From NCBI GenBank assembly GCA_001949185.1, contig BDGG01000001.1, positions 4,453,624 through 4,517,623 on the forward strand: a DNA stretch of 64,000 nucleotides, in the 5' to 3' direction. Positions within the stretch are counted from its first letter, which is position 1. Every line of letters begins with the position of its first letter. Below, in pieces: positions 1 through 64,000 of the stretch. The position numbers and the translations under genes were made by a program. The notes under the pieces are model-generated. The model made no database searches. It was not told the origin of the DNA and saw only the letters and a list, made by a program, of their open reading frames with translations. The stretch comes from Ramazzottius varieornatus. Lineage: Eukaryota; Animalia; Tardigrada.

Positions 1-571
1 TTCTTTGATCATTCGGACATCTGTGTCTTGCTGAAGTAGAGGATGGTATTGGATATATAGCCGAACGTGGTGAACCACCTTGTTCTTATTGGTCTGGAAA
101 AGCAAAGATACCATAAGCAACACATTGTCAAGAAACAGCAAACAATTACACTATTTTAAAGAATCAGAAAATGTTGGTCAATGAAGAATGCAAAATCATT
201 TTCACATTGACTTCCGACTGGACTGTTATGATTCCGCATTGCTTGACAGGAAGCGAGAGATCAAGTTTGTTGGTGCCCTTGCCCAGCATCCGGCAGTCGC
301 GGTTGGTGTCACCGACATAGACGATGCCATCAAAGCTCGATTCGGTCTTCAGCGTTATCGAAACCACCTTGCTCGTGCACTGAAGCTGCACAACTGCAGT
401 TAGAAAAAAAGGTTTGATAATTTCGACAATATTTTGGTTTGGAAAGTGTTATAAGTACTCACCGGGAGGGCTGATAGGCTTCTTGTGAAACACTGCATGA
501 GCGATCGGCAAAAGGGATAAATGGACTAGAATTATTCCAAAATAGATCCAAGAGAAACTTAAATGGGACAT
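1..571 (-). CDS. Secreted ZP-domain (cuticlin-like) protein, 5' exons only; runs off the window start
   Basis: ATG at 571 gives the signal peptide MSHLSFSWIYFGIILVHLSLLPIAHA. Donor GTGAGT at 462, acceptor at 394. The next exon encodes LQCTSKVVSITLKTESSFDGIVYV...C...KQCGI, a typical ZP-N pattern. Confidence 0.75.
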
Positions 572-1386
572 CTTCCAATCGTTTGTGCGTTGAGGAGTGT
601 CCAATGAAAACTACTCTCTATGGAAGGGACAGTTTCCGTTTTCTGTTCACATGTTCGATAGATGAGAGGTCACAAAGGAAGGAACCAGGAACTAAGCAAA
701 CGTTCCCCAAGATATGATTGACTTCTAAATGTTAATGAATCAACGTAGCGAGCATACAGTATGCGTGGATGTGGCCCGACCAGAAGGAAATTACGGTGTC
801 TACGAACTTTTGACGATGGCAGAACAAGTGCAGCGAGAACATTGTACGAGTTCTTGGCCCGCAAAAAATCATGGTTGAATATTATTAGCATTCTGACTCA
901 CGAGGCCTGTTGCGATAAGCAGGTAAAGTGCATGGGCTGGTCTTTCAGCAGACAATTTTAATTACCAGCGATGAGAAAGAAACCTGCTGAAGTGATGCAA
1001 GCGGTAGCGCGTTCTTCGCGACCTCAGGCAAAACGGCAGTCATGACTGTAAACGGAAGACCACGCTCGACCAACTCCGAACTCTCACGCAGGTGGCGACC
1101 AGTCATGCACGGCTAGAAGCCGAGAACGCGAAGCAGCAACCAGAAAGAAAGCTGTCTTTGGTTTTCTGAACATTCCCCAAACTTCGGAGGAGCGAAAAAG
1201 ACATCCCGGAAACTTCTCCCTCCATGCCTGAGGCTTTCGAACTGATAAGAAGGTCCACAAAAGACAGGTTCTGATTCGTCACAACCTGCAAACATTGACC
1301 CACACGTTTACTGCGAGAAGTATGCAGGTTTGCGCAAAATTTAAAGGTGCAGATCTGAATCCGCCTCACACCTGCATACATGAGCT

Positions 1387-1943
1387 TAGAGACGGGATAA
1401 GTGTGATTAAGTTCGGTTTGGTATATTTCGATTTGGTAAATCTTCACACCGAATCGAAAATCTCGGTATGAAGTCCACACCGATATTTTCGGTTTGGTAA
1501 GTCGTCACACCAAAATTTCGATTTACCAAACCGAATCACACCGAAAAATCGGTAAACCAAAACACGAAAATCTCTTTTCAACCACAAAACCAGACGAAGA
1601 TAGCCCAAAACGAGGAGTTTGCAGGCTATTTGGTGTGTCTTCAGATGGTAGAAGCGTTTTCCCACACCGCGTGGTTTGGCTAACTGGCACAAAATACCGT
1701 GAAAAAGCCGGAAACTTTCCCGATATTGTTGAAAAATCGGTCAAATTCTTATCTTTCCGGGTCTTTTTGTATGTTTTGATTTGGTATCAATTTGGTATCA
1801 ATTTGGTGCCTACGCACACCGAAATCGAGTTTTCGCTGTGGGGCTCACACCAATATTTTCAGTTTCGGTATCTTCTCACACCAAATCGAAAAGTTCGATT
1901 TAGTTTCGATAAATTTCGGTAAACCACACTTATCCCATCTCTA
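1387..1943. mobile_element. Non-autonomous DNA transposon (MITE), hAT-like
   Basis: 19-bp TIRs TAGAGA(C/T)GGGATAAGTGTG with 18/19 match. Interior is packed with CACACCGAA/CCAAACCGAA subterminal repeats in both orientations. No transposase ORF. Confidence 0.8.
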
Positions 1944-2072
1944 CGTGGCACGGTGATGAGCTTGTATATGTTCCGCACCGCGAGGTATACAGGTAGATGC
2001 AAAGTGCTGTTTCTGCAGTTCCAGTGACAAAAAAATATACGAATATTCTTCGGTGCATTTTATTCATGCATG

Positions 2073-3398
2073 TCAAAGAATATGTTCTTGCAGTACTCTG
2101 TCACGTTCACAATCCGCACTAACACAGGGTATGGAAGCTTGCAAGTTGAGGACAGGTGCACCATCAGGTGCCGGGTTCGCCGCAATAACATTCGCGTTAA
2201 CCAGCCTAGGTGGCGTGTTGCTCGACGGAGCAGTGTGGTTCTCGATGACCAGCTTCTGGTTCATGCGATACCACTTACGAACTAAGGGGGCAATGGTGAA
2301 AATAAGTTCCATGCCAGCAATAAAAAGAAAGAGGATGTCGATGATACTGTACAAAATGAAGGCGGGAACCATAAAGTCACCCAGGGAACCCGGGCCCCTC
2401 TCCTCATTCCGCACAGGTACCGCTGTTATGTCGGCGGTGATGGCAGGCGTTAGACGTTGACCAAGACCCAACCATGTCATCCATATGATGGAGCCGATTA
2501 TGAAGCACACGGAGAAGAAAAATATTACCAAGTGTATCCAGTCTATCGAATCCGTCGAAGGCATCCGCCACTAGAAAATTCCAACACAAAGTTCCGGTAT
2601 GGAGGATAGAGTCCATACCCAACTCCACCGGAAAAGGAACAGAAACCCCAGACTGTTACGTTGGCAAATGACTTGAGCATGCGTCATTTTCCAAGTGGCG
2701 CACAAGTTCAGCCAACAGCAACGAGAATGTGCGCCACTTGCGATAACGATCATGTTCAATTCATTTAGCGATGTCTCAGATATAACTTTCACTGCTTTAC
2801 CTGTAGGCATGACTTCAACCCACTCCTTCTTATCCGATACCGGGTTTTACATAGTTCGCATATGAACGATCCACTCTGTCTAACCCACTGTAAAAGGCAT
2901 TCCGGATGACAGAACCGTATACTCCCGTCGCAGGCACATGGATGTATCAGCGTCGGTGTATTTCCGTTCACCAAAACGTCGCCGGAAGCTACGAGAGGAA
3001 AACAGAATCGTTTGTCCAATATAGCTTCTGACCGGAAGGATATCTCCTTACTCACCAGAGAAACATATCCGGCATTGTGCTGCGGACATATGCGACAAGT
3101 TCGACGTCAGCCTCGACCGTCCATCAGCATCACCGGTAAAATCATCAAAAATATCAACATTCACCCTCTTTCCCCGACTGGATTTGCCTAACGACGTCAA
3201 ACTTATCCGTTGTTTGGCCAGATCTTCGTGAGGTATCAATAGCCGGCTGGTATCCGTGATGACCGGCCTTGTTGTAGGTATATAGAGAGGAGATGGCTCT
3301 GCTGTGGTAGGAGGTGGGGGATGTTCAAGCAGTGGAACAGAAGTGATGGACACAACCTCGGTATAAATAGGTGGGGAATCTTGGGGTGAGACGGACAT
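2073..3398 (-). CDS. MARCH-family RING-CH membrane E3 ubiquitin ligase (multi-exon)
   Basis: CRICFSG|...LIHPCACDGSIRFCHPECLLQWV...CELCK (C4HC3 RINGv) followed by two hydrophobic TM segments; GT-AG introns. Confidence 0.85.
2692..2740. repeat. Intronic palindrome family A core (CAAGTGGCGCAC-N25-GTGCGCCACTTG)
   Basis: Perfect 12-bp inverted arms with a 25-nt spacer, inside a MARCH intron. Confidence 0.85.
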
Positions 3399-3818
3399 AA
3401 TATACACAATCGCGGCTACAGCCTTCGTATCAGCATGAAATGGCGCCTTCTGCTGGAAGCTTTTATTAACTGTAAACCGCTGCCTTTTAACTCAAATTAG
3501 CACATTCAGCTGGACGATGCTGCTTCTCGGTGACCTCAGAGAACGTAAGGAACGCCACATGGTTGCTACGGCCATTACGACCGACCGCAAATCCAACGAA
3601 AAACAACCTCAGTCTTTCATTAGAGCCTTCTTTGACACAGAAACATTTGAAAAACAAGTCACAAAACGAATAAAAATTAACGAAAGAACAACTTGAATAA
3701 AATGGATAAGAGCTATATTACAGACTGAAAATTTTGTAATAATATCGAGATTAGTATACGTACTTGTCGGACTTTCACACAGTTTGCCACCTCAATACCC
3801 CTTGACTGAATCAAGCAC

Positions 3819-5817
3819 TTACACGTTGATGACGGATGTTCCGTGAAGTCCATCCTTTCCCTTCCTCGCGGCGTAAGGTGCCAAGGCAGGGTCCACTTCC
3901 TTCTCGATGAATTCTCTAACCTGCATTGACACGCCAGATGACCTTCTTCATCACTCTTTTCAGGTAATGTTTGGGGACGACTGCTGCAGTGTTCTTACCT
4001 GGTTGGGCGCTCTGCCGACAAAGGTGGTCGGGTCCATCAATTCCTCCATTTGGTCGACGATAGGCGCAAAATAGGGATCGGCGGTGATGCGTTCTATCAG
4101 ATCGTTCTCCTGTCCCTCGTTCTTTACCATTCCTCCAGCCTTGTGAGAGTGTTCGCGGACCTTCTCGTGGCAGTCTTGACGATTCCCGCCCTTGGTGACC
4201 ATGGCCATGATGATGTTCTCGGTGGCCATGAACGGCAATTCTTGCTGAATCCGACGAGCTATCACCTTCGGGTACACTACCAGACCCTCACAGATGTTCT
4301 GTAAGGTGATCAGAAGAGCGTCGGCGATCAGGAAAGCTTCGGGTATACAAATCCTCCTGAAAAGCAAGACCAAACCAAGATATTATAGCTGTAATCTACT
4401 TTCTTAAAATAATTTTCGTAAATTTTGTGTTCATTTTCTCGACAAGTTTTGCAATACCGATTGGCGCTGTCATCAAGTGTTCGTTCCATCCATTGTACAC
4501 TAAGCGTCTGCATGGCATCGTTGACTAGAATCATAAGATGTCGAGAAAGGCTACAGCAGCGTTCACTGCGCATGGGATTCCTCTTGTAGGCCATCGCACT
4601 GGAACCAATCTGCTCCTTCTCGAATGGCTCCTCGATCTCTTTGAAGCTCGCTAAAATCCTTATGTCCGTACATATCTACAAAGCAATCTCTCACATTCAC
4701 AAGCTTCATCGAAGATAACAGGACTTGGTTAGACCGCACTGGTTAGTCAGAATTTACCTTGTGAATCGACGCACCGAGTCCAGACAACGCTCCAATGATC
4801 TCAAGGTCCACTTTTCTAGAGTAAGTCTGCCCACAGATGATGAAAGACCTGCACAAGAATTAAAAAATGCAATATCTCGCATCGACAATTTAACCGGAGC
4901 ATAGTGTACACTTACTTGTCGAAACCAGCGTACTGAGTGACGATGACGTCCAGCATCTGGACCTTATTGTCATGTCCGCCAAACAACTGCAAGAAGCTGG
5001 CTTGAGTACCTGTTGTTCCCTTCACTCCTCGAAACCGTAGCCCACTCTTCAACCGTTCCAGATTGCGTAAATCCATTAGCAAGTCGTTCATCCATAGACA
5101 AGCTCTCTTGCCGACCGTCGACAGTTGAGCAGGCCTAACAATGGGAACTGATACTGTACATGCCAAAAACACTTTCAACTTAGACTCTGACACAATATGT
5201 CACTGCTTTGCGGACTCACTGTAAATGTGTGTAGCCAAGCGTAGGAAGGTCCTTGTAGTCGCTAGCGAAAGTCCGCAGTCGGTCGATTGTCCGAGCGAGC
5301 TTGGGAAGAAGAAAGTTCAAGCCATCCCTCATGCAGATCAAGTCCTACAAACAACCCACATAGTACTATATGTCATTTGAGATGGGAAAGCGAACGACAT
5401 ACGGCATTGTCTGTCACGTAGCAGGAAGTGGCGCCCAGGTGGATAATGGGTTCCGCCGATGGGCACTCTCTGGCAAAGGTTCGCACATGTGCCATAACGT
5501 CATGGCGCACTCGTCTTTCTTCGGCTGCTGCAAACTCCCAATCGATCTTCTCCACATTGTCCTCCATCTCCTTGATCTGCTCTGTTCGAATGTCCAATCC
5601 AATGGTCTAGACGAAAACGTCTGGATCTACATACTGCAAGGAACCCATGCTGGTTTGTCGACAAGAACACAATAAGCACCTGTTGCGACTTGGCTAACCA
5701 GATCCACAACCACCTCCAGGTGACTATCCGCTTATGGTCACCAAAGTTCCGCGCCATGTCTTCGCTGGCATAGCGCTGTGTCAAGGGGCTCTGGTACTGC
5801 ATCCTCTGCTTGTCCAT
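3819..5817 (-). CDS. ADSL: Adenylosuccinate lyase (multi-exon)
   Basis: [69 protein letters not shown] signature, [15 protein letters not shown]. Stop TAA at 3819-3821. Confidence 0.97.
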
Positions 5818-6104
5818 TGCGAACGCTGCGTTATTGCCGACTAGCTATCAGCTATATGTAGCTACGAACAACGAACTGACAAGTGAGCTCACGGAGGGGA
5901 CCGAAGGGAAGTATTGGACGAGAAGATCCGTGCTGTTTCCACTGCAGGTTCTCACGGCGTCGCAAGATACGGACTATTCCGGCTGAAGTCTGGCATTAAC
6001 GGGAGCACAGCAAAGACAAATCCCGATCTTTGACTGTGCTAAACATGCATCTTCGCTCGATCCCAACTCGATAAAGTCATAATTCTTTGAAGATGGCTGC
6101 CAGC

Positions 6105-6229
6105 CAGTGTTCGGCAGGTAAACATCCCGGTACCCCGATAGAATCTCATCAATCCGAACCATTTCGGGTCTTTACCATAATATGGCGAGCCATGCTGAGT
6201 GCCGCGGAATGTTTACCTGCCGAACACTG
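6105..6229. mobile_element. 125-bp hAT-like MITE
   Basis: Perfect 21-bp TIR CAGTGTTCGGCAGGTAAACAT. The 8-bp flanks CTGCCAGC/CTGGCAGC match 7/8, consistent with a hAT target-site duplication. Confidence 0.8.
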
Positions 6230-6515
6230 CTGGCAGCTGGCTTTCTCAGAAATGGTAATTTTGATAATTGAATCAACAATCAACTCGCATTACGCGCTTT
6301 TGCGCCGCGGATGCAGATGGAACCGCGTCGCCCAAGTTTGACATCCCATATGATCTAACATGACATGACACAAGATAACACACCATGATACAGAAATCTC
6401 CACTGCAGCACATCATGCACTCGTTCCTTTCAAATGACTTTTATCTCTGGTGTCCCCCTTGTTGAACCTGGAATCGCTTTTCCACTTGCTGATTTCGTGT
6501 GCAAGTTGAGAAGGC

Positions 6516-6994
6516 ATGGAGGAGCAAACGGAGACGACCATGGCGCCAGGAGAGCGGATGGATGTAGACGGCGGCGGTTATGTACCTTTACAACCGGAAC
6601 CGGAAGACGATGAGCCATTGACGGGTGCTCCTTTCGTCATCAAGAAATTTTCCCCTGTCTTCTTCTGGAGCTGGGACGTCCACTCGGACAGCTGTGCCAT
6701 ATGTCGAGTCATGCTAATGGAGCCTTGTTTGAACTGCCAAGTCAACAACAAAACTTCGTGTGTCGGTAAGTTCATCAGTCATACTGCGCATATATACTGT
6801 ATATGTACGAACGCCTTGTTATATCATGTTCTGTTCTTTTTGTAGTCGTATGGGGAGAATGCAATCACGCCTTTCACAACTGCTGCATGGCAGCCTGGAT
6901 CAAGAGCGGAAGTTCCAGTTCGGGGACTGCAGGAACTGGCAGCAAATGTCCCCTGTGTCAAGCTGAATGGATCATTCAGCGAGTCGGAAACTAA
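6516..6994 (+). CDS. RNF7: RING-box protein 2 (RBX2/SAG), 2 exons
   Basis: WSWDVHSDSCAICRV...C..C...CV|VVWGECNHAFHNCCM..W...CPLCQAEWIIQRVG matches RBX2 rather than RBX1; single intron at about 6766-6845. Confidence 0.9.
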
Positions 6995-7164
6995 GCTAGG
7001 TTTGTCATGTATCGCCATTAATAAGCGAGAAGAATCTCATTTCGTAGCGATTCATTTTATTTTCTAACATTGTGCTTTCCGGTGAAGACTGTTGGTTTCG
7101 GTAGTTGCCATCAAGCTCAAAAGCCTATATCTGAAGCGTCTTTTGTTAGCTTCTTACCAGCAAG

Positions 7165-8082
7165 TTATGTGTCGTAGAACATAAAATCCTGTAATCAAAA
7201 TACACCTGTGTCAGATGATGTGGTTTTTCTAGATGGAAGAAGTGGCTCACAATCAGGAAGGAGATCCCAAGTAACGAGGCTTTCGTGGTGACGTCCAGAT
7301 CAGGCTTGAAGTTCAAAGCGTAGTGATCGGCGTCGGTGGTCGCTTCATGCAAAATACCCATCCAAGTTTTCGACAGTTTACCAACGAGCTCAACTTGTGG
7401 ACCTCTTTCGTTTACGGTCACAACCTGCAGATACAAGAACGCTTGACGCACGAACGGGATTCAGGTTGAGGTTTTCGGTTACATAGTAGTCGACGTCTCG
7501 GAAGCAGGCCGCGGTACACACTGGACCCTCCACTTTTAGGACAGCTTGGCGAGCCTCGTTATACACTCTAAAACGTGGAGTCATGAAGGTTACTTCCTGC
7601 TCGATGTAGCCGATTGGGTTCCCGGGTGGAACCTGTACTTCTATTCTCTGAAAGGTACAAAATCCGATTCATCAGTATTTCAAGCGGCGCCTAATGAAGC
7701 AATAGAAAATGAACGGGTTTTTTACTTGCAGGCAGCAAAAACAGCAGCAGTTCCTGCAGCGTAAGGGTCGCTTGATATGCATGATCTCTTGCTGGTTCCT
7801 GTCTAGAATGATCATCGTGAAGGGCCGTGCAGATCCCAAGCATCGTTTACTCAGCGGACTGCTGACTTCCATCGCAAAGTACACATACTGTTCTGCGGCA
7901 TTCATCACGGCGTACTTGTTATTTGCCGGTATTCCTTTAGAAACTGCAAGTAGAATTGCCACTGTGAGTAAGAATTCGGGAAAACTCTTTTTAGCTTCCG
8001 CTTGCCTCGCACTTGATATCGTCGTAAAGGCTTGAAGTCGATCTTCCAGCAGATTTAGGATACTACGAGGATCAACAGGCAT
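7165..8082 (-). CDS. Phospholipid scramblase family protein (multi-exon)
   Basis: NKYAVMN...RCLGSARPFTM, Cys-rich RPLRCRNCCCFCCLQ, KVEGPVC, DADHYALNFKPDLDVTTKASLLGISFLI|DFMFY. Confidence 0.9.
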
Positions 8083-8835
8083 TGCTGCGTTACAAAGAAT
8101 GCTACAGAAGATGTTTCTGTCAGACCGGAAACCGGAGGTTAATCTGACCGTTGGTTAACAAATTTCCTTTACCGTTTTCGCGATGACATACCATGTATGA
8201 CCTGACATGACATGGCATGTGAGTCATGTTAGTACACATTGTGATTTGATTGATGAATAACTTGATTGATTGGCCTCTACTGTACGCAGTCTCATACTCT
8301 CAGTTCTATCTCTGCAATGTCACGCATTCGAGAATTTCTGTGGAGCTAGGGCATGGTTATTCGCCGTTCTTCCCGATACTTTGTAGAGTGCCATGAGTCT
8401 CAGCTATCACGTGAAATCATTTCTATCGTGAGCGGCGAGTGACATGGTCTGAAGGTTCCCTCGTAAGTGGTAATGAGAAACGAATGAGGAACGAAGGAAC
8501 GAAAGGCTCCTTAGCAAAAAAGCAACTCGAATTTCAAGATGCCGAAGTATTAGTCGCACTATATTGTTTTCTTGTCTTTCACGTGGCTATCAGGCGGAAA
8601 TTCTGGCTAGCTTGTAGGATGTTGTCAAAGTTACGAAACACTGTTACCACCAATGTCCAAACGGTCTACCGTAAGGAAGTGAACAGGTATACATTACTCC
8701 CATACAACCGCTATAGACTGATGAGAACCATGGATAGAAATGTCTAATACGTAATTGGTGATTCTTCGTCATCTTGGCTGTAACCAGTCTAATGTGCCTT
8801 CGTTAGCAGGAAAAAAGGGAAAACTCATTCCGATA

Positions 8836-9559
8836 TCAGGAACGATGTTTTGCTTCCTTCTCGCCAGCCGGTAGGTTCGCAAGATAGTCAACGAGCCAGT
8901 TGAACGCCTCGCGTACTTCTTCCGTATTCAAACCATTACAAGTCTTAATCTGCCAAGGGCGGTTCTGAAGGGAGCGTTCCAGCTCGAACATCTGAGTGAT
9001 GGCCTGGACGGATAAAGCATTCGGCAGGTCCTTCTTATTGACAAGGATTAGATAAGGCAAGTTCGGCTTGTCGTTGAGAAGTGGATGTTGGATCAGTCCC
9101 TCAAACTCCTCTTTAGCCACTACTATCCGCATCCTACGAATGGACTATCTGCCGCATTTTCGAGATGTTCAAACGAAGTGCTTTTACCTGTCGGTGGAAT
9201 CAATCACGAATATAATGGCTTGGCTGTCGTTGAGGCATCGTTCCCACATAGGTCGGTATCTTCCTTGTCCCGAGAGATCGTTGAAATGAAGAACAACATT
9301 TCCTATCTTTATTTTCTCGATCTGAAAACCGGCATTCCAAGACTGGGCTTACTTCCGACGGACAGCAGCTAGCCTGATAAGCAACTTTGCGTACCTGTGC
9401 GCCAACTGTGGGAGGGATACTTTCTGGAGAGGATTTGTTTTCCGTTTTCAGGCTGTTGAGAATGGTCGACTTGCCACTGTTGTCCAGGCCCACTACGAGG
9501 ACATTGAAGGTTTTCGGTCCGGAACCCAGCGCATTGGCAATTTTGTCAAGGATGCCCAT
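8836..9559 (-). CDS. ARL6: ADP-ribosylation factor-like 6 (BBS3)
   Basis: MGILDK myristoylation-type start, GLDNSGKST P-loop, DLSGQGRYR, QAIIFVIDSTD|RMRIVVAKEE, NKKD. Confidence 0.88.
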
Positions 9560-10050
9560 GGCGAACAACCAAAGGTAATCCACGATGTTGACACAAAAAC
9601 AGATTTCCTGCACCAAATCGCAGTTCGCGCACCTGATCGTATCCCCGAGCTTCAGAGAATGTACACCAGTCAGGTGATCGATATTGATTAACGTGATGTG
9701 GGACATCCAGATATCGTTTGGGGTCTCCACATTGGCCTGTGAGGCTGAAGTAGCGGGCCATCCATGGTCGTATTGATCGGGCCCAGCCGCTCAGGTGACG
9801 GGGTAGGAACAGATGATCAACATGTACTAATATCTTCTTCACGTAAAAGGTAATCTTCCAGAAGGGCAACAGAGATTTCTAGGCTCAGTCCGCCGAAAAA
9901 ATATAAAACTTTGTACAAGAGCGGGCAGCGCCTTGCTCCAGATCTTGCAGTAACTAACTGCTAATCAAGTAGCAAAGACATGTACGCCTACGAGTAAAGG
10001 TACGAAAAGCAGGGAACCCGGAAGCTGATTCAGTGTACAACAAGAAGTCA

Positions 10051-10533
10051 TCAGGACGAACTGTATGAAACCGACAGATCCATCGGGACGTACTGCGAGT
10101 CTCGGTCAAGTTGTTTTGTTTCGGTTTGATCGAAAGGGATGGGAAAAGACCCAGTTTTAGAAAGGACGGGACTTTTGGAAACGGATGCGGTGGACTGGGT
10201 GAGTTCGGGCGTAGAGTCAATTCTGACTGGGTTTGATGGGCGTCCTCCCTTTCGTCCAACACGATAACCGTTGGCTGAAGTTGCACCTTTCGGCCGACCA
10301 CGCTTTTTCACTGCCCGCTACGAAACGTCGGATCCACCATTCACTTCCTGGTTTGTGTGACTGGTGGATGCTGCTTTGCGGCCACAGGAAACGGTACTCC
10401 CTTTCGGTCGACCTCTGGGCTTCTTCTTTGCAATCAAATTTTCTATTGCAGCTGTTTTGGGAAATGCCGCTCCTTCAGCTCGTCGTAAATCATACACTGA
10501 GTGATCCCCATCGCTAGCTCCACGGTTCGCCAT
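10051..10533 (-). pseudogene. AT-hook-like ORF interrupted by an in-frame TAG (pseudogene, or spliced/readthrough gene)
   Basis: ORFs 10318-10575 and 10051-10311 are in the same frame, separated by TAG at 10318-10320. They contain KPRGRPKG, KKRGRPKG and GGRP motifs. Confidence 0.35.
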
Positions 10534-10831
10534 CGGATCTTCGATGAACTGGCCACGTTCAAAATCTCTTCCCAACCTACCTTCTCAATTCCAATGCTCA
10601 CTGACTTTAGCCGAAAGAAGGAGTAATCGATTGAAAGTTGGAACTTGGGGAAAACTAGGTATTAGAGGCACTGGTTTGTGTTAATGCTGTACTGGGATGA
10701 TTGGGTTGATTGTTGCTGAGCAACAGCCCGGCCTTGAAGTTGTACTTGAATGTTTTTTATTTGTGTAGCACGATGCAAAGTCCAGGAAAAATTCACGGCC
10801 CGGAGAAAAAATCTCCTATCGTAGGTGACGA

Positions 10832-12101
10832 TCATTTTGAGTCAGACTTGCTCGTGCCATTAGAGTTGCTTCGGAAGGAACTGGATAATGAATGGGAGAC
10901 CTTGCTATAACAAGAGAGAAAAGGCAGTCTGAAACGTTGACTGACCAAACAATACACAACAATATTCAGAGAATAATTGCACATCTGGAGTAAGTTAAGT
11001 GTGCTCAATAATATGGTGCCGGAATATCCGGATAAGGCATAGCTGCAATAGGGCGGCAATGACAAGATTGTGAGGATGGACAGGACGATCAAGGGGAAAG
11101 TCGTGATGAAGTACAGCAGGCTGGAAGCCAGTAACAGGGCATTTGGGCGGCTTCTGCTCTTAACCTGGATCACGGATGTTTGATTATTGCTGTTCTCAAA
11201 CAGATCTTGTCGGCTCAGCGCTCTCCGCCGTTGCAAAAAGACGATCAGCGTGCAGTTGACACAAAACAACAAGACGAATTTCAATAGCATGTTGACAGTC
11301 TGGAAACAACAACAATGAATTTCACCACCCTCGTCAAACGCATTAAAAGATCAGCAGTAAACGTACTTGTGCCACATTGTGGACGGATGTCCAGTCGGCC
11401 AGCCACGCCGGCACACCGGCGTCCATATGAGCGATGGGATAGTAGTAGCGAACAAGAAGGTTGACCGATAACGTTATTGCGAGGAATGCGATAACCAGAA
11501 TGGTTCGGAGAGCTTGCCGGGGAACCGCGTACTTTAGCATACCAATAGGGAAAATTACCGACGCCAGACGTTCGATAGAAAACACGATGAGAACCCTACA
11601 AGCAACCAAAGTGGAATGATGATTCGTCGATGAAGACATTGTATTGAAAGCATATTCTTTAATGTTAAAAAGGGTTGTCCTACCAGTCCGAAATATTGGT
11701 GGCGACATCCAAGATCCAAGAGTACAGCCCCAGATATCCAAACATGAAGTACTCGAAGCTGACGCTGATTGGGTTATCCATGTATGCGTTCAGCACATAA
11801 ATGGGGAACTCGACCCACCTGGAAAATAATAAGTGACGGTAATTTGTATAAATTCAGTCTTTAATGAGTATCTCCCTCACAGGCTGATCAAGTCGGCAAT
11901 TGCGATGGCCGTTAGGTAATAGCTGACTGTATTGTGCCATTTTTTGTTCCTCAAGAAAGTGATCACCGTAACGTTCCCCACAGTACAAATGGCAAGGAGG
12001 AAAGGGTAAACAACTAATTTCAGGTACTGGAAAGACTTGATCGGAAAGTCGACAGGAACACCGGAGTTGTTACAGGCGTTGATTTCAGTGCCGTCCGCCA
12101 T
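10832..12101 (-). CDS. Orphan class A (rhodopsin-like) peptide GPCR, FMRFamide-receptor-like clade, 4 exons
   Basis: TM1 VYPFLLAICTVGN, TM2 YLTAIAIADL, TM3 SDWVLIVFSIERL, TM6 YFITTFP, TM7 NYSLNIVVYCLVSQRFR; exons join in frame. Confidence 0.85.
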
Positions 12102-12785
12102 TCCTTAGCTGGAGTACCTGACCAGAGAATGCGCAATGAGAGAGCCGGAGAGGTGCTCTTCTGTACCCGAGGTCGCCAATGTTATGACAGTACAGCACGA
12201 AGTTTACACTGTGTCTACTTGAAGACTCGAAGATGGTTGGCCGTCATGTGGGTGGCAGATAAGAGTGAGTTCTCCGCAATGCTTGCTTTCCAAAGTGCCG
12301 GCGAGCAGGAAAAACAAAATATGCTGAGGCCGGCAGAAAAGAACCTATTTTAGCGTACGGGAAACCTCCGGTTAAAGACGTTTGTCGTCACGTTGGATGT
12401 ATAAACCATCCGCCCTCCTTTCACCACTCATGAATAATGTTGAATATCATATTTCACTTCCCGCTAAAGTAAACACTTACCTGCTCTGTGCGACATAGGC
12501 CTCCCTGTTCATCTCCCCACAAGCTAACTTGGCGCAACCCGGAAATTTATACCACAGTATATACGCTGATGTGAGGGGAAGGGCCGTAGAATTCGCTTAT
12601 GTTAGCACGAAGTGGCGACCATTGATACCTAAGAGATTTAATTATTCGAATTTTTATTTGAAGAACTTGAAAACACGCGACAGTGACAACCAAGCAAAAA
12701 AACAGCAAGTATGAAGTTGATGAAGCAACTTTTGAGCAAACAAGGTAAACAACAAATCAAAAAGTGGAAAAATCAACAGCACACC

Positions 12786-14118
12786 TTACTGTTGGCTTTT
12801 CTTGTACCAGACTTTCGCCATAACATTACCGGTCTTGTATTCCTGAAATAGTCCAACGTCAGCTCGTTATCAACCGTAAATACAGGAGCGACGTCTCCGT
12901 GAAGTCGTTTGCCAGTTTTTGCGTACCTTGATGTAACCATCCCCTTCGGTCTTATACGAATGCTTGATGTGCTTGTTGTTACCATCGAAATGAGCCTTCA
13001 GGTGACCCTCGTCCATATAGTACTTGTACTGTAAAATCTAAATACTCAAAGAGAACTGGACAAAATACTCAAAGAGAACTGGTACACGCACGAAGAAAAA
13101 TTATGGGCCGAACAGTGTATATTGGTGTGAATCAGGCGCGTAAGTACGTGCTTCCGTGCCACCGTAGCGAAAACGCCTGGCCCATAATTCAAGCATAATT
13201 TTCCAGGAAGGTGGATCAATCGGATGTTTTGAACTTTCGGTCGATCTGTATACCATTCGATAGATCTCCACGACTTGAACACAATGTTTGCCCTTAATTC
13301 ATTTATTTCTCTACAGGATCAAAAGTTATTCTCAAAAACCTGGCCGGAAATGACGTCACCTGGGGTACGTCACTTAGACCACGTCCTAACCAAAAGCCTT
13401 CCGTTTAGACTTGCAAGGATCTACGTGCTCCCTTCTCGAAGCTCGGAGATTATGCTCAGCTCTCCCAGCTTTGCTGTGCGAGATGCCTACGTTTTTTCGC
13501 CCCCAAGAAAGAAAAAGTACTGCTAAATTCTCGTCGTGCGTGTACCGGTAGTCTGATACCCAGCGTACCGTGAAGTCTTTTCCTCGGTATTGACCGGTTC
13601 TTTGCTCGCCCAGCTTGAAGGGGAGTTCCTGATGGTAGTTGGCAGAAGGGACCGAGAACTTGTGGACGTACTCATCTCCGTTCTGGATGGATTCGTTGCA
13701 AATTGTACTGAACGAATTCGTTAAATGAATTCATTCGTACCAAATGAATTTGCATAAATACCTGGGTGAATTCGTTGTAAATCGTATCGTTGACATGGGG
13801 AGTACCTAAAACATTTCAGACCAAGCATGGTTGAAATCGATTTTGTTCAAATTCGAAAACATACCTGAAGCTACGGAGAAGGCTTCCGTGTTTTCCATCC
13901 GGCCGGTGGTCTCGTATTTGCCCAGCGGCACATGTGCAACCGCAACAGCGGCGAACCCTGTAAAAGCAGTCAGATCAGGCAGTCGAAAGCACAGTTCGCG
14001 TACAGTTTTCCACAGGATAAACGGAAAGGGTCTTTCGAGGTTTCTTATGCTTCTCGGTAGTAACAGTCTCAGAAACGCAAAATTTACCCATGACCAGAAT
14101 AGCTGCGAAGGTGTTCAT
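12786..14118 (-). CDS. SAHS-like secreted FABP-fold protein, 146 aa, 6 exons
   Basis: Exons 14118-14088, 13957-13865, 13805-13762, 13682-13569, 13028-12927 and 12842-12786, all GT-AG and phase-compatible. They give MNTFAAILVMGFAAVAVAHVPLGKYETTGRMENTEAFSVASGTPHVNDTIYNEFTQNGDEYVHKFSVPSANYHQELPFKLGEQRTGQYRGKDFTYKYYMDEGHLKAHFDGNNKHIKHSYKTEGDGYIKEYKTGNVMAKVWYKKSQQ, which resembles tardigrade SAHS motifs. Confidence 0.88.
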
Positions 14119-15394
14119 TATAGAACGGTAGCTGGCTGGACCTCCGGCTGTAGGGAAGAAAGCTAACTTCAGACGTGAAATAAGCGGCTGAGGGAACAGC
14201 GATCGACTGAGAAATTGTGGACGAGACTACTCAAATTTGTCGGCTTTATTCGAGGTCCTACAAAGTGTACAAAGATCTGGGCCTGAGATACTGCACCATC
14301 AGAGCATCTAATCTTAAACGACTTGTCTGGTTCCTGAGAAAGATCTAGATTGCGTAACTGCTTGTGTGCCTGACTGCAAAACACACACGAGATCGGAACT
14401 AGGCTACTTCCGGGCGGACTTCCCGGACAACGTTCCAGTGTCCAGATAGATCGCAGCAAACCTTCCCGTATTATCGCCAAAGAACTTTCGGAAGAAGACG
14501 ACTAAGAACTGGTCCGCAGTCGAGGACCCGGCCACCACAACGTTAACGTTCGGCTCTCTGGACAAGGCTTTGCTGATCGGCTAGTAACGAAACATACTTC
14601 AGGATACGGCCATACAGCGTATTACATTGTCCTTTACCATTACTAACTCTCGAATATTCCAGAGAGCCAGATCTGTGCGGGAACTATGACGAACCATGAG
14701 TTCTGGGCTTGGTTGGAGCCAAGACAAAGAAGTTAACTTTACCAAGTGTAGCATAGTCTTGTGATTCTGTTCGAGTTTCTTGGCGTAACTGGTCCCTGAT
14801 GGTTAAGGCGTTTCCCGCTTCCTGCAAAAGCACCAAATGAGTCATCTCAAAGCAGCCCCTAAACGGGAGAAGCTTTCCGTCAGAAGGTGCAAGAAAGATC
14901 GTGCTGGGCTAACGGTTCCGCGTGATGAGATACGGAAGTGGGCTTACGACGTACAGGCTGGCTGGGTGGAATCCAATGGCACTTTCGTCATGGAGAACCC
15001 CGTCACTCACCGGTAGTCACGCATCCTAATGGCCCATCGAGCGGGAGGCGATCGACTATGACGGACATGGTATTGAACATTGACACTTTCGAGCAAGGCA
15101 GTATGCAGTGTTTATGTACCCGAAGGGATCTTCGGCGGCTTCTTTGCGAGTCATCTAATCTCTCGTCCCTGTAACATGACGCAACAATAACGTCTCCATA
15201 ACGCGAGATGACGGACACAACCTGACGATCCCCAAATGTCACGGCACAAATCCGGGCACCTATAAGACTAAGTCTACCTCTAGATTCATACCTCGTAGCA
15301 CTTCTCAGTTTGTTTTCGCCGATTTGTCTCAGTGTTATAGGTTCTTTCATCTTTCCTGCCTTTGTGGTATACCAGCTCCCCACCAACCGCAAGA

Positions 15395-15752
15395 ATGAAT
15401 TCCGGAGTTTCGCGTGTGTTCTTTTTCATACTCGGTTTCTTGGTCCTTCTTACTTCCTGCTCCCGTTACCTTCCTACGAAGCGGATGTACACGAAGCCCA
15501 TGCTGACGGACATGGACCATGATGGCTTTTCTGGAAGATACGATGCGGAGAACACCGCAGCCTTCGCACCATCAGACGCGGTAAGGTCGACACTTTTCCT
15601 GAAACAGAGCGAAAGGTTCATCAACTCTGGAGTCTCTTGCCTATTCGCAGTGTCTGGTCTTTTGCTGATAACCATTTCACTTATCATTGCAGGACGACGA
15701 TGCCGTCTTCGTTTATCAAAGACCCAGGGACGAGTACTTTCGACGACCATGA
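15395..15752 (+). CDS. Proc: Proctolin neuropeptide precursor, 2 exons
   Basis: 23-aa signal peptide immediately followed by RYLPT (15464-15478) and a KR cleavage site. Donor GTAAGG at 15581, probable acceptor at 15692, stop at 15750-15752. Confidence 0.88.
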
Positions 15753-16145
15753 TGAGCATCTATAAGGTCTCAAGTGATGTCATGAACGTCGTACCGCTAG
15801 CAACCCACCAGTCTCATAGATGGAGCCAACCGCTGCATCCCCTTTTTCTGCCTATCTCCATCCATGCGACTACCTAACTTCCGGTTATAACAGCTGCTCA
15901 CTCTGCTACAGTCTCTTTTAGCCCTTCTGATTTTACTTCACAACATGAACACATAAAAAACACTGCTTCCCATCTCCCCATGCTCGAAATGTCATTCGCA
16001 AACGCGGTAAAGTTAGTAAGACGCTCACAGTGAGGATAGCTTTACCATTCATACCATTATAGAAAGCGCAGAAAGTTTCAACAGTTAAGTTTGTGGAAAC
16101 AAAACAGTCAACACCTACGATTCGAAATCCGGCACGGCAGATGGG

Positions 16146-17411
16146 TTACTTCTTCGAGGGGACGGCGCTTACTGGAGCCGAAGGAGCGTCTTTCTTCAAG
16201 CTGGGCGTCGCATCCTGCTTGGCGCCCTTGGCTGCGTCCTTGACTGCAATAATGAAACCACGACTTCTTAAATGTCAAAACCAAAACCATACTGTAGAAT
16301 TGGACAAGCAAACCTTTCTGTTCGGCCTCGCGTTTCTTGGCAGCGGCTTCCCGTTCCTGTCGGATTATGGCCAACCGAGCCAAATCCGCCCTTGCTTGAT
16401 CAGTTTTACCTTCGGCACGCAACTGCTCGAAATGCCTCTTCTGCTTCTCCTTCTCAATTTCTTCCCTGAAACCAGACTGACTTGCAAGCACCGCATCAAA
16501 AAGGCGAAAGATAAATAACCCTGTGTGCTTTAAAACTCAGGGGCTCACCGTTCTTTTCTTGATAACTGCGGTGCTGCGGAAGCGGAAGTATCATCCAGCG
16601 TCAGCTCCGACAGCTTCTTGCTCTTCGCAGCAACGCGATTCGGATTCTCTATTTCAATCAGAGCTTCCACACCTTTAGTTCTCTGAAGAGACGAACATAC
16701 AAAACGTGAAAACAGAACCCCAGTGACGTCTTGCGAAACAAAATTGGACGAGAGAAGGCAAGTCATTCTCCTGGGCCATCTAGTATGAATCGATTACGAG
16801 GCCATGTTGACCGGACTTTGAACACGACGTTACTTTGTCATCTGGGTGAGAACACACCTAACTTTCTGTCATCCCTCGCAGTTTCAAGGATACAGATCAT
16901 TCTTTTACGCTAAACAGAAATAGTTCAGGACGTACCTCCTGATCATCGTCTGTGTCACTGCCACTTCCGCTCGCAGAGGTTGTATCATCTTCCGATGTGT
17001 CCCCTTCACCTCGAGCCTCTCTCATCTGTAATCACAACATTCATAGGCGCTTGGGAGACATAGGACTGCTCTAGACGTTTAAGGGGAAGGAGCGCTTACA
17101 CGATCTCGAGGATCCCCTCCTAGTTGGGCAGCTTGAGCAGCTAATTCTTCGGGACTAGTAAAGTGTCGCGTTCGCCCTTTCTGGGTGCCTTTCTTCGCCG
17201 AACGCTGAGCTTTTTGTACTTTCTCAGATTTGCCTCCTCCTCCACCACCCGATGGCGCTCCTGTAAGGTACGAAGCTTAATCTGGCATCTATCAATCATG
17301 AATATCCTTTCGAACCCGATGGATACGGAAACACATATAGATCGATATCAAAGTTTCCGTTTCATTGACACCCAAAAGCTCAGATGTGTATGTTTGCTTA
17401 CCTTTGGGCAT
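16146..17411 (-). CDS. PDAP1: 28 kDa heat- and acid-stable phosphoprotein
   Basis: MPK|G start, [30 protein letters not shown]|[29 protein letters not shown]. Confidence 0.93.
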
Positions 17412-18773
17412 GATACTTCAACAGAAGCAAGATAAGTTCTCAAGAGAGGAATGTATCAGCACCTCGGTCACAAGGATATGAGGATAACAAAGAATCTGGA
17501 CAAAAATCTGGAAATTCTGGACTGTTTGACGGCAATACTTGGAATGATCTCAAAAAGGGGGCCCCGGTCGGCCCAGTCGATCACCTGGGAATACCCAAGA
17601 ATTCGTCGATGACCTGATACAGCCTGAGGATGAGCCCTGAGTCCTGAAAGCGGCTTTCAAAGCGCCAACTTGCTACCAAGTACCACCTAAGCTATCACCG
17701 TATATCAAGCATTTCTCGACCGTCTTGACGCCCTTTTTGGTCAGTTTTTCTTCGTTCAGCACCCCGTTTGCTACCTCGCCAAAAATAACTGACCAGAAAT
17801 CTGTTCACAGAAAGTCGGAACCAAAATCAAACCAAAAAAGGCGCGCTGTGAAAATTACAACAGCTTTCGCAGATTGTTTTTTTTGGAAATTAATTTATCA
17901 GTTCTCCGTCGACGCCCAACAGTCCTGTTGTCGAAAATAATTGGGCGAAGACTGACCTACCGGAAAGTAGGTGGTAACATGAATTTGCTGTTTCGAAAAA
18001 GATCTGAAAACTTTTCCACCAGACGAGGTCTCTCGGCAAAAGGAACAAAACTGACGGCTTGAATTCCGTTGCCGAGTTAGTTCGGTGCTTTTGCATTCTT
18101 TCTCGATTCCTACAGTCAACCTATAAACTTTTCTAAATCAGTGGAAGGTCAAAACTCAATATCGAATTTCGGTAGACTGCATTTCAGTCGGCGCGGTACA
18201 TCCTCCTCCTCACCGGAAGTCACAGTCAAGTTTTTTAAATTGTCTTGTGGCTCAATCAAAACAGCTCGAAAGTTGCATGCAGAGTACGGATGCATGGATG
18301 ATTGAAGAGCATATTATGTTTTTCCGTGTCGAAAAACTAGGTGGTGGCAAGTTGGCACATACAGTGTGTATAGGGTAACGATCCCGCAAACCGGAAGTGG
18401 ACTTGTAATGCACTAAATCTTGTTTTGTCATCTCAATTATCTTTCCCATTTTCCTATCTACACCCGTTCTGTCCATAGCCTCTGCGAACCTCAGGGGTTT
18501 CCAGAGCCTGCCAGATCGAGAAGCTCTGTGGTATTTCTATCGCTTGACTTGAAAACCAGCGGTGCAAACTGGATGCGAAAATATCCTTTTGGGGATTTGG
18601 ACCAGTGCGTTTTCCGACGAGTTCGCGACAACCGGAAGTGATGACCTTTCGTCCAATAGTTTCGATCAAGATATGTGGGTACGGTATATGCGCTTGCGCA
18701 AAAACGTATGAAGTTGTGTTCATTACTCAAACCATCGTATAAAGATGCTATAAAGATGACAGATAAATTAGTA

Positions 18774-18874
18774 CAGTGCCGAAAACTCCCTTTCGGTGGT
18801 CACGTGATGTTATCCACCATTGACCGATGTTATAAGATCACGTGACAACCGGAAGGGATGCACTTTTGGCACTG
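18774..18874. mobile_element. 101-bp Tc1/mariner-like palindromic MITE
   Basis: TA|CAGTGCCGAAAA...TTTTGGCACTG|TA. Arms stay complementary inward (CCCTTTCGGTGGTCACGTGAT / ATCACGTGACAACCGGAAGGG). Confidence 0.75.
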
Positions 18875-19007
18875 TAGGAAAGTACTGCGTGTACAGCATA
18901 AGGTCAATTCTTAGATCTCAGATCAGAAACCAAAGCCGACAATTTCGACAAATAATACTGGGATAACCCTAAATCTTGCCGATCACCTCAACGTGAACTC
19001 AGAAGAA

Positions 19008-19742
19008 TCACGCTGAGGATTCATCCGAGCGCTGGCTGGCTTTCGATTTGGATTGTCGGGAAGACTTTTTGGAGACCTGGACAGCACCGGTGGCTTCCTT
19101 GACGGCGATCTCGTCTTGGTTATCGAGTAAGACCTGTCCTTCTTGGTAAAGACGGCTGTTGGAATAGTCCTGGAACTGTCTGGACTGACTGCAGTCGACG
19201 TTGTACCTGCGCGACATCATAAGGTAAAAATTTCCCCGTGCACCTAGAAACACTCCCTTGTCCTGGGAATAACCAGCATTTCTTCTTACCAGGCATCGCA
19301 GATTAGAGTAATTTGGTTGAAGAGCTAAAGCAAAGAACCCCATTCAAAGAAATGAACAGTACCATGATGCAGCTTCACGGCGACCTCAGCTTACCGTCAT
19401 ATTGGGGCAAAGATAACTCGTGAGTTCGCCGTTGACGTCACAGCGATGGAAGACTTGGCATCGCCCTTGGTCGCTGTCATCAGCGTAGAATCCAGGTTGC
19501 TTGAACGAGGCACAGTCAATATTGGTCTGTGGGATTTGAGAAATCAGTGGGAAGTCCTGTCCCGGGATGACGTTGAAATACAACTCCTGAATCTGGTCAA
19601 CAGGAATCGGATCCTTGCCGCGCAACTTGTTCAGGGCATCCCACACTTTAGGTTGCTGATCACCGTTGGCTCTCCGAATTCTATACAGGGAAGTCGCGGA
19701 GGCTACAGTGACCAAACCAAGCACAACGATGAGGCCCTTCAT
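19008..19742 (-). CDS. Secreted chitin-binding type-2 (CBM14/peritrophin-A) domain protein, 3 exons
   Basis: Signal peptide, RIRR furin-like site, and IPQTNIDC...PGFYAD...CQVFHRC...SYLCPNMT|LFNQITLICDAW|YNVDC six-cysteine pattern. Confidence 0.9.
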
Positions 19743-21577
19743 GGTCAAGGATAAAGTGGACCACTGTTCGGATAACTGGACTAACCGCTGGTTTTTTCAC
19801 AGGTTTGAAGACTGAAGCCGAAGGAAGTGAAGCATACAAAAGGTACTGTTGTCCGTAAGTTTCAAAATTTTTTATACAGTGTACACCGCCGAATTTCGAA
19901 TTCGAATGGGTACAATGGTTCTTCGATGAACAGACATGATACTTGCTTTATGTTGGTCGGCGGCTTTGCCTTCGATGCATTGTCCTACATACAGACAACG
20001 GTGTAAACTTTACTGTTGAAAAACTTTTATGGAAATTTTGTACTGTAGTATATTGCTCATGATAAACAGCGTGGATGGCTTTTGCATGTCACACGGAAGT
20101 CTACTTGTTGCATACTGTTCTTGTCATTTGCAGGTCCGAATTACGAAGCTTGAAGTGCTCGTATCAATTGATACGACGGACGAGTCTACGTTCGCGGACC
20201 CTGCTGTGCTGTCGTCGAATGCGTCCATGCACATGTCCAGCTATTTGAACTCACTTTCGTGGTTCTTTGCTCTTCGCGCAGGTATCAATTTAGTTCGAAA
20301 TCAAGTTAAACATAAAAACACCGTGACCAAATTGCACGGTTAACGTTCAAAAATCGCTTTACGAAAACACTGGCCACATTACTCAACTCAGAACTGAGCG
20401 TCCACAGCAATCGTTTTCAACCGCGACACGAGATTCTTATTATCTTGACGCAATGAGGCCACTGTAAGGAGGGTGGGTTCGCCGCGGAGCTTGTTGTAAG
20501 GAGTTAACGTTCTGTCACTTCTGTGAATATGCTCGGGTGGTATGTGTCGTGTAGAGGTACCGGCAAGTCAATCCTGACATTTTACGATAATTGGATGAAG
20601 TGAAAAATAATTGGAAGTGAAATACCTCGATTAATAACCAAACGGTAGTCGGGTTTTGTTTTAGTCCGACACGGGACCGAAGGAGTATTTGATGGAAAAT
20701 CTGCGTGAAGCTGGAAGCGGTCGTTACGGTTGCACGACGATCCAGTTAGGTCTCTGGAGCTCCACTAAAAGCTCGCCGCAGTTTGAAAAAACGACAAAAA
20801 TTGCCCTTGTGATTGCGGCACTGCCACAAATCGGATTAGTGCAGTTCTTTATCGCTTTCCCCAGTCTGCATAAATTATTCGAAATATGGTGAGCAGAAAG
20901 AGGTTGCATTTCTCAGGCGGGAAGGATTTACGTACTGGTCACGCCAACAACAGTGCACAACAGCCAAGCTTCACAGCTCACAAGTCAGTCTTATTTACTC
21001 TCCACATGCAGCTACCGCAGAAAGTTCCAGCATAACGAAGTGAAGTGGATCGATTATGAAGTCGGCTAACAGTAATGCGAGGGAAGGAGGCAGGAGTAGG
21101 ACGTCCTTGGGGAAGCCAGTGGGCCGAGAATCAATCTTGCCAGAATTACGCGCAATTAGAAAGAGCGGCCCGCATTACTGCGCCGCCAAAGAACCAGCCA
21201 CCAGTACAACTTCTGCGGTCTTCCGAGTACTCCGCTTCTCGGCCCGTTCCCTCTTCGTGCAGCAGATCCCGTCTTGCTTTGAGTAATATTGATAGAGAAG
21301 CTCCGATGTTTCCTAGTAGCTCGGAAAGCATCTTTCATCACAATACACATTGCGTGTTGGGGTGAGCTTTGACGCTTTTTTCTAATGTCATCACACGAAG
21401 AACGAGACGTCCTCCTCTTTTGTGGGATGCACTATTTCGTTACCGGAAAGCTCAATTGCACGACATTTTCCACGTTTAGTGTTTTGACCGGTCAACCCTT
21501 ATAAGTGTGAATCTGCACCTGTTAATTTGGTTACAAATTCATTTTTATTATCCTATATTTCGACCTGTGGTTCCATA

Positions 21578-24500
21578 ATGGCGGTTAATAATGAGACTAT
21601 GCAGGATAGAGAAACCTCTGAAATTTTTCACTCCAATTTCTTGGACTTGTATCTGAACGGGACCGATGGAGAGACTGGAAGTATCAACGTTGCGTTCAAT
21701 TCTACCCTTCGGAAATCTTTGACGCCGGAAGCAGTCCACCAGATGGTTTTGTTGGGTGCGTTTATGGTGGTCGCTCTGACCGGCAACTCGATAGTTTTGA
21801 TTCATCTTATTCGGGTCAAAGGCTGGATGCGACCAGTGTCCATCTTTGTTATGTCCCTTGCAACCAGTAAGTTGAAGTTCGCATCTTTTTCAATGGTAGA
21901 AGACTACTAGAGCAAAGTCAGTACCGTATGATGAATAGATGCAGGCATGCCCAAAATTTCCTGGGAACCCAGTGAAAAAGTGGCTGTAGTGAGAAGGGAG
22001 GATAATAATTTTATTACCTTAAATAAGCTACGCGGCATAAACCAGATGTCATGCGTTTACAACGAAACGTGGGCGTGGATTTGAAAGATAAACTCTGTAT
22101 CCTGTCTACATCGTTAACTATCATTACACTTCCAGACCTTTACGAAAGAAACTTTTTCCTAATGGTTTTACGCAATCCGTACAGTGCATGTCGAGACGAC
22201 AATCTGGTGGCTAATAGGGAAGTGAAGCGAAAATCCATGAGGCTTAATGTTCTCACATTCCACTGGATTAGTTCGAGCATGTTGATGCGGGGCGAGGTTC
22301 GTAAAGGTTGCCGGAAACCCAAAAGTCGACCAACAGCGACTAGCAGAATTTTCAGCGATAATGACCGGTTCCTTTTTACAGGGCGTGTACAGGTAGCACC
22401 AATGTGAGAATGATAGAGCAATTATGTTGGAATAAGAAGGGAAACTGAGCATTTCAAGCGACGCACCTTTACAGTGTTGTTGGCTGGATGAATGCGCACT
22501 TAAGATGACGTTCGTGTGCGTTTTGTTCGCCCGTCTCCCTTATTGTGATAATGAAACTGTATGAATGGTGAAATATATAGAATAAAAATGAATAATTCGT
22601 CCACGTGGTTTTATCGATCGGTGTCTATGACGTATTGTCCAGCTTGAGGTAGTAGTTAGTTTTTGCTGTGCCCTGTGGCTGTGGTTTAAGGGAACAAACG
22701 GAAGCAGGTTGGTTGTCCGATAATGTGACCGGTGACAAGTCGTATCCGTAAGGAAAACATCCCGAAGGGGTTCATTGGGTTTCCTCACGTCTAGTAGTAC
22801 ATTTCCCTGAGGACGCGTTGCGCTACAGTTCCTGATTATAAGTGACAAAGTGCAATCAAGACTAGCCTGCTGGATCTTGCTCGGTATCCCGCAAAGCTTT
22901 TGAGCGGCTGTCGGCGATCCATGTAGAATCGCCGTCCCGCACAAAGGCGCGACAAAACACATTCGCAAGCCTCGTAAAGATCAAAAGTAACAGATTACCC
23001 GTTAGAAATGAGAAGGATGATATTCATACAATGTACTTTAATGGGTGCGTTCTTTAGCTGACATTCTAATTGCCATGCTTTCCATGTCGACGGAGCTCTT
23101 GTGGGAGGCTTTTGGCGAGTGGATCTTTGGCAATTTCGCCTGCAAGTTCTCCACTTATGTACAGTGCCTACTGTTCATCAGCACATCATCCATCCTCATG
23201 AGGCAGGTTCTCCCTTCTTTATGAACGTAGCAGCGACTTCAGCGTTCTCGGAATAGGGCATCGGCAGATGGCTCGAACACGTTTCCCTAAGTGGCGCACA
23301 GTTATGGCTGGGACCAGTGAGAAAGTGCGCCACTTGAGACAACGGTTGTTCTCGGTTCATTTGCCGATGTCCTTTGTATGTACTTCAATACTGAATGCTT
23401 TGCAGTATGAGCTGGGACCGCTACGAGGCTATCTGCAAGCCTTTGAGCGCCTTTTCCCGCAGTCTGGCACGATGCCGGCGTACCATCTTCCTGTCGTGGT
23501 CCCTCGCTGCCGTCTTGGCTCTTCCTCAGCTCTTCATTTTCGTCCAGGTAATGATAGTCTGTTTTTGACCGAGTCATCATTACGGGTTGACGCAACTAGA
23601 AAGTAATCAGCCATTATCAGATAACAAATTGTATCTGCTTGGTTGCTTGTGAACACACTTAATTTCCTGCTGAAGCCCTTTACTGCTGCTAATGGAAACA
23701 ACGTTCAGACCACGAAGATTTCCACCCTCAAGAATCAACCTGAGCTCCTCTTCCCTAGACTGCTGATTGATTCCTCGCCTGTTGTTAGTGCGAGGGTCGG
23801 TCGCCCTTACGTCCGTTCACCATTCGTAACAAGCTGTTATGGTGTATACTTCGGTAGGGCGTGACGGGGTCAGGGTTGAGCAAAGTGACGGCAGCCTCCC
23901 AAGCGAAGAACTCATGGGCATGACGGGATGCGATCGAAAGGTCACGTCCTGTGACGCAAAGGAGGACATCTGACGCCACTTGGAAGATGAACGGCTCATA
24001 TGTTGCTAACATCAGTCAAAATAATTACCGATTAGGGCGATAAATTGCGCAAATCAACTAACAGATGCCGTTGGAGAAAGCGTCAAGAGCTCTAGTTTTT
24101 TTTCAACGCTGTCGAACACGCATATGCTTGCACTAAAGATGTTACATGGACAATCGAACCATCAGCTGGATAATGTTGTTGATACTTGCTAGGTCCAAGG
24201 CTATTCCTACTCACTCAATAACTCGCAAAGATCATGGCGCTCTTAACCGACCATAAAACTGTTTCCAGTTTTTTATTTGTACCTTCGATCAAACACAGAG
24301 AGCTTATTCATGTACTTCACTATGTGTTGGGTCGTGGGCCAATGAAGTGAACCAGGTCGTTACTCCAACCAGCGCAGGCTTTCATTGTTATTGGCTGAAA
24401 GTGAGCACCAGTTGGAAAAGTGATCTGGTTCGAATCATCTGCTCGCGCTCCATAGTTTTTACATTTTGTTCTGTTGTGTTTTTCATTTCGGCGCACGCTT

Positions 24501-25369
24501 CGTTCATTCAGTCGCAGTATAGCGTTCTCTAGTTTTTGGTTTCTGTTCGGTAGGTTCAAGATAGCGAACACGCAGACGGTAAGCCCAAGTACTCTTGCCG
24601 AAGTGCCGGCTACACCGCTGAATGGCAACGCAAGGTCTACGTCACATGGATCGCCATGCTGGTCTTCATCATCCCTCTCCTCTTTGTCGCCTTCTGCTAT
24701 ATCCGAATCGCCGCCGTCGTCTGGCGAGTGACAGGCTCTTTCACCGCCACTAACGAATGTACTCAAAACGGCACCAGCGAAGTACCCATCCTTCGTCGCA
24801 ACATGTCGGGCCGAAGCAAATGTGGCCATATTGAGCGGAGTAAAATGAAGGCCATTCAATTGACAATTTGCATTCTAGCTTGTCATATCCTCTGCTGGAC
24901 GCCATACTTCACCATAAATCTCCTTAATGTCTGGACAGACTACAAGTTCAAGCACAATATTCCTTCTTTCCTGAAGTCCTTGGCCAAGTGTCTAGCGTGG
25001 TTCTCCAGCTGCGTTAACCCGATTATTTACGGTGGCTTTCACACGTCATTTCGTCCTCTGACGCGCTGGTTGTTTCCCAGTTGTCACAGAAAGGAAAGCA
25101 GCCCAGAAATTGACTCCAAGAAGACTTCCGTTCATGCTTCACCTCGATCATTCCATTATAATAACGGCGAGAGTCGTCATGGATCTGTAGCACCGTATTT
25201 AAGACCTCCGTCCATCCCGATGTCCGCGCTTGCCTCTAACGTTAACGGCAAATCTTTCTCCAAGCTGGAAAGAGGGAGCTCGATCGAGGCGGAAAGGACC
25301 TATCAAACATTGTCTCTCAAAGAAACGCCAACCGCCATTGCAAAGAATGCTTCAGCTGTCTGGCTGTAG
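21578..25369 (+). CDS. Neuropeptide GPCR of the vasopressin/CCAP/GnRH/achatin superfamily, 4 exons
   Basis: TM1 VALTGN, SLAT|ADIL, WIFGNFACK, MSWDRYEAICKP, LALPQLFIF, CRSAGYTAEWQRKVY, CWTPYF, SSCVNPIIYG. Confidence 0.9.
23288..23336. repeat. Intronic palindrome family A core
   Basis: TAAGTGGCGCAC-N25-GTGCGCCACTTG in GPCR intron 2. Confidence 0.85.
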
Positions 25370-25978
25370 TATCCTCTACTTTCGGAACTGGATTGTTTTT
25401 GTGATTGCTCCATGCTTCGAAATTTTGTTGTCTCGAAATTTGCGAGTTTGCAGGTCCACCCTAATCAAATGGCGCACACAATAACTTCCTACTCTCCACG
25501 TAATGTCCGCTCGAATCACTTTGTAGTCCTTTCATTGAGATATTTTTCTGTACGGTTAATCTGCCGTAAAACCGGCAGCGGACATATTTTTATTGTTGAC
25601 AAATAAGATAACGCCGAGATCAAAATGACATTCGAGTTTCGCTCTGGTTCTCCACTGTGAATAACCCATGCAAGGAAACTTCAAGGGTGAACTTCGGTCG
25701 ATGAAAACCAATGCTTTAATTTCTGGGTATCCGACCATGTTTTGTCGTCAATTTACTTCGATGATAAGGTTCTTCGAAATCACGGACGTGTTCATGACAG
25801 ATTTTGTGATAGTTGTCGATCTGGACTAAATTCCAACTGTCATCCTCCTACTTTGCCTGAGTAGTCTCGAGAGGGAGACCATCAGACAGACAACCCGGAT
25901 AATCCTTCCGGTCTGCGCTGCCCCAAACTGTGATTCGGTTCCCCATTTCCGGAAAGGGCAAGGACCAAACACCCAACC

Positions 25979-28343
25979 ATGGTGGACGTTGTGGGACTTG
26001 TGGCTGTGATCGTCTTTTATCTTTTAATTTTGCTCGTGGGAATTTGGGCTGGAAAGAAGAATCGGAAAGGCAGCGATGGGAATACCAGCAGTGAGGAAGT
26101 CATGCTGGCGGGACGGAATATTGGCACTTTCGTCGGAATGTTCACTATGACTGGTAAATGAGACATCAGCAAATGGATTCGACCCCGATCGGTATCTCCA
26201 GTGGCGCATGTTGTCTATGTTATTGTGCCATTTAGGAAGGCGGTCTGGGTGAATTAATTTGCCGATGTTCCAAAAAAATTTCGCCCGTCGGACGAAACGA
26301 CTCGAATCACAGAGGGAGACACTGTATCGATGTTTCAGCTACTTGGGTTGGAGGAGGATACATTAACGGAACGGCCGAAGTGATTTTCCAAGGAGGACCC
26401 GGAAGTGGTTTGATATGGTGTCAAGCACCTTTCGGCTATGCAGGCAGTTTGATCATTGGTATACGGCAACTATGTATCATTTCTACGGAATGACATCCCG
26501 GCTTTGTCATTATCGTCCTAGTTTAGTGTGTTAACTGAAGGCGCGTATCATGTCTTTACAGCGGCTTACTTCTTCGTGGCCAAGATGCGCGAAGGAAACT
26601 ACGTCACAATGCTGGATCCATTCCACAAGAAATTTGGTGCCCGAATGGGCGGTCTCTTGTTTATTCCGGCAGTGCTGGGCGAACTGTTCTGGTCAGCGGC
26701 TATCTTGTCGGCACTTGGTGACTATTGGACATGAGTGTCGTAAAGCCACAAACGTCATTATCAGCAATTCACGTTTACTTAGGTGCAACAATCACGGTTA
26801 TTGTCGGGCTTGACGACATCTCATCGATTGTGGTCTCGGCGTGCATCGCCATTGTTTATACCATGTTTGGAGGTCTTTACAGTGTAGCATACACTGATGT
26901 CGTCCAGCTTATCTGTATCTTTGTCGGCCTGGTGAGTAGAACAAGGATTACTTCGGAAAACAAACATGACACACGACTGAAAACATGCTTACTTACAGTG
27001 GATATGCGTTCCCTTTGCACTGACCAACGAAAAAGTTGCCGATATCTCATCGACCTCACCCAGGTGGCTCGGAGAACTGGACGTCAGCGCGGTCGGAGTG
27101 TACATTGACAACTACCTGGTTCTTCTTTTGGGCGGCATTCCGTGGCAGGTACGACTGGTCATCCGCGTGACAAATAAACAACGAACACCTGGAAACCTTC
27201 TTACAGGCTTTGTTCCAACGAATTCTTTCTTCCAAGAGCACAGAGACCGCCATGAAAGTCACCTACGTGTCTGCTATGGGCTGCGCCATCATGTGCGTTC
27301 CTTCGATTCTGATCGGTGCAGTCGCTACATCTGCTGGTAATCCTCCCGAGCGCAACCTCTTTTCCACATCTGACCATTTCATCTCGCTCATCCCGGCTTT
27401 CTTTGCAGACTGGACCAACACGACGTTCGGAAGAATGCCTGGGGTGAACGGGTCGGACTATGAAGCTCGGCTGGTCCTTCCTCTGGTACTGCAGAACTTC
27501 ACGCCATCTGCTGTGGCCTTCATCGGCCTGGGCGCGGTTTCCGCGGCAGTTATGAGTTCGGCAGATTCTTCCGTACTCAGCGCCAGCTCCATGTTTTCCT
27601 GGAACATCTACAAAATGTTATGCCGCGAAAAGGTACAATCACTTCCACTGACCTTTGGAAATGCATTTCTGTTTATTTATCTGACTTCCGGGGTTGTCTA
27701 GGCTTCCGATCGAGAGATCTTGTGGGTGATGAAAGGCGCAGTGGTGGCCATGGGATTTCTCGCTGCCGGCTTGGCGATCCTCGTCCCCTCCGTCTACGGT
27801 CTGTACTTCCTGTGCTCGGACCTTGTCTACTGCATCCTCTTTCCCCAACTTGTCCTGGTTCTCTACTTCAAGGACGTCAACACGTACGGATCGCTGGCAG
27901 GATACCTGGTGGCCCTCGTACTACGGCTTCTGGCTGGGGAGCCCACCTTTGGTATCCCAGCTGCTGTTGGCTACTTCTACGTCGCCGACGATGGCTCCCA
28001 GCTATTCCCTTTTCGCACTTTCGCCATGTTGGTTAACCTGCTCACGACAGTCAGTGTCAGTTTACTTGCAAAATACCTCTTTGTTCAGCGAGAACTCCTG
28101 CCTATGGCGTGGGACGTGTTCCGGTGCTTCGTGCCGACCGACGAGCCGGAGCTTCGGCCACACAACCCTCTTTTCCTTCAAAAAGTGGCGGAAAGCCATA
28201 CGTCCGATGGCCAATGTTCACCAGGTCGTACTAGTTTAGACAAGGTGTCCGATATCAAATTCGGCGGTAAAGGAGTGAAGCATGAGGACCTCGGACTGAC
28301 CGACGGGAAGGGAACGTTCAACTATGGCTTTTCTCAGCTATAG
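25979..28343 (+). CDS. SLC5A7: High-affinity choline transporter
   Basis: [20 protein letters not shown]...FTMT|[67 protein letters not shown]. Confidence 0.96.
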
Positions 28344-28524
28344 ATCAAGAATCACTTTAGCCCCTGTCTCAAACCTGTATTTTATACGTTGCACACTTGT
28401 ACAGTTAGAACGTTATGTATGAGATGGCGGTTATCGTAATCATGTACAGTGTATACAGAATGAAGAAAATCTTTCGCATTGAAAGCTAAGGACAGAGAAA
28501 TCAATGTTTTCCTTACAATGGTTG

Positions 28525-29924
28525 TTAGTGAGCTTGCTCGTTGAGGTAATCACTGAACTTGGCAGGATCCGTGAAACGGATAGTAGCGATGTAGACGAGG
28601 ATGGGTATTGGAATGCAGCTCAAGAAGAAAAGAACCATGGGCATATGCCACAGCTCGGCCACAGAAACGACACCGAAAGCCAGGAAAGTCCAGTGCAGAA
28701 GTATGACGATAAAACTGTGTGGGTTCCCGAAAAGACCGCTGCATAACTTCGGAATGGTCTGGAATAAAACATGGCTTGTGCATTGTACATCTCACATTGC
28801 TCAGCGGAGAACCGTACCTGGTTAGGCATAACCGCACACTGGAAAGTGGAGCTAGTAATGGCTACTATCAAAACCACGTACGGAAAGTTGTAATCTGCAC
28901 ATGACAGCGACATATGACCATACTGTAGTGTAATCACGAACCAGAGACTATTGAACCTCCACTGAAGGCTCTATGCTTACTTACATAGCACACCAGCGAA
29001 GAAGGCATGGAGAACAAACAGGACCGGGTACTCGTATAGCGCGGCTAACGTAACGTTACGCGTCATTACGTCCCAGGCGATCATACGTGACATGACTGCA
29101 CGGAATACAAGGAGGAACACGAGAGAGAAGAAGTAATACACGAAGACCATCGAATACCTATACAAAAAGAAGAATCAACGTTCATATAACGTTGGCGAAT
29201 GCACTTTGGTCTTTTAGCAAGGGTCTTCTGATTGACTTACAAGGGATAAGTGACCTCCTGTGTACACCGTATGGAATAAGCATGATCGGGTATGGGGTTG
29301 AAGAGCCAGGTGTACCAGTCTCCCAGTTGGTGGACACCACAGGAAACCACGTTGAAGGCTCCGGACTTCCGGAACAGGAAAACGGAGATCACTGCTGAGA
29401 GAGCTGCTTCCAGTAGAGTGGAAACCAGTTGTGCTGCATACGCTCCACATTTCGTTCTGTGAAGTACGAGCATCCTCGTTCAAGAATCACGCAAAAATGT
29501 ATAACGGGATGGAATATGGACCTTACAGTCGGTGATGCCTGTAGATCGTGTCTATGACAGAGGCATGTAAGACAACCGGAAGTAGGGCCATGAAGGCCAG
29601 GTACATCCAGTCGTAATGCGCCAGGGGCTTGTTACACGGTACACAGTTGCTACTCTGGTCTGAGCGGTATCCTCTAGGGCATGCCTGGAACACAATTAAG
29701 AATAAGGACCCAAACATAACCTGGACAAGATGGCGCGCTGCGGATGTTAAGTTGTTAATAATTAAGCTGCATATTTGCATTATACCAAAGGGATGTCGTA
29801 CCGCGCATTCCGAGATGTGTCCATTATGGCCGACTGTTCTTCCGCAATACGGACTCAGACAAAGCTCGGTTGCCGTCGAGAGGATAACATGTCGGATTGG
29901 GTAGGAAAAGTTCTGCAGTGCCAT
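28525..29924 (-). CDS. JKAMP: JNK1/MAPK8-associated membrane protein
   Basis: YCGR...C|ACPRGYRS...C.PC, YDWMYLAFMALLP, DWYT..FNP...CTQEVTYPL|YSMVF, YNFPY, C-terminal RFTDP. Confidence 0.9.
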
Positions 29925-30189
29925 GGCGTCGGGGCAATGCACTGGGATCGTTCAGCAGAGGATGTCGTTCGCAGGCGGGGTCTTCTGCAGATGTTTCAGC
30001 CAAAAAGTGTCGAGCACTTTCCAGTAGGTCCCCCTCTCTACAGCGAAATTCTTCCGACCCCTGAAACTCAATCTGTCATACCTTCGAGACTTGTAACCTG
30101 CAAAAGGATCAGGAATGCAAGAAGATGCTAAGAGAGGAGCAAAGCTAAATTCCAGAAGAATTCCTCAGTATGACTGTATACTACTTATT

Positions 30190-30217
30190 CATCATGGTAT
30201 GACATGACATGACATGG
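30190..30217. promoter_or_regulatory. Candidate (ACATG)n promoter element in the JKAMP/ALG12 bidirectional promoter
   Basis: CATCATGGTATGACATGACATGACATGG; similar tracts lie upstream of RNF7/ADSL, the scramblase and Ku70. Confidence 0.45.
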
Positions 30218-30411
30218 TGCAAAACTGTGAAAGCATCATTAAGCTTTCTGGAGAATATCCGCCGGAAGTTCTGTTTATTTGCTGTTCCGGTCGCAGATCC
30301 CACGATCCGCGCTCGGTCTACTAACCCCGAGGTCGCGAATACATTGCTTGAAAAGCAGCGGGATCTGCCAGTGATGGTTGTTGGCCAATGGTATTATGAG
30401 CAGCTGTGAAA

Positions 30412-32305
30412 ATGAAGTTTTCGTCGAATTTAGACTACTTGGTGCTTGCGGTGATGGGGTTCTACCTGGCCACATGCCCGTGGACAAGAGTGGAGGAAAG
30501 CTTTAACACTCAGGCTATACATGACATCTTGTTCCTGGGACCGAAACTTAGCGAGGTGAGTCGGAGCGTCACTGCGAAAATGCATTAAACAACATACAAT
30601 ACTGTTCGCTTCTTACAGTACGATCATCAAGAGTTTCCAGGAGTTGTTCCACGCTCTTTCCTAGGATCCGCTGCAGTGGCCGCTTTCAGCCTTGTCCCAA
30701 AAACGATTGCGGTCGATGCATTGAGAGCTAGCAAGGTCATCTGTCTATTTATCGGTGAGTTTCGGTCCGGGGAAACATTATAGTTAGCCACTTCCGGTTG
30801 CTTGTAAGTTGTAGCTTCTTTGTTTCCCATTAGCTCGTTCGGCACTTGGATTGTCCGTCTTCTTCACATTCCGAAGTCTCGTTCGCTGTATCCGGATCAA
30901 CTATGGCAAGGACGTGGGGAACTGGTTGGTCTTTATCACCGTCTCGCAGTTCCATTTCCTTTTTTACGCGACGAGGTTCCTTCCGAACATGTTCGCTGTA
31001 CCGTTAGGTATATTATGTCCATCTGATAAGTTCGTTAACCATGCAAACTGCTCTCATAAATCTTTTTGTTTGCAGTTTTGATGGCAACCACAGCGTGGAT
31101 GTACGGTGACGACAAGAGAATGATCAAGTACGCTTGTCTGGCGATGATCATATTCCGCTCCGAGCTCTGCCTGCTCTTCGGACCCATGCTGCTAATCTCC
31201 TTGTACCAACGTACGATCTCCGTTCCGACAGCAGTTTTCCACGGGCTGAAGAACGTCTCCATCGCCCTTGCGTTGACCATCATTATCGACTCGTACTTCT
31301 GGAGAAGGCCACTGTGGCCGGAAGGGGAAGTCTTGTGGTTTAACACAGTCAAAAATCAAAGCTCCAACTGGGGTGTAAGTATCTTGCTGGTATCCAATAT
31401 TTTAACTTCCGTTTGCATATTACGCGTCATTTTTTTCAGACGTCGCCGTACCTTTGGTATTTCTACTCCGTCATTCCGCGGTTACTGCTGGCCAGTTCAC
31501 CGCTCTGTCTGTATGGGGTTGCCGTAAACCGTAGCATACGGATTTTTTTACTTCCGTTCCTCACCTTCGTCGCGCTGTACTCATTCCTTCCCCACAAAGA
31601 GCTGCGGTTCATAATCTACACAGCACCCGTCTTAAATTTCAGTGCTGCAGTTAGCTGTGCCCTTCTGTGAGCTTATATTTCTTTTCAAAAGTGTTGCTTT
31701 CTCTATACTTTTGACCCAGTTTCCTCTATTGACTGTGATGTTGTTTACAGGTGGAAGCAGCGGTCATCTTTGCTGAAGTTGATAGTCGTATCTCACATTG
31801 GACTGAACATCATTCTGAGTCTTCTATTCCTTTCGATTTCTTCTCGCAACTACTCCGGAGGGGATGCTTTGTACCGGTTACATCAGCTGGAAAGTCCGAA
31901 GACTGACGTCCATGTCTTCCTCGACAACTTCAGCCTGCAGAACGGAATCAGCAGATTTCTCCACCTCAACCACAACTGGGTGTAAGTCACGTTTCTAGCT
32001 CGCGTTCCTTTGTGAGAAGAAGTTTGGAAAATGCATATCTTTTCGTTTGCAGATACGACAAGTCCGACGCTGTTAGCTTCGCAAGCCCCACGGACTTCGG
32101 GTCCTTCACGCACGTTATAGCGGAAGCGAAGTACCAGCAGAACTTGTTCACTCGCGGTTTCGAACACATGGAGTCCTTCTATTCTTTCTCCCATTTCAAT
32201 AAAACCATTCCTCGGTTGAACGACCTTGTAACGTTCAACTGGAACCCATTCATATGGACCGAAAGGCTACATTTGTGGCGCCGGTCTCAAACTAGAAGTT
32301 TCTGA
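30412..32305 (+). CDS. ALG12: Dol-P-Man alpha-1,6-mannosyltransferase
   Basis: [89 protein letters not shown]. Confidence 0.95.
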
Positions 32306-32653
32306 ATGGCCATTGTGGGCTGTTCCTTGTCAGTACGGTACTCTTGTGATTTTTACCTCAGCTCATTTCACGGTTCATGTACCTACTTGGATTTCTTGTT
32401 TTACTTGTGTTATTCTTTTAAATGGAACCAATCGATAAGTCTTTCAGTTAAAAACAGTCATCATCAAGAAAGAAAACATCAACCATCAAATAACGCAGTC
32501 ACAGTCATCATTGAACAGGGAGAAAAGCTCTTTGGTCCAAAAAATAGAAAGCTCCAAGTCACAAATACTGGCTGGAATGCTGGGACAATGCAAGTAAAAG
32601 ATCATTCAACAAAATACCGATATAAAGAGAACCGGGATCAGAAACTGCACTAC

Positions 32654-35600
32654 TCATGCAAAGTCCTCCAGTTTGTCGTTGAGTCTTCTGAGGTTCGGCG
32701 TCCATGACCGGGAAGGAAGAGAATGATTTCTGAAGGATGTTGCAGAATGCGCGCGTCCAACATGTTGAAGGTACTGGACTGGTCGATGTGTCCGCCGACC
32801 GGAAGTGTTGCTCCGAGCAGGATGATTCTGCGCGAAGACACTGGTTGGTGAGTAACCGGGGGGCCTAAAGTCGATCATGGGAGGAATCTGGAAAGCTTGT
32901 CGGGAAGCATTCAAGTAGCGAACTGGCATGGACGGCAGAAAAATGGATCCATACGGAGGCGGATTCTGAGGTGGCATCATCTGTTGAACCGGAGGCATCG
33001 GCTGCAAGAAATCGAGCACTTGAGTAGAGCAAACAACAACTAAGTACAATACGACTTCCGGTTCTCCGGTGCAGACCTGAGTAAGGCAGTATCACCGCAC
33101 AGAACCGCGCTGCAGCTGTCAACCGCGGCACAACCCTAAGCACTACGTTATCGTAATACAGGGCCGTGCTCAAACAAAACTACTCAAATTTTGTCAAAAT
33201 ACCTGGAACGAAGGCGCTGGGACACCGTCCGAAGGCCACCGACCGCCGAAGCTCAGAGTAAAATTGTATCTCATAGGAACTGGCTGAAACGGTACGGGAA
33301 CCATTCTCGGACGAACGCTGTTTGCTGCAGCGAAAGAGCTGAGCGGCATCTGAGAGGGAGGAAGAACCACTCTGTTGTCGGTTGGGTGCCACATGAGGGC
33401 TGCTGCCTGCGGGAGCGGTTGAGCAGGAGGTAGCAGTATCATGCGTTCGGGCTTTGGTGGCGCCAGAAGAAGACCTGTTGGTGGGATGGAGCCTCCGCGA
33501 GGTCGAACCATGCGTCCAAGTTGAGAAGGCGTGGTGGGCGCCGGCGTCTGCACTATAGGCGATCGTTTCGAGCAGGCGACCTCATGCAGAGCCCCTTGAT
33601 GCATCTCTCCGACAAAGGATATCAGAAGGTATTGACGGTCGGAGACGGTGAGGTGCTCCATCTTCAGAACACCGTCGAAAAGTGACTCTGTCGACCCCAC
33701 GATTGTCAGAATCCGCTGGAAACAGAACAAACCAGCCCCCATCAGTTTATTACGTTACAATATCAACTTGTTAAAAACCGTTTCACTATCGGCGTATCAA
33801 TGTCTATTTTAGTTGGGTGTTCAACAGACAGATTCGACAATATCATTTCCCCAAGTGGCGCACATTCTCTGTACTGTTGATCGGAATGTGCGCCACTTTC
33901 AAACACAGTCCTGTCCCATTGGTTCTTGTTTCTGTTTGTACGGGTCTACCTCGGCTCCAATGTGTCTGGCTAACAGGAAGGAGCAACACGGTGTGGGCAG
34001 GTAGTAAAAGTCAGCGACAGCGTCAAGCGTGATGTTCTTGAAGACTTCGAAGCGTTGTTCTGTCCACTTCAACGCCAAGGAACTCTTGGGGCACTGTGGA
34101 TGAAATTTGGACTTCTTTGAAATCGCCACGAACATGCCCAGTTCCTGCTTGTTATTGGTATATAGGTCGACACCGTAAACATCACATAGCGGGATGGCTT
34201 GAAGTAGCTCCAAACTCCAGTCACCACTCCCCTCTGGAAAAGAATATGCAAGTAGATAATTTCGACCACGTTCTTCGGTACGATACTGTGAGACTTCAGC
34301 CTACGGTGTACCTGTTGGACGTACACAGTAAATCAAAGTGTCAAATGGTACATCATCCTTCCCATTAGTCTTCTGGGCAAACACATGGACCTGACAGTCT
34401 CGACTCCGGAACGTGACAACAGAGACCGCGTTCTCCGTTGGTACCGTCAGGACCTTTCGAACTGCCCGAGTTTTGGGACTCCATATCCGAATAGAACTGG
34501 TTTAGAAAGGGTCAGCATGAAGCAAACTCTTGTTCAGGCTTTGGTGGAAAGGGATCTTACCTGTGGACTTCCTTGTCCGTTGTGCCGGACAAAGCGGTCG
34601 ACGCAGCAAACGCGAAGATGGCGTGGTTCTCGACACAGGAAATACTCACATCGGCAACACCACGCGCTGAAGACAGCTGGCTGTTATGGGCGATCACATA
34701 CTTCTCACCGGAAGGATCTTTGTCATCGTGCTTGAAGACCAGCAGTTGAGGTTCCGAAGTGATGCCGTCCTTGGTCAAGAGGACCACCAAATACGCTTCC
34801 CTGTCGCTACAAACGCCGGCCTGTCAAGACAAACGCTGATGAGAGGAAAAAGTCCACGAAATTTGCTAGAATAATTGGGGTAAATGGTTTGAGGGTTTAC
34901 CTTAATCTCTAAAGCGGAATGCGTGATTCTGGTACAGGCCATCATGTGGAAGTGCAGAACGTCGTTGACGACTTCAATCTTATGAACCTCCACTGTGGAG
35001 AATCTCCCGTTGAAGAATGAAATCTTGGCGAGGTAGGTCCAACCGGCAAGGACAAAATGGGTAAAAATCCCCTTGGTTGGTTCATTCTGAGCGTGAATTG
35101 GACTGACAGAGATGCTGCAGGTCTTGGCCTCTGAAAGGAGCATCGCATAGTATCAGATGGACTACCAAGTTTCGATGGATGTTCGCTGGGTTTGAAGCGG
35201 TTACTTACCAAACGTGAAGCGGTTACTCTCGGTTGGATGCTTGTCTTGCCATGGAACTGCCAAAAGTTGTGCTCTTTCTTTCTTCATGGAAGACTGTCCG
35301 CCACATACCGAGGCCAACAAAAGTGCCAAAAACGGGAGAAAATAATAAAAAACCTGCAAAATACAGTACTGTAAGGAAATCAAAATTGATATCGTCAAAT
35401 TGTCGTGTCCGAAAACAGTAGGCACGGGTCTACCGTCAACAAGCAAAAAGCACGAGCCTACCTTTGGCAAAAACTGGGACTTCCTGGAAGATAAAGCTCC
35501 GAATCGCATCTCTGAAGTATGTGGGAAGATACTTGGACAATCTTCGTCGAGATGACCGCTGGCCGTCAATGACCGAATGTGCTGCGCCACACAAAGCCGA

Positions 35601-35683
35601 TCACAATCTTCCTTCACCGTGACTACCTTCGCAAGGGGTCGGTACACACGTGCCTGAAGATACTGATAGAAGAAGATGTCCAT
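32654..35683 (-). CDS. Unidentified multi-exon protein with a beta-rich middle and a Pro-rich C-terminus; boundaries uncertain
   Basis: Series of minus-strand open segments flanked by GT/AG (e.g. ...ALEIK|AGVCSDREAYLVVLL..., ...ELLQAIPLCDV..., PPKPERMILLPPAQPLP, QPMPPVQQMMPP). No family recognised and the 5' end could not be resolved. Confidence 0.45.
33852..33899. repeat. Palindrome family A core
   Basis: CAAGTGGCGCAC-N24-GTGCGCCACTTT in a probable intron of the unidentified gene. Confidence 0.8.
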
Positions 35684-36116
35684 GCATGTCCGGAGCGCGA
35701 TCTAAACGCCAATATTCTTCAGGCTTCAGCGCTTGCGATCCAAGATGTAGGTCCAAAAGCAGATCCCACAAACCAAAATTCTGGATGAATAGCTTGGGTT
35801 GATCTCACCTGTCACATCCAGATAACCCAATTTCCAGAAACGAAAAAGAATCCAGGTGGAACAGTAGAGCAGGACGGAATATTCCCGTAAGGATTGAACT
35901 CCTTTTGATCCGGAAATCATGGACCCAAGAAGTGGAGCTGGAAGAAGGAAACGATTGAAGATATTAGTCAGGTGAAACAAGTGGATGACATGACAACATG
36001 ACAATGAGATTTTGAGGCCGAACCAGCCGGGATGCCCCTGGAGCTGAGAATTATTTCGAGCCGCGACCCTCACTGGCCCCATGGCGGCTGGCGCTATAAA
36101 ATCCTTGCTACTTTAA

Positions 36117-36310
36117 AGTGCCAATGATGCGGGACAGGTTTGGGTCCGGGTGCGTGTAAAAAGACCGCGCGGATGGTGGGTGAAATATCTGGTCAACGTG
36201 TATTGATCAGCTGATCGCTATAACATGACACATAGAAGAATCCCCCCGGCGCGTACCGGGGGGATTCTTTACGCGGACCCGGACCAATCTTGTCCCAACT
36301 CATTGGCACT
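36117..36310. mobile_element. MITE with TTAA target duplication and AG...CT ends (Kolobok-like)
   Basis: TTAA|AGTGCCAATGA..GGGACA...GGTCCGGGT ... ACCCGGACC...TGTCCC..TCATTGGCACT|TTAA. Internal hairpin AAGAATCCCCCCGG-N6-CCGGGGGGATTCTT at about 36236-36269. Confidence 0.72.
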
Positions 36311-36601
36311 TTAAAGTATAAAATTACGAGCGAATCACCTCGTAGCGAAAATTTTCAGATTTCCTTTATGATTCTCCCTTCCTCGACCAGTCAGTTGACT
36401 TATTTCCAAGGAAGTCTTTCATTCTCGGTTGCTAATCTTCAAACAACGTAGCGGAGCCGTACTGCGGGAGCGTTGATCAGTCAAAGATCCAAGGTCTCGT
36501 TCCAAAAAGAGAGGTAAGACTGATTCCGTAGAGCAGGTTGAAAGCATATTGCTCATTTATTTGGTATTTTGGCGGCTCAGCAGTCCACTTCTGCTGCGAG
36601 A

Positions 36602-38093
36602 ATGGGCTCTCTCAAGAAGGACTTAAAGAAGTACTATAACTCCGACAACTTGTACGAATTGTTCAACATCGAGCGGTCTGCAAGCAGTGATGAAGGTAGG
36701 CTGATCAGTATGAATTTTCTTGTGTGTGCTGATGATTGGACTCTATCGTCCTTCTTGTTCTAGTGAAGAAAGCATACCGGAAGCTAGCGTTGAAGACACA
36801 TCCAGACCGGGTGGCAGAAGATGACAAGAAGACGGCAACGCTGAAATTTCAACTTGTTGGAAAGGTTTACTCAATCCTCGCAGACGAGAAGAAGCGTCGA
36901 GACTACGACAAAAATGGTAAGTCAGCTTTAGAGTCTCAGCTCCTGTAGTATGTAGAATAGTAGGGATAGTTCACAAGTTGTTTGGACTGTGATGGTTAGA
37001 GAAGTTACGATCCTTCTGTAGGTGTCGTCAGCGATGACTTGCTCACCGACAAAGTGTCCGATTGGACAGCTTATTTCGCCAATATGTTCCAGAAGGTGGA
37101 TTCAACCAGTATCGAGCAGTTCGAGAAAGATTATATTGGTAAGTAAGTTTTACAGGATATCTCGGCAGATTGTGATTGTCGTGATCGACTGGTTTTTTGA
37201 GACGAGCAAATGCTCCAGTAAATGACCGTTCTCGTTTGTGGCTAGGTTCGAACGAAGAGAAGGCTGACTTACAGAAGTTCTATCTGAGGTTCAAAGGGGA
37301 CATGAACAAGATTATGGAATACCTCATTGGTTATACATTTGAGAGTGAAGAGCGCTACCGCCGGATCATCCAGGAACTGATTAAGTCCAAAGATGTCCCG
37401 GAGTACGACGCATTCACAAAGGAGAGCGCCAAGTCCATTGCGGCTCGTCGTAAGAAGGTACTTGTGTATATCAGTTGCCACGCCGCCCTCATCTTCCTAA
37501 AGTGGAACTATCGTATGATTTCTGTATGTTCTGGTCCGTTATGTGTCTCCCATTTGAGATCTTTCTGTTTATAGTGCAACGCCGAAGCCAGAGCCGCCAA
37601 GAAGGTGCTAGAAGGCTGGAAGAAAGAAGGCCAGCCCAAGTCCTCGGGAGCTGGGGATGTTGATCTCGTGGCCATGATACAGTCACGTCAGAAGGGCCGA
37701 GCCGCTCTGGCTGACGATATGCTCAAGAAGTACGAGAAGAAAGGGAGCAAGAAAGGGAAGGGTCAGAAAGAGGACAGCGAAGACGACGGAAAGTTGTTAT
37801 CCGGAGACGACATTGAAAGTGATGAAGACGTTGACGAGAATGGCGACACCGAGTCCGACTCCGATGCAGCCGGAAGTGGAAGTGGTGACAGTGAATCGGA
37901 TGCCGAATCGTCCGCCGCATCGTCGGACGATCAGGACAGTAAGGCGTTTTGTGTTAAGTGCATACTCTAATTACTTGTCTTTGTTTCGAAATATCTCTTG
38001 TTTGCAGATGAGGTAGCCAAAAAAGCTCCGGCCAAGAAGTCGAAGATGCCTACAAAATCCGCTCCAGCTGCCAAACGTCCACGACGAAAGTGA
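36602..38093 (+). CDS. DNAJC9: DnaJ homolog subfamily C member 9
   Basis: J domain with HPD (KKAYRKLALKTHPDRV...KFQLVGKVYSIL), DWTAYF, Y.|GSNEEKADL, EERYRRII...VPEYDAFTKE, LVAMIQSRQ. Confidence 0.92.
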
Positions 38094-38768
38094 CCGTTTG
38101 ACTTACATTCCTTCGTGGCTTTTTTCCATATAGACTGAATAATGTGGGGGAGCTTCGCTTGGGGATTTGCTTCCTTTGGGTTTTTTCTTTAGTCTTGATC
38201 CTTTCAGAAAGCTTTTAAGTTCAACCCTTGGGCCGCGATCAGTTTGTCGTCGGCGCTCTGTAGCCAAGTTGCTTTTTATACTGTACTCGGAGTCTTTTAT
38301 ATCAGTTTATGATGAAATAAAATGCCGAAGTAATGTTTTGGTTGTTTTCTGAGGTCTAAACTCCAAAGTGGCTGACGGACTACGATTTTGAATGTGAGGA
38401 GCGTCCTGAGGTCCAGTCAGGGTATGTTATGTTATGTTATATCATGTCATGTGTACTGTGACAAGTTTGTATCTGCTTGCATGACATCATTCATTCACGA
38501 TTCACCGCGGTTTATCTTAATGTCATTTCCGGTTGAAGCTTGTTTCCATTTTCTCTCCTGGGCCAAGAAATTCTTCTTCCTCAGTCTGCTATATCTTCCA
38601 GCGTAGACGACTGGATAGCTGTCGCTCTATCGGTAGCGCTTGTGCTGAGCTCCGTTACGCTGAACTTTACGAGGTAGGTGGCATGAAGAATCACGCAAAA
38701 TTGTTCTGTTTTGTGACATCTCCTTCGCAGGGTATCCTTCCCGAGTTCATCCAGTTCATCCAGCCAGG

Positions 38769-41174
38769 ATGTCGGACGAGACGATGGATCATGACGGCGA
38801 CACGGGAACACAAAGCCAAGGAGGAGGCTTTGAATGGGCAGTGCCCGAAGACGAGTTGGACTTCGAGGACAGCGGCAACGATGACTTCGGCGGTCGAGAC
38901 AGCCTTATCTACGCCGTCGACTTTTCCCACAAGATGTTCGAAGTCTGTAAGCCAAAGAAAGCTGGAGACAAACCCCGAACGGCTCTATACACAGCTGTAC
39001 AGGTAAGCTAACTGCTAACACTAATGGAACGAGTGAATAACGAAGGCTTGTGTCTCATAGGCGATTCGAGAAGCCGTCATCAGTCGAATCTATCGAAGCG
39101 AGCAAGACTTCCTGGCCATCATCTTCTACAACGTTTCCATAAGCCGTGGTACGAGTTTCAAGCACATCAACGTCGTGGACGACGTCCAGCGTCCAGGAGC
39201 CGAAGTGGTCAAGAAGCTGAACAACTTGCTGAACATGAGCGCGGACGAGCTGATAGCGGAGTTTGGCGTCACCAACAACTGCTCCATTGGCGATCTCTTA
39301 TGGGCCTGCAACTCGCTCTTCTCCACCATCTCCCAGAAGCTCTTCAGCAAACGTGTTCAGATCTTCACGGCGAACGATGATCCACACAAGGGAAATCGCC
39401 AGTATGTACTCTCGATTGTTTATCAGTTTATGCGAAATACTATGTCTGCAACTAGCGAATAATTATTTTGAGCACCTGCCTACATCAACCTTTATATTGG
39501 TCAACGTGATCGTGTATGCAGGTTCATGCTCAGCGATTGTTTTGTGGATGTTTGTCTTATAGGTCGATCAACTTTGCCAAGCAGAAAGCCACCGATATCT
39601 GGGAGAACGGCATCTCCATCACAGTTTTCGCCATGGATCTTCCCGATCATACCTTCGATCAGACCAAGTTTTGGGACTTAATCATGATCGCTGGTGATGA
39701 TGAAGACCAACGAGTGGCCCAGCTCGGAGACTGGGAAGACTTGACCAGCGCAGTCCGTCGTAAAGACCACGCCAAACGAGCCATGGCGCGTATTCCTATA
39801 GTCCTAGGTGACGGTCTCGAACTAAGCGTCAGTGTGTACACGCTAGTCCGCACAGCTACCAAAGCAGCTCCCGTCAAACTCCACAGTGGCTCTAATGAGA
39901 CAGTACAGGCGGAGACCACCAGCATGGAAGAACAAGGGGCGACCATCCTAATGCCTACTGACTTTAAGAAATATATGTCCTTCGCTGGTCGGAATCTGTA
40001 TTTCAGTCTGGAGGAAGTTGATGAGATGAAGAGGTTTGGGACACAAGGGCTGAAAGTCATTGCTTTCAAGAGTTTAGACTTCCTCAAAGAGAAGCATCAC
40101 ATTAGGCCAGCACAGTTCATCTACCCGGATGAGCATTCGGTTCGAGGGTCTTCGAAGCTCTTCATAGCTTTGCTGATGAAGTGTCTCGATAAGAAAGTCA
40201 TGGCGCTTTGTCAGTACATTCCACGAGAGAATATCGCCCCAAAGTACGTGGGCTTGGTTCCGCAGGAAGAAGAGCTGAGTGAAGATGGAACACAGATCGT
40301 TCCACCGGGCTTCCATATAGTCTTCTTCCCCTTCGCTGATGACTTCCGATCGAACTTGCCGAAACCGACAGACGCACCCGTTGCAGAAACAGAAGCGATC
40401 GAGAAAGCTCGGGTATGTTTTTTAAAAAAATTTGATATTTGGGATATCCGCAAATCGGTTCACTCAGACCGCTTTCCCAAGTAGCACACGCTCTCAACCG
40501 ATAACCGTCGAAACATGCGCCACTTGAGTCAGTGAAATCATCTCCATGTCTTACTTTAATTTCGCTTGGCAATGCATTCGCGAGTTTTCCTGAAACTAGA
40601 AAGTTTATTTTTGCGGTTTTAGGAATTGTTGAAGAAGCTAAAGTTTTCCTACAATCCAGAAAACTTTTCGAATCCGGTGCTGCAGACTCATCTGAAGAAC
40701 ATCGAAGCACTCGCCTTACAGCTGGAAGTGGATGACGAGGGAGGGGTAAAGGTGGAGGACTTCACGGAGCCAAAGACCAAAGCCATGGAGAAACGAGCGG
40801 GCAAGGTGATGCAAGAGCTCGTGGATCTCGTCTACCCCAATGGATATGATCCCCTTAAGGCTGCTGGACCCAAGAAGCGCACCTACGAACCCAAAGAAAA
40901 AAAAGCGCCGGTAAAGAAGAAAGGTCCGGCTAGTGGGGAGGGTGACGGAGGTGGCGATGCTGACATCGCGGAAGCAGCTGAGAACGGCACGCTGAAGAAG
41001 CTGACTATCCCAGTTCTCAAGGCCGTATGTCGTTTCAGTGCTCGCATTTCTTATCGAACGATTGACAATTTTTTCGTTTTGCAGTACTGTCAGAAGCACA
41101 AGATCAAACCGGAAGGCAGCAAGAAGGATGACTTGATCGGAGCCATCGAGACACATCTGGCCGGAAATGACTGA
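38769..41174 (+). CDS. XRCC6: Ku70
   Basis: GRDSLIYAVD vWA start, LWACN, KRVQIFTANDDPH, FIYPDE...GS.KLF.ALL, PPGFHIVFFPFADDFR, YNPENFSNPVLQ, C-terminal SAP (LKKLTIPVLKA|YC). Confidence 0.96.
39473..39524. repeat. Intronic palindrome family B (CACCTGCATAC-N30-GTATGCAGGTG)
   Basis: CACCTGCCTAC-N30-GTATGCAGGTT in a Ku70 intron. Confidence 0.75.
40478..40526. repeat. Intronic palindrome family A core
   Basis: CAAGTAGCACAC-N25-ATGCGCCACTTG in a Ku70 intron. Confidence 0.8.
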
Positions 41175-41541
41175 TTCCTTTACATTTTCGAGATGAAAAT
41201 AGTACTACTGCACAAGCTTTCTCTATCACGTATTCTATTTTTATCGACAAACTTTTTCTTATTTTGCGAAAATTTTTTTTTTGTGGGTTGTAAACAAAGA
41301 TCTACAAAAAAAAGTAAAATAGATCAGTGTCAAGGTTTCTGAGTGGATATAATACCGAATAATAAAAAATAAAAAAGACTGCAACTTTTCTCCGCCTTGT
41401 CCATAGGAAACATTACAGTAAAATGAATAAAAAATAGCTGAATACAGAAAGGAACAAAGGAGGGCTCGCGTCAAACCCGGAAGACGAATAAAAAGACCAG
41501 CTATTAGAACTCCTTTTTCATTTGGCACCAAAGAGAAATTA

Positions 41542-44500
41542 CTAACATTCTACATCCAAAGGCAGCTCTTCGAACCGATGTCCGGTGCGAACTCGGCAAG
41601 TCATTGCTGTATTTTGTGCGATCAAAGCTTGACGTTCCCTGTCCACGTACAGCTCGGCTATCTCCATGCAGGCTGCGGCATCAGCCAGGCTGTCATGCCC
41701 TTGAACACCTCTGTCCATAGTGCGCTTTAGATTCTTCGAAACCAGTTCCGCCAGACCTGAAACGTGAGCAAACTTCATTATAAAAGAAAACCCGTGCTTT
41801 GGTTTGCTGTACAGAGAGCGAGGAACTCAGTGAACAAAATGCAATCGTCTTTCGATCACCTGCATACGCGTAGATGTACCAATACCTGGGCAAAAGAGTA
41901 CGCTGGTGCTTGGAAGAGGTTTTCCAAGCACCTGCATACATCGAGCCGTACTTCAATACAAATAACGTTGTATGCGGGTGAATGAAAGGCGAGCTCGTTC
42001 CTTACCATCCTTTCAAACACCATCAACAATTGAATTCTCACCTGGGATGTAGGTCCCTTCCATGAACATGACCGTAGTGTCAACCACATGCATGTGAATC
42101 AGTCTCAGCGCCAGCAGATCGTAATGCAGGGAATGTCCAATCAGCAGCGTGTCTTTATGGATGATCGGTCCCAGAAGATCCGTGTGGACCTCTTCAAGAC
42201 TCTTCGCTCGTACATTCATTACATCAGCCTCGGTCACACCACTGTGCCGCGTAATGTAATCAAGGACTTTTCCTTCCGGGCGGACGAAACGATCATACAC
42301 CTTCGTCAACGTTCGGTCCACAACCGACACTCGCGCAACCTCGTAGCCCTTCTCCGTGAAGATCATCTCGCAATCGAGAGCTAGAACCCTCATTTTCCAC
42401 GCGCGTTCCAGTGCTTTTCCTACAGGCTCCACTCTGTGGGTGCTTCGGAAAGCGTTCATGCCGCTGTATGCTCGGCTGACGTGCCCTGGAGCTGTGGCAT
42501 CGGTACAACCGTAAGAACGCATTCGTCCTTTGCAGCACGTGTAAACGTTGCTCTGCAAACGTGTGTCGAAGAACTTGTCGCCAGCGTGGTCTTTGTAGGA
42601 ACATTCATTCCGGATGGAGTACGAGCCGTCGGGCTCCACGCCGTAGTATTCGGTGCATCGGTCGCACAGGCGCAGCTGGTGAGCGATTTGGAACTCTTTG
42701 ACTTGATGCGAGTAGGCGACGTAGTGGTGATCGCCCACCGAAGTCTTCCCGGCCAAATCTGCGAAGAAAAAATTCACGGTGGAAAGCCGAATCACTTTCC
42801 GTAGTACATATTAGACACGAGGAAAGAATTCGGACAGTGTGATCACTACTGCAGGCCGGCAAACAGAAGTACGAACGTTGCATACACCTGCATACGAATA
42901 GCCCATTTTTAATGTACGGCTGACCGTCTGCAGATTTGTGCAAGACTCCACTACGATTTCCAAAAGTGTTTCGGACGACGGCATTATAGAGACTCACTGG
43001 ACTTCTTGCGGAAAATCAGCGGGTATCCACAATACTTCAGCTGCGGATACTTCAGCACATGTTTCTCCAAGGCTCTGTACAAGTCGACGTTTCTTATCCC
43101 CTGAGACATCTTGAGGAAGTTCTTGGCCAGCGTAACTTCGTCCTGTCTTTTCTCTTTCAAGACGTCAACCCAAGACTCCGGCGGTCCCTCAGACAGCGGC
43201 TCTACCACGATCGAACCCTCCTCCTGGACGTTGCGGAAGACCAACCTCGGAATGGTACTCAGCAGCTTATCGAAGTCGTCCACGGTTCCTCGATACAGGC
43301 TGCACTGGTCACACGAGCACTTTTTCCGCAGTCTCTGACAGCGAGCAAGCGACTCCATCGCGTCACCGTAGGAGACTATGGGGTAGTATGACACGAGTCT
43401 TTGCCAGAAGGCGCTGTATTTACTGAGGTACCTCAAGTTCCCGACGATCAGCAGGGCGTCTTTAGCACGGCTCAAAGCGACGTTGACGCGCCGTTGGTCA
43501 GTTAGGAACCCAAGCTGACCATTCTTCTTGCGCATGTTACCCGAACGAACACAGGAAAGAATAATGCACTGCTTTTCTTGTGCTTGAAAGGCGTCCACGG
43601 TGTTTATGGCCAGTCTCTAAGAGAGAATTTACTATTCAGTGATGCTTCTTCCTAGAAGATGAAATGTTTTGACTTGATACCTTGGAACTCCGCGAACTAT
43701 GATAACTCGACAAGACTGTTTCTCCAAGTGGCGCACTTATTCGGCGTTACTAGCCAAAAGCGCGCGCCACTTGAAAAAACGATCTTGCCAAACTTGTTTG
43801 CCCAAGTCGCAATCTACTCAAAAATGATCATGCAAGAATGAAAACCTGAAATTTATAACACTTTGTCACTTTTAAGAAGAGATTTCGTGAGTGTACCTTC
43901 AGGACTTCTGTGGGGAGGCAGGTATGGTTTTGCAGGATCTTGCGTATCTGAGCCGCCTGTCCTTTGTAAAATGTGATCACACCAATGTCCTCAGCGCTGA
44001 TGCCATTCCGGAGCAGGTTGATAACTAGGAAGCAGACCGTAATGGCTTCTTGGACGTTCAAGCTGGAAGCTCCATCGGCGGCGACCTCGTGAAAGCTGGA
44101 GGTGTGAATGGCCAAGGTCGCCAAGTTGGTCATCTTTCCATCTATGTCCACCCTTTGGAAAAACACTGCACTTTCTGCAATACAATGATCAGCTTAGAAA
44201 ATATCCAATTGAATATTCCAGAAACAAATTTAGTTACTTTTCGCGTTGGGAGACATGCAGTGAGCCTCGAAGCCGTAAACCACTTCGGCCAACGGTTTCC
44301 ATATGGAGGGATGCATGCGGTACTGGGTTTGTAACGTGCAGGACATGATGGAAGTATCGTTCATAGACAAAAGGCGTTCGAACAAGGAAAGCTCCAGGTT
44401 AGAAGATTTTAGCAGTCGCATGAGGACAGCTACTCCAAGTTGCTTGTCATCACCCACCATCACAACCTTCCGGCAACCTTTCGTTATGGCGATTAGTGCG

Positions 44501-47494
44501 TCTGCCTCGCTCGCTTGCGTGGCTTCGTCGATAATCACCGTCCCGAACTTGACCTTCTTCAGGTTAAAACATCCGGCGCTCTGAAAAAAGAGCACATGCG
44601 GTTAGCGAATGTGAAATAGTAGCTCGGCTAGTAAATTCGATAAGATTGTTTCAGCGAGTGGTGCATGCTTTCGACCGGTAACACTAAAAATGTGCCCCCG
44701 TTGGGGAAACAATCTTATCGAGTCTGTTTGTCGAGCTCCCAAATACTGATGTTGATTGAATTCACCAACAGTTATCCTTATCTTGTTTCTGGATATTTTT
44801 CAGAAAAATGGTTCGACGAAGCAGAACTCACGTTGCAAGTGCAGCAGATGATGTGGCTCGATTTGATGATGGACATGATGGTTTCTTCGACGAGTTCGGA
44901 GCTACACTCTTCCTTGTAATTCTTGCCCAGCTGTTTCTGGACCTTGTGGTCCAACGTAAGGGCCAGTAGCTCGTCAGAAAGATCTTCTGGGGCCACTGAC
45001 TTGGAGATGATCCGGGTGACTCTGTCGTTACCGCATTCTCTCGCAAACTGCAGAGTTAAATGGTCAGTGGCCTTGTTGCTGTTCGCGCAGCATAGAATAG
45101 GATCGGATTCCTTTAGCTCTCGAAGAAGTAGCTGCTGAACCAACGTCACAAGCACCTTAGTCTTCCCGGTCCCTGCTGGACCCTAAAAGAATTATATCCT
45201 ACGTTCAAATCGTGGTTCGGTGTATTGGAGAGATCGGCAAACAAACTCGAACGGATCGGTGTCCCAAGTGGCGGGTACTTCAAGCCAAAATGACTGAAAA
45301 AGTGCGCCACTTGGAACGATCTGATCGAGTTTGTTAACCGAACTCCCGCTCATTAGATATCTCGCAAAAATATGTTCAGTTTTATAGGTTACTTTCGCAG
45401 TAGAAATCTTCTGTCATGTTTCAATTGGCTATATCGTCGTACCTTGATCAGGCACAGATTTGAGTGTAAGGCCAAGTTCACCGCTTCCGCCTGTTCTTCA
45501 TCCAGTCCGTGTAGCTCCAGTTCTTTACATTCCCTCTGTTTCATGAAGTGCCGGTCTCTCGCTTGATTCTGACCACCAAGTATCTTGCGCTTGAGTTCGC
45601 CACTGATGTAGTCGGTCTTTCCCCGGAAGCGCGCCAGTGCATTGAGACGTCGCGTATGAGCGATGTCGTCACTGCAGACCTCCACCGACACGCTACCGCA
45701 CAAGTGCTCTTGTCTGAGAGGTTTGTCTCGGAATGACACCACCACAGAGAAAACGGCTCTGGAAGCACTCCGGCCGTCGACAAACTTCTCTTTCTTCTTG
45801 CCTTTCTTGACTTTGGCCCCAAGTAACGCCCACTTCCGTTTGGATGATTCAGAGCTGAGGTTACCTTCGAGTTCTTCCATGTCGTTAACGAACGCTCGGT
45901 ACGGCACGACTGCGCCGTGTCGTTCCACATACACCGTTACCACTGCACCTAAGTGAACGACCAAAACGGTTCCATCTGGAAAGAATTTATGAGAACGAGA
46001 ACCTCGGCAAACAAGGTCTTCGCGAATTTCACGAACCTACATACGTCTTAAGAATAGGAAATATGACTACTGCTGTGTGCAGGTGCGTAAAACTTCAGCA
46101 ACTGATGGACCTGCATACTTTCCGACTGGAAACAATATGTGTAACAATGTATGCAGGTGTGTGAAAATTCTAGCAATCTCTCTTTTCCGACCTTTCGGTA
46201 CGAGTACCTTTGCGGAATTTTGTGCGGTCGATTTCGGCGTCTGTAGCGAACTTGATGCTTTCCACCATTGCGGTAGGCGGAACATTGGGGTCTACATAGA
46301 CCGTGACGTCCTCCATGAAGGGCAAGGACAAGCAGTCCACCGCTTCCGACAGCCACTGCAAACGCTCCAGCTCCACAAAGTGCTGACTGTATTCTTCTTC
46401 GTTTTTGAAGTAGGTCTTGCGCGGTGGAATGTGCTGACGGTAGTCATCCTTCAAAACAAAATGATCGGTCATCAATGAAGGACTCCACTGGAATATTCTT
46501 TATTCACTAAAACCAACGTAACATAATTACTGTATTTTTTCTAATATACGAATATACTGTATTCCCTCGATGGTTTCGCGAATCACGTGACGGTCAACGT
46601 AAATATTACCCGGCGGGGATGGAAATGCCTGTGTCTTCAATCAACGTTACTGCCAATCAAGTTCCGTGATGGGCGACAATCAGACAATCAGTGATGTCAG
46701 TGCGGGTGTAGTTTACTGGCGTGATGACGTACTTCGCGAAACCATCGAGGCAATACAGTACTGCAATTCACACCTGGAGTCCTCGGATGCCCAGCTCTTC
46801 TCCAATCCACTTCTTGGCTTCTCTGGTCACCTGATACTTGGTGATCTTCAAGGAGCTTTCTGCACAAAGGGAGACCGGTACGAAGCTGTCGCTGACACAG
46901 CAAGCTAGAATGTCATGGTGACAGTCGATGACAGGCTTCCAGTCGGCTGCGTTGTAGCTCTTCTGAGACAAAGCGCAGGTCCGACAGAAGACCACTCCAG
47001 GTACAACATTGCTGGTAGTTTTCCGGGTTTTCAGCTGCTCGTACAGGTCGAAGACATTCGGCTCGTCGCACTTGTGGCAAATGACAGAGAAAACTTTCGG
47101 TTGGTTTTTTTGACGGACGGCGATCTTGCGGTGATCCGCCATATGAAGATGGCTCAGGATATGACTGACAAACAAGTTCTCTACTGTTAGCTTCGAATGC
47201 CCAGTCATTCTTGAGGCGTGCAGAACTAATGCTGTTCCGTATTATACGTGCAAAAAAACAAGTACAAACCTCTCTTTGTGTTGGACACTTTCTTCTTCCG
47301 AGTTGCCATTGCAAAACCAGAGATTGCAGTCCTCCTGGACACATTGCACCAAACATCCAGTGTCCTTCGACTGGCAAAATCTGTAAGCAAATACGGTTTA
47401 TAATCTTGTCCTCCATGAGTGCATGACAAACGGAAACCAAATTGACGTTTTAAGCGAAGTGAACTGTAACTTACCCGCACTGCGGGGAGGACAT
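41542..47494 (-). CDS. UPF1-like (CH zinc domain + SF1B helicase) protein fused to a REXO1-like zinc finger and DEDDh exonuclease
   Basis: N-term C|GFCQ...CLVQC...WFCNG, SHILSHL, CHKCDEPNVF, FCRTC. Helicase GPAGTGKT, ANSNKATD, IIDEATQ, VGDDKQL, SLFERL, QYRMHP, RVNVALSRAK. C-term LYRAL...LKYCGYP, CDRC...EC.Y...YTCC.G...GC...HV, ALDCEM, LIGHSL.YDL, VVDT, GHDSLADA. The start codon at 47494 is tentative. Confidence 0.85.
41857..41980. repeat. Intronic palindrome family B, two tandem units
   Basis: Units 41857-41908 and 41929-41980, each with a 30-nt spacer. Confidence 0.8.
43725..43773. repeat. Intronic palindrome family A core
   Basis: CAAGTGGCGCAC-N25-GCGCGCCACTTG in a helicase gene intron. 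Confidence 0.85.
45265..45313. repeat. Intronic palindrome family A core
   Basis: CAAGTGGCGGGT-N25-GTGCGCCACTTG with long complementary outer arms, in a helicase gene intron. Confidence 0.85.
46034..46159. repeat. Intronic palindrome family B, two tandem units
   Basis: Units 46034-46085 and 46108-46159, each with a 30-nt spacer. Confidence 0.8.
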
Positions 47495-48628
47495 GTTGCT
47501 GGAGAGGGATTCCTCCTGTCTCCTAGAGTGGCCGTCCGTAACCAACTCCGTTTGTAATTGTGCAGCAATCTGCGAAAAACAGGAAGTTGCAAATATTTCG
47601 TATGAAAGAACGATACTTTGCGCGGCCAATGCAGACTGCTAATGATACCGGATCAGAATCTTACTGATGAGAAATCTTTCGATCTTCGCCGGAAGAGAGG
47701 AATGGATACTGCTTTCTTCTTGCTTTCTCGTCTATGTTTCCTTTCGCGCGAAAGCGACGAAAAGCAGAACAACGGAACAGGCTTTTCGTTGCCTGTTGCG
47801 CTCAAAGTCCACGATAAAGCGAGCGTCTCAAGGGACAAGGGCAGCTGTTTGCTGATGTAGCCTGCGATGATTCGTCCAACAGGGCTATAAGAAATCCGGC
47901 ACCAACAGTGGATGAATAATGGTTCGTTTGACTGATACCGAAGCCGCCATGCCTCTAGCTTGACAGAGCAGAACACTTTCCATCGTTTGTGCTGTCGAAG
48001 TGAAACAAAAGTGAGATAACACACCACCCGCGCAGCAGGCACACAACCGGCACCGGTGCATGGCACATTCATGACTGCGTAGCGAGACCAAGCGGCCCAG
48101 CTTTTGTCCGAAGAGCTAGGGCGAAGCGGACTCCAGTCTTCTCTATGACAGGCTCAGGCTATGTAGCGAGACGGCGATTTCTGCGGAGTCTTGGCTTCCT
48201 GCTGTGAGGGCAAAATCCACTTTTCGAGGGCTCCCGCAAAGTGGATTTTGGTATTCGGGATTCATCCTAGGCCTGTCCGTGATGGGGCGTGATCCTGCTA
48301 TTCTTTTGGCTTCTACGCCTTCTGTCTGGCTGGCGAAGTAGTCCACAAATTCCCGTTTCCTTAGGTGACCACCGCTGCGAAGATCGGTCTGCAGTTGCTG
48401 TTGCGAGTTGCACGAGATACTGCTGATGACCAGGCATCACTCCCGCCGGAGTCGAACCCTTCGGCTGTCACACGGAATTAGAACGGTAAGTGATGTGAGT
48501 GTTTCATTCTCAATAATTTTGGGTATTCTTATCAGATATGCTATGTACAATCACAAAAAGATTGAAAGTTTGCGAAGTCTCTACGAATAACCTATACAGC
48601 AGCAAATATGAAAATCCTTCTTTAATGT

Positions 48629-50638
<2,010 letters not shown>

Positions 50639-51157
50639 CTAGAACACTTCGTCGATGAGCCTCTAACATCCAGCTGTGGACCACCAGTTCTAGCAGTTCG
50701 CCGGGGCGGAAATAGCGGTAGGGTTTTATTTTACCTCGTAATGTAAGTTTCACAAGCGGGAACCTACCGCCGCTTTGTCGAGTGTCGGCTCGGCCGACAC
50801 CGACGCAAAGCCTGGCTTTTGTGTTCGTTTCCCACGATGTATAATCGGAAGCGGAACTAATTAGCAGGTTCTGTAATCCGCATCATAGCCCGAAACCTTC
50901 TGCATAAGTAGGTGGCTGAATGGCAAGGTTGCCGTTCGTAAGGCGCTTTTATCTTCCGGTCTAGTGTCGTTTTAGATCAGTAAAGGACTGCTATTTTCTA
51001 GCATGTATCAGTAACGTAAATATTTCCTACAAAAGGGTTCGCCGTTCGGCTAAGGAATGCGTGGTGCTTTATTGCCAAAGGTTCTTGCCTTTACAGATTC
51101 TGTCGAACGAACTTAAACACGATACGTGCCACGAAACCATGACCATTTAGACAGTCC

Positions 51158-54100
51158 TTATGTTCTATGAAAGTCCAATTTAAGAATTCGAATGAAGGTT
51201 TTCTTAAACTGCTGGTTGGCAAGTGCATAACAAAAAGGATTGATGGGACTGTTTAAGTAGCACAGCCAATAACTCAAGGCATAAAAGTCGGCGTTAACAC
51301 ATCCATTACAGAAGCCTTCGACGGTGGCCAGGATATGCCAGGGCGTCCAGCATAGCACGAAGGCGCCCATGATGAATGTGATCGTCTTTAGAGCTTTCCT
51401 GGCGCGGTTCTCCGACTTTGATTGCTGGCGTTTATTGATGCTTTTCTTCCTGCTACTTCGACTAGCAGCCGCTCGTAATCGTCTTCCAAACGCCCGAAGT
51501 TTCTCCGAGTTGTCCCGGCTGGAGAGCATCGAGTTGGTTTGATGCAATGCGGCCTTGTCGTTATCGTTGCTGTTAGTGTTGTTCGCAGAGCGTTGGTCCG
51601 ATTCGTATCGAGTAGACTCTTCACCGATGTCACTGACTTCCGGCTTGACCGAGACGCGCAAAGGAGGACTTCGAGCTGTACGAGTCAGGTTAAGAGGGGA
51701 GTTTCGACCGGAAGTGATCGGAGTGATCACGTCCGGGATCTGAGGAGAGTCTTTGGTGGAGATTGGGGCTGTGCTTGATCGTTCGGGCGTGGCTAGCGGA
51801 GGTGCGGCTACTTTGAAGGTCAACTGAGGTCCAGGTACTTGGAGTTTGGGAGGTGTGGAGCTACGTTTACGAAGGGTTGAGGGGGATGAGCTGATGGAAG
51901 ACCGGTTGGTTGGAGTTGAGCTGTGCGTTCCGTCGATTGAGGAGTTGGGCGACTTGAGGCTTTCTTGATCGATAAAGCGCCAGTCGTTGGTGCTGTTCAG
52001 TGGGGTGCGTCCAGTGAAGGGTTGTAGTAACCCACTGGGAAGCTCGTCGAAGCGCACAGGGAAAGGCACGCGCGGAATCCAGACTGGCTCGACAAAGTCG
52101 GCGGGGCTATCAGAAGAGACCGCCGAAATGGCTCTTCCCCCTTCAGCCGACGCACTTCGTGCCGAGGCCTCGTTTGTCGCCGAAGAAGACGCGCTCTCCC
52201 GTTGAGCAAATAAGAGACGAATTTCATCGTTGAGCTCTTTGGCTAAAAGAATAGTCTGTAAAGTGGTGGCAGTGTTGATGATGGGTTGTGAAATGCAAGG
52301 AAGGGCAAGGCTGGGCCGGGAAGACGTCAGCGCGGTCTTATCCACGTCAGGTAGCGACCGAGACTGTGGAAGTGGCGGTTCGACGGAAGATGGTCCTTCA
52401 GGAGAAAGGTCGATCAAGCTCTTTTTCAGCTGAACGACGGGCTCGTCTTGGGAGCGGTGTTTGAGCTTGGGCAGTCCTGCTGGTTTTGGAGGAGGCTGAA
52501 TCTTCGGCACGATGACTTCCTTCTGGCCGCGCGGGCGCTGACGGTGCGCCATGGTCTGTCTAATGTCACGGAAAACATGGTTGTGGGGCCTGGCTGTGGT
52601 GCCTCCTTTCACTGGCGGCTTCTTGTTGATAGGCTGATTGGGATGAAAGGCCGTTTTCCCGCCGGCTGCTCCTTCAGCCTGCTCCGTGTCCGAGGGGAAT
52701 TCGGGACTGCTGGAACGGTCGTGGTCTCCAGAGCCCGAGCTACCACTGGTGTCGCCAGGAGGCTTCAGCGGGGTCTGTACGTCCACATTCGTGTCAGTCG
52801 TCGTCCTTCCTGCAAAGGGAATAGCATGGAATATAAAAAGAAAGGGATAATTGAGGAAACATTGACGTCATGATACTTCAGGATGAATTTTGCAACAGTG
52901 CCATAATCTTTAATTCGATTTGAAAAGCTGTTGAACGTACAAAGCTCTTACATCATGCAATAAAATTTCTCAAGATTCGCTCGTTCGTGCATAACTCAAC
53001 ACAAATCTGTCCTGAATAAAAAACCAGTCACCCATGTCATCAACGGGAAAAAGTTGAGCTGACAACCTTTCTTATTATCCAAGCACCTCTAAAATAAGTC
53101 AGCTGAAGTTTCATCAAACTTGAATCCAAAGTCCAAAATTCAGGTACTACCGTAGTACGCATACGTATTTACTGGAAATTGTGTATGGGCTGCTAGATCG
53201 ATTAGAATTTTGAGGAACTTCCGGTCAGTACGAACCTTGTGTAACGGTTGTTGAATTGAAGACAACGCTCACATCGTTCAACTGCGGTTTGAGCGTGTGA
53301 ACGGTTAGGAAGCCTGCCGGTTTGTTAGTGTCCACCACTTTGTTCACACCGGTCGCGCCCAGTCGGACCATCTGCTGCATCTTCTGGTGCTTCGCCGCGG
53401 ACTTCCTCTGCAGTGTGAAAGCCGTCTGATAGATGCCGGCATACAGTGACAACAATACCACCATAGTCGACCAAAAATACGCAAAAATGAAAACTAGATT
53501 AAAAGTAGGGTTTGATTTGATATACTGGGCTTCACAACTGCCTTCGCCCATTCCACGTCCCCCCATAAACGTATCCCATGCTAAATGTATGGTAAAAAAC
53601 AGGCCCGATGGAATAATCCACGTCATAATGATCATAGTTTGCACTTTTCTTTTAGACCTCCAGTTCCGGTATTTGGCGGGGATCTTCACCGAGCAAAAGC
53701 GATCAATGGTGATGAGCAAGACGTTGTACTGGCTGACCAAGCAGACAGTATAGTCCAGGGAGAGCCACAAGTCACACAAGATGTCGGGCATGGGCCAGCG
53801 TCCCAACAGCAAGTAAGTGGAATAAGCCGGCATGGAAAATAAGCCAATTAGTAAATCGGTCACCGCTAATGAGGCGATGAAATAATTGCTGGGTTGACGC
53901 AGAGCTCGTTCCACCACAAAAGCGATTAGTACCAGGATGTTTCCGAGAACGGTGATGAGGGCGGTGATGGCTGTCAGCGTGGCAATGATGGCCACTTCCC
54001 AGTTGGCATACTTGAGCGGTTCCGGAAGCTGAAGGGACTCGGGCGAGGTGGCGTTGGTCAGGTTGCCGTAAAGGAGGTCCGCGGAGAAGGGAGTGGTAAG

Positions 54101-54238
54101 GAGGTAAGGCGTCAGGGAGGAGTTGAGCTGGTACAGGGGCATTTCTATCACAGATTGATACTTGAGTTGGGTCAGCGGAAAGGCTAATGTTGTGTTTAGT
54201 TCCAGATGGCTAAACGACAGCGCCGTTACCGGATTCAT
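51158..54238 (-). CDS. Muscarinic acetylcholine receptor, B-type-like; intron 52811-53235, start uncertain
   Basis: [46 protein letters not shown], long i3 loop, [54 protein letters not shown]. Confidence 0.92.
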
Positions 54239-57200
54239 GGCGTCGGTCCTGGACGCTTCTTCACCCACCGCTACATTCCCGCGAAACTCTGCAAACAAAG
54301 AAAGCCCAATGTAAGTCAGCTCATGGATCAAATACACTCATCATCGTTCCAAATTCCACAATGGAACAAGAAAAGTGGTTTTAAAAGATAGAATAAATAT
54401 TAGTCTCCAGAAGCAGAAGCATCGGTATTCTCGGGGTGAGTTTCGGGGATAACAATCCGGGATATAGGGTTCATACAGCTCAAAGTGTACATGGAGGAAC
54501 CCAAATGGGTTCTTCGATAAACCATGATACTGAATAATGCATTTCCCAACCTTCCCGTAAAGCTATTCGGGAAAGCTGATGTTACAATTGATGGCCAGGG
54601 AAGCTTACCGCTGAACAGCTCCTTCCTTGGAGAAGGGTGGCAGTGTTTGGCGATCAAGTGTAATACAGATTGTAAAGTGACTTAGGGCTCCGTGGTTGGA
54701 CATGGCCCATCGCCCTGATGTGCTAGCAATAAAATATTCATCAGTTTCCGCAACCATTACAGCACTACCAATTCCCCGTGGAGAAAGTGTAGTTAGCCCG
54801 GGCTGCCGTTGCTGATTCCCTTTGGCCTAATGGAAAAGCTCTTGATAGATTTTGACAGTTCTCCCAGACATTTCGCCTAACTTCCAGTCGCTCACGGTTA
54901 TATCCATGGTGGTACGAGGTTCCCTGCGGAAGGATAGGGAAGAAGGGAGGTCACCATGCGATATGGCCGCGGTCTCCCGCAAAAGGAGAGCCTCTTTAAT
55001 ATTCACGACACAGCCAGCGAACGAAATATTATTATAGCCAGGAAAATGGTGTCAATTACAGCGGCGGCCTATTCTCCTATTGGACGTACATTCAAATGGC
55101 CTTCTAAACAGTCGTGGGTTTATTAGCCGAAAGGCTCTGCAGCTTCCCTCCCTTTCTTACACTCCGTGAAACGATGGCTTCGCGTGGCAATTGTGCAGTC
55201 ACTCTCTCTCTCTATCGGGCTCTTATTGTTCCCACTAGAGTCGAGGCAAGAACCCGCCCGGCGCAAAGTCTGTCGGAAAAGGAAAATTTAGTAGCAAAAG
55301 GATTTGCCCAGTTTCGCCGACGCACAGTGATCTTTGTGTGGCGAAGTGTCTAAGATCATGGATGTGATTGCTTTTTCGATTTGTTCCTTGTGTTTGTCGG
55401 TCTGTGTTGTTGGGGGAAAGGAACGTGACGTGGGTTTCTGTCTCTTCATGGGCTACAGCAGAGGCCTTTCTTTGCAATGGGGATTAAGCGGGTGTAAAGC
55501 TTTCTTTTGCAAACGGCTGCTGCCTTCCATCTGTATTGACAGTAAATCTAATTCCCATTCAATAATTCTTCTTTCTCGCACTTTAATGGCTATCTTCAAG
55601 TTACGCAAACCCGAAGTTAAGTTTTTATGACTGCTTCACACCGCCAACACAGCCCAAGTCCGGGTTAACGTACGGTACCAACTACCGTACACGTGTCCAA
55701 GGAGCACGTAAACCCCGAACTTTTATCCCTTTTTGCTCCAAAATTATATTCAGTGTAGTATCGTCCGAGTTTTCCGAGCAGACAGAAGTCACAGAATCTA
55801 CTTTTCTTCGTATACACAATAGGCGGTCCTGAATCAAACGATGACTTCGCCGCACATGATCGACTATTTTATCTTCGCGTTTCGACTTTTTTTCTACGAA
55901 CTGGTTTGTTGTTTTCATAATGTGCTGGGTCTTGATACTGCACTGTATCAGCGTATGGTGCGTTTCCTTTTTCTCCAATTATCAATGCCCATTTTGCAGC
56001 TTCACAGTAACGCATTGGTCCAATGAGGAAGTGAAGCCCTATGTACTTGGTAAGACTAATGGTGTCTGCTTTTGATGGCGATGTTGGTGAGTAGGCATTA
56101 AGAAGGCTCGAGAAAGTGTTCAGAAGGGGCGCCAGCTGCAACAGCGTGGCGACTTAGAGCTCGGCGACGTCAGTCGCAGAGTCCCCCGAGGAAAGGTGTC
56201 CAGCGAACTTTCCATTTACACGACTGAACTGACAGCTGCAGCAGCATCGTCGTGCAAGATGGGCTGGCAGGCACGAGCACGACCTTTACGCCGGCTCTCT
56301 GATCCACACTTGATGACGGCTAATAATTCTTGGGTGGCGAGGGCAAATGTAACTGTTGGCTTTTCCTCTTTTTGTCCGGCTGATAGTGATGGCGCATGAC
56401 ACTTCGATTACTTGGCCATACATGCTGCGCAACTGTGACTTAATACAGTATCTAGTCAAGATGTGGAGAGCTGGCTCTCGCGATGCTCGCAACCCTCCTT
56501 TCCCTTCAGGCCTCGTCGATCTGCGTGACGGGAATGCCATGCCAATTAAACGAGTCAAACCAATCCAGCAACACTTCAACGGGGAAGTTGGGTCGCCTTT
56601 TCGCGCGCTGGAACAACCCTGTTGTCTTTCTACTCGAATTCGCATTGGGAAGGAACTACTACAGGTCAGTCTCCATTCTTGCGATCAAGTGGGGCCCATC
56701 ATGGAACCAAGTACACTGCAGGACGGCTCGAGGACTTTAACATACCCAGTTGACTTCACGCAGTTCTTAGGTGAAAGATCCAAAGGCACCGACACAAACA
56801 ATCTGAGAACTGTCACAGAGGTTGAACTACTATTTGGGTTGTAGGAAAGTCTCCGATTACCGCAAGATTCGACGTACGGTCTGTTAAGAAGTAGCTTTAG
56901 CACACCCAGCAAAATTGTTGCCACAGTTCACTGTGGTTTTGATCATTTTTGAGGAAAAAAGTCTTCGGTTTTACTTTGTGTAGAAACAATGTATCTGTGA
57001 AGTAGAACAGAAAAATCAGAAAACCTTTGGCACTGCCGGCATTTGATTAAATGGAGGTTGATAGAGAGTAAAGGCAAATGATTTGACAGGCTCTTTACAG
57101 TTGGACGACGGAAGATGAATGGGAGAGTAGGAAATGGGAGACGATGATACTCGGGCTATCAAGAGAGCTTTGCTTTGGACATGATAACAGCTACAATAAT

Positions 57201-58213
57201 ACTTGAGCAACTTGATCTCCCTACTTGCCAGCCTCACTTGAGATTTCTCCTCCTTTAATCGCACACACATTTAATCAAAGTAACCCCATATTTATTTTCA
57301 CATCCATAAACACTTTGAATACTGTATAAAGATCCGACAACCGAAGGTGTAAACTCCGGCACCGCTGACAACGCCGAAAAAAATACCGAAATAATATTCA
57401 AAATATTCTTAAATAATATTCGAATATAAAGTTCCAGAATATTGCTGACGAAGGATTTTGTTTACCCAGGTGCCAAAGAATTACTTGCGGAACTTTGCGT
57501 GGGCTCTTCGCAGCTAGAGCTTTGCTTTGCGTCCCAACCGGGGATTTTGTTTTCTAGGCATTTCCTGCGTCCGCTGCTTTAGACAACAAGGGAACAAAAG
57601 ATTGGCCTAGACTATAATGGTCTTTCCACACCAGCGCGCCAGTCCATTTGCCGCGTTAAGAAACTAGTTCAGCAGTACATATAATACTGGAAGATACAGT
57701 ATGGCTTATAAAACGCTACACTATACGAGAAGAAGCGGTCATTGATGGCGGCAATGGGAAATCGATGGGAAATTTATCCTACGTCAACTTGAATACATTT
57801 TCTTGTGCGGCAGAGGATGGCAATAACGGCATCGACCTCTCTTCTGATTACCACTAGTCTGTAAGGCCTGTTCGTTGCGTCGCGTCGCTCTTTCATCCCG
57901 CGCTCTTGATCATCCACAACAAATTCTCCCTTTGACATATCGACTCGTAAATTGCCCATGGGTAGCATCAAAGACACATTCCCTCCTGAACCTCCACACA
58001 GAAAATTAAGACCTTTCTATCCCTCCAGCCAACTTGATGCCGGCGCCTGCACATGGAATGAACTCAAGCTTTTCGCCACGTTCCTCCCTCGCTCGTCGTC
58101 ACCTTCTCATTTCGGACTCTCTCACTTCTTTTCTCACCTTATTTTGCTCTTTGATCGCAACCACCTGCGGAACAATTTACTACGCATCGGAACAGGAACA
58201 AATTTGCAAGGTG

Positions 58214-58263
58214 NNNNNNNNNNNNNNNNNNNNNNNNNNNNNNNNNNNNNNNNNNNNNNNNNN
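58214..58263. other. Assembly gap (50 N)
   Basis: Run of N characters. Confidence 1.
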
Positions 58264-61011
58264 CACCTCGCACACCAAGCTTTCCATGTCAGAGTAAATT
58301 GATCATTTGAAATAACTGGTAACAGAGAATACACCTGCACCGGGTTTTCTGGGTTCGTGGTGAGGAATACATGTCACGACGTGTGCGGAGAACCAGAAGG
58401 ACATCGGGTTTTCCAAGCATGAAAACGGGGGTAGTTGATGTTTTTTTTAGAAGGATAAACACATTAGCAAGTGCGAAAGTAAGCAATGGGAATCACAGTG
58501 ACTGTTTGCAGATCAAAAGACGATAAATTTGCATAACAAATTATTCACACAAGTTAGCCCATAATCTATTACGCTTGATTATGTCGCTGGATAGAGTTTC
58601 TCTTGAGCGTAAGGTGATTTTGAAAGGCTCCTCCTTCCCAGGAGACTTAGTTTTTCCATCGTGTGGGTTCTTGAACGGCACCGGCACACAATACTCGCTC
58701 TTGAATCATTGTCTGCATTGACCATTCAAGGACCGCTCTGTGTATTGACATACACGTAATATCCGTCCACGATGTGAAGGGGAAGCCATATTACAAAGCA
58801 AGGAGCGAAAACCGATCGAAATAAAGAGCCTGACATGGTCGTTCACGCGATCGTTAAACACCGTTGAATATTTATCGTCTGTTTTTTTCCACCCGGTAAT
58901 TTGAACTTCACGGGCAGCGTCGACAAAGTGCACCTCGGTTACTTTTGGTTCGTCAAACGAATCCGACGGTATTACAGCTTTTTAGTGGCCGCATCAGGCC
59001 TCTCTAGGGGGTCCGCTGTGCTGTTGCCCATCGCCTTCAGAAGGCAGTTCGGCACAAATGGATGCGAACGGGATGATGATGAGATAGATGGCTATGTTTT
59101 AGCCTCCAACCGACTAGCAATGGGAGGTGGCAATACTGAGCCCAAATTACACGGCACAACCCCCGCTGTTCCCTACAATATCGCCCAACAGCATGCCAGA
59201 GCGTCTGACCGGTAAATGGCCCGATGACAAACACACAAACCAAGCACCCACCATTGTGGAAAAACAATCCCATAAATATTTTTGGGTGTTCAGCGGCTTC
59301 CCCGAATAGGCAACGTGAAGCTCTATGTGGTAATGTTGTCTTGTGTACTATTTTTCGATATGTTTCCTTGAGCAAAACACCGAGCAAATTCTTCAAATGT
59401 TCTTATTTACACGTTTTCCTCATGTCCCGCGTTGCGAGGAGTTTAGGAGAAAAATTCGGGGAAAACGAATTATTAAATGCGCAAATCATAGTCCAGATCT
59501 TCGTACGGAACTTTGGAGAGTGGGGATCTTCGATGCGCGAAATTTCCCACGTTCGATACAAACAATGAAAAGCATGGCGTTGAGCTTTTTGACCTATCGG
59601 TTTTCAATAGGTATGCTATAGGTGTCTCGATCGATGGGTCGTCGATGAAAGGAAATATTTTAGGATATGTCGGGAAGGATCAAGTAGCTTTAGATATGCG
59701 AAAATGGCTCAACCCAAAGGGCACATGGTGTTTGAGCGAATGTTCTGAAAATGTGGGGAATGTCCGTGATGACGTCACGCCGATACCTCGACCATTAAAA
59801 GTACAATGGCTCTTCCACTGATGCAATGCATTCAAGATTTCCTTCTTACCTTTTGTTGTGTTTCGCAGGGTTATAACAGCAGTGTAGTGTACTTTCGGCT
59901 GATTTATCCTTAATTCCCTTTCTGCTCCGTCTCAACGCATTGCACGCTTGATTGCCCCATTCATTCGCCGCCTCCGTTTGCACACATGGCATCAAAATTA
60001 CAGCAGCAGCGATATACGAAAATGATTGGTGACAAGTCAAGGAAAAGTGATGATAGAAGGGATGAAAGGTCAGTAGGGCGAAGAGGCACTCTTCCCAGAT
60101 ATCTTTCTCCAGATAGGTCTTCACCGACACCAAAGAGGCCAACTCGATCCGGACATTTTAACCCTTACTAGTTGTTATTCCACGTGAAGCTGACACGTGG
60201 ATTCAGATGGTCCAATTTGCATTCTTCCAACCGAGGCAGGCTCCTGCTTGATCAATCCATCATGGTACAGGCTCCTTCAATATATTGACTCACGCTGGTG
60301 GATTACAGAACAATCTACTCTGTTGATCATACAAGCCTGACTTCGAAAATATAACTAGAGAGCACTTCAGTCGGTTAACCTGGAAGGGACTTCCGGTTAA
60401 CACGGAGCGAGTGTCGAGAACGCGTCTTCGACGGCCACGCTGACGCAGATGAGAAAGTTCGTGCTCGAAGTCAAAAGAGGAAATGCAGGCTTGTCGGAAA
60501 AGCCGTACAATTGCGCAATAATTACTGGTTAGTCGCGCTGTGCATACACAGGGAAGAAGCGGAAAAAGGAAGGTCTTACTAATGTGTACTTTTCATGGGA
60601 TACTGCCTTCAGACATGGCCGTTCATCTTTGCAAGGAGATACGCGTCGGGACAAGGGACGGAAAAGAGTCGCGTATAAACTATAGTAGACGCACTATGTA
60701 CACTGGGAACAAAGGTTCAAGGCATATGGGAGGAAAGCCGGGATTGGTGGGAGCCGTTCCATCAACAGCGATGGCGAGACGAATGAATGTGGGATTGCAA
60801 GCTTCGGATAGTATGTAGGTTCATTGATGAAGAGCCGTACAGAATAATGATTCCGGGTAATTCTAGAGCTCCGCGCTTCATCCTACACACTACGCATACG
60901 ATCTCACCATCTCACAGTACTGCCTGCACTTCTCGGTCCTTACACGGGATCACGAAACTTCGGATCCTACGTATGGGACCAAGGCTAACAAGCTCGGCGA
61001 GATCGTCTGTC

Positions 61012-61060
61012 CAAGTGGCGCACGCTGTTGGACGACAATAGTGTAAATGTGCGCCACTTG
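61012..61060. repeat. Palindrome family A core (non-coding region)
   Basis: Perfect CAAGTGGCGCAC-N25-GTGCGCCACTTG with outer arms. Confidence 0.85.
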
Positions 61061-62013
61061 GGAGAACAGTTTTGTCGAGTTTGCTTGCCGAGCTCGCGTA
61101 TACTGTATGGCGACGAGACATCGACTAGCCTACAGAAGCCAGCTTCGGCCATTCTCGCGCTGTGGCCAATCCGTTCATTTTTTGTTCGGGATTTCACCCC
61201 GTGTAATGGGTGACTACAATATCCATAATATTTATGACAGAACCTTTAGCCGACTTCGAATTTGAAACACGTCATGATGTGCATTAGGTGTGAACGCAGA
61301 TGTGCTTCCTTGAGGATGGACATGATCATTCGGAAATTCCATATCTCACCTCATTGACTAATTGAATGACGTTTCTAATTGTATATTCATGAGATGTCTT
61401 TACTCTAGCTGACCCCATTTAACCCTTGGCCGTTTTCACTCGCTGACAGAAATCACTGTGGCTCGACTTTTTTGGATCAAAAGTGCCAAATTTACCCATA
61501 GTAAACCGAAGCACAGAAACATCCGCATAAACATTCACGAAATAGTTTACGATGCCGAATATGTCACTTTTTTCAGGCCTCGACGGCCGGAGAGACGTTC
61601 GCCGCGGTTACCACCAACTGTCTTGTAATTTTTGTCGGCAACACGGGCACCTCGAAATCTTATACCTGGCTCTGAAATTGTTTCTTCTTCGGCTTTAGGT
61701 TACGGTATGTTCCAATGTTGCTCTGAAAGTTGGTATGTTTTTCTTTCTGATGTTTTAGGGATTCCTCAGAAGTCCGATCTGAAATGTTTTTGATGACTTA
61801 CGATAGTCGTAAGTATTCATAGCCTACAAAGGTCTACAGTTCTCATGTGTTTTATCGTTCCTTCTGTAATTGGTGGCGCACTCTGTCGAAGTACCGCGGA
61901 CAACATCCGCGCCCCTAGTTGGCGCCAGTAGATTACCGCGAACCCATGGTTTCTGGTTAATCGAACTCGTGACTATCGATCAGGCAAACATCAAATACTG
62001 TAGGTACTGTACA

Positions 62014-62146
62014 TGCTTCATGAACTTCGTCAATGTGCGTCATCGTACGCGCAAAACGTCCCTTAGGAGGTTGGTAAGGTAAAATTCTTAGACCGGGGTT
62101 CGACTTAACGCGTATGACGACCTGATGCGCGAAGTTGACGAAGCAT
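62014..62146. repeat. Degenerate inverted repeat, possibly an old MITE
   Basis: TGCTTCATGAACTTCG...CGTCATCGTACGCG versus CGCGTATGACG...CGAAGTTGACGAAGCA. Confidence 0.5.
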
Positions 62147-62392
62147 TCAAGTAATTGTCAACTTCAGCCATCATCAATTATGTTTCATCCACAGCACAAC
62201 ACTCAACTTGGTACGGTTTGTGCTAAGGTAATAAATTAACTTGCCACAGCGGTGATAATCATGAAGAGAATAAAAAACTAATTTCATACCGTGTGCCAGT
62301 CAATTGCTCACTTTCGTCAAAGAACTCTGTTCATCGTAACAAGCCATAGCAGGGCTTTCAAAATTCTACTGTAGTCTGGTCAAAATCGTGGG

Positions 62393-63440
62393 TTAACTCT
62401 GGATATCATTGTAGGGTGGTGGAAAACCAACTCGTTTGTCAAAGCCATTGGCTATCCTCGAGCTGGCTGATAGTAGCATTTGCTTGTGAGCATTCTCATC
62501 AGCCACGCCATTCTCGCGAACTGCATCTTGATAAAAGTCCTCGCCACCTCTGGAAGTTTGCGTTGGCTCAGTGACAGTCACGAGGACCGCCGAGTGGGAG
62601 AAGTTTTTGGCGGTGCCATGATAGTGCTTCCTGAGTATGTGCACTCCCATCACGAACATGATGAGTTGGATGATCGTAAGCCAGGCACCGAGAACCGCAG
62701 TCCCTATGCCGAACAATATCCGGTCTGATTGATGCATAGCTCGTTTCTCCTCTTCATCTTTCCTGTCTTGATCCCGGATATAGGGGAAGTTCCGGCTGTA
62801 AATGAGTCCAGCTCCTTTGGCAAGTGTGGCCAGGCCCAAAGAGACAGCCAGCAGCAGCATAACAAGGTAAAACTTGAGTAGATGGTTGGCTGGCGCTGTC
62901 ATTTTACCGTGTTGAATCTCATCGATTTTCAACAGCGGAGTCATGCGAATCCGACAGGCAATTATCATCCCGAAAATTCCAAGTAGCGTGAGCAATGTCA
63001 GGAGGGCTAAAGCTTCGGGTGCGTGAACTGCAAACACATTATGAGCAAAAAATTAGCCGTCACTTCCGGTCATCAAAATGTATCGAATGAAATAACTGAG
63101 GAATTTCGACACCAAATATAAGCCGGCCAAACAGTACGTACACAATAGCCATCTTGGGTGGTGCACCCTTCCAGCTACTAGCAATGAGAACGTGCGCCAC
63201 TTAGGACAAATGATCTTGTACGTTCTGTTTGCCGAGATCCCAAATAAGACTACGCTCGAGACACCTACAGCTCAGTACGAAAGTCACAGGTATGAGAAGG
63301 AAGCCACCGAAGATGAACTGGACAATGCCTGTTCCTAGGAAGAACCTCTTCCTTTTGGAGTCCGCTAGGCAGAAAGGGGATCCCCATATGACGTCGGGAC
63401 TAGGCTGTCCAGTGGCGAGCTCGGTCGTGTGTGATGCCAT
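62393..63440 (-). CDS. Uncharacterised four-TM membrane protein with C-terminal PPPY, 2 exons
   Basis: Four hydrophobic segments across two exons (intron at about 63031-63269), ending GFPPPYNDIQS*. Confidence 0.7.
63155..63203. repeat. Intronic palindrome family A core
   Basis: TGGGTGGTGCAC-N25-GTGCGCCACTTA in the 4-TM gene intron; the right outer arm matches the family consensus. Confidence 0.75.
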
Positions 63441-64000
63441 CACTAAATTCAATTATTCAAGGAGATTACGGTAGTAAATGTGAAACAGTGTGAAAAGCAT
63501 CACATAACTGCCACATTATGATTAATATCCGATATAGCTTCACCACCGTATCAGTTCAGGCTAAGAACTAACCAGGAACCAGGAACAACACAGCAAACTG
63601 AGCATTCATCGATGATCCGGTTATGACTCTACAAAATTGCCATTTGGACAAACTGTGACATTGATATCCGCGAACAGCGAAGAGGCTGATTACGAAGTAA
63701 AACGGGAATGATCGCAGCTGGGTTTACATCCTGGTCTGATTCATCCCACACGCTTACGACCACACGCTGCTCATGAGGCGATGAGACCAAAGGGAAAAAT
63801 CGATCCCTTTGTATTGTTGCCGGTTAGAAAAACACACAGCTCGCGTTCGACGATCCAGTGTGATGTGCACATGAAGAGTAGGGAAGTTGTGCAGTAATCC
63901 CCTTTCACAACCGACTCCATTCATTCGCTGCGTAATGAAAAGCGATTGCGCCACGTTACATGGCCGACTGAGTCTCAGGAGACGTTAAATAGAGTTGAAG

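What the first reader, a model, noticed from the sequence alone, without database searches (positions are those of the whole stretch)
41542..47494. UPF1-like helicase fused to a REXO1-like DEDDh exonuclease in one gene
Seen: the minus-strand gene encodes a UPF1-type Cys/His zinc (CH) domain and all SF1B helicase motifs, then a REXO1-type zinc-finger region and an exonuclease with intact DEDDh residues (ALDCEM, HSLHYDL, GHDSLAD). The fusion does not rest on splicing guesses. One uninterrupted ORF (42984-43598) carries both helicase motif VI (RVNVALSRAK) and the REXO1-like LYRAL...LKYCGYP segment. A phase-1 intron (42997-42759) then joins the nuclease exon in frame. Established: canonical UPF1 is highly conserved, has no nuclease domain and recruits nucleases (SMG6, exosome, XRN1) in trans; REXO1 has no helicase. 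Inference: this is a diverged UPF1 paralogue carrying its own 3'-5' exonuclease, possibly a self-contained RNA surveillance or small-RNA trimming enzyme. I do not know of this architecture being described.
Basis: partly seen in the sequence, partly recalled or inferred. Interest (0 to 1): 0.88.

Follow-up and report, generated by a model that had tools for sequence, protein, structure and literature searches.

The report
Tardigrade UPF1-like helicase fused to REXO1 nuclease
A tardigrade (Ramazzottius varieornatus) gene joins a diverged copy of the RNA-surveillance helicase UPF1 to a complete REXO1-type RNA-trimming nuclease in one 1300-residue protein, a natural helicase-plus-nuclease enzyme that I did not find described and whose expression and activity are still untested.

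Summary
On the minus strand, 47494-41542, lies an 11-exon gene with all introns GT-AG and 1300 codons. It encodes a UPF1-type CH zinc domain, an SF1B helicase with intact motifs, and then the C-terminal module of REXO1/Rex3: a KIX/EloA-BP1 motif, a CHORD zinc domain and a DEDDh exonuclease with all five catalytic residues.

The fusion does not depend on splicing. One uninterrupted exon (43616-42998) carries helicase motifs V-VI and the REXO1 motif LY..L...L....L..GYP. A profile built only from REXO1 homologues scores that motif at 21.4 bits, against a maximum of 7.3 in 1000 shuffles. An orthologous exon from another organism (P0152, 70% identical) conserves both ends and diverges exactly at the predicted splice donor.

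The genome also has a separate canonical UPF1 and a separate canonical REXO1 (RvY_02296). No helicase was found in 150 plus 120 REXO1-family proteins, or upstream of the nuclease in 80 metagenome loci. A 2025 survey of Rex3/REXO1 architectures does not list this one.

The nearest precedent in kind is HELZ2 (UPF1-like helicases plus an RNB exonuclease). The likely function is an ATP-driven 3'-5' exoribonuclease for structured or protein-bound RNA.

Earlier scan notes cover only this same stretch.

The parts
41542..47494 (-). Whole coding region: 11 exons, 1300 codons plus stop (ATG 47494-47492, TAA 41544-41542)
   Evidence: Exon-by-exon check of GT/AG dinucleotides, phases and absence of stops; sequence read
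47475..47494 (-). Exon 1: start codon and first Cys of the CH domain. The first CxxC (C-G-F-C) spans the exon 1/2 junction.
   Evidence: Sequence; phase 2 donor GT
47270..47380 (-). Exon 2: N-terminal zinc knuckle of the CH domain, with the pattern C-x2-C-x6-C-x3-C ... WFCNG as in UPF1
   Evidence: Translation; the comparison with the UPF1 pattern is from my own knowledge
46774..47209 (-). Exon 3: remainder of the UPF1-type CH (Cys/His) zinc domain
   Evidence: Pfam PF09416 UPF1_Zn_bind, E 5.7e-9, profile positions 32-149 of 152. The only PDB matches are Upf1/Nam7 CH domains, and the His and CxxC ligands align.
46208..46487 (-). Exon 4: region between the CH domain and the helicase core; no family match
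45443..45975 (-). Exon 5: lies where UPF1 has its 1B/stalk region; too diverged for any family match
44832..45182 (-). Exon 6: RecA1 with Walker A GPAGTGKT (model residues 461-468) and motif Ia
   Evidence: Pfam AAA_11, E 1.1e-10; sequence
44238..44580 (-). Exon 7: motif II DEATQ (D595 E596), motif III GDDKQLG, SLFERL, QTQYRMHP
   Evidence: Pfam AAA_11 3.9e-15 and AAA_12 2.9e-7; best PDB matches Nam7/UPF1 at 1.6e-17
43897..44174 (-). Exon 8: RecA2, motif V region (IGVITFYKGQ)
   Evidence: Pfam AAA_12, 1.5e-9
42998..43616 (-). Exon 9, the junction exon: helicase motifs Va and VI (VDAFQAQEK, RRVNVALSRAK), a conserved Cys cluster (C-x6-C-x-C-x2-C), a variable spacer, then the REXO1 KIX/EloA-BP1 motif
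   Evidence: Pfam AAA_12, 1.4e-21, at residues 3-60. Orthologue P0152 is 70% identical over the whole exon.
43008..43142 (-). REXO1-type KIX/EloA-BP1 motif (LYRALEKHVLKYPQLKYCGYP) inside exon 9
   Evidence: Pfam EloA-BP1 PF15870, weak, E 0.014. A profile built from the upstream segments of 129 REXO1 homologues scores 21.4 bits here, against a maximum of 7.3 in 1000 shuffles. There are collinear weak phmmer hits in 75 of 150 homologues. The motif is almost invariant in P0152.
42759..42997 (-). Intron 9 (239 nt, GT-AG, phase 1) joining the junction exon to the nuclease exon
   Evidence: Similarity to P0152 ends exactly at this donor.
42042..42758 (-). Exon 10: CHORD zinc domain plus the DEDDh exonuclease Exo I and Exo II motifs
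42481..42666 (-). CHORD domain: two C3H zinc sites (exon-10 residues C31 C34 C52 H57, and C74 C75 C84 H92)
   Evidence: These eight columns are at least 90% conserved in a 41-sequence alignment, and all are present here. Domain definition from PMC12129344. The model gives short beta-hairpins at pLDDT about 86-91.
42061..42393 (-). DEDDh core with Exo I DCEM (D128, E130 of exon 10; model D1119, E1121) and Exo II HYDL (D213; model D1204)
   Evidence: PDB SDN1 3.9e-19 and ISG20 1.7e-10; invariant columns; Foldseek matches to SDN1, ISG20L2 and ISG20 at E about 1e-7
41542..41756 (-). Exon 11: last helix of the DEDDh domain with Exo III H-x4-D (GHDSLAD, 41680-41697; model H1250, D1255), then the stop codon
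   Evidence: blastp shows exon 11 aligning directly after the exon-10 match in 62 REXO1 homologues; sequence

Best explanation
This is a real single gene of Ramazzottius varieornatus. It encodes a 1300-residue protein in which a diverged UPF1 paralogue (CH zinc domain plus SF1B helicase core) has had UPF1's C-terminal tail replaced by the C-terminal module of a REXO1/Rex3-type nuclease (KIX/EloA-BP1 motif, CHORD zinc domain, DEDDh 3'-5' exonuclease). Shown: the domain content, intact catalytic motifs in both enzymes, continuity of the two halves within one exon, conservation of that exon in a second organism, and separate canonical UPF1 and REXO1 genes. Inferred: the protein works as a self-contained ATP-dependent 3'-5' exoribonuclease. 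The helicase binds single-stranded RNA and, using ATP, unwinds structure or strips proteins. The tethered DEDDh site then digests the freed 3' end. This is the way HELZ2 couples its UPF1-like helicases to its RNB nuclease, and the way UPF1 and the DEDDh enzyme 3'hExo cooperate in trans on the histone mRNA stem-loop. The retained KIX-type motif suggests, more weakly, recruitment through partners of the REXO1 kind (RNA polymerase II elongation factors).
For: Gene model: 11 exons, every intron GT-AG, no stops, 3903 nt. Helicase side: UPF1_Zn_bind, AAA_11 and AAA_12; the best solved relatives are Upf1/Nam7; motifs I, Ia, II, III, IV, V and VI can be read directly. Nuclease side: SDN1, ISG20 and ISG20L2; REXO1 family at about 40% identity over the CHORD and DEDDh parts; all eight CHORD ligands and D, E, D, H, D present; a confident model with a DEDDh fold. 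Fusion: the REXO1 upstream motif sits in the same open exon as helicase motif VI. Orthologue exon P0152 is 70% identical overall. It is nearly identical over the helicase end and over the KIX motif, is variable in the spacer between them, and loses all similarity exactly at the predicted donor. Orthologous nuclease fragments P0001 and P0151 are 64% and 58% identical. The gene is bounded by a convergent Ku70 gene and an upstream amine-oxidase gene, so it is not part of a longer unit. Mechanistic precedent comes from HELZ2 (PMC10516660) and from UPF1 with 3'hExo (PMC12775136).
Against: No activity has been measured. UPF1-type helicases move 5'->3' while the nuclease works 3'->5', so the coupling geometry is inferred from HELZ2 rather than shown. 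The KIX assignment rests on one motif, because the AlphaFold model of exon 9 was useless (pLDDT 32). Regions 1B and 1C of the helicase have no detectable similarity to UPF1.
Confidence: 0.62

Rival explanations
1. These are two functional units rather than one protein. The helicase mRNA ends at the TAA at 42984 by retaining intron 9, and the nuclease exons are expressed separately or only in a minor isoform.
For: An in-frame TAA follows the donor by 12 nt. No transcript data were available.
Against: The REXO1 KIX/EloA-BP1 motif lies upstream of that stop, in the helicase exon, so even a truncated product would be a chimera. A nuclease-only product would lack this motif, and it has no ATG upstream of the CHORD domain in exon 10. 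Conservation with P0152 stops exactly at the donor, as expected of a splice site in use. The phases fit across all ten introns. No nuclease-only protein of 131-416 aa close to this one is in the protein collection.
Confidence: 0.1
2. The fusion protein is real but acts on DNA or on R-loops in genome maintenance, as the helicase-nuclease enzymes WRN and Dna2 do, rather than in RNA decay.
For: UPF1-family helicases also unwind DNA, and several DEDDh enzymes such as ISG20 cut single-stranded DNA (my own knowledge). Dna2 is among the solved relatives of the helicase. The species is known for DNA-damage tolerance. The gene lies tail to tail with Ku70, though adjacency alone is very weak evidence.
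Against: The closest relatives of both halves, UPF1/Nam7 and REXO1/Rex3/SDN1, are RNA enzymes (PMC12129344). Nothing in the sequence is specific to DNA-repair proteins.
Confidence: 0.1
3. The fusion is real but only one half is catalytic. The other half serves as an RNA clamp or a recruitment module. For example, the helicase may act as an ATP-gated RNA anchor that positions the nuclease.
For: UPF1 itself acts largely as an ATP-dependent RNA clamp and RNP remodeller (my own knowledge). The helicase half evolves fast, at 28-45% identity to canonical UPF1.
Against: Every helicase motif and all five DEDDh residues are intact. The helicase end of exon 9 is nearly invariant between the two orthologues.
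Confidence: 0.13

Closest known systems
UPF1 / Nam7 (nonsense-mediated decay helicase)
   Same: An N-terminal CH zinc domain followed by an SF1B helicase core. UPF1 is the best-scoring solved relative of the helicase exons, and the only solved relative of the CH exon.
   Different: It is a paralogue, not the orthologue. The genome has a canonical UPF1 elsewhere (CH hit of 125 bits against 35 here), and identity to it is only 28-45%. The protein has no N-terminal disordered region and starts at the first CxxC. The 1B/1C regions are unrecognisable. UPF1's C-terminal SQ tail is replaced by a nuclease module. UPF1 itself has no nuclease.
REXO1 / Rex3 / GOR (KIX-CHORD-DEDDh exoribonucleases; PMC12129344)
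   Same: A C-terminal CHORD plus DEDDh domain with DCEM, DL and H-x4-D, preceded by the EloA-BP1/KIX motif. Identity to metazoan REXO1 proteins is about 40%.
   Different: REXO1's long N-terminal region is replaced by a whole helicase. It is a long-branched paralogue outside the clade of canonical tardigrade REXO1 proteins (RvY_02296, Hypsibius, Paramacrobiotus), although an AU test does not exclude a tardigrade-lineage duplication (p 0.34). Only part of the KIX region could be recognised.
HELZ2 (PMC10516660)
   Same: UPF1-like SF1B helicase domains and a 3'-5' exoribonuclease in one polypeptide, with zinc fingers. The two are shown to cooperate, using ATP, to degrade structured RNA. This is the best functional analogue.
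   Different: HELZ2's nuclease is an RNB (RNase II/R) domain, not DEDDh. It has two helicase domains and no CH, KIX or CHORD domain. It is an independent fusion, not a homologous architecture.
UPF1 with 3'hExo/ERI1 in histone mRNA decay (PMC12775136)
   Same: A UPF1 helicase working together with a DEDDh 3'-5' exonuclease on a structured 3' end.
   Different: There the two are separate proteins brought together by SLBP. Here they are covalently joined, and the nuclease belongs to the REXO1 branch, not the ERI1 branch.
Other helicase-DEDD fusions: WRN (RecQ + DEDDy) and Gram-positive DinG (DEDDh + SF2). Also coronavirus nsp13 and nsp14 (from my own knowledge).
   Same: A helicase and a DEDD-type exonuclease in one chain or polyprotein. 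DinG appears among the structural and NCBIfam matches of the nuclease. In nidoviruses, nsp13 (a zinc-domain UPF1-like helicase) is followed by nsp14 (a DEDDh ExoN).
   Different: WRN and DinG have SF2 helicases, act on DNA, and carry the nuclease at the N-terminus. The viral proteins are cleaved apart.

Membership tests
UPF1 family (CH-domain SF1B helicases) | CH (Cys/His) zinc domain N-terminal to the helicase | tested here: met
   Pfam PF09416, E 5.7e-9, 36.5 bits against a cut-off of 25. The same hit appears in the own-genome scan. Ligand pattern read.
UPF1 family (CH-domain SF1B helicases) | SF1B helicase core with motifs I, Ia, II, III, IV, V and VI intact | tested here: met
   AAA_11 and AAA_12 across exons 6-9. 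GPAGTGKT, DEATQ, GDDKQLG, QYRMHP, ITFYKGQ and RRVNVALSRAK are read directly. Nam7/UPF1 are the top PDB matches.
UPF1 family (CH-domain SF1B helicases) | Orthology to canonical UPF1, including the C-terminal SQ-rich regulatory tail | tested here: not met
   A separate canonical UPF1 lies at G000:C12:1.638-1.642 Mb. Identity to it is 28-45%. The C-terminus here is a REXO1 module.
UPF1 family (CH-domain SF1B helicases) | Binding of UPF2 by the CH domain and a role in NMD | not testable with these tools
   This needs interaction and functional assays.
REXO1 / Rex3 clade (PMC12129344) | C-terminal DEDDh domain with DCEM (Exo I), DL (Exo II) and H-x4-D (Exo III) | tested here: met
   motifs read.
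REXO1 / Rex3 clade (PMC12129344) | A single CHORD domain (two C3H zinc sites) immediately upstream of the DEDDh domain | tested here: met
   C31, C34, C52, H57, C74, C75, C84 and H92 of exon 10 fall in columns at least 90% conserved among 41 homologues. The fold was not confirmed against a solved CHORD structure.
REXO1 / Rex3 clade (PMC12129344) | Upstream KIX three-helix bundle (EloA-BP1 domain, PF15870) | tested here: inconclusive
   Only the C-terminal part is detected: Pfam E 0.014, profile positions 101-150 of 165, and 21.4 bits with a REXO1-derived profile. The structure model of exon 9 failed (pLDDT 32).
HELZ2-type helicase-exoribonuclease | RNB (RNase II/R) catalytic domain flanked by two UPF1-like helicase domains | tested here: not met
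   There is one helicase core and a DEDDh nuclease, and no RNB hit. The resemblance is functional only.

The most novel reading that the evidence does not exclude
Tardigrades possess a lineage-specific, self-contained RNA-decay machine: a UPF1-derived motor covalently coupled to a REXO1 exonuclease. It would act as a 'Rosetta-stone' fusion, pointing to a so far unrecognised functional partnership between UPF1-type helicases and REXO1/Rex3 nucleases in other animals and fungi, for example in co-transcriptional or 3'-end RNA surveillance.
Probability: 0.3. Interest if true: 0.7.

Novelty: new variant of a known kind. Interest (0 to 1): 0.55.

Why it matters
UPF1 is normally a nuclease-free motor that must recruit nucleases, and REXO1/Rex3 enzymes are poorly understood 3'-end trimmers with no known motor. 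A natural covalent fusion of the two has three uses. It predicts a functional link that can be tested in model organisms. It offers a compact enzyme for studying how a 5'-3' SF1B motor is coupled to a 3'-5' exonuclease, and would be a second, independent solution besides HELZ2. It also adds a lineage-specific RNA-metabolism factor to a tardigrade studied for stress tolerance. The find remains a domain-shuffling variant of known families. It is seen in one genome plus fragments from one other organism, and there are no expression or activity data.

Tried and rejected
- **Joined protein.** All searches were exon by exon. Because search for homologous proteins only sees proteins up to 1.75 times the query length, full-length (about 1300 aa) orthologues or annotated models could not be retrieved. 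The taxonomic range of the fusion is therefore unknown.
- **REXO1-centred search.** A search with P0002, residues 600-905, lists only the best 120 of 1057 hits. All of these are canonical REXO1 proteins.
- **Metagenome scans.** The scan with the junction exon found nothing. The scan with the nuclease found 80 loci, none orthologous and none with a helicase upstream.
- **Exon 9 structure.** The AlphaFold model built from two sequences was useless (pLDDT 32), so the KIX fold is unconfirmed.
- **ESM Atlas.** The search with exon 9 returned only generic AAA_12 clusters.
- **RNase_T.** Pfam RNase_T did not reach E 10 on the split nuclease exons. Homology was established by phmmer against the PDB and the 1.8-billion-protein library instead.
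- **Origin of the nuclease.** The careful tree places the fusion clade beside a long-branched crab GOR-like paralogue (95/90), which may be long-branch attraction. Holding the fusion clade together with canonical tardigrade REXO1 is not rejected (AU p 0.34). I make no claim about when the fusion arose.
- **Artefact readings rejected.** A misassembly at 43000-43400 is unlikely, because the junction lies in one ORF and is reproduced in an independent assembly of another organism. A pseudogene is unlikely, because there are no stops or frameshifts and the catalytic residues are conserved.
Full report
**What genome this is.** The window is G000:C1:4453624-4517623 of a 55.8 Mb, 200-contig assembly. 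Its canonical REXO1 gene encodes the protein that NCBI names RvY_02296 of Ramazzottius varieornatus (P0185). An earlier scan note about a SAHS-like gene in the same window had already pointed to a tardigrade.

**Gene model.** Reading the minus strand gives 11 exons:
- 47494-47475
- 47380-47270
- 47209-46774
- 46487-46208
- 45975-45443
- 45182-44832
- 44580-44238
- 44174-43897
- 43616-42998
- 42758-42042
- 41756-41542

A script checked each exon in its own phase without joining them. Every intron is GT-AG and 60-286 nt long. No exon has an internal stop. The lengths add up to 3903 nt, which is 1300 codons plus TAA. The residue numbers I give come from this coordinate arithmetic.

The gene is bounded on both sides. 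Downstream lies a convergent Ku70 gene (Ku and Ku_C domains, + strand, ending at 41174). Upstream lies an amine-oxidase gene on the minus strand.

**Helicase half.** Exon 3 matches Pfam UPF1_Zn_bind (E 5.7e-9, above the curated cut-off). Exons 6-9 match AAA_11 and AAA_12. The first CxxC of the CH domain spans the exon 1/2 junction, and WFCNG, SHI..HL, CxxC and C..C follow in the UPF1 order. The protein therefore starts directly with the CH domain.

The motifs GPAGTGKT, CANSN, DEATQ, GDDKQLG, SLFERL, QTQYRMHP, IGVITFYKGQ, VDAFQAQEK and RRVNVALSRAK are all intact. Among solved structures, the best relatives of exon 7 rank as follows:
- yeast Nam7 and human UPF1, at 1.6e-17 to 4e-15
- Sen1, ZNFX1, IGHMBP2 and Dna2, all weaker

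Only UPF1 CH domains match exon 3.

The genome has a separate canonical UPF1 on contig 12, with a CH hit of 125 bits against 35 bits here. The fusion helicase is only 28-45% identical to it where the two align. Exons 4 and 5, where UPF1 has its 1B and stalk regions, match nothing. This is a strongly diverged UPF1 paralogue.

**Nuclease half.** Exon 10 (238 codons) matches Arabidopsis SDN1 (3.9e-19), ISG20 and ISG20L2. In the library of 1.84 billion representatives it has 4877 hits, and the best long ones cover residues 10-233 at 36-46% identity. The named ones are REXO1 or 'exonuclease GOR' proteins of animals.

In a 41-sequence alignment, the eight Cys/His columns of the CHORD domain and the Exo I and II residues D128, E130 and D213 are conserved and present here. 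Daniels et al. define the CHORD domain for the Rex3/REXO1 clade (PMC12129344). Exon 11 aligns directly after exon 10 in 62 homologues and supplies Exo III, H-x4-D in GHDSLAD. An AlphaFold model of exon 10 (pLDDT 84) has the DEDDh fold of SDN1, ISG20 and Pan2.

**Is the fusion real?** The key exon is number 9 (43616-42998, 206 codons, no stop). Its first 60 residues are the end of AAA_12 (E 1.4e-21). Residues 154-201 give a weak hit to EloA-BP1, the Pfam domain that marks REXO1 (E 0.014).

To test this second hit independently, I took 129 REXO1 homologues and cut out the 100 residues upstream of the point where exon 10 aligns, without reference to exon 9. I built a profile from these segments. 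The profile scores exon 9 residues 159-203 at 21.4 bits, while the best of 1000 shuffles scores 7.3. Pairwise phmmer hits are weak, but they are collinear in 75 of 150 homologues. One uninterrupted reading frame therefore contains both helicase motif VI and a REXO1-specific motif.

A protein fragment from a 986-bp ENA contig of another organism (P0152) is 70% identical over the entire exon. It is almost invariant over the helicase end and over the LY.ALEKHVLKYPQLK.CGYPLIFRKKS motif, and it is variable in the spacer between them. It loses all similarity exactly at my predicted donor site. That pattern is what purifying selection on a spliced fusion exon would produce, and it argues against misassembly. 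Fragments P0001 and P0151 (64% and 58% identical) are the corresponding nuclease exon.

**Is the architecture known or common?** I looked for it in several places and did not find it.
- None of the 150 best REXO1-family representatives has any similarity to exons 3-9.
- The 120 best REXO1 relatives of 498-1584 aa carry only PF15870 and PF00929.
- Of 80 metagenome loci with a REXO1-like nuclease and up to 10 kb of flank, none has a helicase upstream.
- In the own genome the other REXO1-like gene (C1:6.39 Mb) has no helicase beside it, and the fusion is single-copy.
- The 2025 survey of Rex1/Rex3 architectures sampled R. varieornatus, using the canonical A0A1D1UMZ8. It lists unusual architectures (thioredoxin tails, tandem DEDDh domains) but no helicase fusion.
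- Full-text searches found no description of it.

These surveys are partial. The length window of the search for homologous proteins kept me from retrieving full-length orthologues or the database's own model of this gene.

**Origin.** In a careful maximum-likelihood tree of the CHORD and DEDDh region (56 rows), the fusion sequence and its orthologue form a long-stemmed pair (support 100/97). The pair lies outside the tight clade of canonical tardigrade REXO1 proteins and sits next to a long-branched crab GOR-like paralogue (95/90), a placement that may be long-branch attraction. Forcing the pair together with the tardigrade REXO1 proteins is not rejected (AU p 0.34). The time of the duplication and of the fusion is unresolved.

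**How it most likely works.** Shown: both catalytic centres are intact and conserved, and the two halves lie in one reading frame. Inferred: the protein is an ATP-driven 3'-5' exoribonuclease for RNA that is structured or protein-coated.

There are two precedents. HELZ2 has UPF1-like helicase domains and a 3'-5' RNB nuclease that cooperate, in an ATP-dependent way, to degrade duplex-containing RNA (PMC10516660). In the second case, UPF1 and the DEDDh enzyme 3'hExo act together on the histone mRNA stem-loop (PMC12775136).

The retained KIX-type motif is proposed in REXO1/Rex3 to contact the RNA polymerase II machinery (PMC12129344). It hints at nuclear, transcription-linked substrates, but this is speculation. 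Rival readings are separate expression of the two halves, a DNA or R-loop role, and one half being non-catalytic. I rate these at about 0.1 each, for the reasons given under Rival explanations.

**Verdict.** Function and expression are untested. The gene is a new domain architecture built from two well-known families, analogous to but independent of HELZ2. I class it as a new variant of a known kind, of moderate interest.

Noticed in passing
window 43725-43773 and 45265-45313 (introns 8 and 5 of this gene); also 2692-2740 and 61012-61060: A 49-nt palindromic element, CAAGTGGCG...31 nt...CGCCACTTG, always with the same spacing. There are 4 exact matches in the window against 0 expected from shuffles. 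It looks like a small hairpin-forming intronic repeat family, and is probably the family noted in earlier scan note s1-794252.
   Followed up: partly
L076:1944-5304 (+), JGI metagenome contig Ga0194135_10007616: In an unidentified eukaryote, a small ISG20/Rex4-like DEDDh exonuclease (RNase_T; Exo I to III in ORFs 1944-2429 and 2434-2706) is followed about 200 bp later, on the same strand, by a ZNFX1-domain SF1B helicase (PF25396, AAA_11, AAA_12). This is either an adjacent gene pair or a second, independent nuclease-helicase fusion in the opposite order.
   Followed up: partly
window 39516-41174 (+): A Ku70-type gene (Ku beta-barrel 2.3e-36, Ku_C 7.5e-18, SAP-like tail) is convergent with the fusion gene. 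Their stop codons are 367 bp apart.
   Followed up: partly
window 48963-50608 (-) and 51158-52786 (-): Upstream neighbours on the same strand are a flavin amine-oxidase gene (Amino_oxidase, 3.5e-14) and a rhodopsin-family GPCR with a very long Ser/Pro-rich third loop or N-terminal region in one 542-aa ORF (7tm_1, 4.2e-15).
   Followed up: no
window 43296-43340 (exon 9, residues 93-107): A Cys cluster, C-x6-C-x-C-x2-C, lies between the helicase end and the KIX motif. It is conserved in the orthologue P0152 although the surrounding spacer is variable. It may be an extra zinc knuckle specific to the fusion protein.
   Followed up: no
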